From Carcharhinus amblyrhynchos (lineage: Eukaryota), in the NCBI GenBank assembly GCA_965287045.1, contig OZ336882.1:26536001-26600000 (forward strand): a stretch of 64,000 nucleotides of DNA. Reading direction: 5' to 3'. Positions 1 through 64,000 of this stretch are shown here, one piece after another (the stretch's first letter is position 1; the number at the start of each line of letters is the position of its first letter). The notes below the pieces were generated by a model. The model was given only the letters and a program-made list of their open reading frames with translations, had not been told where the DNA came from and ran no database searches. The position numbers and the translations under genes were made by a program.

Positions 1-410
1 CAATTCACGCTTTAGAAAGGATGTCAAGGCCTTAGAGAAGGTGCAGAGGAGATTTAATGGAACAGGTCGGTATCAAGATTAAAAAACATTGCTTCCAAAG
101 ACAGACTAAAGAAACTGTGGCTGTTTTCCTTGCGAGAGAGAAGGTTATAGGGAGACTCGATAGGGGCATTAAAAATCACGAAGGATATTGAGAATTAATA
201 ACAGCACAGAGATAGGGAACATGGATTAAGTTAAAGAGAGATGATATGAAGTAAAACATTTACAGACACAGCAGAAATGCAGATTTAAAACAACTAAAAG
301 CATAACTGAACAAATACAGGGAAAAGTCTGCAAGGCTGAGGGTAAAAAGCGGGGACGGTACTGACTGGATAGTTCGTTCACAATGGGCTGAATGTGTTTC
401 TGTGGCTCTA
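1..410 (+). mobile_element. Old CR1 LINE 3' fragment
   Basis: aggatgtcaaggccttagagaaggtgcagaggagattt (KDVKALEKVQRRF, CR1 ORF2 C-terminus), degenerate LFSL..RRL.GD motif and CR1-like 3' UTR. Confidence 0.75.
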
Positions 411-1134
411 ACGTGCTGACAGTGCAGGTGAGGGGCTGGGCTTGTGGGAACCAACAGTTTGAATGGAATGAGGAAGTGAGTGCAGTTTGTCTGTCACTGA
501 CTTCTTAAGTCTCACTTCATTGTCATTTTACTTTTGTGTTATTTGTCCAGTCTGTGGCAATGGGTGTGATGTGAAGCCTTGCAGTGTGACCTTAACTCCA
601 GTACATAAAGTGACGCTCTGAATACGCAATTTGATGGAGTTTGGAGTTGGCATGAAAGAAGAAGCAAGTGTCAGAAAGGAGTTGAGGTGGGCCAAGGCTG
701 TGTCGCAGTTTCATTGACATCTCCCTGTCGCTATTGCTGATGGCTGTGTGAAACCAACAAAAGATACTCTTCCCGAACAAGGGGAGGAAGAAGTCTGCAG
801 CTGAGATAAAGTTGATGTTGTCCTACCCTCCTGATTCACAGGAAGTGATTAATGAACTAATCAGGTCAGGAAGGTGAGTTTTGTGGGACATTCACTGCTG
901 TTCTCATCATTCCAGCCCCTGATTCAGCCTTCTTGGGTCAACTCCATAACATCATTCCTCACTCTTACCTATCTTGCACATGTGTCCATCCCTCCCTTTC
1001 TATGTGGTTTCTCACATCTGCATTCACCCACCCACCACTCTCACTCACCCTTATTATTATACAATGTTACTCCTCCTCCTCACCAAATGCACTTCATCCA
1101 GCAGGTGAACACTTGTTATTATTATCATTCATTC

Positions 1135-1492
1135 TTTTATTCATTCGTAGCACATGGGCACCATTGGCTGGCCAGCATTTATTGCCTATTCCTAGTTGCC
1201 CGAGGGCAGTTGAGAGTCAACCACATTGCCATGGATCTGGAGTCACATGTAGGCCAGACCAGGTAAGGACGGCAGATTTTCTTCCCTAAAGGACATCAGT
1301 GAGCCAGAAGGGTTTTACCGACAATCGGCAATGGTTTCATGGTCATCAGTAGATTCTCAGTTTCACATCTTTTTTATTGAATTCAAATTGCATCATTTAC
1401 CAAGGTGGGATTCGAACTCTGGTCCCCAGAACGTTAGCTGAGTTTCTAGGTTAATATCCTAGTGATAATACCACTAGGCCATTGCCTCCCAG
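1135..1492 (-). mobile_element. tRNA-headed SINE, family B (tail shared with L2/Crack-like LINE)
   Basis: Reverse complement of the intact copy at 57641-58002. Confidence 0.9.
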
Positions 1493-1782
1493 TGTGCCTG
1501 TTTTTTACCTCTCAGTTGGAAGAGAGAGCACAGAAGACCAGGGAGAGGAAACAAACTGCAGGAGGTCGCCACAGAATACAGAGCTTGCCAGGGCAGAGGA
1601 GGAATTATGAAATCCCAGAATATCAGAGATGGGAGATGGGGAGCTTCCAGGTGTCTAGAGACATGATTAAATAAAAGGCATTCACATCATACTACACTCA
1701 GTCACATTGACTTGATTTCAATAGTGAATTAAATATGATCATCTTCATAATAACTTGTGCCATTCTTCCCATGCTAGTATGA

Positions 1783-1785
<3 letters not shown>

Positions 1786-1813
<28 letters not shown>
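1786..1813. repeat. (CA)n microsatellite
   Basis: Direct inspection. Confidence 0.95.
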
Positions 1814-1816
<3 letters not shown>

Positions 1817-2332
1817 GCGCGCACGTGGCAGGAGTTGGTTAACTTGACTCCTTAGTCCTTTTAAGGGTCATAGGACTATTCCAAGCATGCTGTCAGCATC
1901 CTTCCATCTACATGAGATGAAGGACGTGCAGTAAAATCCGTTGGAAGTGGGATTGTTTTATATGCTGCCTACAATGTACCAGCTCAGGTATTTAACTTTC
2001 AGATCAGCAAGGCAGAGAGTTGGACTTTAACTTGGTGACACACGTTTCACATAGTAAAGGGGAGCAGATTATGGAGACAAGGATAGCAGCGGCACGGCCT
2101 CGTCAGAGGGTGCAGCCCTTGCTATTCAGCCAGACACACAAGCTGTATCTCGGAGATGGTGATAGAAAGACATTGAGCAACCATAGCAAACAATTCATGA
2201 TGCACTGACAGATCTTCAACGTAGAATTACCAGGATGGCAGAGGAATTGAAGAGACCACCACAAGCGTGAGGAGGACAAAGTCACAGGTCACTGAGATGG
2301 AAAGAGTGGCCAACACCATGGGCCATCATTAT

Positions 2333-2806
2333 GCGGCATGGTTAGGTGGATTGGCCATGCTAAACTGACTCGAGTGTCAGGGGGATTAGCAGGGTAAATA
2401 CGAGTTATGGGAATACAGCCTTGGTGGGATTGTGGTTGATGCAGAGTCAATGGACCAGATAGCCTCCTTCTGCACTGTAGGGATTTTACGATGGCGCAGT
2501 GGTTAGCATTGCTGCCTCACAGCGCCAGGGACCCAGGTTCAATTTCTGCCTCTGGTGACTGTCGATGTGGAGTTTGCACATTCTCCCCACATCTGCATAG
2601 ATTTCCTCTGGGTGCTCCGGTTTCCTCTCATATTCCAAAGGATGTGCAGGTTAGGCGGATTGGTCATGATAAATTGACCCTTGTTGTCAGGGGGATTAGC
2701 AAGGGTCAATGAATGGGGCTACGGCGATAGGGCCTGGTTGGGATTGTTATTGGTGCAGACTCAATGGGCCAAATGGTTTCCTTCTGCACAGTGTGGATTC
2801 TATGTT
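2333..2806 (+). mobile_element. Two tandem HE1-type V-SINEs (internally deleted copy, then near-full copy)
   Basis: tggcgcagtggttagcattgctgcctcacagcgccagggacccaggttcaatt head, gggtgctccggtttcctc core and CR1-type tail ggattctatg. Confidence 0.9.
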
Positions 2807-3198
2807 CATCACTCAAGGTTTTTCCACAATTCTTAATTCAAGATGGTTCTAAATTAATCTAAAACTTCTGGAAATTTCAAGTTTGCACCATATCCATTAT
2901 ACAACAGTTGCTCAGTTATTGAAGACATGCTTCCTGAGTTCTACATTTGGGTCTCAGTCAGGCCACATACTGGAAGGAGTTCAATTTCTTTACACTAATT
3001 CTGTTCGTGAAATTATTTGAAATGCATTAATTTATTTGATTGAATCTTTTTTGTATGATAACTGTTTGGGAGCAGCTTAGCTTACACTTGTTATTCTCAC
3101 AGAGTGACAAAGCTGATATTGGAAACTCAATGTGGATGGATGGACACAGATCAGCACCAACATTCTATCATACCATGATGCTATGTACAGGTATTAGA

Positions 3199-5040
3199 TG
3201 TCATGGATCTGCCTAATAACAGCAATAACAATAATTCAACAAGGCATGATAGGATGCAACCTGCCTAGGAAGAAACCTCTATACCAACAGCAGTAGCCAG
3301 CATTCAAAAGGCGTGACTTTCCTGGTAACAATATTAGCAATCCTCTAAAAGAACAGGTGTAAATCACCCTATTAATAGGAAACAGCTTCTCTAGATGACT
3401 GAGAGAAAAGTGGAGGTATACAAATGCTAATTTCTAGAGTCATGGAATTTGAGAGATGCAGACAGCCAAATCACAGAATGAAGAATCAAAGAGGGAAATG
3501 GTATAACTACCAGCACCTTCAGAAGCAGGCAGGCCAGTTTACTACTGCTGGGAGACTAGGCCCACACCTAAATCGTAGAATCAAGGCAGTACAGAAACCT
3601 TTGTAACGGCAGTTTAAATATCTTTGCTGGACCAGGAAAAGACATTCCTCAGGCTTGATCTTCAGCCTTGTATTGCATGGTAACCATGAGCTGGATTTAA
3701 TGGAAGTTGTTCGGGATGCCAGGGATCGTAGATAAATTTTAGAACCAGGAGTAATTTTTTTCATAAACTGTGGGTTCGATTTTACCATTGCGTCGTGTCC
3801 ATTTTCAGGTGTGAAAATGTGGTAAAGTCGGGCATGAGACCATTAACGTGATCCGTGCCCGCGTCACACAGGTGCTCACTGTCACAGAGGCCCGAAAATG
3901 GCTGCGATCCGATTCACGCCCGAAATGGGCACAACGGTGACTTAAATCCAATTGCATGCATTTAAATTGAATTAATGAACTGCCCGCCCATCTTTATCAG
4001 CATTTCACCCTATACCATCACATTCGCCCGTCCAGATTCGGCACAAAACAGACATGCTCAGCAAAGGTCTGTTTCAGGGACTCCAGCTTCCAACAGTTCT
4101 CTGACTCACATCGGTGGTGGGGGTGCGGGACGGAGGCAGGTAAGATCGTTCTCTGGTGTGGAGGGGGTGGGTGGGAGAAGGGAGGCCCGATCATTTTCTG
4201 GTGGGGGGAGGAAGGAGGAGGTGAGTCAGATATATCTCTGGTGGATGGGGAGGAGGGAGGACAGATTGCTCTCTGGGGGGGGGGCCAGATTTTTGTCTGA
4301 TTGGAAGGGTGGTAGGGGAGGCGAGCCTGATCATTCTCTGGTTGGGGGGGGGGGGCGGGGGGAGGAGTGCAGATAGTTGCCTGTTGGGGGAGGGAAGGCC
4401 GACCGTTCTCTGGGAAGAGGGGACAGGGGAGGTCTGCTGCTACTTTGCGGGTGATCGGTGGGGGTAAGGGGGATAGAGGGTCACGATCTGTCTGGATAGT
4501 GGGGGGTGGGGGGGATGAGTGGATTAGGGGGACAGTTATGTTGTGAGGATGGGGCGATGTCTGTGGGGGCCATCGCTCCTGCTTTTCACTCCCGGGCTGC
4601 TTTATCCGCTTTTGGCGGCCCCGGAGCGATGTGACAGCAACACAATTGTCAATTCTCTTTCTAACTGCGCACGCGCAGTTCAGAGGTCTGATCGTTTCGG
4701 GCGCGATAAGTCCCGCTCATAGCACAATTCAAACCCACGATTTTTGTTTCAGGCTGAGTGCTAATGGGGGCGCCTGAAAGCAGATTTTCAAGTTGGATCT
4801 GAATTGCACCCAGATTTAGCACTTAGAATGAAAGTGGTAAAATTGGGCCCAGTGTGTGTTTTTTGTGATTCTTACGCTTAATTATCTTTGAGTATCGTCG
4901 TCCTGTTCATGTGCATTTGTCTTTAATTTATTAAATGGTCTTCAGTAAATGTTATATGACGACTGAACTGGTTCTTTTCACTGGGACTCCTCACACCAGT
5001 CCAAAAACAAAGCTATAAACTGCCACGATCTGGTTGTGAC
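3199..5040 (+). mobile_element. Probable solo LTR interrupted by a Harbinger-like element
   Basis: Starts tgtcatg and ends ttgtgac, with LTR-like composition; no TSD verifiable. Confidence 0.35.
3772..4850. mobile_element. GC/CpG-rich non-autonomous PIF/Harbinger-like DNA transposon
   Basis: Imperfect TIRs gggttcgattttacca / tggtaaaattgggccc; internal G-rich degenerate tandem units (agatcgttctctggtggggg) at 4110-4520. Confidence 0.7.
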
Positions 5041-6667
5041 CAAAATGATACATGTCTTTTCTTCCTCAAACTGAACAAAGTTTTACCTGGATTTTTTTTT
5101 CCTCTGGGGATAAGCTATCATTAGCAAGTTTAACAGTGAACTGCATTCTAATGCATTGTACCACAAAACCACAAGCAAAACCTTAAAGCATTGACAAGAG
5201 ATAAGAAATGAGGAGTGGTCAGAATTAATGAAACATCTACTTATGTCCCGAAACAAACAGCAAAAATATAAAATCTGAAATATTGTAAGACAGTTTCAGT
5301 CAAAATCTCACAAAGTGTATTTTTAAACAATTCCTCCCAGCATTGGTCATAGTTAATTAGAAAAAAGGTTCAAAAGTTATATACAGCCTATACTAATCCT
5401 TAAATAACATTGTCTCATAATAGCCTAGAAACAATATGAAATACCTTCTGATTAAGACAAGGCTTTGTTGTTTTTTTTACATAAGTACATTTATTCTGAT
5501 TATATTAAAAGAATAAACATGTGAACTATTACATAATTTATCAAATTATTAATAGTTCACATGTTTATTCTTTTAATTTGGATCACCCTCACAGGTAACA
5601 TCAGCGTGATTTGTGACATAGACAACAGATTTTTCTGCAAAATAAGAATTACTGGGCAATATCATTGCTTAATTACTAAAATGAACCCAATTATAATTTT
5701 TTTACATACAGTTTACTATTAAGTTCACCATTTGCTGTGGAGAAGCAGAGGGCCATTTAAATTCAATCTCTTTTTATGCATGTTTTGTTCTTACGCTCTT
5801 TACATCAATGAATTTGACTGTAACTGGACCTGTCAGATTATAATGCAGGGATGGTTTCAATGACTCATTTTAAATGATTATGGACAATCTGCATTATCCA
5901 TCTTTCAATCCAGTGAGCAACACATTTTTAACACTGCAGTCCTTTAACCTTTCTAACAGTTAATCACCCAAGAAATCACGATCAATCATCTAGTGGTGAT
6001 TATCAAAGATTAATAAGTCGTAAATTTCCTATTACTAAATGGAGATTACTATGATATAGAACGTTTTAATCTGCATGGCCATTACTTGTAAGAAGTCATG
6101 CAACCATTCACAAATCCTCTAAGCTCTGACATTTATTGGCCATTAATTTTATGCAACCTTGATAAATTATGTAATAGTTCACATGTTTATTCTTTTAATA
6201 TAATCAGAATAAGTGTACTTATGGAAAAAAACAACAAAGCCTTGTCTTAATCAGAAGATATTTCATATTGTTTCTAGGCTATTATGAGACAATGTTATTT
6301 AAGGATTAGTATAGGCTGTATATAATTTTTGAACCTTTTTTCTAATTAACTATGACCAATGCTGGGAGGAATTGTTTAAAAATACACTTTGTGAGATTTT
6401 GACTGAAACTGTCTTACAATATTTCAGATTTTATATTTTTGCTGTTTGTTTCAGGAAATAAGTAAATGTTTCATTAATTCTGACCACTCCCCATTTCTTT
6501 TCTCTTGTCAATGCTTTAAGGTTTTGCTTGTGGTTTTGTGGTACAATGCATTAGAATGCAGTTCACTGTTAAACTTGCTAATGATAGCTTATCCCCAGAG
6601 AAAAAAATATCCAGGTAAAACTTTGTTCAGTTTGAGGAAGAAAAGACATGCATCATTTTGGTCACAA
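5034..6667. repeat. Long inverted repeat: arms 5034-5544 and 6159-6667, 614-bp spacer
   Basis: Arms are reverse complements along their whole length with only scattered substitutions. Confidence 0.97.
5720..6158. promoter_or_regulatory. Putative conserved non-coding/enhancer-like island
   Basis: Unique AT-rich sequence dense in homeodomain-type motifs (GTCGTAAA, TTTATTGG, GATTAAT, CTGTCA, TGACTCA). Motif-based inference only. Confidence 0.3.
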
Positions 6668-6714
6668 TGATATTGAATTCAATGATGCAGCTACACTTTA
6701 TATTACTGGAGAAA

Positions 6715-7090
6715 AGTTTTAACTAAAGTTGAGAAGGACAAAAGTAGGCCAAAGAGCAGAGAAAAACATTTGGGAAATGATGATTTTTAAGGGGATGAAG
6801 GTGGCATTCAGGAAACTAAACTGAGAAAATTTACTGACAAAAGAAATAGAACAGCAGTGGGAAATGCTTAAAACACTGAACACTGGGGTCCAGGGGAAAT
6901 ATATTCCACTAACAATCATAAACAAACCTGCCAGTAATGATATACCATGGACAAATAAAGAAACAAGATAAATAAAAGAAACAGGACGAGCACTAAATAT
7001 ATAGATAACAAAGGTGAGTTGGACAAAAAGGAAGTATGAAAATGTTAGAAATTAAGGAAGAACCAATTAGAAAGGCAAAGAGAAATTATA
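6715..7090 (+). mobile_element. Old CR1 ORF2 internal fragment
   Basis: Degenerate DFKGM...EIEQQWEMLK...VQGKYIP segment found just after the CR1 endonuclease. Confidence 0.65.
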
Positions 7091-7959
7091 CATTGTGCTA
7101 ATGGCCTGAGAGGCCACTTTCTGTGCTGTCATTGGCTGCGTGGATGGAATTCCACTCCAGCCCTACCCCAGAATGGGTTGGCAGGTGGGTGGGCCAGGGG
7201 CTATACAATCGGCTGCCACAGCCGATTTCACCTGGCACCCACACCACGAGGCGTGGATAACTCCAACGTTTTGATTAAGCACCAGATGACAAGCTGTGCA
7301 CAGAGGGAAGAGGCAACTTAAGATACTCAGGAAATACCTCTACCTCTAACCCAACCAAAAGCAGTGTCTGAAGCAGCTAAAGCTGCTCATGTTGAGTTAT
7401 TTCAATAACCCCACTTCATGCAGATATTTGTAAAGCCCTGCTCGTCATCACACCTCCTTACTCCACCTCGCCCACTTTTAACCACTTTCCATCCCCCTTA
7501 CCCTCTCAGTCACTCACCTCTCTTTGTCCCTGCTCACTACTGTCATCTTCCTCACCCGTTCTGCACAGCCTTATCCTATTAACTCCCCCTTACCTACCCT
7601 CCCGGTATCCACTTGGTATGTGGAGCTCATGAGCCCTATAATAACACGTAGAAGTCCTTGAGAAGCTTATAATCTGTCAAAATATACAAACATAACTTGA
7701 AGGGATGCTTGAAAAATATCCTCTTAAAATTTAATAAATCTGTCAAAAACAAATCCATACTCCCCTGCACAACTGTGTAAGCAAACCCTGGAGTACAGAA
7801 TCCATTAAAGTTTAGAAAGCAGCCAAACCATCATTCCCAGCACAGTTGTGCGAACAAAACTAGCAGTTCAAAGTCCATTAGTGGTTTGGACGGAAGCCAA
7901 ACTGAAGGCTGTTCTGTAAATAATAAATGAAAACATCTGTGAAACAGCCAAACAAAGAC

Positions 7960-9770
7960 TATGGCATAAAAGCGAATTACTTGAGGATGCTGCAATCTGA
8001 AACAAATATAGAAAATGCTGGAAAATCTCAGCAGGTCTGACAGCATCTGTGGAGAGAGAATAGAACTAACACTTCAGGTGTGAATAATCCTTTGTCAGAG
8101 CTGAAGACAATAAATAAATAAGGTGATAGTTATACTGTATGGACAAGGGGAGAGATGGGGATTGACAAAGATGTCATAGACAGGAAGACAAAGGGAATGT
8201 AAATGGTGGTGATCATTGCTAAGAAGGGTGCTGATAGCGGCCTATTAAGAGATCAGACTCTGTAATTGGCAGGACAAAGATAAGCTGAGTATCAAAGGAC
8301 AACCTAGAGCAGGTAACAGAGAACCTCTAATGGAGCTGAGGGAGGGGAGACTGTAGTGATGGAAGGTGAGAGGTGGAAAAATGAAATGATGGAAGAAATT
8401 GAAGTAAATTTAAAAACTAATCAATTCAATGCAATAAAACATAGAAATGGGGTGATGGTGGAGGAGAGGGTTTGTGCTCTGAAGTTGTTGAACGCAGTGT
8501 TTAGTTCGGGAGGCTCTAAAGTGTCTAATTGGAAGATCAGGTGCTGCTCCTCCAGTTTGCATTGGGCGTCCCTGGAACATTATAATTGGCCAAGGCGGAC
8601 ATGCGGACAGGAGAGCACGATGGCCTGTTAAAATGGCTTGCGGATGGACTGAAGGTGTTCTGCAAAGCAGTCACCCAGTCTGCATTTAGTTCTCTCTGAT
8701 ATAGAGCAGACCACATTGGAAGCAGGGAATGCAATAGAACAGATTGAAGAAGATGCATGTGAAACATCACTTCACCTGAAACAAATGTTTAGACTCTTGG
8801 ATGGTGAGCAGGAAGGAGGTAAAGGGGCAGATGGTACATTTTCTGTAATTGCATGGGAAGGTGCCATGGGCAGGGGATGAGGTGTTGGGTGGATGAAGGA
8901 GTGGACCAGGGTATCCCAGAGGGAACAGTCCCTGCAGAATGCTAAAGATGAGTGAGGGGAAGGTGTGTTTGGTGGTGGCAGCATGCTGGAATTGGCAGAA
9001 ATAGTGGAGATGATTCTTCGAATGTGGAGGCTGGTGGGGTGAAAAGTGAAGACAAGGGGGACCCTATCCTAGTTTCTGGGGAGGGAGGGGAGGAGGTGAG
9101 AGCAATGGTGCTAGATGGGTCAGACACCGTTGCAAGTCCTGTCAGCCACAATGGGTGGGGAACCACGATTAAGAAGAAGGAAGACATATTGGCAGCACCA
9201 TTTGGAAAATGGCATCATCGGAACAGATACAATGGAGATGAACATAAGAAATAGGAATTGAGAGAATAGGATGGAGTCCTTCCAGGACGTGAGGCATGAA
9301 GAGTTGTAGTCAAAGTAGCTGTGGGAGTCGGTGAGCTTGTAATGGAAACAGAGAAGTCAAGGAAGGGAAGTGTCGGAGGTGTAACACATGAAGGTGATAG
9401 AGGGGTGGAAATTGGAAGTAGGATAGATCACTTTTTCCACGTCCAGACGAGAGCATGAAGTAGCAAATAAAAAGTCATCGATGTACGGGTAAAAGAGTTG
9501 TGGGAGGGGACCGGAGTAGGACTGGAACAAGGAATGTTCCACATACCCCATAAAGAGACAGGCATAACTAGGACCCATGTGAGTGTCCTTAGCTCCACCC
9601 TTCATGTAGAAGAAGTGAGACAAGTTAAAGGAGAAATTGATGAGCGAGAGGACCAAGTTCAGTCAGGTGTAGAGTGGTGGTGGATGGGGATTGAGGAAGA
9701 GGCAGCGAGCTCTCAGGCCATCCTGGTGGGGAATGGAGGTAGAGGGATTGGACATACATGGTAAAGTGGA
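7960..9770 (-). mobile_element. Penelope-like element, family 2 (RT C-terminal half, GIY-YIG, pseudo-LTR), decayed
   Basis: ORF 9357-9656 has G...THMGPSYACLFMGYVE...YIDD (PLE RT). Segment 8660-8780 encodes NLFYCIPC..CGLLYIRE-like GIY-YIG. Terminus gatgctgtcagacctgctgagattttccagcattttc. Confidence 0.9.
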
Positions 9771-10125
9771 GGTTATGTCATAGTGATAATGTCACTGGAC
9801 TAGCAATCCAGAGACTCTGGCTAATCCTCTGGAGCCATAGGATAAAACCCCATCATGTGAGATGGTACAATTTGAATTCAGTTAATATAACTTGTTAAAG
9901 TGACTATAATTGTTGTATTAACTCACCTGGTTCACTGATACCCTATTGGAAAGGAAATCTGCTCCCCCTTACATGGTCTGGCTTACATAGGACTCCAGAT
10001 CCACAGCTGTGTGTTTGACATTTAATTGCCCTTCGAAATAGCCTGGCAAGCCACTCAACTTAAGAGCAATTAGGGTTAGGTTGCAAGCGCTAGTCTTGTC
10101 AGTGATGTCTAAATCCCATGACGAA
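9770..10125 (+). mobile_element. SINE family B, diverged
   Basis: ctggttcactgata...ggaaatctgc...ggtctggcttacata core and tail. Confidence 0.8.
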
Positions 10126-10329
10126 GATGCTAAGGTCTTCATTAAAAAAATGACAGCCATGGGAAAAGCTTAACCAATTAGCTATTGATCTGACACTGGG
10201 ATACACTTTAATGTTGAACAATGCAGAATATCTATAGCATTTTATCCAGTGCATGGTCTATTCTAATCTAAAGACTTTTCACCTTTACAATGATGACCAG
10301 CTGATGGAGACTGGGCAAGCAGTCAAAGG

Positions 10330-10617
10330 GTCCCTGCAGTGCAGAAGGAGGCCATTCAGCCCATCAAGTCTGCACCGACCACAATCCCACCCAGGCCGTA
10401 TTCCCGTAACCCCACGTATTTACCCTGCTAATTTCACTGACACTAAGGGGCAATTTAGCATGGCCAATCAACCTAACCTGCACATCTTTGGACTATGGGA
10501 GGAAACTGGAGCACCCAGAGGAAACCCATGCAGACATGGGGAGGATGTTCAAACTCCACACAGGGACTGACCCAAGGCCGGAATCGAACACAGGCCTGTG
10601 GCACTGTGAGGCAGCAG
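10330..10617 (-). mobile_element. HE1-type V-SINE
   Basis: Reverse complement of HE1 head, core and CR1-type tail. Confidence 0.9.
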
Positions 10618-11009
10618 TCTTTTCCTCTAGTTTTGGTAGCTGTGGCTGGCACCTTCTTGGTGCAGCGGGTAATGGCAAAGCTGTCAGTCAATTGGATTGG
10701 CCAACAACCCTCGTTAATCAGCTCGCAACACTTTATGGCTGAGTCCTGTGTCCATGGGCAGCATGTTGGTTCCATGGTGATGTTGCTTCTTGGGTTGAGG
10801 GGCAGGGTTTCACAAACATTATCTGTAATACATTCTGCAATGAAGGCATTGTGAGCAAGCTTTATAACAAAATACTGACTGCTTCCAAAAATATCCATGA
10901 ATGCATTCATTTTGTTCAGAAGCACAACTCTCTCGTAAAGCAATATTGCAAATGATTCTTCCTGACTGAATTTGGCAGGAAATGTATCTCAGAATGATTA
11001 TAGCACAGA

Positions 11010-11440
11010 AGGAGGTCATTCAGCCCATCTTGTCTATGCCATCAGCACAGGTGTAATTCACCTAGTGCCCCCACCTTCTCTGCAGAGCCGTATCTTTTCA
11101 AATCCCTCTTAAATATCTCAATTGAATCTGTCTATACTACATTCTAGAGAACTGCATTCCAAATCCTAACCATTCACTGCATGAACAATGTTTCCCTCAT
11201 ATCGTCATTGCTTCTCTTGCCAATTACCTCAAATTTGTGCCATTGTGTTCTCGATTCTTCCATCAAATGGAGCAGTTTTCCCTTATCTATTCTGTCCAGA
11301 CCCCTCATGGCTTTAATTACTTCTATGGAATCTCCTCTCAACCTTCCCTTCAAAGAAAACAGTCCCAACTTCTCTATTTCATCTCCATAGCTGAACTTCC
11401 TCATCCTTGGAACTATTCTTGTGAATCTTTTTTGCACTCT
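11010..11440 (-). mobile_element. CR1 3' fragment
   Basis: ORF 11174-11455: RVQKRFTRIVP...LGLFSLKGRLRGDSIEVIK. Confidence 0.85.
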
Positions 11441-11446
11441 CTTTCT

Positions 11447-11760
11447 GGGCAGCACGGTGGCACAGTGGCTAGCACTGCTGCCTCACACTGCCAGGGATCC
11501 AGGTTTGATTCCTGATTTGGGTCACTGTCCGTGTGGACTCTGCAGGTTCTCTCGTGTCTGCATGTGTTTCCTCCGGGTGCTCTGTTTTCCTCCCACAGTC
11601 TGAAAGATACACTGATTAGGTGCATTGGCCATGCTAAATTCTCCCTCAGTGCACTTGAACAGGTGCCGGAGAGTGGCGACTAGAGGATTTTCACAGTAAC
11701 TTCATTGCAGTGTTAATGTAAGCCTACTTGAGACACTAATAAGTAAACTTAAATGAACTT
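11447..11760 (+). mobile_element. HE1-type V-SINE with alternative tail (type B)
   Basis: HE1 head and core followed by ggcgactagaggattttcacagtaacttcattgcagtgttaatgtaagcctac...taaactt. Confidence 0.9.
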
Positions 11761-11844
11761 TGATTAGATCATTGGGAAATTAAACTATGATAACTTCAGA
11801 AATACATCTGAACGGAGCTGTCCCATAGCAAAGACGATTTGCAT

Positions 11845-12127
11845 TTGTTGGGGAGACACCACTTTAACCTGTGCTTAACCCCCTCTCTACTCACATTGTC
11901 TGTACCTGTAAAGATTTGATTACCTGTTAAGACTTGCATTCCAACCATTATCTCGTAATTGAGTTTGTGTCTACATATGCCCTGTTCGTGAACCCGGGTT
12001 TCCTCACCTGAAGAAGGAACAGTGCTCCAAAACTCATGCTACCAAATAAACCTGTTGGACTTTAACCTGGTGTTGTGAGACTTCTTACTGTGCTTACCCC
12101 AGTCCAACGCCGGCACCTCCGCATCAC
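11845..12127 (+). mobile_element. Penelope family 1 pseudo-LTR with tail
   Basis: Matches 35785-36080; degenerate hammerhead at 12005-12038. Confidence 0.85.
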
Positions 12128-12779
12128 TGGGGTCAATTTAGCATGGCTAATCAATCTAACCTACACATCTTTGGACTTTGGACTTATTGCAAATTTTCTG
12201 AATTACAACAATGGCTATACTTCAAATGTACTTAATAATCTGTAAGATGCTTTGAGACATTTTGAGTTAGTGAAAGGTGTTATACAAATGCAGACTCTAG
12301 CGTCCTCCTTTTATGGAATCAGAAATCTAAGGGCTGTAATTCTTCTGAAACGATAGCTTGAAATTCCCCAGCTTTTTCTAATCCTTTCTTCAATCTTGGA
12401 GAACATCCTATCTATGCTCTTTAACCTCAATAAATTGTTCAACAGCTTTCACTAATGGGGAGATCTATATTTCTTGCAGTGAGAAACACATTATTAATGA
12501 AAGCATGTGACATGATTTGCAGAAAAAGGTTGTTGTGTTGCATTTGTAATGAGACCAGGACCATTTCTCTTCAAATTTCAATTTATTCCTTCTGCCGACT
12601 GTTAAAATGTATATTTGAGAAATGAGTTTTTTAATGTTATCATTTAGTTTCATTTTAAAACATTCTGGATGACTAAATTACTAGAGCAAATCCTATAATG
12701 ATCTCGTAAACACTCTTGTGCAATGAGCTAATCATGGGTATATTCAGTATCTTTATGTATGGTAAATAAAAAGTCCTTC

Positions 12780-13520
12780 CTTTGGCAATCACTGGCTAAT
12801 GGGTATGATTGTCCATCTAAGAAACCCAGTGTTACTGGTCACAGGTTCTGTGGGTCCTTGTGTGGCTGATGAACCTGATTCTAGAGCTGCATCTTTGACG
12901 TCACATTTGGCAGGTGTTTCTGAGAGTTGGGTTCAGTCTTTGGACTCTAAATCACTGGTATTTCTTTCTCAGGCTCCCTTTCTGGGCCTCCTCTTGCTGT
13001 TGAACGTCCTTGAAGAATTGTATCCCTTCAATCAACCCACTTCTAAGTGGGTTTCTTCAGAGTAAGGGTCTCTCATATGTTAACATGTTACATTTTTGAG
13101 GTAAGCTTTCAGGATGTCTTCAGAGCACTTCCTTTGTCCGTCTCTTGTTCAGATGGCTTCCTTGAGCTGGGTGAAGATGACTTGTTTTGGCAGTCAGGGC
13201 TCTGGCATCCTAAGCACGTGACTGGCCGAGCGGAGTTGGTTTGGCCTTGATGCTGATGCCCATGGCTCCTACAAGGACACAGATGTTAGTACGCCTGTCC
13301 TCCCAGCTGATGCAGACAATCCATCTCAGACAGCATTGATGGTACATCTCCAGGGCTTTGAGGTGGCGTCTGTACATAGCTCAAGTTTCTGAGCAACGTA
13401 AAGAGTTGGGAGGATGACTGCCTTGTAGATGAGGATCTTGGTGGCAGCACGAATGTCGTGGACATAGAAGATTCTCATCCTTAGGCACCCACTGATGAGA
13501 TAGGATGTTGGATCTCTGCA
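12780..13520 (-). mobile_element. RTE-clade LINE 3' fragment
   Basis: Across frames TKILIYKAVILPTL...SET, then HLKALEMYHQCCL, typical of the RTE C-terminus. Confidence 0.75.
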
Positions 13521-14317
13521 AATAAAAAGTAGGGCATTGCAAAAAGACCAATATCCTAAACTGTACCAATACGTATCAATTAGCTGCATGTACTTTAGAT
13601 GGACTCTGTTTAGCTTTCTATCCAGGTAAAGATGAGCCCTCAATCTCCAGTGAATTCTACAGGCATTCATTGTTGAAAAATACATAAAACTGCCCTTTGA
13701 AATATAACTGAGCATAAATAAATTTAAGTATGTAACAAAAATAAAACTCTCTCCAGGGAGTAACACCCACTGCAGTTTAACCCGGGAAAAATACCTTGTT
13801 TTGAGCTAGATTTCTACAGAATGACAATGCTTACAGGTTAGCATCAATTCATAAAGAGCCTGTGTTATAATCAGTTCTTCAAAGGCCTTTTCTTTTCATA
13901 GCTATTAAAGTTAGCTCTACCTGCTGTTCCTTGGTTTTAAAAATAAAAATGTCCTTTTAAGTGGTTTTACCCTGATTTCTGTTACACTGGAGGAGACGGA
14001 ACATAAGAAAGAGAATCAGGGCAGGGAGTTTGAAGATTGAAGCAGCTCCATTGGAAACAGGACCGAGATGTAAGTACCCAGACCAGAAAGTCTATTAACC
14101 TTGACTGATGTTCTGGAAGATGTGCGAGGAGCAAAATGTAAAGCACAATTAAATGTAATTGCACAGAGGAGGTCTTTGGCAGATTGTGCAACTTACATGA
14201 TGATGTGAAGCACTGGTCTACATGCAGCAGAGCCTTAACAGAATGCAGGATTGGTGTGATACCTTACAATCCCTTTTAAATAATGATGTGCACATCAATG
14301 AAACTTCTTAAACAAAT

Positions 14318-14600
14318 TCACCCACAGGATGTGGACATCATTGGGAAGGCTAGTGTTATTGCCCACCCAAATTGCCTTTCGGAAGGTGGCGGTGAGCTGC
14401 ATTTTTGAATTGCTACTGGCCATGTAGATACTTCCAGAGAAGGAGTTCTAATTTGCAGGTTGTAGTGTTCCCATGTAACTGCTGCCCTTACCATTCTTGG
14501 TAATGGAAGTTGTAAGTTTGGAAGGTGCCATAGAAAGGGACTTGGTGTGATGTTGTAGTGTATCTTGTAAATTGTACACGTTTCTATCATCAGCGATGAA
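14318..14600 (-). mobile_element. L2/Crack-like LINE 3' end
   Basis: Reverse complement of the 3' region and tail of 53415-54330. Confidence 0.75.
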
Positions 14601-14867
14601 GGGAATGAATGCTTACGGTGATGGGCAATACTGTAACAAATGGGTTTCAATGTATGCAGTTGTGGAGTCATCTGCTTTGGACCTAAAAGAGAAAGAACAA
14701 GCTACTTATCAAATGATGAAAAGCTAGAAAAAAAAAGGAGGTTCAGAGACACTGAGGTTCAGGCACACACACATTAAAATATTATGAACAGTTAAGGGCA
14801 ACAATTAGATAGATGCCAAACTCACAAATATGGATTTATGGAGCATAAGTTTGAAATGAACATTTAA

Positions 14868-17800
14868 AACCACGATTTTCCCAAAATAATTCTTACGTGT
14901 CCAACAGGTGGGAAAATGGAAAGTTTCCTTGCTCGTTTTTGGATGAGCTGAGTTAAATTAATTTATGGTACTCTAAATGTATTTATGGCCATAGTATTAG
15001 AGGATTCGAAGGAGGGATGTTTGTTGAGTGTATTCAGGAAGAATTTCTTATTCAGTATGTGGATGACTTGACTAGAGAAGGGGCAAAACTTGACCTCCTC
15101 CTGGGAAATAAGAAAGGGCAGGTGACAGAAGTGTTAGTGAGGGATCACTTTGAGACCAGTGACCATAATTCTATTAGTTTTAAGATAGATATGGAGAATG
15201 ATAGGTCTGGCCCAAAAGTTAAAATTCTAAATTGGGGCAAGGCCAATTTTGATAGTATTAGGCAGGAATTTTCAAAAGTTAATTGGGGGAGTCCTTGGGA
15301 AGGCAAAGGGATATCTGGTAAGTGGGAGACTTTCAAAAGTTTGTTAACCAGGGTTCAGGGTAAGCACATTCCTCTTAAAGGGCAAGGTTGGTAGAAGTAG
15401 GGATATTGAGGCCCTGGTGAAGAAGAAGAAGGAGGGTACATGACATGCACAGGCAGCTGGGATCAAATGAATCCCTTGAAGACTATAGGGAGTGCAGGAG
15501 TGGAGTTAAGGGAGAAATCAGGAGGGTAAAAAGGAGATGTGAGATTATTTGGCAGAATCCAAAGAGATTCTATAAATACATAAAGGCCAAAAGAGTAACA
15601 ATGGAGAGAGTAGGGCCTCCTAAGAATCAACAAGGTCATCTATGTGTGGATCAATAAGAGATGGGTGAGATCCTAAATAATATTTCTCAACAGTACTCAC
15701 TGTTGAGAAAAGCATGGATGTCAGGGAAGTTGGGGAAATCAATAGTGATGTCTCGAGGAATGAACATATAACAGAGAAGACTTAAAGCGCATCAAGGTAG
15801 ATAAATCCCCGGGACTTGATGAAGTATATTCCAGGACATTGTAGGAGGTTAGGGAGGAAATTGCAGGTCCCATAGCAGAGATATATGATTCATCAATAGT
15901 CATAGGTCAGATACCTGAAAATTGGAGGGTGGCAAATGTTGTGCTTTTGTTGAAGAATGGCTGCAGGGAAAAGCCTCGGAACTACGGGCCAGTGAGTCTC
16001 ATACCCATGGTGGGTTTGTTGTTGGAAGGTATTTGAGAGACAGGATCTACAGGTATTTAGAGGCACAAGAACTGATTAGGAACAGTCAGCATGTCTGTGA
16101 GTGGAAAATCGTGCCTCACAAATTTGATTGAGTTTTTTGAAGAGATAACAAAGAAGGTAGATGAGGGCAGTGCAGTTGATGTTGTCTACATGGACTTTAG
16201 CAAGGCCTTTGACAAGGTACCACATGGTAGGTGGTTGCATAAAATTAAATCTCATAGGATCCAGAGCGACGTAGCCAAATTGATACAAAATTGGCTTGAT
16301 GACAGAAGCTAGAGGGTGTTGTAGAGGGTTGTTTTTCAAACCAGAGGTCTGTGGCCAGCGGTATGCCTCAAGGATTGGTTCTGAGTCCCCTGTTATTTGT
16401 CATTTATATTAAAGATTTGGATGAGAATATAGGAGGCATGGTTAGTAAATTTGCAGTTGACACCAAGATTGGTGGCATAATGGACAGTAAAGAAGGTTAT
16501 CTCAGAATGCAGTGGGAACTTGATCAATTGGGCCAGTGGGCTGATGAATGGCAGATGGAGTTTAATTTAGATAAATGCGAGGTGATGCATTTTAGTAGAT
16601 TGAATCAGGGCAGGACTTACTCAGTTAATGATAAGGCGTTGGGGAGAGTTACAGAACAAAGAGACCTAGGGGTACAGATTCATATCTCCTTGAAAGTGGA
16701 GTCACCGATGGATAGAGTGATGAAGAAAGTATTCAGCATACTGGGCTTCATTGGTCAGAACACTGGATACAGGAGTTGAGATGTCTTGTTGAAGTTGTAC
16801 AAGACATTGTTAAGGCCACACTTGGAATACTGTGTACAGTTCTTGTCACCCTATTATAGAAAGGATATTATTAAACTAGAAAGAGTGCAGAAAGACTTAT
16901 TAGAATGCTACTAGGACTTGTTGGTTTGAGTTATAAGGAGAGGCGGGATAGACTAGGACTTTTTTCTCTGGAGCATAGGAGGCGTAGGGGTAATCGTAAA
17001 ATAATGAGGGGCATAGATCAGCTAGATAGTCAGTACCTTTTGCCAAAGACATAGCTTTAAGGTAAGAAGGGAAAGATACAAAAGGGTTCAAAGGGTCATT
17101 TTTTTCACACAGAGGTTGATGAGTGTCTGGAACAAGTTGCCAGAGGTAGTAGTAGATGCAGGTACAATTTTGTCTTTTAAAAAGCATTTAGACAGTTATA
17201 TGGATAAGATGCGATTAGAGGGGTATGGGCCAAATGCAGGCAATTGGGACTAGCTTAGGGGCGTGAAAAAAAGGGCAGCATGGACAAGTTGAGCCGAAGT
17301 CCTGTTTCCATTCTGTAAACCTCTGTAAATCTATGACTCACCCCGATCACCAATTCACCCCCTGTCCGATCTCCTCCCAACCCCCCCATCCTTCCGACAT
17401 CCCTGACACCCCCTTCTCCCAGATATGGACAGTCTGAACCCCTCCACAGCTGCATGGCTGGCCCCCATCTCTGTCCCCTGAAGCAGAGTTTCCCATTTCC
17501 TTCCCCTCCTACTTTCCCAGGTCTCGCTCTGCCCCCATCTGCCCCTGTGATGCTCTAACCCCTTGGCACAACCCGGTGCCTGATGAACAGTACCTGTGCA
17601 CCAGGCTGGCACTACCAGAGTGCCAGGCTGGCAGTGTCATGCTGCCAGTGCCCTGACCCCCCAGGGAGCCTCAATGGCTTCTGTTCCCAGCAGTGAGGCC
17701 ATCACATCAGTTCCCCATTGCTGGGGACCATCTGTGATCCCTGCTGGTGTGGACTTGCACTGGCGAGATCAGAAATCCAAATAAGCCTGGACAATAGAAT

Positions 17801-18000
17801 CTAGGGCTCACTAAAAGGATATAAATTAGGAAATGAATATTTAAATCAGCCTTGCGCTGGGGAATATCATAAAAATGGCCTGGGAAGATTGAGACTGGCC
17901 AGACACAGGTCACTAGCCCAATTCCCCTGATTAGTTTCCTGTGACATTTCCTGCCCCACTACGCTACCTGACCAATGTAACGGTGTGGAAAAATTGTGCC
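14868..18000. mobile_element. Harbinger-like non-autonomous element interrupted by CR1
   Basis: Left end cacgattttccc and right end ggaaaaattgtgcc form an imperfect TIR; GC-rich body 17340-18000. Confidence 0.5.
14989..17339 (+). mobile_element. CR1 (HER1-like) LINE, 5'-truncated ~2.35 kb, frameshifted ORF2
   Basis: ORFs give TREGAKLDLLLGN, SDHNSI (APE end), KSCLTNLIEFFE, VYMDFSKAFDKVPH, GMPQGLVLSPLLFVIYIKDLD, KFAVDTK, WQMEFNLDKCEVMHF; tail ctctgtaaatctatgact. Confidence 0.97.
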
Positions 18001-18320
18001 TGATCACCTTAAAGCAATTATGAAGAATTATCTATTTTTAAAGAAATGGAGTTGAGAAGTCAGGTGATCTTTTCTTTCCTGTTATTATGTATGGAACTAT
18101 ATGAGGCCCTGGAGCTAGCCTTCACAACTAGGCAAGATAAAATATGAACAAACTTTCAGAACATCTCATTGAATAGTCATTAGAATGCAACGAACATTTC
18201 CTGTGGATTAATGGCTTTATCCAAATAATTAAAGGAATTGGTTCATAATAGAGTATTAGATTATCTAGCTTCAGAGTGGAAGTCAAAGAATGGGTGTGAA
18301 TAAAACCCATTATGTCAAGT

Positions 18321-18638
18321 GGGTGGCATGGTAGCACAATGGTTAGCACTGCTGCCTCACAGCCTGGGTTCAGTTCCAGCCTTGGGTCACTGTCTGTGCG
18401 GACTTTGCACATTCTCCCAGTGTCTGTGAGGATTTCCTCCGGGTGCTCCAGTTTCCTCCCACAGTCCAAAGATGTGTGGGTTCTGTTGATTGCCCATGCT
18501 AAATTGACCCTACTGTCAGGAGATCGGCAGAGTAAATATGTGGGGTTACAGGAATATGGCCCTGGGTGGGATTGTGGTCAGTGCAGACTCAATGGGCTGA
18601 ATGGCCTCCTTCTGCACTACAGGGATTCTATGATTCTA
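18321..18638 (+). mobile_element. HE1-type V-SINE
   Basis: Full head, core and tail ending gattctatgattcta. Confidence 0.92.
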
Positions 18639-19950
18639 AGTGATGTGTGAATGAGTGAAATTTGGACCCTATTGTGGATCAATGGTCAAGTTGTCTGGGA
18701 TCCTATGTACTGTGGTCACATGATAGAAACCAGGGACATTTAATAAGACATTTTGAAGTCATAAAGAGAGAAAGATCCACACCAGTAAAGGAACAGGACT
18801 CTATCTAGGAAACATTAAGTGGCAGAGAATTCGAGTTAGCCTCTATCTATTTGAAGAACCAAACCAAGTTTTCGGTTCTGGATTTCACTGTACAAGAGAA
18901 ACCTGCTTCTGCAAGCAGTGAATCCATCTTTATCAACCCCTGAGAAACTATTTCTTCAGTGAACCAGAAAGTAATCAAATCTGCAAAGATCTGAGACTTA
19001 ATCATGGGAGAAGCAAGTGTGACACGTTTTGGATTTTTAAGAATTATGTGCATTTGTCTCTTTTTGTTATCACAATCTTTTATTGTGAGTGTAAGCGAGT
19101 GGGTGTTCATTGCAAATGCATTCAGTTATTGTGCAATGAAGATTTGTCCTTTTTAAAAACTTACAAGGAAACCTTTCATTTGTCCTTTATAGCCAGTACG
19201 GTAATCATTAATCCAGGCAATAACTTCCACAGTGTCTAAATGGAGCTCTCTGAAGCCTCTCTGCTGAATTTTGTCAGGGGTAGTCTTCAATGATGTGAGT
19301 CATTGATTGGGGTGCACAAGAGCTGCAGTTGGGGTTGCCTTAAAGGCTTCATTTGTGCCAGTTTGCTGCACAAAGGCCTTGTCCAGGGCAGAAATGGTTG
19401 AGGGGTATCCAGTATTGGTGCGGCAGGTTGAAGAACGGGATCTGTGCCCATTCTTAACAGTTACAACACTCAGGAGGTTAAAACAACTTTCTTCCTTAGA
19501 AGCACATTTGTCTTTGTTCCTTTGAGAGGTGGAAAAGGGGGGAAACCACCCTACCGACTCATTCCTGTCTGTAACACAGACTTAGAGAATGCTGACCTTC
19601 TTATCTAGAAGACTAGAAGTCAAGCAGATAGAAATTTCACATCTTAAGCCCTGATTAGACCACATCTTGAGTATGTGTGCAGTTCTGGACACCACACCTT
19701 AGGAAGCATATATTGGTCTTGGAGGGACTGCAGCTGGAATGATATCGGGACGCCATGGGTTAAGATATGAATAGATATGACAAAAATGAGGATCTTATTC
19801 CTTAAAATTTAGAAGCACAAGAGATGATTTTATCTAAGATTTCAAGTTGTTAATGGGAACAAATAAGGCAGACTGGGAAAAACTATCTCTGCTGGTTGGA
19901 AATTCCAGGATTAGGGACATTGTCGAACAATTAGAAGCAGACAGTTCAGG

Positions 19951-20743
19951 AGTGAGGTAATGCATTTTGGGAGGTTTAATATAGATAAGAAATATAGAGT
20001 AAGTGGCAGAACCCTTAAGAGTATTGATATGCAAAGAAGTCTGGATAAACAGATGCACAGGTCACTGAAAGTGGCAATGCAGGTGGAGAAGGTATTCAAA
20101 AAGGCATACGGCATGCTAGCCTTCATTGGCCAGGGCATTGAGTTTAAAAATTGGCAAGTCATGTTGCAGCTTTATAGAACCTTAGTTAGGCTGCACTTGG
20201 AATATAGTGTTCAATTCTGGTTGCCAAACTATCAGAAGAATGTGGAGGCTTTGGAGAGGACACAGAAAAGATTTACCAGGCTGTTGCCTGGTATGGAGGA
20301 CATCAGCAATGAGGTGAGGTTGTAGAAACTTGGTTTGTTCTCACTGGAACGACAGAGGTTGAGGGGAGACCTGATAGAAGCCTACAAGACTATGAGAGAC
20401 ATGGACAGAGTGGATAGTCAGAAGCTTTTTCCCAGGCTGGAACAGTCAATTACTCAGGGGCACAGGTTTAAAGTGTGAGGGACAAGGTTTAATGGAGATG
20501 TATGAGGCAGATTTTTTTACACAGTGGCTGGTGGGTGCCTGGAACTCATTGCCGAGAGAGATAGTGGAAGCAGATACAATAGTGACTTTCAAGCGGTGTC
20601 TTAACAAATACATGAATAGGATAGGAATGGAGGGATATGGTCCCCAAAAGGCAAGGGGGTTTTAGTTCAGTTAGGCAGCATGGTCAATGCAGGCTTGGAG
20701 GGCTGAAGGGCCTGTTCTTGTGCTATAATTTTCTTTGTTCTTT
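19951..20743 (+). mobile_element. Younger CR1 3' fragment (~790 bp) inserted in old CR1
   Basis: ORF 19960-20325 (AYGMLAFIGQGIEFKNWQVMLQLYRTLVRLHLEYSVQFW); tail ttctttgttcttt. Confidence 0.93.
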
Positions 20744-21584
20744 GAAACGAGGAACCAGTTCTTCATGCAAAGGGCGTTTGAAGTTTATAGCTCTCTGCCA
20801 CAAGTGACAATTGATGCTGCATCAGCTGTTAAGTTTAGAACTGACATTGGTAGATTTTTGTTAGCCAATTACTTAAGGGATATGGAGCAAGGTTCAATAC
20901 ATGGAGTTAGAACATTGATCAACTGTGATATCAGTGAATGTCAGAATGAGGCCTAACTTCTTATATTCCTGCCCTGGATCCAGGCTATTTATGCCCCATT
21001 CCTTATCACATGCATATCCTTAGAATACATACTATGTCAGTGCGGTGGCTGCCAATGTGAAGTGACATGATGGTATATCTTCATCATCACTGACTTCTTA
21101 CTCTGCCGCCTGTTGCTCTTTCACTGCTGCATAATCAGGTTGCAATATGTTCAGTCTCTGAAAGGAGAAAGGCACAATAACAGGGGTGGAGAGGTTTGCA
21201 GGGTGGCTGGGAAAGTAACAGATGCATGATCGCACCAGTTGTATGCAGCCACTCAAAGGTGACGTTAGCATGAGCTCTATGCTGCAATCACACTAATTTA
21301 GAAGCAGCATAAAGCTGCCTGGATTGGAACCAAGAGGCCAGAGAAAATTTTTTATAGCAAATGTCAATTATGGAACTGTTAAATAGCTTTTAGTTCTGAA
21401 TGGGGGCACTCTGAAACTTACTTAATACATCTTTCATGGAGAACTAATGCGCGATGACAGCAGCTTCACAGCATTGTATTATATTCTGTTCCGAGTCTAT
21501 TGGTGAGGAATGTTACAGTGCAGCCTTTATAGGGTGTCCCTGGCAGCATCTTTCAAATTTCTGTGCGGCACCACACATCTGCAG

Positions 21585-21917
21585 ACATTTTTTTTCATCC
21601 ATTCGTCGGCTGGGCCAGCACTTACTGACCATCCCTTATTGCTCTTGTTCAGAGTGCAGTTGTTGTGGGTCTTGAGTCACATGATAGACCAGACCAGGTA
21701 AGGACAGTAGATTTCACATTAGTGAATCAGATAGGGTTTTCTAAACAATCGACAATGCTTTCGTGGTCATCAGTAGACTCTTACTTCCAGTTTTTTGAAA
21801 AACAGAATTCAGTTCCACCATCTGTTGTGGTAGGATTCAAACACTGGTCCCCAGAACATTAGTTGAGTTTCTAGATTAATAGTCAAGCAATAATACCACT
21901 AGGCCATTGCTTGCCCA
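21585..21917 (-). mobile_element. SINE family B
   Basis: Reverse-complement similarity to 57641-58002. Confidence 0.88.
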
Positions 21918-22289
21918 TGCATAAAAGCCTTCATCTGCCTTTGTGCTGATAGCCTCATCATTATAATTTATGCAAAATCCAGGCCATCCGGAAAATATTA
22001 AGAGTTCTGAGAATGGTGATTAACTAAATGTGTAGATACCTGTAGATCAAGGGAGCCCAGATGCTCTGCTATTCACTTTTATGTTTCAGGTGATTAGAAA
22101 TAAAGCAGTCTCAGAATATGGACTTGTACATACTTCTGACTTTGATGTTCACTTTAGGAGCTATGGCAGCTGAACTTCCAGACCCAAAAGGTCTGCACAG
22201 AATATTATTGGTTGTATTTCTTCTTTTGTTGTGGAACCCTCTCAAGCAATGTCTTTCCTTTTAATTCTGTCCCTTATCCTGCATTCGAA

Positions 22290-22598
22290 GATCATAGAAT
22301 CCTGACAATGCAGAAGGAGGCCATTTGGTCTATCAAGGCTGCACTGACCACAATCCCACTCAGGTCCTATCCTTGTAAATTTAACCGGCTAATCCCCCTG
22401 ACACTAGGGTCAATTTAGCATGGCCAATCAACCTAACCTGCACATCTTTGGATTGTGGGAGGAAACTGGCGCACCTGGTGGAAACCCACATGCGGAGAAT
22501 GTGCAAACTCCACGTGGAGAGTGACCTGAAGCCAGAGTTGAACCCGGGTCCCAGGTGCTGTGAGTCAGCAGTGCTAACCACTGTGCCACCGTACTGCT
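22290..22598 (-). mobile_element. HE1-type V-SINE
   Basis: Reverse complement of HE1. Confidence 0.9.
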
Positions 22599-23697
22599 CC
22601 ACTATGAACCTATGTACTGTACTAGCAATTAATTGCTGAGTAGGAACGTGCAACAGAATACTGGAAATCTCTGATGTTTGATATCACTTTCTCCTAATCA
22701 TTCTCTCCTCCTACAGCCACAGTGCCAAATACGTGAGCCTTCTGTGTTTGTTAGAGTTGCATCTGGCTGCTCCCGCTTATATTTCTGAAAACAAATGAGA
22801 AAGGAGGAGGTCCCTGGGTGATCCTGCACTCTGGCACTAACACGTCTCATCTATTGACTGGTAAAAAAATCATTTGCCTGATATGTTCCCTCCAGATGCT
22901 CCTGTTGTTTTATGTTCTATTTACCAGAGTTAGAGCAATTTAATGATGCTCTCCATGTTAACATAAATAAGAGTCCATTATAATGACAAGTTGCAATTTT
23001 TAGCTGTTGGGAACACAGTGAGCGCAATGCACACAAATCATGTTATGTAGTGATTAATATCCATGTAGTACATATTATATGGATAATCCTAAAGGTGTGC
23101 GGATTGGGTTGATTGGCCATGCTAAATCGCCTCATGGACTACAGGTTCAAGAGGCTGGCTCACCACCACTTCTCAAGGGCAATTACAGTTGCGCAATAAA
23201 TGCTGTTGTAGTCAGTAAAGCCCACACCCCATGAAAGAATCAAAGAACAAACAGTACAGGTAACATTATTTCTGTTTTAACACATTTCATCATTAAACAT
23301 TTCATACTGGTAATTTTATAATGTTCAACATGCAACCTTTAAAATGTGTATCAGATCATGCATTGCCTGGATCCTGGGGCAGTATTGCTGATGGGTGCAA
23401 AGTTCTCACAATTTGGCCTGGTTAACTTTGTCAAGAATAACATTATTGATTGCTGACAATCTCTCTAGCTTCTGAGTACTGGCAGCTGCGAATTGAAATC
23501 GGAGGAGGAATCCGCAGTAATATTGTTTTTTTATCCTCTGGATTGAGAAAGCTCCTTTGTTCCATTTTTATAGCCAGGCACTAAATTCTGATCAGTGTTC
23601 TCACTTTTCAAAACAGACTTTGAATCCCATGTCCATTTTTGAACTCTTAACTCTACTTTCCTCCGTTTTTAATATCCAAGTCTGTGAGGAAATGTTC

Positions 23698-23803
23698 ATG
23701 ATGTGGAGATGCCGGTGTTGGACTGGGGTCGGCACAGTAAGAAGTCTCACAACAAAGCCTAACAGGTTTATTTGGTATAATCTGCGTGCTCCTTCATCAG
23801 GAA
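23698..23803 (-). mobile_element. Penelope family 1 terminal fragment with partial hammerhead
   Basis: atgatgtggagatgccggtgttggactgggg...gtaagaagtctcacaac...gctccttcatcagg. Confidence 0.85.
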
Positions 23804-23854
23804 ATGTTCACGTCTCTGTGAAACATAAGAACATAAGAACATAAGAAATAGGAG

Positions 23855-24622
23855 CACATGGCAATCCCTCAGATCTCTTTGGAAAGTCAGTCTGGCTCTA
23901 AGTTCGTCTAGCTTCTTATCTATGAAATTGGACATTTGTAAGCAGTAAGCTGGGGAGGGGAGCCTTGGGACCACATTGCTTCACTCTCATCTGCAGGCCT
24001 GCACCTTTACCATGCTTCCTGGAGTGACTGCTTCTTTGAGCTTGGCAGATGGTGAGAGCGGTTTGCAGTGTAAAGAGTATGGTTGTGTCCAATGAGGTTC
24101 TTTGCTCTGGTTGGTGTGCGGATGGAGGATTTGTCGCCTTGCTTGCCGTTACTGCATCGGTAGGTGGGTCTGCACAGTCAGGTGTTCCGAGTCGCTGTTG
24201 GTCTATGTTTTGGCTTCGTTGGTCATTGAATATCCAGACCAGGCTCCGGTATGTACAGGTTGAAGGCCGGTAAGTGGATGGTGTCCTTGGGGTTGCGGTC
24301 GTGGATGAGTCTGTGTATCGAGGTCCACTGGCTCACTGCCAATTCAGGGTCTTCCTTCAGAGATTGGAGGGTCGCTGGACCTGCAAGTGGATTTAAAAGA
24401 GCAGTGTTAGTGATTGTTAAGCTGTGAGAGTTTAATTTTAAGAGTGTGAGGTGACTGTAGAAGTTGATCTTTCTCGACACCCTAGCTATGACGGTAACAC
24501 TACATTCTGCACCTTCGTTTCCTTCTCAATGAACGGTATACTTTGTCTGTACAGCTGCAAGAAACAATACTTTTCACTGTATGTTAATACGTGTGACAAT
24601 AATAAAACAAATCAAATCAAAT
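23855..24622. mobile_element. Rex1/Babar-like LINE with inverted 5' segment (23855-24450 minus) joined to plus-strand 3' tail (24463-24622)
   Basis: Minus ORF RLPSP...KLDELRARLTFQRDLRDCHVL matches the Rex-type endonuclease start; plus tail tgtgacaataataaa(caaat)n also seen at 25685 and 37655. Confidence 0.7.
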
Positions 24623-25117
24623 GTTCAAGCAGCCAAGCATCCAAGTTGTCCTCAATAACAATTGAGTTTATCTCATCCTATCTGAATTTGGGATTAGTTT
24701 TAACTTTATGTTTTTTTCCATGATTTAATCCTTCTATTTTCTTGTCCAGAGCACAGATTTAGCCTTGCTTCCTTTTGTGCAAGCAATCCTGTTTCTCTGT
24801 TGAGTAAAATCCTATTTAGCTACTTTCGGAACTTTGTTAAGGTTGTTTTGATACTCAGTTAAGAAAGGTAATACTCCTTTTTATTCAGTTTATCACTTCT
24901 TAAAACATTCTTCTGCTTTTCGTCCTCCCATTAATTTCAAGCTTTGTCCAGTTCCATTCCTGTAAGAATGATTGCCTCTTCACTTGAAAGTTTTGCTTTC
25001 TGCTCAAGAATATACACTCTTCCTTGCAACTCTATAAAATTCAGATTGAATTCACTCTTTTCACTCTCCTTCAAGTAATTATTTTACTTTGTTTCATTAT
25101 TATCATTAAGTATTGGG

Positions 25118-25815
25118 AGGCACGGTGACACAATGGTTAGCACTGCTGTCTCACAGAATCAGGCACCAGGATTCGATCCCCAGCTTGGGTCACTGTCTGT
25201 GCAGAGTCTGCACGTTCTCCCTGTGTCTGTGTGGGTTTCCTCCCGGTGCTTTGGTTTCCTCCCACAGTCCAAAGATTTGAGGGTTGTGTGAATTGGCCAT
25301 GCTGAATTCTCCCTCAGTGTAGCCCAATCCATTACGCGAACCAGCTTCCCAACCATTGATTCTGTCTACACTTCCCGTTGCCTCAGCAAAGCAGCCAGCA
25401 TAATTAAGAACCCCACGTATCCCAGACATTCTCTCTTCCACCTTCTTACCTTGGGAAAAAGATACAGAAGTGTGAGGTCACATACCAACAGACTCAAGGT
25501 CAGCTCCTTCCCTGCTGCTGTCAGACTCTTGAATGAACTTACCTTGCATTAAGTTGACCTTTCTCTACACACTAACTGTGACTGTAACACTTTGTTCTGC
25601 ACTCTCTCGTTTCCTTCTCTATGAACGGTATGTTTTGTCTGTATAGTGCACAAGAAGCAATACTTTTTACTGTTTGATAATACATGTGACAATAATAAAT
25701 CAAATCAAATCAAATCAAATGAACAGGTGCCGGAGTGTGCTGATGGGGGGATTTTTACAGTACCTCTATCACAGTGTGAAAGTAAGCTGACTTATGACTA
25801 CTAAACTTTAACTTT
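25118..25815 (+). mobile_element. HE1 type-B SINE interrupted by Rex1/Babar 3' fragment (25321-25720)
   Basis: SINE halves ctcagtgt | gaacaggtgccgg; insert encodes AQSITRTS...KAASIIKNPTYPRHSLFHLLTLGKRYRSVRS, with (caaat)n tail. Confidence 0.88.
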
Positions 25816-25894
25816 ACTGTTACTGTAGGCTGTTTTCCGCATCTCACTCAGGTATCCATGAATGAAATATATTAATGCATTTTTATATGGCAGA

Positions 25895-26040
25895 TTTAGA
25901 AACATAGAAGCATAGAAGATAGGAGGAGGAGGAGGCCATTTGGCTCTTCAATCCTGCTCTCCATTCAATATAATCATGGCTGATCATCCAACTCAATAGC
26001 CTAATCTTGCTTTCTCCCCGTAACCTTTGATTCCCTTTGC
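25895..26040 (-). mobile_element. CR1 3' tail
   Basis: agaaacatagaagcatagaagatagg...ggccatttggc. Confidence 0.8.
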
Positions 26041-26576
26041 TATTTTCCTGCAGAGTAATTCCTGTCACCTGCTTATCCTAAATCTCTGAGGATAACAATT
26101 TCCTTGGCTTACCAGAAAAAAGTGTGTACACTTCACCTTTAAAGATAAAACCTCCATAATTTCCTGCACACTGATCCGCATGAGTAGTGAACTCTATTGG
26201 TTTATCATAAGCTTTATTTACTGGGACGGTGTTTTCTGGAAAAATACTTTGCACCTTAGAAATGCTCCAACCTTGCTTTTTGATTCTGTTATGACAAAGA
26301 TTGGTGGTTTTGAGTCAAACTTATCTTCTGGGATGTATTCCTTACTACAAGAAAAATGTATGTTTCTTCCCCTGGGTCATTTTATCCACCATAATCAGAT
26401 TTCTTATCTCCCCAGTTTCTCTGTGTGTTTCCAAAGGTCTGTTACTAATATGCTTGTGAGACAATTTGCAGTCTTCCGCCATTACTCGGCTTCTCTTACC
26501 TGAGAAAATTTATAGTATTTCAGGTGGGACATTATTTCCAAAGGGATACTTTTTAAATTCTCCAACACTCTCCCTT

Positions 26577-26905
26577 GGCAACACGTTGGCACAATGGTTA
26601 GCACTGCTGCCTCACAACACCAGAGACTTGTGTTCAATTTTGACCTTGGGTCACTATCTGTGTGGAGTTTGTACATTGTCCCTGTGTCTACGTGAGTTTC
26701 CTCCAGGTGCTCTGGTTTTCTCCCACAATCCAAAGATGTGCAGGTTAGGTTGATTGGCCACGCTAATTTGTCCTTTAGTACCCTAAGATGCCGAGGTTGG
26801 GGGGGTTTAGAGCCTGGGTAAGATGCTCTGTTGGAGAGCCTGTACAGACTCACTGGGCCAAATGGCCCCCTTCTGGACTGTAGGGTTTCTATGATTCCAT
26901 GATCA
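26577..26905 (+). mobile_element. HE1-type V-SINE
   Basis: Head, core and tail present. Confidence 0.88.
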
Positions 26906-27178
26906 TAATCACCTCTGCAGCGCCTTCCAAACCCCCAACCATCTAGAAGAAAAACGTCACTCACCATCCTGATTTGGAAATATATTGCCGTTCCTTCACT
27001 GTTGCTGGGTCAAAATTTTGGAATTCCTCCTTAACAGCACAGTTGGTGCACCTATGCCTCAGGACCCCAGTTGTTCAAGAAGGCAGCCACTATTACCTTC
27101 TGAGGGGAACGAGAGATGGGCAATAAATGCTGGCCTAGTTAGCAATGCCCACATCCCAGAAATGAATAAAAATAATTT
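26905..27178 (+). mobile_element. L2/Crack-like LINE 3' end
   Basis: ccgttccttcactgttgctgggtcaaaattttggaattcc...gggcaataaatgctggcc tail. Confidence 0.8.
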
Positions 27179-27802
27179 TTTCACAGGTAAACACTAAATG
27201 AGAACACGATGTTCATTGCATCATTTTATCTAAAAACGTTTCTACCGCAGCTCTTCACTGAATAAAATTATTTGTTTGATTATTAATGTGCTTAATTTCT
27301 AATAGCTTTCATCCCACCATCAAACTAACTTGATTGGTCGACATTAAAGTCCAATATTTCTCATGATTTTGGTGGATATTTTCACTGCTCACACTCCTTT
27401 ATCATCTGTATACCTGAGGACATAGTGCTTCTAAAACAACAGGCAGTGTTGCTTTACCCACGTCTATTTAACAAGAAAATACTTTCCTGAGATTCTGCTT
27501 TTGGCACAATCAGTGACCTGCCAAATTCCACTCAAAATTGCAATGGTATTCAAAGTGAACGTTTGGTTCATGTTAGCACTCAAAATCATCACATATAAAA
27601 GCTTCCACCGGCCAGTGCAATCAGGCGATGCTTTAGACATAGTTATTTCCTTATTTTTGCATTCTGAAATGTTCCTTGAAATCACATGTGACTAGTTGAT
27701 TTTCAATTACTGAAAATGACAATATTGTATTACACAGAGCTACTTAGTACCTTCATTGGTATAAAGTAGTCAGTTTCTTAATGAAATAAAAGTTTTACAA
27801 AT

Positions 27803-28145
27803 AGGGCAGTGTGGTGGAACAGTGGTTAACATTGCTGCCTCACAGCACCTGGGACTTGGATTTAATTCCTGCCTTGGGTGTATGGAGTTTGCGCATTCTC
27901 CGTGTGTGTGTGTTAGTTTCATCTGGGTGCTCCAATTTCCTCTCACAGCCCTACGATATTCAGATTAGATTGATTGGCCATGCTAAATTGCCCCTTACTG
28001 GAGGTTATGGAGATTTTTGGGGTAAATGTGTGGGATTACAGGAATAGTGCAGAGGATTGGGCCTGGGTAAAATGCTCTGTGGGAGAGAATCAATGCAGTC
28101 TCGATGGACCGAAAGGCCTCCTTCTGCATTGTAATGGTTCTATGA
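27803..28145 (+). mobile_element. HE1-type V-SINE, diverged
   Basis: Head, core and tail present. Confidence 0.85.
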
Positions 28146-28194
28146 AACATCAAAAAGCTTTTTAAAAAGTGCCCTCATGCCAAGTAAGGCTCAA

Positions 28195-28620
28195 ATATTT
28201 GGCTCATTTGGTAGCACTCGCACCTCTAAATCACAGGATCGTAGGTTCAAATCCCACCCCAGGAGTTAAGCACAAAAATCAAGGCTGACCCTCCAGTGCA
28301 GTCCTGAGGAAGCATTGCACTGTCAGAGGTGATGTTGAATTGAGGATCCATCTGCCTGGTCAGATGGATGCAAATCTTCCCTTGGTGCTATTTTCAAACG
28401 GAATCCCCACGGCATCCTGACCTCAACCAGTATCACAAAAGCAAACAGATTATCTGGTCATTATCACATTGCTGTGTGTAGCAATATGCTAATGTGCAAA
28501 TTAACTGTTTTTTCCTACTCTATAACAGTGACTACACTCCATAAAATAAACTTTATTGGCTGTAAATGCTTTGAGACGTTGGGTGGAATGCACTATATAA
28601 ATGCAAATCTTTCTTTCTTC
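28195..28620 (+). mobile_element. DeuSINE (SacSINE1-like)
   Basis: tRNA-like head (ggtagcactc...ggttcaaatccc), central gcactgtcagaggtg...cagattatctggtcattatcacattgctg, tail cactatataaatgcaaatctttctttc. Confidence 0.75.
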
Positions 28621-29049
28621 GTTCATTTTAAGAGTTTCTTTGACAGCACATAAACTGGCAGGGTTACTGAAAACTTGCCATGGTGATTAACTCAATCTTG
28701 GAATGTGGCCAGTTTTCTGGGCAGGGCTGGCTTCTGCACAATGTTCCCTAAAGCATCACAGAAATTTGCAGAGACTTTACTTGTGTTGAACACAATTTGT
28801 GTTTGAAATTCCTGAAACATTTGAGCTGGGTTGGTAGATTTTGGATGATTTTCGCTGGAAATACCGACGCGGCCAAGCAGATAATCCACTCTAAGCTTTC
28901 AGTGAATCTCTCAAATATAAACCCACCTCTGTATTTCCCCCCTAACACCTAGCAATGCTGAAAGTCTGTTTAAAATGGGCATGAATATGATTCAGTGTAA
29001 CTTGAGCAGTATTGGTGAAACTGGGAGCTCTGATCTCACCACATTGTTT

Positions 29050-29712
29050 AAGGCGATGGCTGAGTGGTATTATCGCTGGACTAGAACCAGAAACTCAACT
29101 AATGTACTGGGAACCTGGGTTTGAATCCTGCCACAGCAGACATTCAATTAAAAAAAATCTAGAATTAAGAATCTACTGATGGCCATGAAACTATTGTTGA
29201 TTGTTGGAAAAAAGCCATCTGGTCCTTTAGGGCAGGAAATCATAGAATCCTACAGTGCAGAAGGAGGCCATTCGGCCCATTGAGTCTGACTCGAGCACAA
29301 TCCTACTCAGGCCCTATCCCATAACTCCATGCATTTACCCTAGCTAGTCCCCCTGACACTGAGAAGCAATTTGGCATGGTCAATCAACCTAACCCGCACA
29401 TTTTTGGAGTGTGGGAGGGAACTGGAGCACCCGGAGGAAACCCACGCAGACACGGGGAGAATGTGCAAACTCCACACAGACAGTGACCCAAGCCAGAATC
29501 GAATCTGGGTCCCTGGTACTGTGAGGCAGCAGTTCTAACCACTGTGACACCATGCTGCCCAAATCTGCTGTCCTTACCTGGTCTGGCCTACATGTGACGA
29601 TGGAGCCACAGCAATGTGGTTAACTCTCAACTGCCCTCCAAGGACAACTAGGGAAGAACAATAAATGCTGGCTAGCAGCAACACCCATGTTCCGCAGATG
29701 AATAAATAAAAA
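29050..29712 (+). mobile_element. SINE family B interrupted by an antisense HE1 (29241-29560)
   Basis: Host core ggaaatc | aaatctgctgtcc shows aaatc duplicated around the HE1. Confidence 0.9.
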
Positions 29713-30571
29713 TGCTTGTCTATTCATGGCAGCTTCTTCCATTATATGCTGGAGACGTTGATGGAAAGTTAGGTGCTAAAGTTGGCAAGACTTTGCCGTA
29801 AGTAGCGACTACTTCATGTCCTGATGCTACCTAATCAAAACTAGACACAATTCATCCATTATTCTATTCCTAATAAATGGAATATAGTTGTGAGCATTCT
29901 AAGGTATCCGGAAATACAGCTACAATTTTATTTTAACTATGTCATCCTTCTTCAGTCTGTATATTGAGTAAACCCATTTCTTATTTTTAGTGACAAGTAT
30001 CATGGTAATGATTGAGTATAGACTATACTTTGTTTTAAATTTTGGAGACTAACGACCTGATAATCACACAAACACAATCTGATATTGCCAAGGATTTCTT
30101 GAGACTCTGCAATGGAGGAAAGGTTTTTAAAACTATATCATTATATTAACAGTGACTCAGATTGAGGCCAATAACTGTTTACAATATTATCAAACCAACC
30201 CCTAATGTTTTCATGTGGTAAACTGTTCTCTGATACATTAGCACATTTTGTTCAAAACAAGTGAGTTAACGCGAATTAAAACACTAACAATTTGTATTTA
30301 TACAGCACCTTTAATGTAATAAAACATCACAGGAACATTATGAAGAAATTATGGCACAGCACCTGCGGAATATGCTTCTAGAATCACAAATAATTCTCAC
30401 TAAGGTAGTGCTAATTCTGCAAGAATTTACAATCAAGCAAGAACAACATTATTTTGTTCATATATCCAAAATGTACATGATTTCTGCTGTAATGCTTGGT
30501 TCAGCTTAGCAAGATATATTCCTTTAATGTGAAACATTATCCACATCAGAAATACATTGACGAGACATAAA

Positions 30572-31533
30572 GGAGGTGATTTTTTGACCTCGTCGTGCCT
30601 AATGCAGATTGTGCCAATCTTGGAAAATAGGTTGTGAGCCAAAAATTTGGTTTCACACCCAGCGCCAAAATGCTTGCAACCTTCCTGGTCTCTTTCTAAT
30701 GGTACAAACTGGACCGCACCCAGCCAATCAGAATAGTTAAAGTAATATTTAAGTATGCATAGTCCATTCGTCGCTGGATTTTCCCAGTTCCTGGGAACTT
30801 CCAATCTTTAGGCATGTCGTAAGGCTAGTGAGGCTCACAGCTGGTCTCCATTAATGGGGATCAGGAATGATGGCCATGCCAAGGGTTATGGAGGCATTGA
30901 AAACACTGGATGGTTGGGGACATGGCAGAGCAGTGCCCACTTGGCACACTGGCAATCACCACAATCTGCACTGGCAATCACTGTGGTGCACAGTGGCAGT
31001 GCCAGTTGGGCACCGCCAGTGTGTCAAGGGCAGGTCCTAGGGATGGGTCTTGAGTGCAGGAGGAGCCTGGGAGAGGGACTATGATGGAGGGGCTGTGGGT
31101 GAGAGGCTTTTCAGGTGGGATCATGCAGGGGGGTAATTCAGGAAGGGTCTTTCACAGATGGAGATAAATGGAGACATGTTGATGGGTCATGATGAGGGGT
31201 GGTATTTCGGGGGGGTCAAGAAGGGGGACCCATTGCCCCAATGCCCTGATACCAGCGTTCCGCGTGTCAGGGAGTGGCCGGCGGGGAGGGGTAGGTCCTG
31301 ATGTCCCGTGGGGTAGTGAGTGGGTCCCCCAGTGCTCCGTGAGATCGGGGTACCTGAATGCTTCGCAGCCAGGCTCACCGGCGCGCTTGGGCCCCACTGT
31401 CTCTTAATTGGTGTGAAACTCACCACCCTCCCAAACATTTTTTTGGAGGATTCCGCCAAAATGTCAACTCCAAATACTGGAAAACGCCTGCTCTCCGTTT
31501 AATAACTGATCTCTCAGTTATAGAATCCTTAGC
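30572..31533. mobile_element. GC-rich Harbinger-like non-autonomous element
   Basis: Imperfect TIR (gattttttgac / gttatagaatc) and GC/G-rich body. Confidence 0.55.
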
Positions 31534-31546
31534 AGGGCAGACCCAT

Positions 31547-31665
31547 TGGCTGGAATCTTATCACCATTCACAATGGCAGGGTTTTCCCCTCCTGCTGCAG
31601 TGAACGGAGATTTGGCTGGCTGCAAAATTCTCCGACTTTGCTGCGGTGGAGGTCAGATTGCACCC
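31547..31665. mobile_element. ~120-bp Harbinger-type MITE
   Basis: ggctggaatct...agattgcaccc ends; homologous to 48052-48187. Confidence 0.65.
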
Positions 31666-32837
31666 ATAATTTCAAAAGGACCCGGTAGTATCCGTTAGGC
31701 TGCAAATTTACATATCCAAGAGTCTAAATGTCAAATGTCTGCAATAGTGTTTGAAAGAAGTGTGCCTCTTGAGTTAGAAGTGCAGGCTATCCCACTGCTG
31801 AGTTTATAAGCCCCACACCTATTTTATACTCAAAAAAATGAACCCAATGTGTACAAATGTTATCTATGCCTCAACTTACTGCTTATTAAATTTGCAATGA
31901 TCACCATGTGCCTATGGTCCTCTGTGGACTATGGTTAATTACCTACTGATTTAGCATTCTGTGCAGCCAACAGAGGGTGCCATTGCACAAGATACTTACA
32001 ATTCTGTCACTGGCTTGTATCAAATAAAGTGCATTAATTCTGTCATTTCCGAACCAGCAATATATGATGTAAATCCACAACAAATAGCTTCTTCAATCAC
32101 AACGTTTTTTTCCTTCACTTTGCTGACAAACAGCACAAAACTGGATTGCTGGATTGGTCCCCAGCTGTCTGAAGATTTTTTAATATGATTACATTTTTGA
32201 GACGAATATCAGAGTGTTAATGCAAAGGGGTCTTTAATGATAAGTGGACGGAGACAGATCGAGAAATTGAAGAAGGGGCGACAGGAAGGAGAGTAGAATG
32301 ATAGTGAGTGATGATGATTACTTTTAGAAGAAGCATTTTTGAATGTGATTAAGTTCCCAATTATTTTCAACAAGAATGACAGGGATGCTGCAGTTTGATA
32401 AAATACTAATGTAGTTCTGCCGTATATTAACCATTCAATGTGACACTTCACAATCACCCTTTTGTCTTCTCATATAATACTTTCTAAAATACTACTCATG
32501 TCATTTCTTTTTATGTGGATGTCAAGATGTCAAGTAGTTTTGATAAGCATTTTAATTTTTGTAATTCAAAGAAAGAATAGTATTTACTGTCCTTGGGGGT
32601 CTCTCAAAGTGACTTGCAGTCAATGTAATTCATTTTCAAGTCCAGGGAAATACAACAGCTAATATGTGCCAAGTTCCCAAAAGCTGACTGACTAGTTAAT
32701 TTGTTTTTGCTTGAAGGGTAAGTGATGGCAAGTGAAGTAATATCAGAATTGGATGTAAGATGTGTTTAGCAGAAACTAAAGGACACAACAGCACCCAGGA
32801 ACTTCTAAATGTCTATCAACTATTTTCAACCATGTTA

Positions 32838-33143
32838 TTTTTATTCATTTGCGGGACATGGGCATTGCTGGCTGGCCTGCATTTATTGTCCATCCTCAGT
32901 TGCCCGAGAGTAGTTGAAAGTTAACCACTTTGCCGTGTCTCTGGAGTCACATGTAGGCCAGACCAGGTAAGGACGGCAGATTTCCTTCCCGGAAGGACAT
33001 TAGTGAACCAGATGAGCCTTTCTGACAATCGACAGTCCTTTCATGGTCATCAGTAGGTTCTTCATTTCAGATTTTTTTAATTGAATTCAAATTCCACCAT
33101 TTGCCATGGCAGGATTTGGACCTGGGTCCCCAGAACATTAGCT
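32838..33143 (-). mobile_element. SINE family B
   Basis: Reverse-complement similarity to 57641-58002. Confidence 0.9.
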
Positions 33144-34730
33144 CTACAGGGATTTATAAGAATGAGGCTCCTTTCAGAGATATCTCTTCCTGAGTTTTAC
33201 ATACATCTCACCAACATATCTGAAAACATATATTAGCTATTAGCATTGTGATTAACACGTTATACGACATCTCTCTCTAAATCTTTCACTCTATTCAATA
33301 AACTACTCTTGAACTCTTTACTCATCTTACTCAACCCCACTCCAGCCTGAATAATTTATGCCAGTGACGTTAATCTGCAACTGTGTTCTTGTCTCTCTTA
33401 GAGGATGTGTAGCACGTTTGTTTTTCCTGAAACACATTAAATCAGTAGTCAGAAGTTGCTGTTTCTGGGGGTGTGTGGCATAAAGGTAGTGAATGGACAT
33501 TCTCTTTTGTCTTTCTTCTTCTTTGTCATTGTACGCCCTTTTGACGTCATGCTGCTGGGATCATCTTTCTTGAAGGAATGAGCCTTGGTCATCTTAGCAT
33601 CCTGCTAATCTCAACAAGAACATTTGGCATTCAATGATGTTGCCCTTAAGCTGCAACTGCTTACCTCTGTCCAACCTAATCATGCTGGATGAAAAAGCCA
33701 TATATCAATGAATTCACAATGAGTCAAACTCAGATGACATGAAATTTCGGGTTCTGTTGAAGTTCGAAACCAATCCCACTGACAAATAGTAAATTCCATA
33801 GAATGAAGTCCGTGATAAGCCAACATTCTGCCCTGATAACTCTAAATTAGTTGAACTTGATTGGCCTATGACCATGTTGATGTATTTGAGCAGAGTTAGA
33901 CTGCCTGCCCATCCTCCTGGCTCCCTGGCCAATGCTGTAGAGATGCTCTGCGATTTTGAACTGCAACATACAAACATTGAAAATATGTTTGACCGCCTTA
34001 CTGACTTATATGATATGCTGTATTACACACAGATGAGGACACATGCTGAGCAGTAAACGATTACATTGTTTTTCCAGAGCTAACTCTCCATTGTTCCAAT
34101 GAAAAGCTCTGACCTTTTACAAGGTGGGCTATTGTAAGGTGTGAAGAGATTGGATAATTTGTTTCTTTGCTGTCTTTTCATTTAGAATTTAAATCCATTG
34201 TTTTTGACAGAGAGCTGCATTTGTAGGCAAGTCAGGCTATTTAAAGATGCATTAATGTGGGGATTTTGGAGCCTCCTCAGCTATCAGGAAGCTTCACTTA
34301 ACACAAATTTGTGGGTGGATCTCCTGGGAGTTGACTCATTGGGATTTTACTGTCTGTTTAGAAATATGCTGTAGATACTTCCAGCTTAGTGTGTGTTGAC
34401 ATTCATTGTCACTAAGCAAAGACAGCGAGCACAATAACATTTGCTCCTTCTCAGGCTTGACTCAAAGAATTAGGTTCCAGATGAAACTAGCTTCCGTGCA
34501 TATCTGTGATTCACACAGCCTGTTGAGTCATCAATTTCACTGCCTCTACCTCACAGCTCTCCGAAAACTAGCCCAGAATCACCCTGAAACTTCCGATTCC
34601 TGCCCATCCGAGCTTTCAAATCCCTGGATTTTGATATTCCCCCCATCCCCACAAAACCTTCTATGTTGCCACGTGTTGTTGAGATAGATTTTTTTTCATT
34701 CATGGGCTTCGCTGGCTGGCCAGCGTTTAT

Positions 34731-36081
34731 TGTAAGAAGTCTCACAACACCAGGTTGAAGTCCAGCAGGTTTATTTGGTAACAAAAGCCACTAGCTTTCA
34801 GAGCGCTGCTCCTTCATCAGGTGAGTGGGAGTTCTGTTCACAAACAGGGCATATAAAGACACAAACTCAATTTACAAATAATGGTCAGAATTTACAGGGA
34901 ATCAAGTCTTAAAGGCATAGACAATGTGAGTGAGAGAGTGTTAAGCACAGGTTAAAGAGATGTGTGTTGTCTCCAGACAGGACAGTTAGTGATATTTTGC
35001 AAGCCTAGGCAAGTCATGGGGGTTACAGATAGTGTGATGTGAATCCAAGATCCCGGTTGAGGCCATTCTCATGTGTGCAGAACTTGGCTATCAGTCTCTG
35101 CTCAGCGACTCTGCATTGTCATGAAGGCCACCTTGGGGAATGCTTACCCGAAGATCAGAGGCCGAATGCTCGTGACCACTGAGGTGTTCCCCAACAGGAA
35201 GAGAGCATTGATGAAGAGAAACATCTCACCAAGGCCATCCCCACACCCCCACTTCTTGCCTTCAAACAACCGCACAGCCTCAAACAGACCATTGTCCGCA
35301 GCAAACGACCCAGCCTTCAGGAGAACAGTGACCACGACACCACACAACCCTGCCACAACAACCTCTGCAAGATGTGCCGGATCATCGACATGGATGCCAT
35401 CATCTCATGTGAGAACACCATCCACCAGGTACACGGTACATACTCTTGCAACTTGGCCAATGTTGTCTACCTGATATGTTGCAGGAAAAAATGTCCCAAG
35501 GCATGGCACGCTGGGGAGACCATGCAGATGCTGCGACAATCACCTGGCAAGGGTGTTCTCTTCCTGTTGGGGAACACTTCAGCGGTCATGGGCATTCGGC
35601 CTCTGACCTTCGGGTTAGCATTCTCCAAGGTGGCCTTCACAACTCACAACAACCAGAGTCGTTGAACAGAGACTAATAGCCAAGTTCCGCACGCATGAGG
35701 ATGGCCTCAGGGGATCTTGGGTTCATGTCACACTATTTGTAACTCCCACGACTTGCCTGGACTTGCAAAATCTCACTAACTGTCCTGTCTGGAGACAATA
35801 CACATCTGTTTAACCTGTGCTTAACGCTCCCTCCATTCACATTGTCTGTTCCTTTAAGACTTGATTCCCTATAATGACTCGCATTCCAACCATTATTTTG
35901 TAAATTGAGTTTGTGTCTTTATATGTCCTGTTTGTGAATAGAACTCCCACTTAACTGACGAAGGAACAGTGCTCCAAAAGCTAGTAGCTTTTGCTACCAA
36001 ATAAACCTGTTGGACTTTAACCTGGTGTTGTGAGACTTCTTGCTGTGTTTACCCCAGTCCAATGTTGGCATCTCCACATCA
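34731..36081 (+). mobile_element. Penelope-like element, family 1: inverted pseudo-LTR (34731-35210) plus sense GIY-YIG/pLTR (35211-36081) with ~38-nt tail
   Basis: PPLLAFKQPHSLKQTIVRS, CHNNLCKMC, YSCNLANVVYLICC..CPKAWHAGET, PVGEHFSGHGHSASDLRVSILQGG; left part is the reverse complement of 35555-36043. Confidence 0.93.
34789..34823 (-). ncRNA. Minimal type I hammerhead ribozyme motif (Penelope-associated)
   Basis: Minus strand CAC-CUGAUGA-A-GGAGC-AGC-GCUCU-GAAA-GC-UA-GUG: intact catalytic core, stem II hairpin, palindromic AGCU stem III, 3-bp stem I. Confidence 0.75.
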
Positions 36082-37254
36082 ACATTTATTGCCCATCCCT
36101 AGTTGCCCTTGGAGGGCAGTTGAGAGTCAACCACATTGCTTTGGCTCTGGAGTCACATGTAGGCCAGACTGGGTAAGGATGGCAGATTCCCTTCCTTAAA
36201 GGGCATTATTGAACCAGATGGGCTTTTCTAACAATGGTTTCATGATCATCAGTAGATTCTTAATTCCAGATTTTTTTTATTGAATTCAAATTCTATCATC
36301 TGCCATGGTGGGATTTGAACCCAAATCCCTAGAACATTAATTGAGTTTCTGGATTAATAGTCTAGCATAATACCACTAGGCCATCGATTTCATCAAAGGT
36401 GGGTCCAGCCTCCTGGAGCTGCAAATCTCAGCAACCTTTCTCAATGCCCTCGAATCGTTTATCACCTGTGGGAAAGGGTTCATTCCTCATCTTCATGCCC
36501 CGTGCTGAGAGAACCTGAGGACTTGCCTGCAAACTCCTGCTGAATCAGGTTCTCCTTCCATCACTCCAGCTGTGAAATCAGCCAACAGGGGTGTCAACTT
36601 ACTTTCAGGGAGACGTTTCTGTTTTGGGAAGATCCTTGGCGGCTAGTGAACCCACTCTTGAGATCATTGTGTGGACTTGAAGCTAATGTGACCTGATTGT
36701 CATCGTTGTATTACGTCTCTCACAAAAGCTCAACAAATGTTTGAGGCATAACTTTCACATCCCTATTATGCATTCTTATCTTTTCTGCTGAGTCTAAGAG
36801 AAACAGTTTACAGCCTAAGGTATTGTTTTAAATGAAAGGATATGTATTATTGCCAGCTGTTGTTACAAAGAAGTAAGCCTGCCCATAACATCTGGCATTA
36901 TGTATGTGTAACATTCAAATTAGCTTGCATAACGGCACATTGAGTAAATTGTTTGCTTAAAAATACTTTCGATAAAGTCAAAGTAATTTCGCAATGCTCA
37001 AATTATTACCTCTTCTGTTCACTTACTCTTTAGAATGTAATACTTGACAATACATTGTCATAAGAAAGTCTTTGACAAAGCTTTTTTGTTAGTAGAGAGT
37101 ATGGAAGTGAAAGACCTATAATTAAATTTGTGTGTGGATGATGTGTTTCAACAGGAAAAGATTGACCCTGGCTTTAATATTGTAAAGCACGTTCATTATC
37201 AAAAGGTAAGGCAGGGCAAATAAGTGAACGGAAAATTATAGAGATATATGACTG

Positions 37255-37680
37255 CAAGAAACTACAAAGGGTTGTGAATGAAGCCTGATCCATTACACAA
37301 ACCAGCCTCCCATCCAGTGACTCCATCTACATTTACCACTGCCTTGGAGAATCACCTAGCATAATCAAGGATCCACACATTCCGCACGTTCTCTCTTCCA
37401 CCTTCTTCCGTCAGAAAAAAACACAAAAGTCTGAGGTCACGTATCAACTGAATCAAGAACAAATTCTTCCCTGCTGCCATCAGACTTTTGAATGGACTTA
37501 TCTCATGTTAAATTGATCTTTCTGTACACCTTAACTATGACTGTGCCATTACATCCTGCATCCTCTCATTTCATTCTCTCTTACGTACTCTGTGAACGGT
37601 ATGTTTTGTTTATATAGCCGCAAGAAACAATACTTTTCACTGTATGCTAATACATGTGACAATAATAAATCAAATCAAAA
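37255..37680 (+). mobile_element. Rex1/Babar-like LINE 3' fragment
   Basis: IIKDPHIPHVLSSTF-like region homologous to 25321-25720; (caaat)n tail. Confidence 0.85.
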
Positions 37681-37962
37681 AGAAGGGCTGTGACATCAGG
37701 GACACAGTGCTTTTTATCAAGAAACAGAGGAATTTGAGCAATTGGAGAAGGGGTTAACAACATCAACTCTCTTGGCCTCATAAATTTCGCTAAATTATTG
37801 GATTGCTTGTCTGATGTTCGGTGCTGGATCAGAAAATTCCCTCCAAATAAATAATCAGGAAGGCCAATTGTATTTGGTCACAGTCACAAATTGTGTTCTC
37901 TATACCCACTAACATCATCTATCTCCCTGGTAACTGTCTGAGGATGAGCCAAACTGCTCACA

Positions 37963-38730
37963 AATATGAGGTAATGTATTTTGCAAGGTCTAATACAAAA
38001 ACAAAATATACAGTAAATGGCAGAGCCCTTAAGATTATTGAAAGGCAGAGAGATCTGGGTGTACAGGTACACAGGTCACTGAAAGTGGCAATGCAGGTGG
38101 AAAAAATAGTAAAGGGGGCATATGGCATGCTTGCCTTCATTGGCTGGGGCATTGAGTTTAAAAATTGGCAAGTAATGTTGCACTTTCATAAAACCTCAGT
38201 GAGGCCGCACTTGGAATATAGTATTCAATTCTGGTCACCACGTTACCAGAAGGATGTGGAGGTTTTGGAGAGGGTACAGAAAACATTTAACGGGATGTTG
38301 CCTGGCATGGAGAACATCAACAATGAGGTGAGGTTGGAGAAACTTGGTTTGTTCTCATTGGAATGATGGATGTTGGGGGGTGACCTGATAGAAGTCTACA
38401 AGATTATGAGAGCCATGGACAGAGTGGATAGTCAGAAGCTTTTTCCCAGGGTGGAAGAGTCAGTTATTAGGGGGCACAGGTTTAAAGGAGACGTATGAGG
38501 CAGATTTTTACACAGAGGGTGGTGCATGCCTGGAACTCGTTGCCGGGGGAGCTAGTGGAAGTGGATACGGTAGTAACTTTTAAGGTGCGTCTTGACAAAT
38601 ATATGAATAGGATGGGAATAGAGGGATATGATTCCCCGGAAGGGTAGGGGGTTTTAGTTAAGTCGGGTAGCATGGTCGGTGCAGGCTTGGAGGACCAAAG
38701 GGCTGTTCCTGCGTTGTAATTTTCTTTGAT
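37963..38730 (+). mobile_element. CR1 3' fragment, same subfamily as 19951-20743
   Basis: ORF 37893-38366 (AYGMLAFIGWGIEFKNWQVML...RPHLEYSIQFWSP). Confidence 0.93.
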
Positions 38731-39229
38731 CTAACCCTGCTCTCACATTTGACCCTGATATGATCTTCTGCCCTCAAATCTTCATCATCACAAAGTCCAT
38801 CTATGTCCAGCTCCGTGACATTGTTCAAACTCAACCCCTCCTCAGCTCATCGGTTACTGAAAACATTATCCGTGCCTTTATTAGTATCTAGGCTTTACTC
38901 CAATGCCCAGCCTCCCACCTTTCACCCTTCATAAATTTAAACTCATTCTCTGCTTTCCACATCCGATAAGTATATCACCTCTGTACTGGTGCATTACACT
39001 CTTCATCCAGCAATGTCTCAGTTTTAACATTCTCATCCTTGTTTTCAAATCCATCCATGACCTTGTTTCTCCCCATCATTGTAAACTCCTCTAGCCATGG
39101 AGCTTTGAGGCCTTTGCACAGATCTCTGCATTCCTCCAATTCTGATCTCTTGTGTATTCCCTATTCAAATCACACAATAGTGTGGCAGCTCTGCTTTCTG
39201 GTGCCCAACGTCTGGAATTTCCTCTTTTA

Positions 39230-39890
39230 CCCTCTCTATCTCCCTCACCCCCTCTGCCTCTCTACCTTCCTCACCCTCTCTGCCTTTCTCCCTCCTGCAC
39301 TCTCTCTAGATCCCTCACCCTCTCCCTATCTCTCTACCTCCCTCACATTCCCTGCCTTTCGATCTCCCTCACTCTCTCTGCCTCTCTATCTCCCTCACTC
39401 TCTCTGCCTCTCTATCTCCCTCACTCTCTCTGCTTTTCTACCTTCTGCACCCTCCCTAGATCCCTCACCCTCTCTCTATCTCTCTACCTCCCTCACCTCT
39501 CAGCCTCTCTACCTCCCTCACCTTCCCTGCCTCTCTACCTCCCTCGCCCTCTCTGTATCTCTCTACTTCCCTCACCCTGTCTGCCTCTCTACCTCCTTTG
39601 TCCTCTCTACCTCTCCAGCTCCCTCACCCTCTCCGCCTCTCAACCTCCTTCACCCTCTCTGCCTCTCTACCTCCCTCACCCCCTTCCTTTCTCCCTCCCT
39701 CATCCTTTCAGCCTCTTTACCTCCCTCACCCTCTCTGCCTCTCTCCCTCCCTCATCCTTTCTGCCTCTCTCCCTCCCTCACCCTCTCTGCCTCTCTCCCT
39801 CCCTCACCCTCTATGTCTTTCTACCTCCCTCACCCGTTCTGCCTCTCTACCTCCTTCGCCCTCTCTGCCTTTCTCTCTCTCTCTCCTCCT
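39230..39890. repeat. Polypyrimidine minisatellite, ~26-bp unit ctctctgcctctctacctccctcacc
   Basis: Direct inspection; nearly purine-free plus strand. Confidence 0.95.
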
Positions 39891-40813
39891 TCAAAAATGT
39901 CCCTTTAAAAAATACCGAGGTGAGTATTTATTTTGGATATCTCTCCCGTAATATCCCCTTCTGTGGGTCAGTGTCAGATTTTGTTTTACAATTTTCAAAT
40001 TCAAAGATATTTTACTGATCTAAGAGTGTATATTATTCCAAGTTGTCGTCATAGGAACATTTTTATTTGCAATTACTTCTAGTTAAATGCAAATTATATG
40101 ATTCCTTTTACTTCAAAAACCTCTGTTCAAACCCAAATTAGACTGACAGAATACAAATACTTTTACTGATCTGGCATTAATCTTGCTGTTGTCTGTAAAA
40201 AACTGAGGTGACATTAAATGATGAGATTTGTAGTAATGATGAACACTGTGTCATTCGGGACAAGTTGCTGGATGGATGGTATTGTGTTGTGCTCTGGTTC
40301 AATGCAGCAGTGAGATTTCCTTTCTTTCTGATCAATTCCTTCTTCACTGATGTGAATCTTAACCCCTTCTGCAGACAAGACTTAGCCGTAGCTCAAGTGC
40401 TGTGTTATTTCCTTCCCTTATAATCCAATCAATAACCTTTCACGTGGACGTGGCAGATTTTGATTGAAGGAGCAGATGGGACAAGGTGGAGATTTAATTG
40501 AAATTCCTTTATAAAACAAAATAGCATTCAGAAAAGAAAACACTGATAATAGGACCCTGCTGCATAGATCAACTCTCTTCCGAATGTTTCTTCAGGTTCT
40601 TATCCAGCCTTAATTATATATCATAACTTAAATTATGTAGCTGCCACCCTGCACCCAGGGGGCTGTGAAATTCAGCTCTAAATCATTATCTAAACCAGGC
40701 CAATAAACACAGTCTCGGGCTTTGGATTTCATTGTGACTATTCCAGAGTGTTCAGTGTAGAGTTCTGCCAGACTGCTATCTCTAGAAGCTAGGTACCACC
40801 ATTCTATGGTTTT

Positions 40814-41160
40814 GGGAGATGATGGCCTACTGGTATTATCACTAGACTATTAATCCAAAAACTTCTGAGGACCCGGGTTCGAATCCTGCTGTGGCAGATG
40901 GTGAAATTTGAATTCAATAAAAAGCAACTGGAATTAAGAATCTACTGATGACCATGAAACCATTGCTGATTGTTGGAAAAACCCATCTGGTTCATGAATG
41001 TTCTTTCGGGAAAGAAGTCTGCTGTCCTTACCTGGTCTGGCCTACGTGTGATTCCAGAGCCACAGCAATGTGGTTGACTCTCAACTGCTGGCAGCTAGGG
41101 ATGAGCAATAAATGCTAACCCACCAGTAACACCCATGGCCCACAAATTAATAAAAAAAAC
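40814..41160 (+). mobile_element. SINE family B
   Basis: Head gggagatgatggcctactggtattatcactagac, B-box ggttcgaatcc, tail. Confidence 0.9.
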
Positions 41161-41369
41161 TTGATGTAATTCTATTCACGTGACAACTCATTGCAATCAT
41201 TGTGCAACTGTTTTTGGCCCCTCATCTATACACTGGTCAAATTCTGTCTATCTGTTCAATGTCTGTTCATACATTCGGCCTTTTTGAATTTCAGTGGCAA
41301 CTTCAGTTGTAGTGAGTGTAAAGTCCTCACCTACTATCCCAACTGTGAAGATTGCACCTTCACAGTCTA

Positions 41370-41578
41370 TGGAGTGGAATCGGCTGCTGTCGGTGGTGGT
41401 AGAGGCGAACTCGCTGGGGTCTTTTAAAAGACTTCTGGATGAGTATATGGGATCTAATGGGATTGGGAGTTACAGATAGTTCTATGGCTTGGTAGGTATA
41501 GATGTGATTGGCGCAACTTGTGGGCCGAAGGGCCTGTTTGTGCTGTAGTGTTCTATGTTCTATTTTCTATGTTCTATA
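41370..41578 (+). mobile_element. Young CR1 3' tail
   Basis: tgggccgaagggcctgtttgtgctgtagtgttctatgttcta. Confidence 0.9.
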
Positions 41579-41967
41579 TCTGAGTCCCCATATGACAACC
41601 ATGCCAGTGCTCTATTGATAGCATTCTCTTTCAATCTGCAGTCTTTGAGATTGTAGTTCTACTATGAGAGAAGCTGTCCTTTGCTCCTTTTAGCACTCCT
41701 TCCTGCTACTCCTTTTGCCATTTCAGTATTGCAGACTTTGATCCCAGAATAACTATTTGGGGTTTCTGATCTGTTACTGGTCTGAAGGTTCGACCTAACA
41801 AAAACTGGTGAAATCTTTTGATTCTGATGGTGATTCTAAACTGTTTTACCTGTGGGTTGTTGCGTTTACTCTGAGTAGTATGCATGAAGTAAATGCGATG
41901 TGCTCCTCTTGACCGTCATCGATGTCATGACTGATCACTGCTCCAACTCTATGGTTTGAAACACCTA

Positions 41968-42805
41968 GGGCGCAATCTTCCTGTCCCACTCACCATGTGA
42001 ATTGTTGTGGGTGGGGGGAACGGACGATGCAGTAAATGACTGTTTCTTAAGTAACTTTCTTATTCTATTGTTGCTATAGAATTCATTGGTTCTACACATT
42101 GCATACTGGGTGGAAGTAGTATTGTTTGGTATGGGGAGACGTGAGTGGTCCTAACAGTTTTGGGGGAGCTATATTTCGGCATGGGGTCCATAAAGCGTGG
42201 GTGGGGGGCATGCTTTGGAATAAGGGGGCTGAGAGGCCTTTGGGAGTGGTTGGGATAATTCTCCATCATTGTCCAGTGGAGACACATTAGACATGGAACT
42301 GTATTATTATGGAAATAATTGTACAATATACCTCTAATTAAACTTTAAATTTAGCAGTCTGTAATTAGAGACTCTAAATCAATGATTATTCTTGTATAGC
42401 ATGTCTTATTATGGGGTGGGGGGGGGAGGGGGCATGATGTGCCATAGGACCATAGGGCATGGGTGAGTGCATACCTAGGTGCACGGGGGTGCATGAGAGA
42501 CCATGATATGGTTGGAGGCTATACTTTGCCACAGGAAGTTTTGGCCTCTGGTTCACAACACCCCTCTGTTGCCGTGGACTATGAGTTTTTGAAAATCTGT
42601 ACTGACTACATGAACATTGCAAAGGACTAGGTCACATCCATCCCCACAATGGAGCCAGTCAAGCCAGGGGTGCAGAGTGGGGGTCTCGCAATCCAAACCA
42701 GCCCACACCCTTAAAAGGCATTCCTGAAAACTTGGCACCCCAGCAAAGGGATTGGGAATCCTGGAAGTGCTCCCAAGTCATCCTGGCTTGGGGCAAATTC
42801 AGCCC
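41968..42805. mobile_element. Harbinger-like element containing AT-rich inserts
   Basis: Ends gggcgcaatcttcc / ggcaaattcagccc. Confidence 0.5.
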
Positions 42806-43924
42806 ACCAACTTCACAAATCAAATAATATTCCAGTTAATTTTACCTGTTTGTTATCAGTCTGTTGATGTGTTAAAGAAAGGAAGGTGCTCACCTGTCTT
42901 TCCGCTATAGACTCTCTCAGTGGAGAGAGAGATTTATTAAGGAAAGGAAGACAATGAGGATATTGAAGTTTCATAACCGAGCTACCTCTGGGGAGAGACA
43001 TTCGAAAATGGAATTGTGTTATTATGAAAAGAAGTGTATAATTTACCTCTAATTAAATCCCAAATGCAGCAGTCTGTACTTAGAAACTCAAAATCAATGA
43101 TTATCCTTGAACAACTTATGTGTATCTAAAAGCTCTCATCTCCCCTGTCCTTGCCACAAAAAAGCTGCTTCCATGCCTCTTGTGAGACTACAACTTACAG
43201 GACCACAAATAAGCTTAGCAATGCATTATAATAATGACATGCTTTTAAAAGAATCGTGATGTTTCAGCGTGCTGGAGTTGATTGCTTCTCATTGAAGGCA
43301 TTGAAATCGCCACTCAGTATTACTCTGTGCAATCCTTTTATGCCCTCACTTTTCTGAATTGTATTGCTTTACTGTAATCTTCTTCCAACATCTATGTCCA
43401 ATAGAAAATGTACCAGCTACTTGAAGAGTGAAAGGTCTTCCCTGTTAAAATGTGTGACGTTTTGATTAGTATTAGTGAAATGAGGTGAGATTCACCATTA
43501 TTTTCTGTCAATGATATTTTGGAAGACATGAAACCATCTCTACACATGGAGCAGGCAACAAGCAAATGAGCATTGGAAATTTAAAATAGATGGGTTACAT
43601 TAGTTGACTGAATAACAACATATAAATTTGTTAATTCTTTAGTCTGCCAGTATGGTCTTCTATCATTTCGGGGCTTAAATTAAAACACACACACACTTTT
43701 AGAAACCATAAGGATGACTTGTGTTGGTATGGAAAAGTGCTTCACTGGTAAGCTCGGTGGTAATCTTCTGATGTTGGGCAGTTAGATCGTCACCAGCATG
43801 TAAAGGTGCTATAATAGCCTGGGAGAACTTTATGCTGATACTGTAGCTGTAATTTTACTGTCCCTAGGGTGACAGGCGACAGGCTGGGAAGCAAGTATGC
43901 TGGTAAAGTACCATGATAATATAG

Positions 43925-44187
43925 CACTTTACCAGTATAACTGTGATTATCCTTCTCTCCACTCACACTGTTTGAACCTGTAAAGATTTGATTACCTGTA
44001 AAGACTTGCATTCCAACCATTCTTCACGTTCCATTCTGTTACTATCTTGCAATTGTGCCGTTATCTATATATGCTGTGTTTGCGAACCTACCTCCACTCA
44101 CTTGATGAAGGAGCAGTGCTCCGAAAGCTCATGATTCCAGATAAACCTGTCGGATTTTAACCTGGTGTTGTGAGACTTCTTACTGTA
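43925..44187 (+). mobile_element. Penelope family 1-related pseudo-LTR with hammerhead motif (44099-44133)
   Basis: cacttgatgaaggagcagtgctccgaaagctcatg followed by aaacctgtcggattttaacctggtgttgtgagacttcttac. Confidence 0.85.
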
Positions 44188-44529
44188 AAGCAGCAGAGAG
44201 CCCATGCCAAGATGTCTCTCTGATGCAGTTACACTAATTGAGTGCTGGAACAACTGCCTGCCAAACAGACGCAGGCAGGCAATCTGAATAGTTAATGGTT
44301 CAATTAAGGGCCATTTTCCTGAGCTGTGGCCATTTTGCCAATTGCAGAGAACATCACAACCCCCCAAACCTCCCACTATTTGGAAGTCTGCCAGCTCCAT
44401 ATTGGTGGCCTCCAAGTGGCTTCCCGGTGATAGGCTCTATGAAAAAAAGACGAGAGTGCAGGCAAGGAAGGCAGCCTCAGTAAAGTGGTTTTCTCTCTGA
44501 CACTAGGCCCAAAATATTTTTCCTACGTG

Positions 44530-45346
44530 TGTTATGAGTCGGAGAAAATTAAGATTAAATAAAACAAAGTAAAAGCAGCAAGTTGATCGGAGGCAGATGG
44601 CTGGAGAAATGATGATGCGTGAATTAGCCTACCACTGGAAAACAAGTATGTGGCGAGAGCAAACAGTGGGGCTATGGAAGTGGTAACTTCAGAGTGGAGG
44701 GGTAAGGAAATTCAAACGTTTCTGCTGAAAGCCAACTACACAGGCTAAATAACGTCAAAGGGAGTGAAACAGGATAACTGTCGAACCCTAACTAAGGAGG
44801 ATAAGAAGAAAAAGAAAAACGACAGAACTGCAGCAAGTTTCTGAGAGAAGCAGCCATTTGTGGAGCAGGCTTGATGGGCCGAATGGCCTAATCCTATGTC
44901 TTATTGTCTTTGCTGAACCAGACGCTTTTTTCCCCAGATGCGGCAACCTTAACAAGGTTGTGGTCATTATTTGCTGGATTTTGCTCATTGAGTTACTTAA
45001 CATTGGATATTGTTTGGGAAAAGGTGCGTATCAGAACTCAGGTAAAGTGTAGGTAGTTTTCAGGGCCAAGGGATAGTTTCTTGTAAAATTATGTGTATAT
45101 AGCTGTCAGTATCCTTAAATGTCGTAGTTTATTATAGTGCTTCTTGTCGTGTGTGTTTGTGTTCCTTTTAAGTTAATGAATGTTCCTTATTAATTGTTCA
45201 CGCAGTGAGTGGACCGTTTCCTCACTGTGTTGTACATTGTTCCTCACGTAATACCAGAAAAAATACACCGCTATAAACTGGTGTTCCAAGTTACCTTTCA
45301 GGGTTTTGGGATAGCCTTGCATTTAAATTCAGTGTAGTTTGTAACA
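44530..45346 (+). mobile_element. Solo LTR (Gypsy-like)
   Basis: TGTTA...TAACA termini; 4-bp flanks cgtg/catg consistent with a TSD altered by CpG decay. Confidence 0.65.
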
Positions 45347-45424
45347 CATGCTGAGGTCACCTGCATTCCTCAACATGGACTACTCTGTTGGTGGCTCTGC
45401 TGAGGCTTCAGGGCCACAACTCTT

Positions 45425-45870
45425 ATAGAACATAGAACACTACAGCACAAACAGGCCCTTCGGCCCACAAGTTGCGCCGATCATATCCATACCTACCAGA
45501 CCATAGAACTATCTGCAACTCCCAATCCCATTAAATCCCATGTACTCATCCAGAAGTCTTTTAAAAGACCCCTGCGAGTTCGCCTCCACCACCACCGACG
45601 CAGCCGATTCCACTCACTCACCACCCTCTGAGTGAAAAACTTACCCCTGACATCTCTTCTGTACTTGCTCCCCAGCACCTTAAACCTGTGTCCTCTCATA
45701 GCGACTATTTCAGCCCTGGGAAATAGCCTATGAGAATCCACCCTATCTATACCTCTCAACATTTTATAAACCTCTATCAACCTTCGTCTCTCCAGGGAGA
45801 AGAGACCTAGCTCCCTCAACCTATCTTCATAAGGCATACCTCCCAATCCAGGCAATATCCTAGTAAATCT
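45425..45870 (-). mobile_element. Young CR1 3' fragment
   Basis: ORF: RFTRILPGLGGMPYEDRLRELGLFSLERRRL...GKFFTQRVVSEWN. Confidence 0.93.
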
Positions 45871-46404
45871 AAATGATTGGGTTGAAAACAGGGACAGCCC
45901 ACCCACTGTAATTGGATGGTGGGACTGGTGGCGGTCAATTAGGTAAATTGCAGATACAGTCCCACTGCCCCAGCCCTGTGGGCCTAAGGCCTACATATCA
46001 CTCCAACTTCAGGACTTCCCCATCCTGAACAAAATTCCGTTCTGTGTTCCAAAAATAGAGAAGTGTTTCACATCCCAGTACAATGGTCCCTTCTTTCAAG
46101 ACGATATATAACAATGTAAGTGCTGCAGTCAAATTACAAAATTACTCCAGCATGATCTATTCTGTGTAGCTTTAAAGCAGATGCTTGTATGAATACCAAA
46201 TACTGATATATGCTAGCATATTACTATATATATTCAGAACCCTATTTAGAAACAATAGAAATCTCTCCTTGGAATCTCTAATGCTGTATGTTTTGACAGT
46301 AAGTATTGTGAAAATAGTTTAAAACAGCTGAAGCACCCACCCCCCCCATAGGCTCGAAAATAAATGATAAGATTAATTAACTATCTATGAATGCTGAGGA
46401 GAGA

Positions 46405-46780
46405 CCCAGTAGAAGTCTATAAAATTATGAGAGGCATACAAAGGGTTGGCAGTCAGAATCTTTTTCCCAGAGTTGAAATGTCTAATCCTAACGGGCATGC
46501 ACTTGAGGTGAGAGAGGGGAAACTTCAAAGGAAATGTGAGGGGCAAGTTTTTTTACACGGAGAGTGGTAGGTGTCTAGAACTCGCTGCCAGGGATGGTGG
46601 TGCAGGCAGAGACAATAGGGACATTTAAGGTGCTTTTAGATAAGCACATGAATATGCAATGAATAGAGGGATATGAACCAAGGGCAGGCAGAAGGGGTTA
46701 GTTTCATTTGGCATCATGTTCGACACAACATCTTAAGCTGATGGGCCTGTTCCTGTGCTGTGCAGTTCATATGTTCAATG
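46405..46780 (+). mobile_element. CR1 3' fragment
   Basis: EVYKIMRG...FFTRRVVGV*NSLP and 3' UTR. Confidence 0.85.
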
Positions 46781-48051
46781 TGACAAGACTGATGATGGAT
46801 GTCAGCTGTGGCTGCGATATGGACCCTGGTGTCCCAGTCAATAGTACAGAGCGCTAGTGTACTGCATCACCTGAAGAAACAGATAACTGCGTTTGCAGCT
46901 TCTGTATTTTTAGATTTCTTTCAACAAATAAAATCTCAATACGTTTCCTAAAATTACAGACTGGAAAAGCTGAGCTTTTCACCTTTTTTGTATGAAACAA
47001 GTGGTGGTTAAACAAGGGGAATGGTCAGTGCAGCATACACAGCTGATCAACAAAGTAATATATACACTTGGAACAACCATAGTGAGCAGAAACTAAGAAG
47101 GATGAGAAAGACATAAGCAACTTTGAGACAAATTCACCCCTGTGGGCATACCTCTCCACATTAATCAGGCAGTAGTATTGATGGGGATCAGGGAGCAGTC
47201 ATAGTGATGAAATGTTATTTACTGCATGCAGTGTCAAAGGTGGGAAAGAAGCAAAGAAATAAACAGCTGAGAAGAGGGGACATCAAGGAATAGGAGCAGC
47301 TTATTTCTGCTATGAAATGGGATTTTCAATGATAACAAGTTGGAGTCATTATTAATAGACAGCAGGAAAGGATGATTTTGCTACATCAAAATCAGAAGTT
47401 GTGACAGCTGCTGCCTCCACTAATTTGGGGACAGAGATGTACAGTACAAAATATTTCAACATAGGACCGAGGATGCCAAAATATTAAGTATCTGCAAAGG
47501 TTTGGGAGCAGGTTGCAGATTGGCATGACTTTACTGATTAAATTGGTGTTCTGTTTTTCCTTATGACCACAACCTGGTCATATCACATTTCTGTTAGCTA
47601 TGGTACAGTTGATGTGGCTGGTAATTCTTGTAAATTCCTTGCTGCGGATAACAAAGTGTCTCTTCACATCTGGAGTTTGATGAAGTGACCTTAATTGTTG
47701 GATATAGTCCAAACATTTGGTGACTTAAAGATTCTCCAAACTGCTTTGTCATTTGCAATGATTATCAGGTACAATGAATGCAGGACAATGACTGTCTAAT
47801 CTTGGATAGTCCTTTAATTAAGACAGTATAAAACTATTAATAATATTGTATCAAGCTACTTACATTCCTGAAGATGTAGTTGAATAAATGTTTGATTTGC
47901 AGGGGAATGTTGACGAAGAGAGTCCGTCTGCTGGGGAATAGTGTTTCATGGCGGACTAGAAATATGTACGTAACACCGCTGTTACTGAAGAAGTTAGCAA
48001 TTGTTACACTATTTTGGCAGAAAAGATCACAGGCAAAAAGAAACAGACAAT

Positions 48052-48187
48052 GAATGGAATCTTACCACTGTTCACATTGATTGGATTTTCCCATCCTGCC
48101 GCAGTAAACGGACATTTGGCTGGTCGCCAAATTCTCCCATCTCGCTGCAGCGGAACTGTGGCACGAACAGGCGGTAAGATTGCGTCC
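48052..48187. mobile_element. Harbinger-type MITE
   Basis: TIR gaatggaatcttacc / ggtaagattgcgtcc; 3-bp TSD AAT on both sides. Confidence 0.75.
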
Positions 48188-48257
48188 AATGAGTGACTTG
48201 ATCAGATGTGGCGAGAGGAGAGGAGAAAGAGAAATGACACAATTTAGTTAATGGTAA

Positions 48258-48477
48258 GATATTGTGGAGATGCTGGTGTTGAACTGGGGTGGGCACAGTA
48301 AGAAGTCTCTTCCAATACCAGGTTAAAGTCTAACAGGTTTATTTGGTATCACAAGCTTTTGGAGCGTTGCTCCTTCATGAGGTGAGTGAATCACCTGATG
48401 AAGGAACAGGGCTCCAAAAGTTTGTGATACCAAATAAATCTGCTGGACTTTAACCTGGCATTGTGAGGCTTCTTACA
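48258..48477. mobile_element. Penelope-derived inverted mini-element (hairpin) with a degenerate hammerhead on each strand
   Basis: 48298-48384 is the reverse complement of 48391-48477; only the left arm carries the ~38-nt tail. Confidence 0.9.
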
Positions 48478-49709
48478 ATGGTAAGATGGGAATGGGGAGA
48501 ATAAGAGAAGTTTGCAACACCATTCAAAAAAAACTAAAGAAGTAGAAAACATGCAATGTGTTTGAGTGGGATGTTGATCCACCAGGAGGAACCCTTCAGT
48601 TGTAGGCAATAAAATAAAACAAGACTTACTCCAAATTATAAATCAAAGGAAAATGTTTAATAATGAAACTTCATTACTCTAACTCTTGAGGCCACGCCCT
48701 GGGGTATTCCAAGCTCCCATAAACCCTGTCAGCTGACCACCACATCATTTTGTCATTGGTTACATAGTTTACTGGGTCAGCTGACCTTAACAGCATGTTA
48801 CCATTGGGCACATTACAACAGATCCAATGTTATAATTGGTTTCAATCAAACACGGTGATTTTCATTGTAACTTAATTGCAGTGTGAACGTAAGCCTGCTT
48901 GTGACTAATAAATAAACTTTACTTTTAACTTGGGACATTGTGGACATTGGAGTGATAAACTGAAAGGGGTAGTGAAAAGATGAGCGTAATCTGAGAAGAC
49001 CAGAGATAGGAGCAGAACAACAAACATGCTTGTGGACTGATAATGTTGATGGAGGCACCAAGGTTCAAAACTCAGTGGGGTACTGGGAAAGCATGTAAAA
49101 AATCAATCACAAGGAGGAGGGAGTCAACAAATAAAAGGAGAGTTGCCTCCCTATAGCAAGGGAAGAAGAGAAAGGACCTGTGATTGGAGAATCTGGGTCA
49201 TTATACTGGCTGATCCCAAAGTTTCCACCCGGATGAGGGAGAACAGGGTGGGAGGAAGAAGCAGGGGACCTCACTCAATGGCACGCTACACGAACCATGG
49301 CTGCAGTGCCTGAGTTGGGGGTTTGGGAGATCCTGGCCGAGACTCAGAGGATGAACAGGCCAGGGATGAGAATCCCGGTGGGAGAAAAAAGCAGCAGGAG
49401 GTGCAGACAGAGGCAAAGGAGATAGAGAAAGAATGGGGCCTTCAACTGGATGAATGCAGCTGTTTAGCTGTAAAATTCTTTAAAGACACCAACACCTTGG
49501 CCTGCAGGCAGACTGCAAAGGAGCATTGGTTTTGACCTTCTTTACAACATGGAGCCGGGGCAGAGCCACATTCAGAAACAGAGGCATTTGGAATGTTTTC
49601 TGCACCACATTAAGGGCAGTGGTGAATGGTTCAAGCAATACACAATCTCAAGGAAGTTATGGCTGTCTGGTGAATTGATGGTGGTGCTGTTGGTGCTGTT
49701 GGCTATGAT

Positions 49710-50028
49710 GCGGCACGGTGGCACAATGGCGAGCACTGCTGCCTCACAGCTCTAGGATACCAGGTTCAATTCTGGTCTTGGGTCAATGTCTGTGTGGAGC
49801 TTGCACATTCTCCTTGTGTCTGCGTGGGTTTCCTCCGGGTGCTCTGGTTCCCTCCCACTGTCCAAAGATGTGTGGGTTAGGTTGATTGGCTATGGTAAAA
49901 TTGACCCGAGTGTCAGGGGATTAGCAGGGTAAATGTGTGGGGTTATGAGAATAGGGCCTGGATGGGATTGTGGTCAGTGTCAAATCGATGGGCCGAACTG
50001 GCATCCTTCTGCACCAGAGAGATTCTGT
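49710..50028 (+). mobile_element. HE1-type V-SINE
   Basis: Head, core and tail present. Confidence 0.9.
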
Positions 50029-50675
50029 GCTGCCAGTGCATTTTCACCTGAACTTTCGGATTGCTTTTTTTGCATATTATTTAAATTGATTGCATAATTC
50101 CCTTCATTCCACCTCTGAATCTGAAACTTCAATAAATCATTAAAAATAATAGTTTGTAACAAGGTGTGAGAATCAGTAAACTTTCAAAGGAAAACTATTT
50201 TGCAGGGCAATGGGACAAGAATAGGAAGGAGTGAGGACCAATTTGCTGAGCTCTCTCTTAAAGAGCTGACACAGGCATGATTTGTATACAGTCTTTCAAT
50301 GTCCATTGTAAAAAGCATGACATAGGGTGTGTGGAGATTTACATTGTACCCTCCAGGGCCAGGGACTATGGCAGTGCCCCGCACTGTTCAGCATCGATAG
50401 GGAAGTTGAGGAACCTAATTAGGTCCTCCATATGGGGTGAGTGAAGGGTAAGTTGTTGCAATTAGTCAGTTAACTACTTTGTAAAGTGGCATTAATTAGG
50501 AAATCCAGGGTTATGGGAATATGTGGATTTGAGAGTTTTCACATCAAATCAGCCATGATCTTACTGAATGGCAGAGCAGACCTGATGAGCCAAATGACCT
50601 ACTTCTGCTACTTTGTCTTCTAGTCTTTTTTGTTTTTGTTTTTAATATAACTAGAACACTTCTTTAGATCTTCAT

Positions 50676-51032
50676 GGGTGGCATGGTGACATAGTGATCA
50701 AGCAGTGCTGCCTCACAATGACAGGGACCCGGGTTCAATTCTGGCCTTGGGTGACCATTTGAATGAAGTTTGCACATTCTCCCTGTGTCTGCATGAGTTT
50801 CCTCAGGGGGCTCTGGTTCCCTCCCACTGTCCAGGGATTTGCAGGTTAGGTGGATTGGCCATGGTAAATTTCCCCTTAGTGTCCAAACATGTGTAGGTTA
50901 AGGAGATTAGTAAAGTAAATAGCTGGGGCTATGGGCCGGGGGGTGGGGGGGGACTACTCTGTCAGAGAGTCAGTGCAGACTTGAAGGGCCAAATGGCCTC
51001 CTTCTACACTATAGGGATTCTACGATTCTATG
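50676..51032 (+). mobile_element. HE1-type V-SINE
   Basis: Head, core and tail ending gattctacgattctatg. Confidence 0.88.
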
Positions 51033-51519
51033 CCAAGAAGTTCCAACTTATGTCTCATTGATGATCATACAAGGAGGTGAATTAACTTTAAAGTAATCAC
51101 TGAAGATTGAATTATATGTGAATCAAGCCATTGTTATCTGATGGTTGGTTTTGTGCTGCAGAATTAATATGTGTGTATTCCCGGTGCTGCACAGTTGGAT
51201 TTTTGGAAGTCTATATCCTGATGTATTTGTCAACACTCAATTTTAATCGGAAGTGTTGAGGCAAAAGAAACTTGAAATTGGCAGAAAAAAACCAAGAGGT
51301 GATGTAGAGTGCTGACTGCTTACAATTTTTTTTTTAAGTACACTGCAGATGTGAGATTCATTCCCAATAAGTTATGTTTGCCATTTTGAAAACTTGAGTA
51401 TGGGAGATTTGTTTATGATAGATTGACTAAACATCTTATTTATAGATTCTAAGTTAGAAGATGTAATAATGCATACACAGATTTTAGTATTTGTGCTGCT
51501 TTATCTACCTAAAGAAGGA

Positions 51520-51700
51520 AACATAGAAACATAGAAGAAAGGAGCAGGAGAAGGCCATTTGGCCTGCTCTGCCATTCATTATGATCATGGCTGATTGTCC
51601 AACTCAATAGCCTAATGCTGCTTTGCTCCCATAACCTTTGATCCCCGTTCGCCCCAGATGCTATATGTAGCTGCCTCTTGAATATATTCAATATTTTGGA
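51520..51700 (-). mobile_element. CR1 3' tail
   Basis: aaacatagaaacatagaag...ggccatttggcc. Confidence 0.8.
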
Positions 51701-52844
51701 AATCTAAAGAAAAAAATTAACACCAATATAGAAGTCAATGTGATGAAGTGACTCTATCACCCTAATGAAGGAATTCATGAGAATCAAATTGGAGCCTCTG
51801 AAAATCAACGATGGCCCTCAAGAAAATCACAAGAATGGCCTTCAAAAAAAAATGTTGGCCCATCTGATGCTCCATCTGCCAAATTTTTGTCCACTCACTT
51901 ATCCGATCCACATCTTTTTGCAGACCCTTTGGGCTGGATTTTACACTCACCCGCTGATCCAGCATGTTAGCTTCTCCACCACCTGCCCCTGGGCCTTTAT
52001 GAAGTTTTATGGTGGTTAGTGGAGGCACTGGATGATTTGCTGACCTTTGGGCCTATTGACTCCTTTATGCAATGAACCCTATGTAAAGGATTTGGAAAAG
52101 AGGTCAACAGGTCGCTGGGGTAGGGTTTCCACTGGCGCAGGGTCATCCAAAAAATTCAGTATGCACCTTTATCCACTTTGCTGATGTGAAGTGAAGTGTT
52201 AAGTATAGGGAAGGAAATGCTATCGGCTTCTATGTGTTTGGATAACTTTGTGTTGCTTCTGGCCTGCGCAATGCCTGTCCGGGAAATGTTCTGTGCTGTG
52301 TAAGAATGTAATGATAGAATCATGGTCCCACTGTACTGGCACCTGATAAACTTGCTTGCTTTTAAAACTCATTCCGAGCCCTAGGATCAGTGCTGCATTG
52401 AAGAGGGTATTTCACTCAGTGTGAATTTGTATTCAACGGAGGCAAAAGCTTATTTTGAAACTTCCATCTCTAATCTCTGGGTAGGTTTACTGGGATCAAC
52501 TGCAAAAGCTGAGGTAATTAAACCTGAAGCCATCTAGGTAAAACTCAATTACATCTATTGACATTTGAACAAGGTATTGAAACCATAAGCCCTTTACATT
52601 TAATTGTGCTGTACACAGAAAGCCAGATGAGTAGAAAGTATAGACTATTGTTTAGTACTTATCACCAGCCTCATGGGTATACTACATTTTATGCTTCTAC
52701 TTATTTCAACTCTATATCATTATCACACAATCAAGGCTGCATATTTGTGTTATTCTGCAATAGTCAGTAAGCCACGTTCCCCCCATAGCCTTTGATCCCC
52801 TTAGACCCTTGCTGCTTGCCTTGCTGAATGTCTGAATATCTTAC

Positions 52845-53415
52845 TGAATGTCTTGCTGCAGTCATACAGGCTCCTGGAATATTGTGAGCAGTTTTGATAT
52901 CCTTATCTGTGGAAGGATGTTCTTACTATGGAGGAAGTGCAAAAAAGATTTGCCGGACTGATTCCTGGAATGGCGGGACTGATGTATGAGGAGAGATTGA
53001 GTCAATTGGATTATATTCACTGGAGTTTAGAAGAAGGAAGAGTGGATCTCATAGAAACCAATAAAATTCTAACAGGACTAGATAGGGGAGATGTAGGAAG
53101 AGTGTTCCTGATGATGGGGAAGTTCAGAACCAGGGGATCACAGTCTGGAGATGCGGGGTTAACCATTTAGGACTGCGGTGAGGAGGAGCTTCTTCACCCA
53201 GAGAAAGGTAAGCCTGTGGAAATCTCTACCATGGAAAGCAGTTGAGACCAAAACATTGTTTTCAAGATAAATTAGATATAACTCTTGGGTCTAAGAGGAT
53301 CAAAGGATATGGGGGGAATGCAGAAACAGGACTTGGATGATCAGCCATGATCATAATTAATTTCAGAGCAGGCACCAGGGCCAAATGGATTACTCCTGCT
53401 CCTATTTTCTATGTT
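52845..53415 (+). mobile_element. CR1 3' fragment
   Basis: MEEVQKRFAGLIPGMAGLMYEERLSQL; tail ctcctgctcctattttctatgtttct. Confidence 0.88.
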
Positions 53416-54330
53416 TCTCAGGGTAGTGTTGTGGACCCAACCATTTTCAGCTGTTTCATCAATGACCTTCCCTGCACTCCTGTTTGCTGATATTTGCACA
53501 AAATTAAGCATCATTCATGACTTCTCAGGTACTAAAGTAGCCCTCGTGCATATGCAACAAGATCTGGACAATTGTCCGGCGTGGAATGGAGTGGCAAGTT
53601 ACATTCATAACACATAAGTGCCAGGCAATTACTATCTCCAACAAGAAATAATACACCATGTCCCTTTGACATTAAATATCACGGTTGAATCCCTGACCAT
53701 CAACAGCCTGGGGATTATCACTGACCAGAAACTGAACTGGACTACCCATATTAATACTGTGGCTGCAAGAACAGGTCAGAGTCTGGGAATTCTGCAGCGA
53801 GTAACTCACCTCCAAAGCCCGTGTACCATCTGCAAGGCACAAGTCAGGAGTGTGATGGAATACTCTCCAGTTGCCTGGATGAGTGCAGCTTCAGTTACAT
53901 TCAAGCAGCTTGACACCATCCATAACAAAGCAGCCTGTTTGAATGGCACCCCATCCACTACCTTCAACATTCATTGCCTTCACCACCAACACACAATGAC
54001 AACAGTGTACACAGCATCTACAAACTGCAGTGCAGGAACGCACGAAGGTTCCTTTGACAACCCTACCATTGAGAAGGTCAAAGTCATCAGAAAACTGCCA
54101 TTTACAAGTCACACACCACCTTGAGTCAGAACCATATCATCGTCCCTTCATTGTTAGTGGGTTGAAATTCTGCAACTTCCTCCCTAACAATACTATGGGT
54201 GTATCTACACCACATGGACTACAACAGTTCAGGAATGCAGCTTAGTGCCACCTTCTCAAGAGCAATTAGGCATGGGCAACAAAAGCTGTCCGAGCCAATG
54301 ATGGCCACATCCCTTGAAAGGATAAAACAA
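53415..54330 (+). mobile_element. CR1-group (L2/Crack-like) LINE 3' ~0.9 kb
   Basis: QGSVVDPTIFSCFINDLP, LFADIC, LGIITDQKLNWTTHINTVAARTGQSLGIL, KAQVRSVMEYSPVAW. Confidence 0.85.
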
Positions 54331-54619
54331 TATATTTACCGATACAGCCATTTGTCTGTCTTTGGAATTGATTGAGCAGGTCTTGGGTCAGATTTTTGGT
54401 TCAGTTGTTTTGATTTTTTTTGTGACCCATCTGAGTGATTACAATGTTGGACCTTATAAAATAAAACACTATTCTCAGGGTGTATCACCATAGCACATTT
54501 GACAGAAGCAGCTTGTAATTACCATGCAAGTATAAATGTTCATGAGTCAATTGGAACTGAATTAATTCTTCTCAGTGGGTGTGGCTGTATATAGAAGTGC
54601 ACAGGATTGAAAAAGATCC

Positions 54620-55095
54620 TACGATCCATCTGGCTAGGCACATTACAGCCTTCCAGTCTCAACTTCGAATTCAACAACTTCAGATGATTCGTTCTACCCC
54701 ACCTTGACCCCTTTGTTTTCATTTCATTTCATTTTTAACAGTTCTCTATTTTTTATTTCTTATTGTCTTTCTTTATTTTTCTTTCCCCCCCTACTCTTCC
54801 ACACTATTTCATCCCTCCTTTTCTCGCTCTTTGCTACCCTTTGTCTCAATTTTACCTCTCTCCCACCCATCTCCCCCCTTCCCCCACACCTTCATCTGTC
54901 ACAGTTTACCCTCTGATTTCAGTTTTCTCTTGATGGATTGCTGTTTGTAACCTTTCCCCTTGTAGTATAAATATCTTTCACTTTCTATGCCTTTTAGTTT
55001 CACAAAGGGTCATGTTGACACAAAGCATCAGCCCTTTTCTCTCCTTACAGATGCTGCCAGACCTGCTGAGATTTTCCAATATTTTCTCTTTTGGC
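54620..55095 (+). mobile_element. Penelope family 2 3' end/pseudo-LTR
   Basis: LGTLQPSSLNFEFNNFR* terminus and cagatgctgccagacctgctgagattttcc; homologous to 7990-8540 (minus). Confidence 0.82.
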
Positions 55096-55282
55096 TACAA
55101 TCCATCAGGCCATTTTCTAAATTTGGGTGAGTTTGAAAGGGCTGTTTTAAGCTCTTAGATCAATCAGTTTCTCCCAAGTTAAGAGCCCTTGTGGACACAA
55201 TCCACTTCTTCAAAATGTCTATTGCAGATAATCACCAATGTTTATGCTAAGCCATTATAACCAAAATAATTAACTGGGGATA

Positions 55283-55705
55283 AAAAGACAGGCTTGCATT
55301 CATATAGTGACATTCCCACCCACTGGGGTGTCTCAAAGTACTTTACAGCCAATGAAATACTTTTGAAATAGAAACATAGAAAAGAGGCCATTCAGCCCAT
55401 CAAGCCTGTTCCTCCATTCATTTTAAACATGGCTGATCATTGAATCCAATATCCTGATCCCCCTTTTCCCCCATATGCCTCAATCCCAATAGGCCCAAGA
55501 GCTATACCTTTTTTTTGGAGTCATGGGGGTTTACAGCATGGAAACAGGCTCTTTGGCCCAACTTGTCTATGCCGCCCAGTTTTTACCACTAAGCTAATCC
55601 CAATTGTCCGCATTTGGCTCACGTTCCTCTATACCCATCTCACTCATGTGACTGTCCAAATGCTTCTTAAAAGACAAAATTATACCCACTTCTACTACTA
55701 CCTGT
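55283..55705 (-). mobile_element. Cluster of DeuSINE tail and two CR1 3' ends
   Basis: ttgcattcatatagtg (SINE tail), agaaacatagaaaagaggcc, gagtcatgggggtttacagcatggaaacagg. Confidence 0.75.
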
Positions 55706-55923
55706 GTGGTTATCGTTAGAAGTGACCAAGTGAACATATTACTGTTGTAATTGTGACTTTGAATACAAAACACAGAGATCACCAGGACCATAGAGATTAG
55801 CAGCAATGATGGGAGGGCAGACCATCCAATGTAGTCATCCTTGTAACATAGGAATGCTACAAATCAACTCAGCTTGCTGCTCCTAATTGTTATCCACAGA
55901 TTTCTCTGGGAAATGTGTGTGTA

Positions 55924-56650
55924 TGTCAACAGTTGAAGGTATTAAGGTCCTGGACTAGAATCCCAAAGTACATTAAGAAGTCAGATGAGACCCTGACAAT
56001 TTTTTTTATTTTTGGCAAATTGTGAGGATAGGATGTTTCACCCTAGGAGTAACTCTGCTCACAAATTCAGGATCTCTTATAGTAAAATGCACTTTATTTA
56101 AAAATAACTCTAACAAAATGAAACAGCTTAACTCTTAATAGTGAAACAATAGTCAAAAACTGAAAGGAAACAAGCTTAATTTCTAACATCACTGTTTCAC
56201 TTCCAAATATACAACATTCTCTTACAGGCTCAAAATTTCACTTTAAATACAGTTTACAACCATAAATATACTTGATATAAAGGGTGTTGACAGTCTTGAA
56301 GTCATGAAGGACAGATCTTGAGTTTCAGAGCAGCCTGCAGACCTCTGCTTTAATAAGCCCTAAAAAGAACTGAAAGCTGTTTTATCTCTTCTACAAAGTT
56401 AGCTCTTCCCAATAACCACATTATCACATGACTCTGTTAATCAACCTAATCAAAAACTCCAGGGACAATCTCCATCTATAAAGAGAAATCCATTAGCTCT
56501 CTCTTAAGTAAATACTACATCGCTAAATTGAGTAATTAATCTCCTCTCCCAGCATTTGAGCTGCATTCCCTCCAGACATGCCGACTGCCTGTAGAAAAAA
56601 GCTGAATTTTAAAACATTCCCTTACACACACAAAAAAAAGTATATCATCA
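55924..56650 (-). mobile_element. Possible solo LTR
   Basis: TG...CA ends, antisense AATAAA (tttatt at ~56093), LTR-like composition; no TSD. Confidence 0.35.
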
Positions 56651-57036
56651 TGGGGTGAAACCAGTGTCAGGTTTGATTATGATGTCCTCACCTCACTGCT
56701 CACCCGAATAATCTATCAGTATTAAATGTTAATGCTTACGTAAGAACAATGGACAAATGGTTAACTTGAGAATGAATATCTAAGAACTAAGACCCAAAGA
56801 GTTAACTCTTTCAGGAAAGGAGAGAACAAAGCACCATAAGGGATATGTGGTTCTGCCAAAGGATGAGGTTCTACAACACTGACATATGGATTAAAAAATG
56901 CTTATGGTTAATCACACACTGACAGAGCGGTGCTGAGGGAGGATGACCACTTCTCCACAATAAACCATTATTTGAGATTGAGTCAGCCCAGTATTGTGGC
57001 CACGTACCCCAATGCCTGCATCACCTGAAGACTGGT

Positions 57037-57163
57037 GGACTGGAATTCTACCGTCCTGCCCACCATGGGAATTGGAGCGGATGATGGGCAGAACATGGAA
57101 AGATCTGTTGACTTAGTCAGGATTTTATGGCTTTGGGAAGGGGGAGCCTGTAAAATCTGGTCT
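57037..57163. mobile_element. Harbinger-type MITE
   Basis: ggactggaattctac / gtaaaatctggtct imperfect TIR. Confidence 0.6.
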
Positions 57164-57640
57164 GTAGTATTTGGGGAGCTAATCCTTCCATTTGTGTTCT
57201 CCCCAGCAGGTGGCATGAACTGATCAAGGAAAGAGAGAAAAGGTATGTAGCTGTGTTATAATAGGAAAATGTAAACAGCATAAAACAGAGGAACATACTT
57301 TATACTAACATCAGCAAATGGAGAATATATATCTATATACACTCAAAGAAGTTACAGCCTCAAAAATAACACTGGGCAAGTTCTTTTAAACATTTTTGAT
57401 TCTTGGGAAAGAAAATCAATGGGAATTGAATCAGAACTGAGTAGCTGAAAGTTTGCTTTTGATTTCATTTTATTGAAATTGTAATTGATTTGTGTTTGTC
57501 CCTTGGCTCTTATGTTACTCTGGCTAGATTTCCAGCATAGGCTCTCATGATGACTGAATGGTTATCTACCAAGTTATGCGAATAGAGATGAACAAAGGAA
57601 TTTCTTGCAGCATAAAGCAAAAAACAAAGATGCCATGTCA

Positions 57641-58002
57641 TGGGGAGGTGATGGCCTGGTGGTATTATCACTGGACTATTAATTCAGCAACTCAGCTAAT
57701 ATTATGTTGACCTGGGTTCGAATGCCATCATGGCAGATGGTGGAATTTGAATTCAATAAAAAAAATCTGGAATTAAGAATCTACTGATGACATGAAACAA
57801 TTGTCGATTTTTGGAAAAACCCATCTGGTTCACTAATGTCCTTTCGGGAAAGAAATCTGCTGTCCTTACCCGGTCTGGCCTACACGTGACTACAGATCCA
57901 TAGTAATGTGCTTGACTGTCAATTGCCCTCGGGTGATTAGGGACGGACAATAAATGGTGGCCAGCCAGCGATGCCCATGTCCCACGAATGAATAAAAAAA
58001 AA
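57641..58002 (+). mobile_element. SINE family B, best-preserved copy
   Basis: A-box tggcctggtgg, B-box ggttcgaatgcc, core, tail gggacggacaataaatggtggccagccagcgatgcccatgtcccacgaatgaataaaaaa. Confidence 0.92.
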
Positions 58003-58138
58003 TCAGTATGGGTCTGTGAGTGGCTACAGATTGTTTGGGCGTTCAGTTCAAACATGTCCTGGTGATCTCTGTGTTTTGTATTCAAGGTCACAATTACAAC
58101 AGTAATCTGTTTACTTGGTCACTTCTAACGATCATTAT

Positions 58139-58332
58139 ATGATGTGGAGTTGTTGGTGTTAGACTGGGATAGGCACAGTAAGTAGTCTCACAACACCAGG
58201 TTAAAGTCCAGGTTTATTTGGTAGCACAAGCTTTCGGAGTGCTGCTCCTTCATCAGGAGCAGTGCTGAAGTGACTCACCTGATGAAGGAGTGGCACTGTT
58301 GGACTTTAACCTGGTGTTGTGAAACTACTTGC
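58139..58332. mobile_element. Penelope-derived inverted mini-element with hammerhead motif (58225-58259, minus)
   Basis: Minus strand CUC-CUGAUGA-AGGAGCAGCACUCC-GAAA-GCUU-GUG; right arm internally deleted. Confidence 0.87.
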
Positions 58333-59959
58333 TGAATGATCATTATAGGCTGGCAGTTTATGCTATTAAGATGAGGTGTGAGAGGTAGAGTGGTATGAGT
58401 TGGGGTTTTGTGGCTGAGACTGGGGTAGGTGAAACCCAATGGTTTTATGTAAGTGCAACTGGCTGCCACTGGAGCCAATGGCTACTCCCTTTGCACATGA
58501 CCAGTTACACCAGCGATTGCAATTTGAACTGAGGTATAAATTGAAAATGACAGGCAATTTGTTCAGATTGTAGCACATAACAAAAAAAATCACAATTCCG
58601 ACTTTACTTATTCTTTGCTGTGTTATTTTTTTCATCTTGAGATTGATGTTCTGTATTTTAAATTCGGTTTCTGGTGCCAGGTATCATTAGTTTTGCCATT
58701 AAATAGTGTCTGTAGCTTGTCATGATCAATCTTATAGTAACTCAAAGATGTATTTGTATTCCAACTTCTGCCATTATTTATGCTCTCCTCCCCATATGGC
58801 TGTCCACTCTAATATTCTTTCTCCCGCAGCCGGCAGGATTAACTTCTCCACAGCTGACATGAGGAAAGACGTAGGCGCTGAATGATCTTCAGGACAGGCT
58901 AGTGGAAGAAGGTCTTTGCTAGCTGCAGGGTTCGGCTGAAGTTGGGAGTTGTGTCACCTTGATTCTGACTGGGGCCTTCACACAAACTAGCTGTAAATCA
59001 GCACACACAGATACAGGTCAGTACTACAGAGTATGGAGAGTGCAGAATGATTGCTGATGGAAATAAAGAACATTTAGTGAATATTATAAGGGCCAACCAT
59101 TTAAGGTATTGATTTCAACTCCCTTTGTTTAGTGGAAGTCAAGCAGAGGGGGGCAGTTTAAATGGAGGGGGGGACTTGCCCACTCTTTCACTGCTGACCA
59201 CCCCACCACAATCTAGATACCTCTAATCTAAAGCTGAAAATGACAACAGCGCTCACCCAAGTTGGCTGGATCCCCACTAAGTCAAGCTCCAGTGATATTT
59301 TTGGAGCTTGAGCTACAATTTTACACTGGGGCCTGAGCAGGAGAGTAGTAAGGTAGCTTCCCCTGTAGGCCAGATATGGGGGTTAGGGCTGTAAGAGGCC
59401 CAGAAAGGGACTTCTAAATGATTTTCTTCTGTTTTCTTGTGCAGTAGGAGGAACAGAGGTGCCATCCTTTTTCTGGGCTTTCTATGCCTTCCTGATGGGA
59501 ATTCTCCTTCAATAGTGCTCCAATAGATCAACCTGAATCAGATCAACTGCCCAGTTTACACTCTGTCATCTTTTAATTCCCATTAACTTTATCTGATCCA
59601 ATCCTGTCAGTGCCACTAGGCAGTGTTAAGGTAATATTAATATAGTGCCCACTACCAAAATGAAATAGTAATATCATTGCAGAAAAAAAATACTATTGAA
59701 ATATGGTTTAGAAGTAAAAAAGAGACACGGCAATATGTGCAAATACCAATGTTGGTATATGATGGAGAGGTAATAGAGCAGCTTATCCTTTACCTTTAAC
59801 AAGTTTATTCTCAATACAGGACAGTAGCACTTACATGAAGCCACCCACCACCTGTCCATCGACAACTGTTCCAGCTGTGTCCATTTATACTGTTTTGGAT
59901 GTTCAGTCCTTAACAAAGCGTTAGCTTAACAATGTAATTGTCAAAGCATGCACTTGTTG

Positions 59960-60277
59960 ATGTGGCACAGTGGCTAACACTGCTGCCTCACAGTACCAGA
60001 GACCCAGGTTCAATTCCAATATCAGGTGACTGTTTATGTGAAGTTTGCACGTTCTCCAGTGTCTGCATGGGTTTCCTCTGGGTTTCCTCCCACAGTCCAA
60101 AGATACGCAGCTTAGGCGGATTGGCCATGTTAAATTGCCCCTTAGTGTCAGGGAGATTAGCAGGTTAAATATGTTATGGGTTTCCATGGGGATAGGGCCT
60201 TGATGGGATTGTTGTCGGTGCAGGCTCGATGGATCAAATGGTCCCTTCTGCACTGTAGGGATTTTATAATTCTATGA
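59960..60277 (+). mobile_element. HE1-type V-SINE
   Basis: Head, core and tail present. Confidence 0.9.
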
Positions 60278-60289
60278 TGCATTGACAAT

Positions 60290-60485
60290 ATGCACTGGCT
60301 GAGGATATGGTGGAGGCAGATTCAATGTGGCTTTGAGAAGGTAATTGCATATTTATCTGAGGAGAAAAAGAAATGCAGGATTACAGAGAAAAGGTGGGGG
60401 ACTGTGACTAGCTAAGTTGCTTGTTCAGAGAGCCAGCATTGGCAAAGGACTGAATGGCATCCTCCTGTGCTGTAACTATTCTATA
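60290..60485 (+). mobile_element. Old CR1 3' tail
   Basis: tggtggaggcagattcaat...ctgaatggcatcctcctgtgctgtaactattctat. Confidence 0.75.
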
Positions 60486-60717
60486 ATGCAAGATGTTGAA
60501 AACAAGCAGCAGCTAAAATTACAAAATGTTGAAGAACCAGAAAAGAAGATCTACATTATTTGCAGTTTTTTCAGCCAATTACATGGAAACGATTTGTAAT
60601 GACTACTGTACTGGCATGTATCAACAGTGAGTGAATGAGAAAACGAAGGCCCCAGATAGATCACTGGGATATTGCATCTAATTTCTTTTGTGGTTCTCAA
60701 TAACCAGGCATTCAGTT

Positions 60718-61022
60718 TTTAAAGTTATTTATTAGTCACAAGTAGGTTTACATTAACACTGCAATGAAGTTACCGTGAAAATCCTCTAGTCGCCACACTC
60801 CTGCATCTGTTTGGGTACGCGGAGGGAGAATTTAGCATGGCCAATACACCTAACCGGCATGTCTTTCAGACTGTGGGAGGAAACCGGGGCACCCAGGGGA
60901 AACCCATGCAGACACAGGGAGAATGTGAAAACTCCAAACAGACAGTGACCCAAGTTGAGGTTTGAACCTGGGTCTTTGGCACTGTGAGGCAGCAGTGCGA
61001 ACCACTGTGCCACTGAGCCACC
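60718..61022 (-). mobile_element. HE1-type V-SINE, type-B tail
   Basis: Reverse complement of 11447-11760. Confidence 0.9.
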
Positions 61023-61101
61023 CCAATTCAATGTATGAACCATTTTCTTAACACTTAGATGGATTAGGTGCAAACTAAAGCGATGGACAGTTTAATGCAA
61101 T

Positions 61102-61227
61102 GGGTGGGATCTTCTGGCCGTGTTCACCTAAGAGTTGGAAAATTGCGCCCAAAGTCAATGACCTTTGAATGGTCCACCACTCACCCGCTATAATTGCCAT
61201 GGCGGATGGGATGGGAAAATCCCTCTC
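61102..61227. mobile_element. Harbinger-type MITE
   Basis: gggtgggatcttct / ggaaaatccctctc ends. Confidence 0.6.
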
Positions 61228-61292
61228 ATTGTTTTTGTCATCTGTCAACATTTGGAAAACACAATCGCTTCTGTATGGAATGTCAGTGTAAA

Positions 61293-61615
61293 ATCATAGA
61301 ATCCTACAGTGCAGAAGGAGTCCATTCGGCCCATTAAGTCTACATCAACCACAATCCCAACCAAGCCCTATCCCCATAACCCCATGCATTTACCCCAGCT
61401 AGTCCTCCTGACACTAAGGGGAAATTTAGTATGGCCAATCCACCTAACCCATACATCTTTGGACTGTGGGAGGAAACTGGAGCACTTGGAGGAAACCCAG
61501 GCAGACATGGGGAGAATTTGCAGACTCTGCACAGACAGTGACCCAAGCTGGGAATTGAACCTGGGTCCGTGGTGCTGTGAGGTAGCAGTGCTAACCACTG
61601 TGGCACCATGCCACC
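61293..61615 (-). mobile_element. HE1-type V-SINE
   Basis: Reverse complement of full HE1. Confidence 0.92.
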
Positions 61616-62155
61616 CGTATACCCCTTGTTCTTTGAAGAACCAATTGTTTGATTAACTTGGGATCAAATGTTTACAATGGTTTGTCCAAAGATTCCATTT
61701 GTCTTTACCAAATTGCAATGAGGTGGTTGAACAACAATTTCCATGTACTATAATCTGAAAATTACATTTACAGTTCCCCCTTAATGTTGCACTAGAGGAG
61801 CCAAGACCTGTAGTTTTGGCATATTTTTATCTCAGAGTTCCTAAGAAGCTGCTGCTATAATAACATAACAGAATAAAATGGAGAATTGAAATTATAACAA
61901 AAGTGTTATTGTCTGACAAAAGGAACAGGGGAACTCAACCCAGTGAAATCAGCAGAAATCTCATGTATGATTACTCACTCATTCACATCAACAAAAGGTC
62001 ACTGATGAGTATTAAAGCATAGCTGAGCAGCCACCAATGAATTTATAAATTACTGTAATAGATCAGTAACTTTCACTGAATCGGTAATACACTACTGCAG
62101 CAAGATCACCAACGAATTAATAGCTTAAGTTGTTAAATGCATTATTAAGACTTAC

Positions 62156-62163
62156 CTCACTCT
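62156..62163 (-). other. Candidate 8-nt microexon
   Basis: Minus strand tgctaac...ttttactaacagtttatttttag|AGAGTGAG|gtaagt. Confidence 0.3.
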
Positions 62164-62347
62164 CTAAAAATAAACTGTTAGTAAAACAAATGGGAATCAG
62201 TTAGCAGCTGCAGGTTAGGGACTGTGGGAGCAGAGGTGGAATGGGATTATATAGTAGTACATTACTTCCCCAAGGTAAGAGAGCAACCTGGTGCTCCGCA
62301 GTGTAAGGATTATGGGATGAGAAGATTTAACGGAGCAGGTTTTATTC

Positions 62348-62479
62348 AGGCGTGAAAGGGCATCAAGTGCAAGATGGTACCAGGTGTGAAAGGAGATAAT
62401 GTATGAAAGGGCACCAGATGTGAGAGGGCACCAAGTGCGATAGGGCACTGGGTGTGAGAGAGCAATGGGTGTGAAAGGG
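62348..62479. repeat. Degenerate ~17-bp minisatellite (gggcaccaggtgtgaga-like)
   Basis: About 7-8 imperfect units visible. Confidence 0.7.
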
Positions 62480-64000
62480 ATGTGTGTAAACCTTCTTACA
62501 ATTGTGAAATAATTTTGTTTTGCAAACTTTACTGAAATAAAATAATCAGGCTTGCAATCGTAACATTAAATCCAAATAGCTTCCTGCATACCTCTTGATA
62601 GAATGTATTTGCAAAGATTATAGGATGGTAGAATGCTGTACTCTGATGGTAACAATTGTGAGTCCTGTCTAGATTAGAGGTTTTGTGCATTATATGCACT
62701 GTTAACTAGTAGTTTTCCATATTGTAGGATGTTTGCCTCACTCTAATGTTATCAATAGTTGAAATTAGCCATAAGGAAAGCAGAGAAAAGCAGAGTGTGA
62801 ATGAATGCTGTTCCAGCTGATGAATTTCACATTGTACCATGAGAGTCTTTGAAATGAAGCAGTTGTGTGATTGTTGACATCAATGGATTGTCTCTGCAGT
62901 AAGCTCTTCAACATCTATTCCAGTCTAAATCTCTGGAGCCAGGTTTGCAATGGAGAATGATGCCGCAACTGCGCACATAGCTATTGTGATGTTTGCATAA
63001 TTGTTTCCTAAATAATTATTTATTCAATTATAGAACACTCAATTGTACTGTCCCTTAAAGAGGTCAATATTCAGGTGAATAGAACTTTAAAATATTACTA
63101 TTAAAAATAAAGTGTTGCATTTCTTGCATTTCATCATCGCAGAACATCCCAACGTACTTCACAATCAATAAAGTACTTTTGGAGTGCAGTCACTGTTGAC
63201 ATGGTCATATTTTACAGTGAAGATCAGATTGTGATTCCAAGTGACTTATTCATCCAGAATATCTGATGAAGCAGTGATCAGCAAACTGGGTGAGGTTGTT
63301 GATGCTTCCTGTTGTAGTTGGAATGATTCTACAGCAAAGAAGTTAAGACTCGCTGTCACAGGCAGTGCTGCACACCCCCCACCCCCCACCCCCATTTCCC
63401 AGCCCGCCCCTTGGGATAAAGCCTTGAATTGATGCTGCAGCTTCCTTGGTGGAGTAAGACCAGGGGTTGCACCTCCTCGAGGTTGAGGTAGGAGAGTTGA
63501 TTTGTATTTAGATGCCTGGTGTCGAGCAGCCTGCAAATTTGCCTCCTTCACCCACTTCTAGCAGCGTCTCCAGGTTCATTCCCTTTTTCTTACTGGTACT
63601 ATTGCCTCTCACCCTCCCACACTAATTCTACACTCAGCAGAACACGCATGATAAAGATAACTAATTCTGATGCAAAACACAGAAACATTCCTGCACCTCC
63701 ACACAGTCCCTTTGCAAGTATTTCAAATACAGCAGCCAAAACAATCAGGGGAAAGGGGTCACAGGTACCTCAGATGACTAACCTGAGGGCATCTGAATAG
63801 AATTGAAGATCCCTTTAGGTATTGTTTCTGCAGACTGCTTCATGACTGTTCATGCCTTCACAGACCACGATAGACTGAGTAATTATTCAATCAGGTGCTG
63901 CATAGACCAATTTCACAAGTGTTCTAAAACAGTTGAAGGAGCTTAGTTTTATTTTCACTGCTCAATTTAAGTAGGCACCCAAAATGAATGAACATCCCCA

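Follow-up and report, generated by a model that had tools for sequence, protein, structure and literature searches.

A minimal hammerhead motif in an old Penelope-like insertion of a shark genome, likely an inactive passenger

The window, the whole 64-kb stretch of shark DNA analysed here, carries on its minus strand at 34789-34823 a motif that we identify with high confidence as the minimal hammerhead of a Penelope retrotransposon, Neptune-like in type. The insertion around it is old and truncated at its 5' end, and the motif likely persists there as an inactive passenger under neutral decay.

The motif and the insertion that carries it

Read on the minus strand from 34823 to 34789, the sequence is CAC CUGAUGA A GGAGC AGC GCUCU GAAA GC UA GUG, exactly as an earlier note had it. 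That note's description as a minimal type I hammerhead holds, with the full core, the extra base and stems I-III all located. Parts are listed here as read from the sequence, all on the minus strand and numbered after PMC4209133.

34789..34823, minus: minimal type I hammerhead
34823-34821, minus: 5' strand of stem I
34820-34814, minus: CUGAUGA
34813, minus: extra A after A9
34812-34800, minus: stem II with closing pair G10.1-U11.1 and a 3-nt loop
34799-34796, minus: GAAA
34796-34793, minus: loopless palindromic stem III, AGCU
34792, minus: A17
34791-34789, minus: 3' strand of stem I
34791..34792, minus: predicted cleavage site after U16.1-A17, from the consensus (core definition in PMC3088659)

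The core (C3 U4 G5 A6 N7 G8 A9, G12 A13 A14 A15.1, U16.1 H17) is complete, and the consensus predicts a cut between 34792 and 34791. Stem I consists of CAC/GUG with one U-G added in the fold, for 3-4 pairs, and its end is open, making the type I form. Stem II has five pairs, one of them the wobble G10.1-U11.1, which replaces the canonical closing pair and retains pairing. The G10.1-C11.1 pair is rated highly conserved (PMC4209133, PMC3088659), so the word "intact" in the earlier note is right for the core bases and wrong for this pair, decayed here to G-U. U11.1 is the other product of the same CpG decay that gives G12A. A G10.1-U11.1 wobble may lower the cleavage rate; no rate for it was found in the papers available.

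Taken by itself the motif is unremarkable. Its single-copy fold is no better than that of shuffles (z = 0.45), a scan with Rfam, whose library misses this minimal form, matched no hammerhead family at E<=5, and a loose hammerhead pattern gave seven matches against 1.38 expected, five belonging to an unrelated repeat and two to this motif. Since fold and Rfam do not separate 34789-34823 from chance, the reality of the motif rests on its family.

The motif lies in one arm of a composite structure at 34733-36081, with the following parts.

34721..34732, plus: left target-site duplication, 10 of 12 bases shared with the right one
34733..35207, minus: 5'-inverted, tail-less arm with the end of the endonuclease region and a pLTR (arm alignment)
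35208..35742, plus: broken C-terminal remnant of a Penelope ORF (CX4CXXC linker, GIY-YIG-type motif)
35743..36081, plus: 3' pLTR with AATAAA near 36000
35952..35986, plus: sister hammerhead with G12A and further changes, predicted inactive from sequence and fold
36042-36081, plus: 40-nt tail, as described for Penelope elements (PMC11167929, 10.1101/2021.04.23.441226, PMC3846280)
36080..36091, plus: right target-site duplication, 10 of 12 bases shared with the left one

Inverted and forward arms are 86% identical over 490 columns. In the ORF remnant the RT part is missing, the later His pair lies in another frame, and the stop is at 35740-35742. The layout is that of EN+ Penelope elements: pLTRs, an inverted 5'-truncated copy, a tail on one arm and a target duplication. 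We conclude that 34733-36081 is one truncated Neptune-like Penelope insertion with a target duplication of ~12 bp; it interrupts another dispersed repeat. The pseudo-LTR proposed in the earlier note as the home of the motif is thus borne out by pLTR, endonuclease remnant, tail and target duplication together. A dimer in cis is not available to the motif: its sister hammerhead at 35952 is encoded on the other strand and has no G12.

All eight further motifs named in the earlier note are present: 12005(+), 35952(+), 44099(+), 48350(-), 48392(+), 58225(-), and the partial 23785(-) and 58275(+). The nine motifs are spread over six insertions, half of them solo and half two-armed and inverted; each two-armed one has a tail on one arm only and a target duplication of 11-13 bp. 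Besides 34733-36081, the sequence gives the following.

11863..12126, plus: solo pLTR copy with tail; motif 12005 with G12A
23699..23803, minus: short solo copy that has a tail and a target duplication and lacks the 3' half of its motif
43941..44186, plus: solo tail-less copy; motif 44099-44133 with C3U and G1.1A
48263..48478, both arms: two-armed inverted insertion with 11-bp target duplication; both motifs with G12A, 48350(-) also with G5C
58140..58334, both arms: two-armed inverted insertion with ~13-bp target duplication; motifs 58225(-) and 58275(+)

Loss of GAAA by CpG decay, another point of the note, is seen as G12A in four of the seven full-length motifs (12005, 35952, 48350, 48392). 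The same-strand motifs nearest to 34789-34823 are 11 and 13.5 kb off, and both are broken. At 58275(+) the motif is internally deleted. The motif at 58225(-), named in the note as another possible self-cleaver, has an intact core and keeps G10.1-C11.1, but its stem I is broken, and an inverted stub just upstream is predicted to form a competing 8-bp hairpin with CUGAUGA in the loop (-17 kcal/mol), making it a poor candidate.

Several other features of the window were recorded. On the strand opposite the motif's 5' end, 34818-34826 (+) reads CAG/GTGAGT, which we take to be the textbook splice donor consensus; the many other copies whose stem I begins in this way would carry that donor in antisense as well. 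Arms of 383 nt at 5095-5477 and 6225-6607, inverted, 98% complementary and 747 nt apart, have the appearance of a young element with long terminal inverted repeats. A minisatellite of ~26-nt units at 39218-39910 has long open frames and no Pfam match. An abundant SINE with a tRNA-like head, presumably akin to the shark HE1 SINE, occurs at 2481, 11447, 25115, 26576, 27804, 49708 and 59952 and in inverse copies (families D2 and D8).

The parent element and its family in the genome

Relatives of the ORF remnant were sought across the genome, giving 28,206 candidates, of which 150 were scored. One family ORF of 707 aa (L077) has an RT match (Pfam RVT_1, E 4e-10), a CX4CXXC linker, also seen in the window frame, and, by eye, a GIY-YIG-type motif and CCHH residues. 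Pfam GIY-YIG did not match this ORF; it is annotated on several homologues. A CX2-5CxxC linker between RT and EN is a feature of Neptune, common with Nematis (10.1101/2021.04.23.441226). Linker and GIY-YIG-type motif together indicate an element of the Neptune/Nematis type.

The shark origin asserted in the earlier note is supported by the closest named proteins, which are shark proteins at 84-91% identity. These five (P0001-P0005) come from Heptranchias, Scyliorhinus and Mustelus, which are distant shark lineages; such high identity would reflect either slow evolution or horizontal transfer. A further shark protein (P0033), annotated as an epn2 isoform, holds a piece 86% identical to the element's ORF, to be read as either exonisation or an annotation artefact.

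Same-strand pairs of hammerheads occur elsewhere in the genome. L259, near 1.57 Mb of G000:C1, is a young tandem element whose two hammerheads, identical and on the same strand, are separated by 3,014 nt that include a broken ORF; its span of 3502-9227 runs through inverted arm, partial pLTR, ORF and pLTR. The element is near full length, its arms are 97-100% identical, and an ATG follows right after the tail, ~97 nt past the cut. In L268, same-strand hammerheads at 4305 and 7328 (+), 3,023 nt apart, are of different stem II types with long frames between them, possibly a tandem of two subfamilies.

The genome-wide descriptor search suggested in the earlier note revealed a large family: the core with a 10-12 nt spacer had at least 38,550 core-intact matches in the 2.92-Gb genome and one in the reversed control. 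Fully canonical copies of the window's stem II type numbered 1,520 (control 0). The window's exact 35-mer was found 121 times, 120 of them at other loci.

Covariation was examined in 173 copies with intact cores, from loci selected without regard to stem II. Pair 10.2-11.2 was G-C in 111 and A-U in 52, pair 10.3-11.3 was G-C in 130 and A-U in 28, and the closing pair 10.1-11.1 was G-C in 144 and G-U in 26. These are counts of copies, not of events, and they reduce to about three stem II haplotypes and two or three independent compensatory changes. Pair 2.1-1.1 was formed in 160 of the 173. The extra nucleotide after A9 was A in 171 of the 173, the search having demanded one base there, and stem III pair 15.2-16.2 was G-C in 169, both positions being free in the search. 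An A-C mismatch variant of stem I has also been amplified (27/173), making strict selection for cleavage less convincing. Covariation of stem II between subfamilies suggests that master elements likely kept this stem under selection.

To gauge decay we read 95 copies, taking as anchor the 3' flank typical of the window's subfamily, which had 3,636 exact matches. The core was kept in 27 of them, and seven were fully canonical. Mismatches were compared at non-CpG core positions in the 39 copies that align without gaps. A first comparison put the core at 18/351 (5.1%) and the flank at 119/1365 (8.7%), p = 0.027; in the final one the core at 18/351 equals the flank at 50/975, both 5.1%, an equality reached only after removal of seven distal and three subfamily-diagnostic flank columns. 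At the C11.1-G12 CpG, 51 copies gave TG 18 times, CA 15, CG 17 and another outcome once, the window copy being TG. Loss of the general base G12 (CA) was as frequent as the mild change (TG; p = 0.73), so G12 loss was not purged. These comparisons indicate that inserted copies decay neutrally, the core at the rate of the flank. Of the conservation and covariation that the earlier note looked for in the family, stem II covaries between subfamilies, and the core shows no excess conservation in inserted copies.

Copy ends and fold-back junctions

If cut RNA were copied, insertions should begin at G1.1. We mapped 5' ends in 192 copies, of which 94 belong to the window's subfamily and 98 to a younger group (10,099 anchors). 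Six of the 192 (3.1%, interval 1.2-6.7%) began 0-6 nt upstream of their anchor, no excess at the cut site; neighbouring 7-nt bins held 5-15 each. Ends near the cut were then enriched by patterns that exclude the core's AAA. For the window's subfamily these gave 12, 7, 10, 12, 10, 11, 4 and 13 ends at offsets 0-7, a flat distribution (p = 0.50), and 22 of 79 ends at the cut or one base before it against 19.75 expected (p = 0.32). These figures come from 100 listed of 190 matches, with 21 internal deletions left out, tallied by eye with the first 30 rows checked by script. In about 15-20 of the 100 listed rows the cleavage site is gone, lost to one recurrent short internal deletion that runs between two GCT repeats.

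We considered whether transcription starts peak sharply at the 5' edge of the motif and rejected this, as there was only a broad bump, with 15 ends in the 35-41 bin against 5-10 elsewhere. Both 34855-34824 (-) and L259 6074-6121 have an initiator-like CCCACT shortly before stem I and, ~29 nt before that, a TATA-like TTTATAT. From this TATA-like/initiator-like pair, transcripts may start at the front edge of the ribozyme.

Where copies fold back on themselves, the junctions follow palindromes, and the arms usually include bases from before the cut. Of 105 tight fold-backs found, 50 were listed, and by eye 32 of these centre on AAGCTT, the stem III palindrome; the remainder comprise six cut-adjacent, six at TCGA, three at CGCG and three complex. 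Among 100 listed of 481 matches in the young group, tight fold-backs occurred at an ATAT palindrome, 8 nt downstream of the cut, in ~14 insertions and next to the cut in seven, with ~2 other ends at the cut. In six of those seven cut-adjacent cases among the matches listed, the two spacer nucleotides are the same as those that precede the cut, showing that the template had been read past the cut. Most of eleven inspected fold-back loci have one tailed arm and short flanking duplications and therefore look like separate insertions. L333-L346 are small palindromic insertions centred on the stem III AAGCTT, with one tailed arm and short target duplications. Since a second palindrome nearby is also favoured, palindromic microhomology likely explains the tight junctions. 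Rotifer elements, too, have palindromes at inverted junctions (PMC3846280).

Read-through of the cut fits both uncut linear templates and circles that were cut and re-ligated, the latter being the template modelled in PMC4209133. The few junctions near the cut are poor proof of cleavage in vivo. Read-through and palindromic junctions agree with in-vitro work on a lizard element, the PAc hammerhead of Anolis carolinensis, for which cleavage was protein-assisted, the ribozyme was dispensable for insertion in vitro, and no RNA-seq ends lay at the cut (PMC11167929).

The reading we prefer runs as follows. In full tandem elements such as L259, two same-strand hammerheads flank the ORF; joined through their AGCU palindromes they would form a double hammerhead, which would cleave the tandem transcript to unit-length RNA. 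Cutting would probably be slow and helped by the element's protein, as the literature and the covariation of stem II between subfamilies suggest. Reverse transcription probably starts at the tail and, by the copy ends, usually crosses the cut site; with the cut site read across, productive templates are likely uncut or re-ligated. Two cDNA arms would then be joined by microhomology. The window copy has no same-strand partner and has lost G10.1-C11.1, and in a read-through RNA it is predicted to be base-paired to its antisense sister arm.

The strongest competitor, which we judge unlikely though deserving of some weight, is that the hammerhead is kept as a structural or sequence signal (a protein site, a transcript 5' end or an arm-joining palindrome) and that catalysis is incidental. 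It would accommodate the lack of excess starts at the cut, the centring of 32 of 50 listed tight junctions on AAGCTT, and the amplified stem I mismatch variant; ribozyme mutants inserted normally in vitro (PMC11167929), and Naiad elements flourish without hammerheads (10.1101/2021.04.23.441226). On the other side, circular re-ligated templates would also cross the cut, and the ATAT palindrome is likewise a junction hot spot (~14 insertions per 100 rows listed), so that palindromic microhomology suffices. A signal alone accounts poorly for catalytic bases that stay while the letters and loops of stem II vary. C3, G5, A6, G8, A9, G12, A13 and A14 are common to all recurrent stem II types seen; the search patterns fixed the core, but the loci of the decay set were found by protein.

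More doubtful is a double role for stem III, as ribozyme pairing and as favoured site for joining cDNA arms copied from never-cut or re-ligated templates. If true, the palindrome would be kept partly for integration, which would explain ribozymes that are universal in pLTRs and yet barely cleave.

Whether the window copy could cleave, and known systems

The earlier note had supposed that this copy could still self-cleave if transcribed, for example within a host intron. That suggestion fares badly: the insertion offers no same-strand partner, the motif is predicted to be buried in a hairpin, and the core decays at the flank rate. In the predicted fold of a 1,421-nt minus-strand read-through RNA, 31 of the 35 nt pair with the antisense sister arm and stem II has probability 0.0. 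This is an equilibrium prediction; since minus-strand transcription reaches the sister arm ~1.1 kb before the motif, folding kinetics could differ from it. As a homodimer the window copy scored -11.1 kcal/mol in the double-hammerhead form, against -21.7 for the inactive dimer and -14.4 for two monomers; a natural G-C copy scored -16.3 and -25.5 for the double-hammerhead and inactive dimers, all in a secondary-structure model that ignores tertiary contacts. In published work on minimal hammerheads, monomers did not cleave and dimers did so weakly (PMC4209133), and eight of nine tested Xenopus retrozyme dimers did not cleave (10.64898/2026.07.22.740005).

Scanning 239 frames against Pfam brought no host exon to light. 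The scan covered 230 of the 233 unmasked frames of >=50 aa, eight other window frames and one control (L259 RT), a scope that a gene could escape if its exons are short or its intron long. It matched the L259 RT control, an RT fragment in the window at 16303-16776 (+) (RVT_1, E 1.2e-10) and, weakly and below cut-off, an integrase zinc-finger at 40631-40846 (-). In run X1, ~1.5% different in the unique flanks, no contig spanned the insertion.

It is very improbable, then, that the window copy works, that is, that a minus-strand transcript from a host intron or lncRNA is cut with trans pairing or protein help and a host RNA is thereby affected. Every catalytic core base is there, stem I has 3-4 pairs and stem II five with one wobble, and the genome holds tens of thousands of potential partners with the AGCU palindrome; protein-assisted cleavage is on record for the lizard element (PMC11167929). 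With no core mutation by the criteria of PMC3088659 and a G-U wobble that need not be fatal, a forced dimer may cut. Set against this are the missing selection signal on inserted copies, the identical 35-mer at 120 other loci with the core kept in 27 of 95 under neutral decay, the predicted hairpin burial, with inactive dimer and monomers scoring better than the double hammerhead, and the blank exon scan. We regard 34789-34823 as likely an inactive passenger without a host role. Chance resemblance inside a repeat, which the missing Rfam match and the shuffle-like monomer fold might suggest, is almost inconceivable given that all four hallmarks listed in PMC4209133 are matched (core, extra base, G10.1-C11.1 in the family, palindromic 15.2-16.2), that stem II types are compensatory and that the motif sits in a pLTR, and it is refuted by the covariation of the family.

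The locus itself, one decayed copy among tens of thousands, carries little weight. The family is a resource on the role of Penelope hammerheads, with young tandem elements, covarying stem II types and many readable template ends.

Among known systems, the Penelope min-HHRs of Cervera and De la Pena (2014; PMC4209133) are closely alike: type I, without loop 3, with a palindromic 15.2-16.2, the extra base at 9/10.1, G10.1-C11.1 in the family and a short stem I, in many solo copies and opposite-strand pairs of high variability. Stem II is 4-5 bp here and 7-8 bp in Schistosoma, and the window copy departs from the min-HHR consensus in its G-U at 10.1-11.1. The 38,550 matches here stand beside ~9,000 counted for Xenopus and ~4,000 for coelacanth, figures obtained with a different descriptor and so not strictly comparable. 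Supplement file 2 of that paper does not contain "shark", "Callorhinchus" or "Leucoraja".

Animal non-LTR retrozymes (10.64898/2026.07.22.740005) likewise have type I hammerheads of Penelope origin, and one chondrichthyan genome is among those carrying them. They are same-strand, non-coding tandem repeats, whereas the window's copies are solo or inverted and 34733-36081 has coding remnants. Beyond the retrozymes of that one chondrichthyan, we found no direct description of a shark Penelope hammerhead in the accessible parts of this literature, and the preprint's supplements may name a shark family. The motif is of a known kind, in a shark for which we found no direct published description.

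Poseidon PAc (Frangieh et al. 2024; PMC11167929) also has its hammerhead in the pLTR, with tail ends marking RT starts, and uncut RNA is its main substrate, which fits the read-through in the shark family. PAc belongs to another clade, and its ORF begins in stem II, while in L259 the ATG follows the tail. Closest in build are the EN+ Neptune/Nematis Penelope elements (10.1101/2021.04.23.441226, PMC3846280), and against what these sources make available of them we found no structural difference. They share the order of RT, CX2-5CxxC linker and GIY-YIG, 5' truncation, the inverted tail-less arm, a 30-40-nt tail on one arm, the short target duplication, an ORF start at the pLTR/tail and palindromes at inverted junctions.
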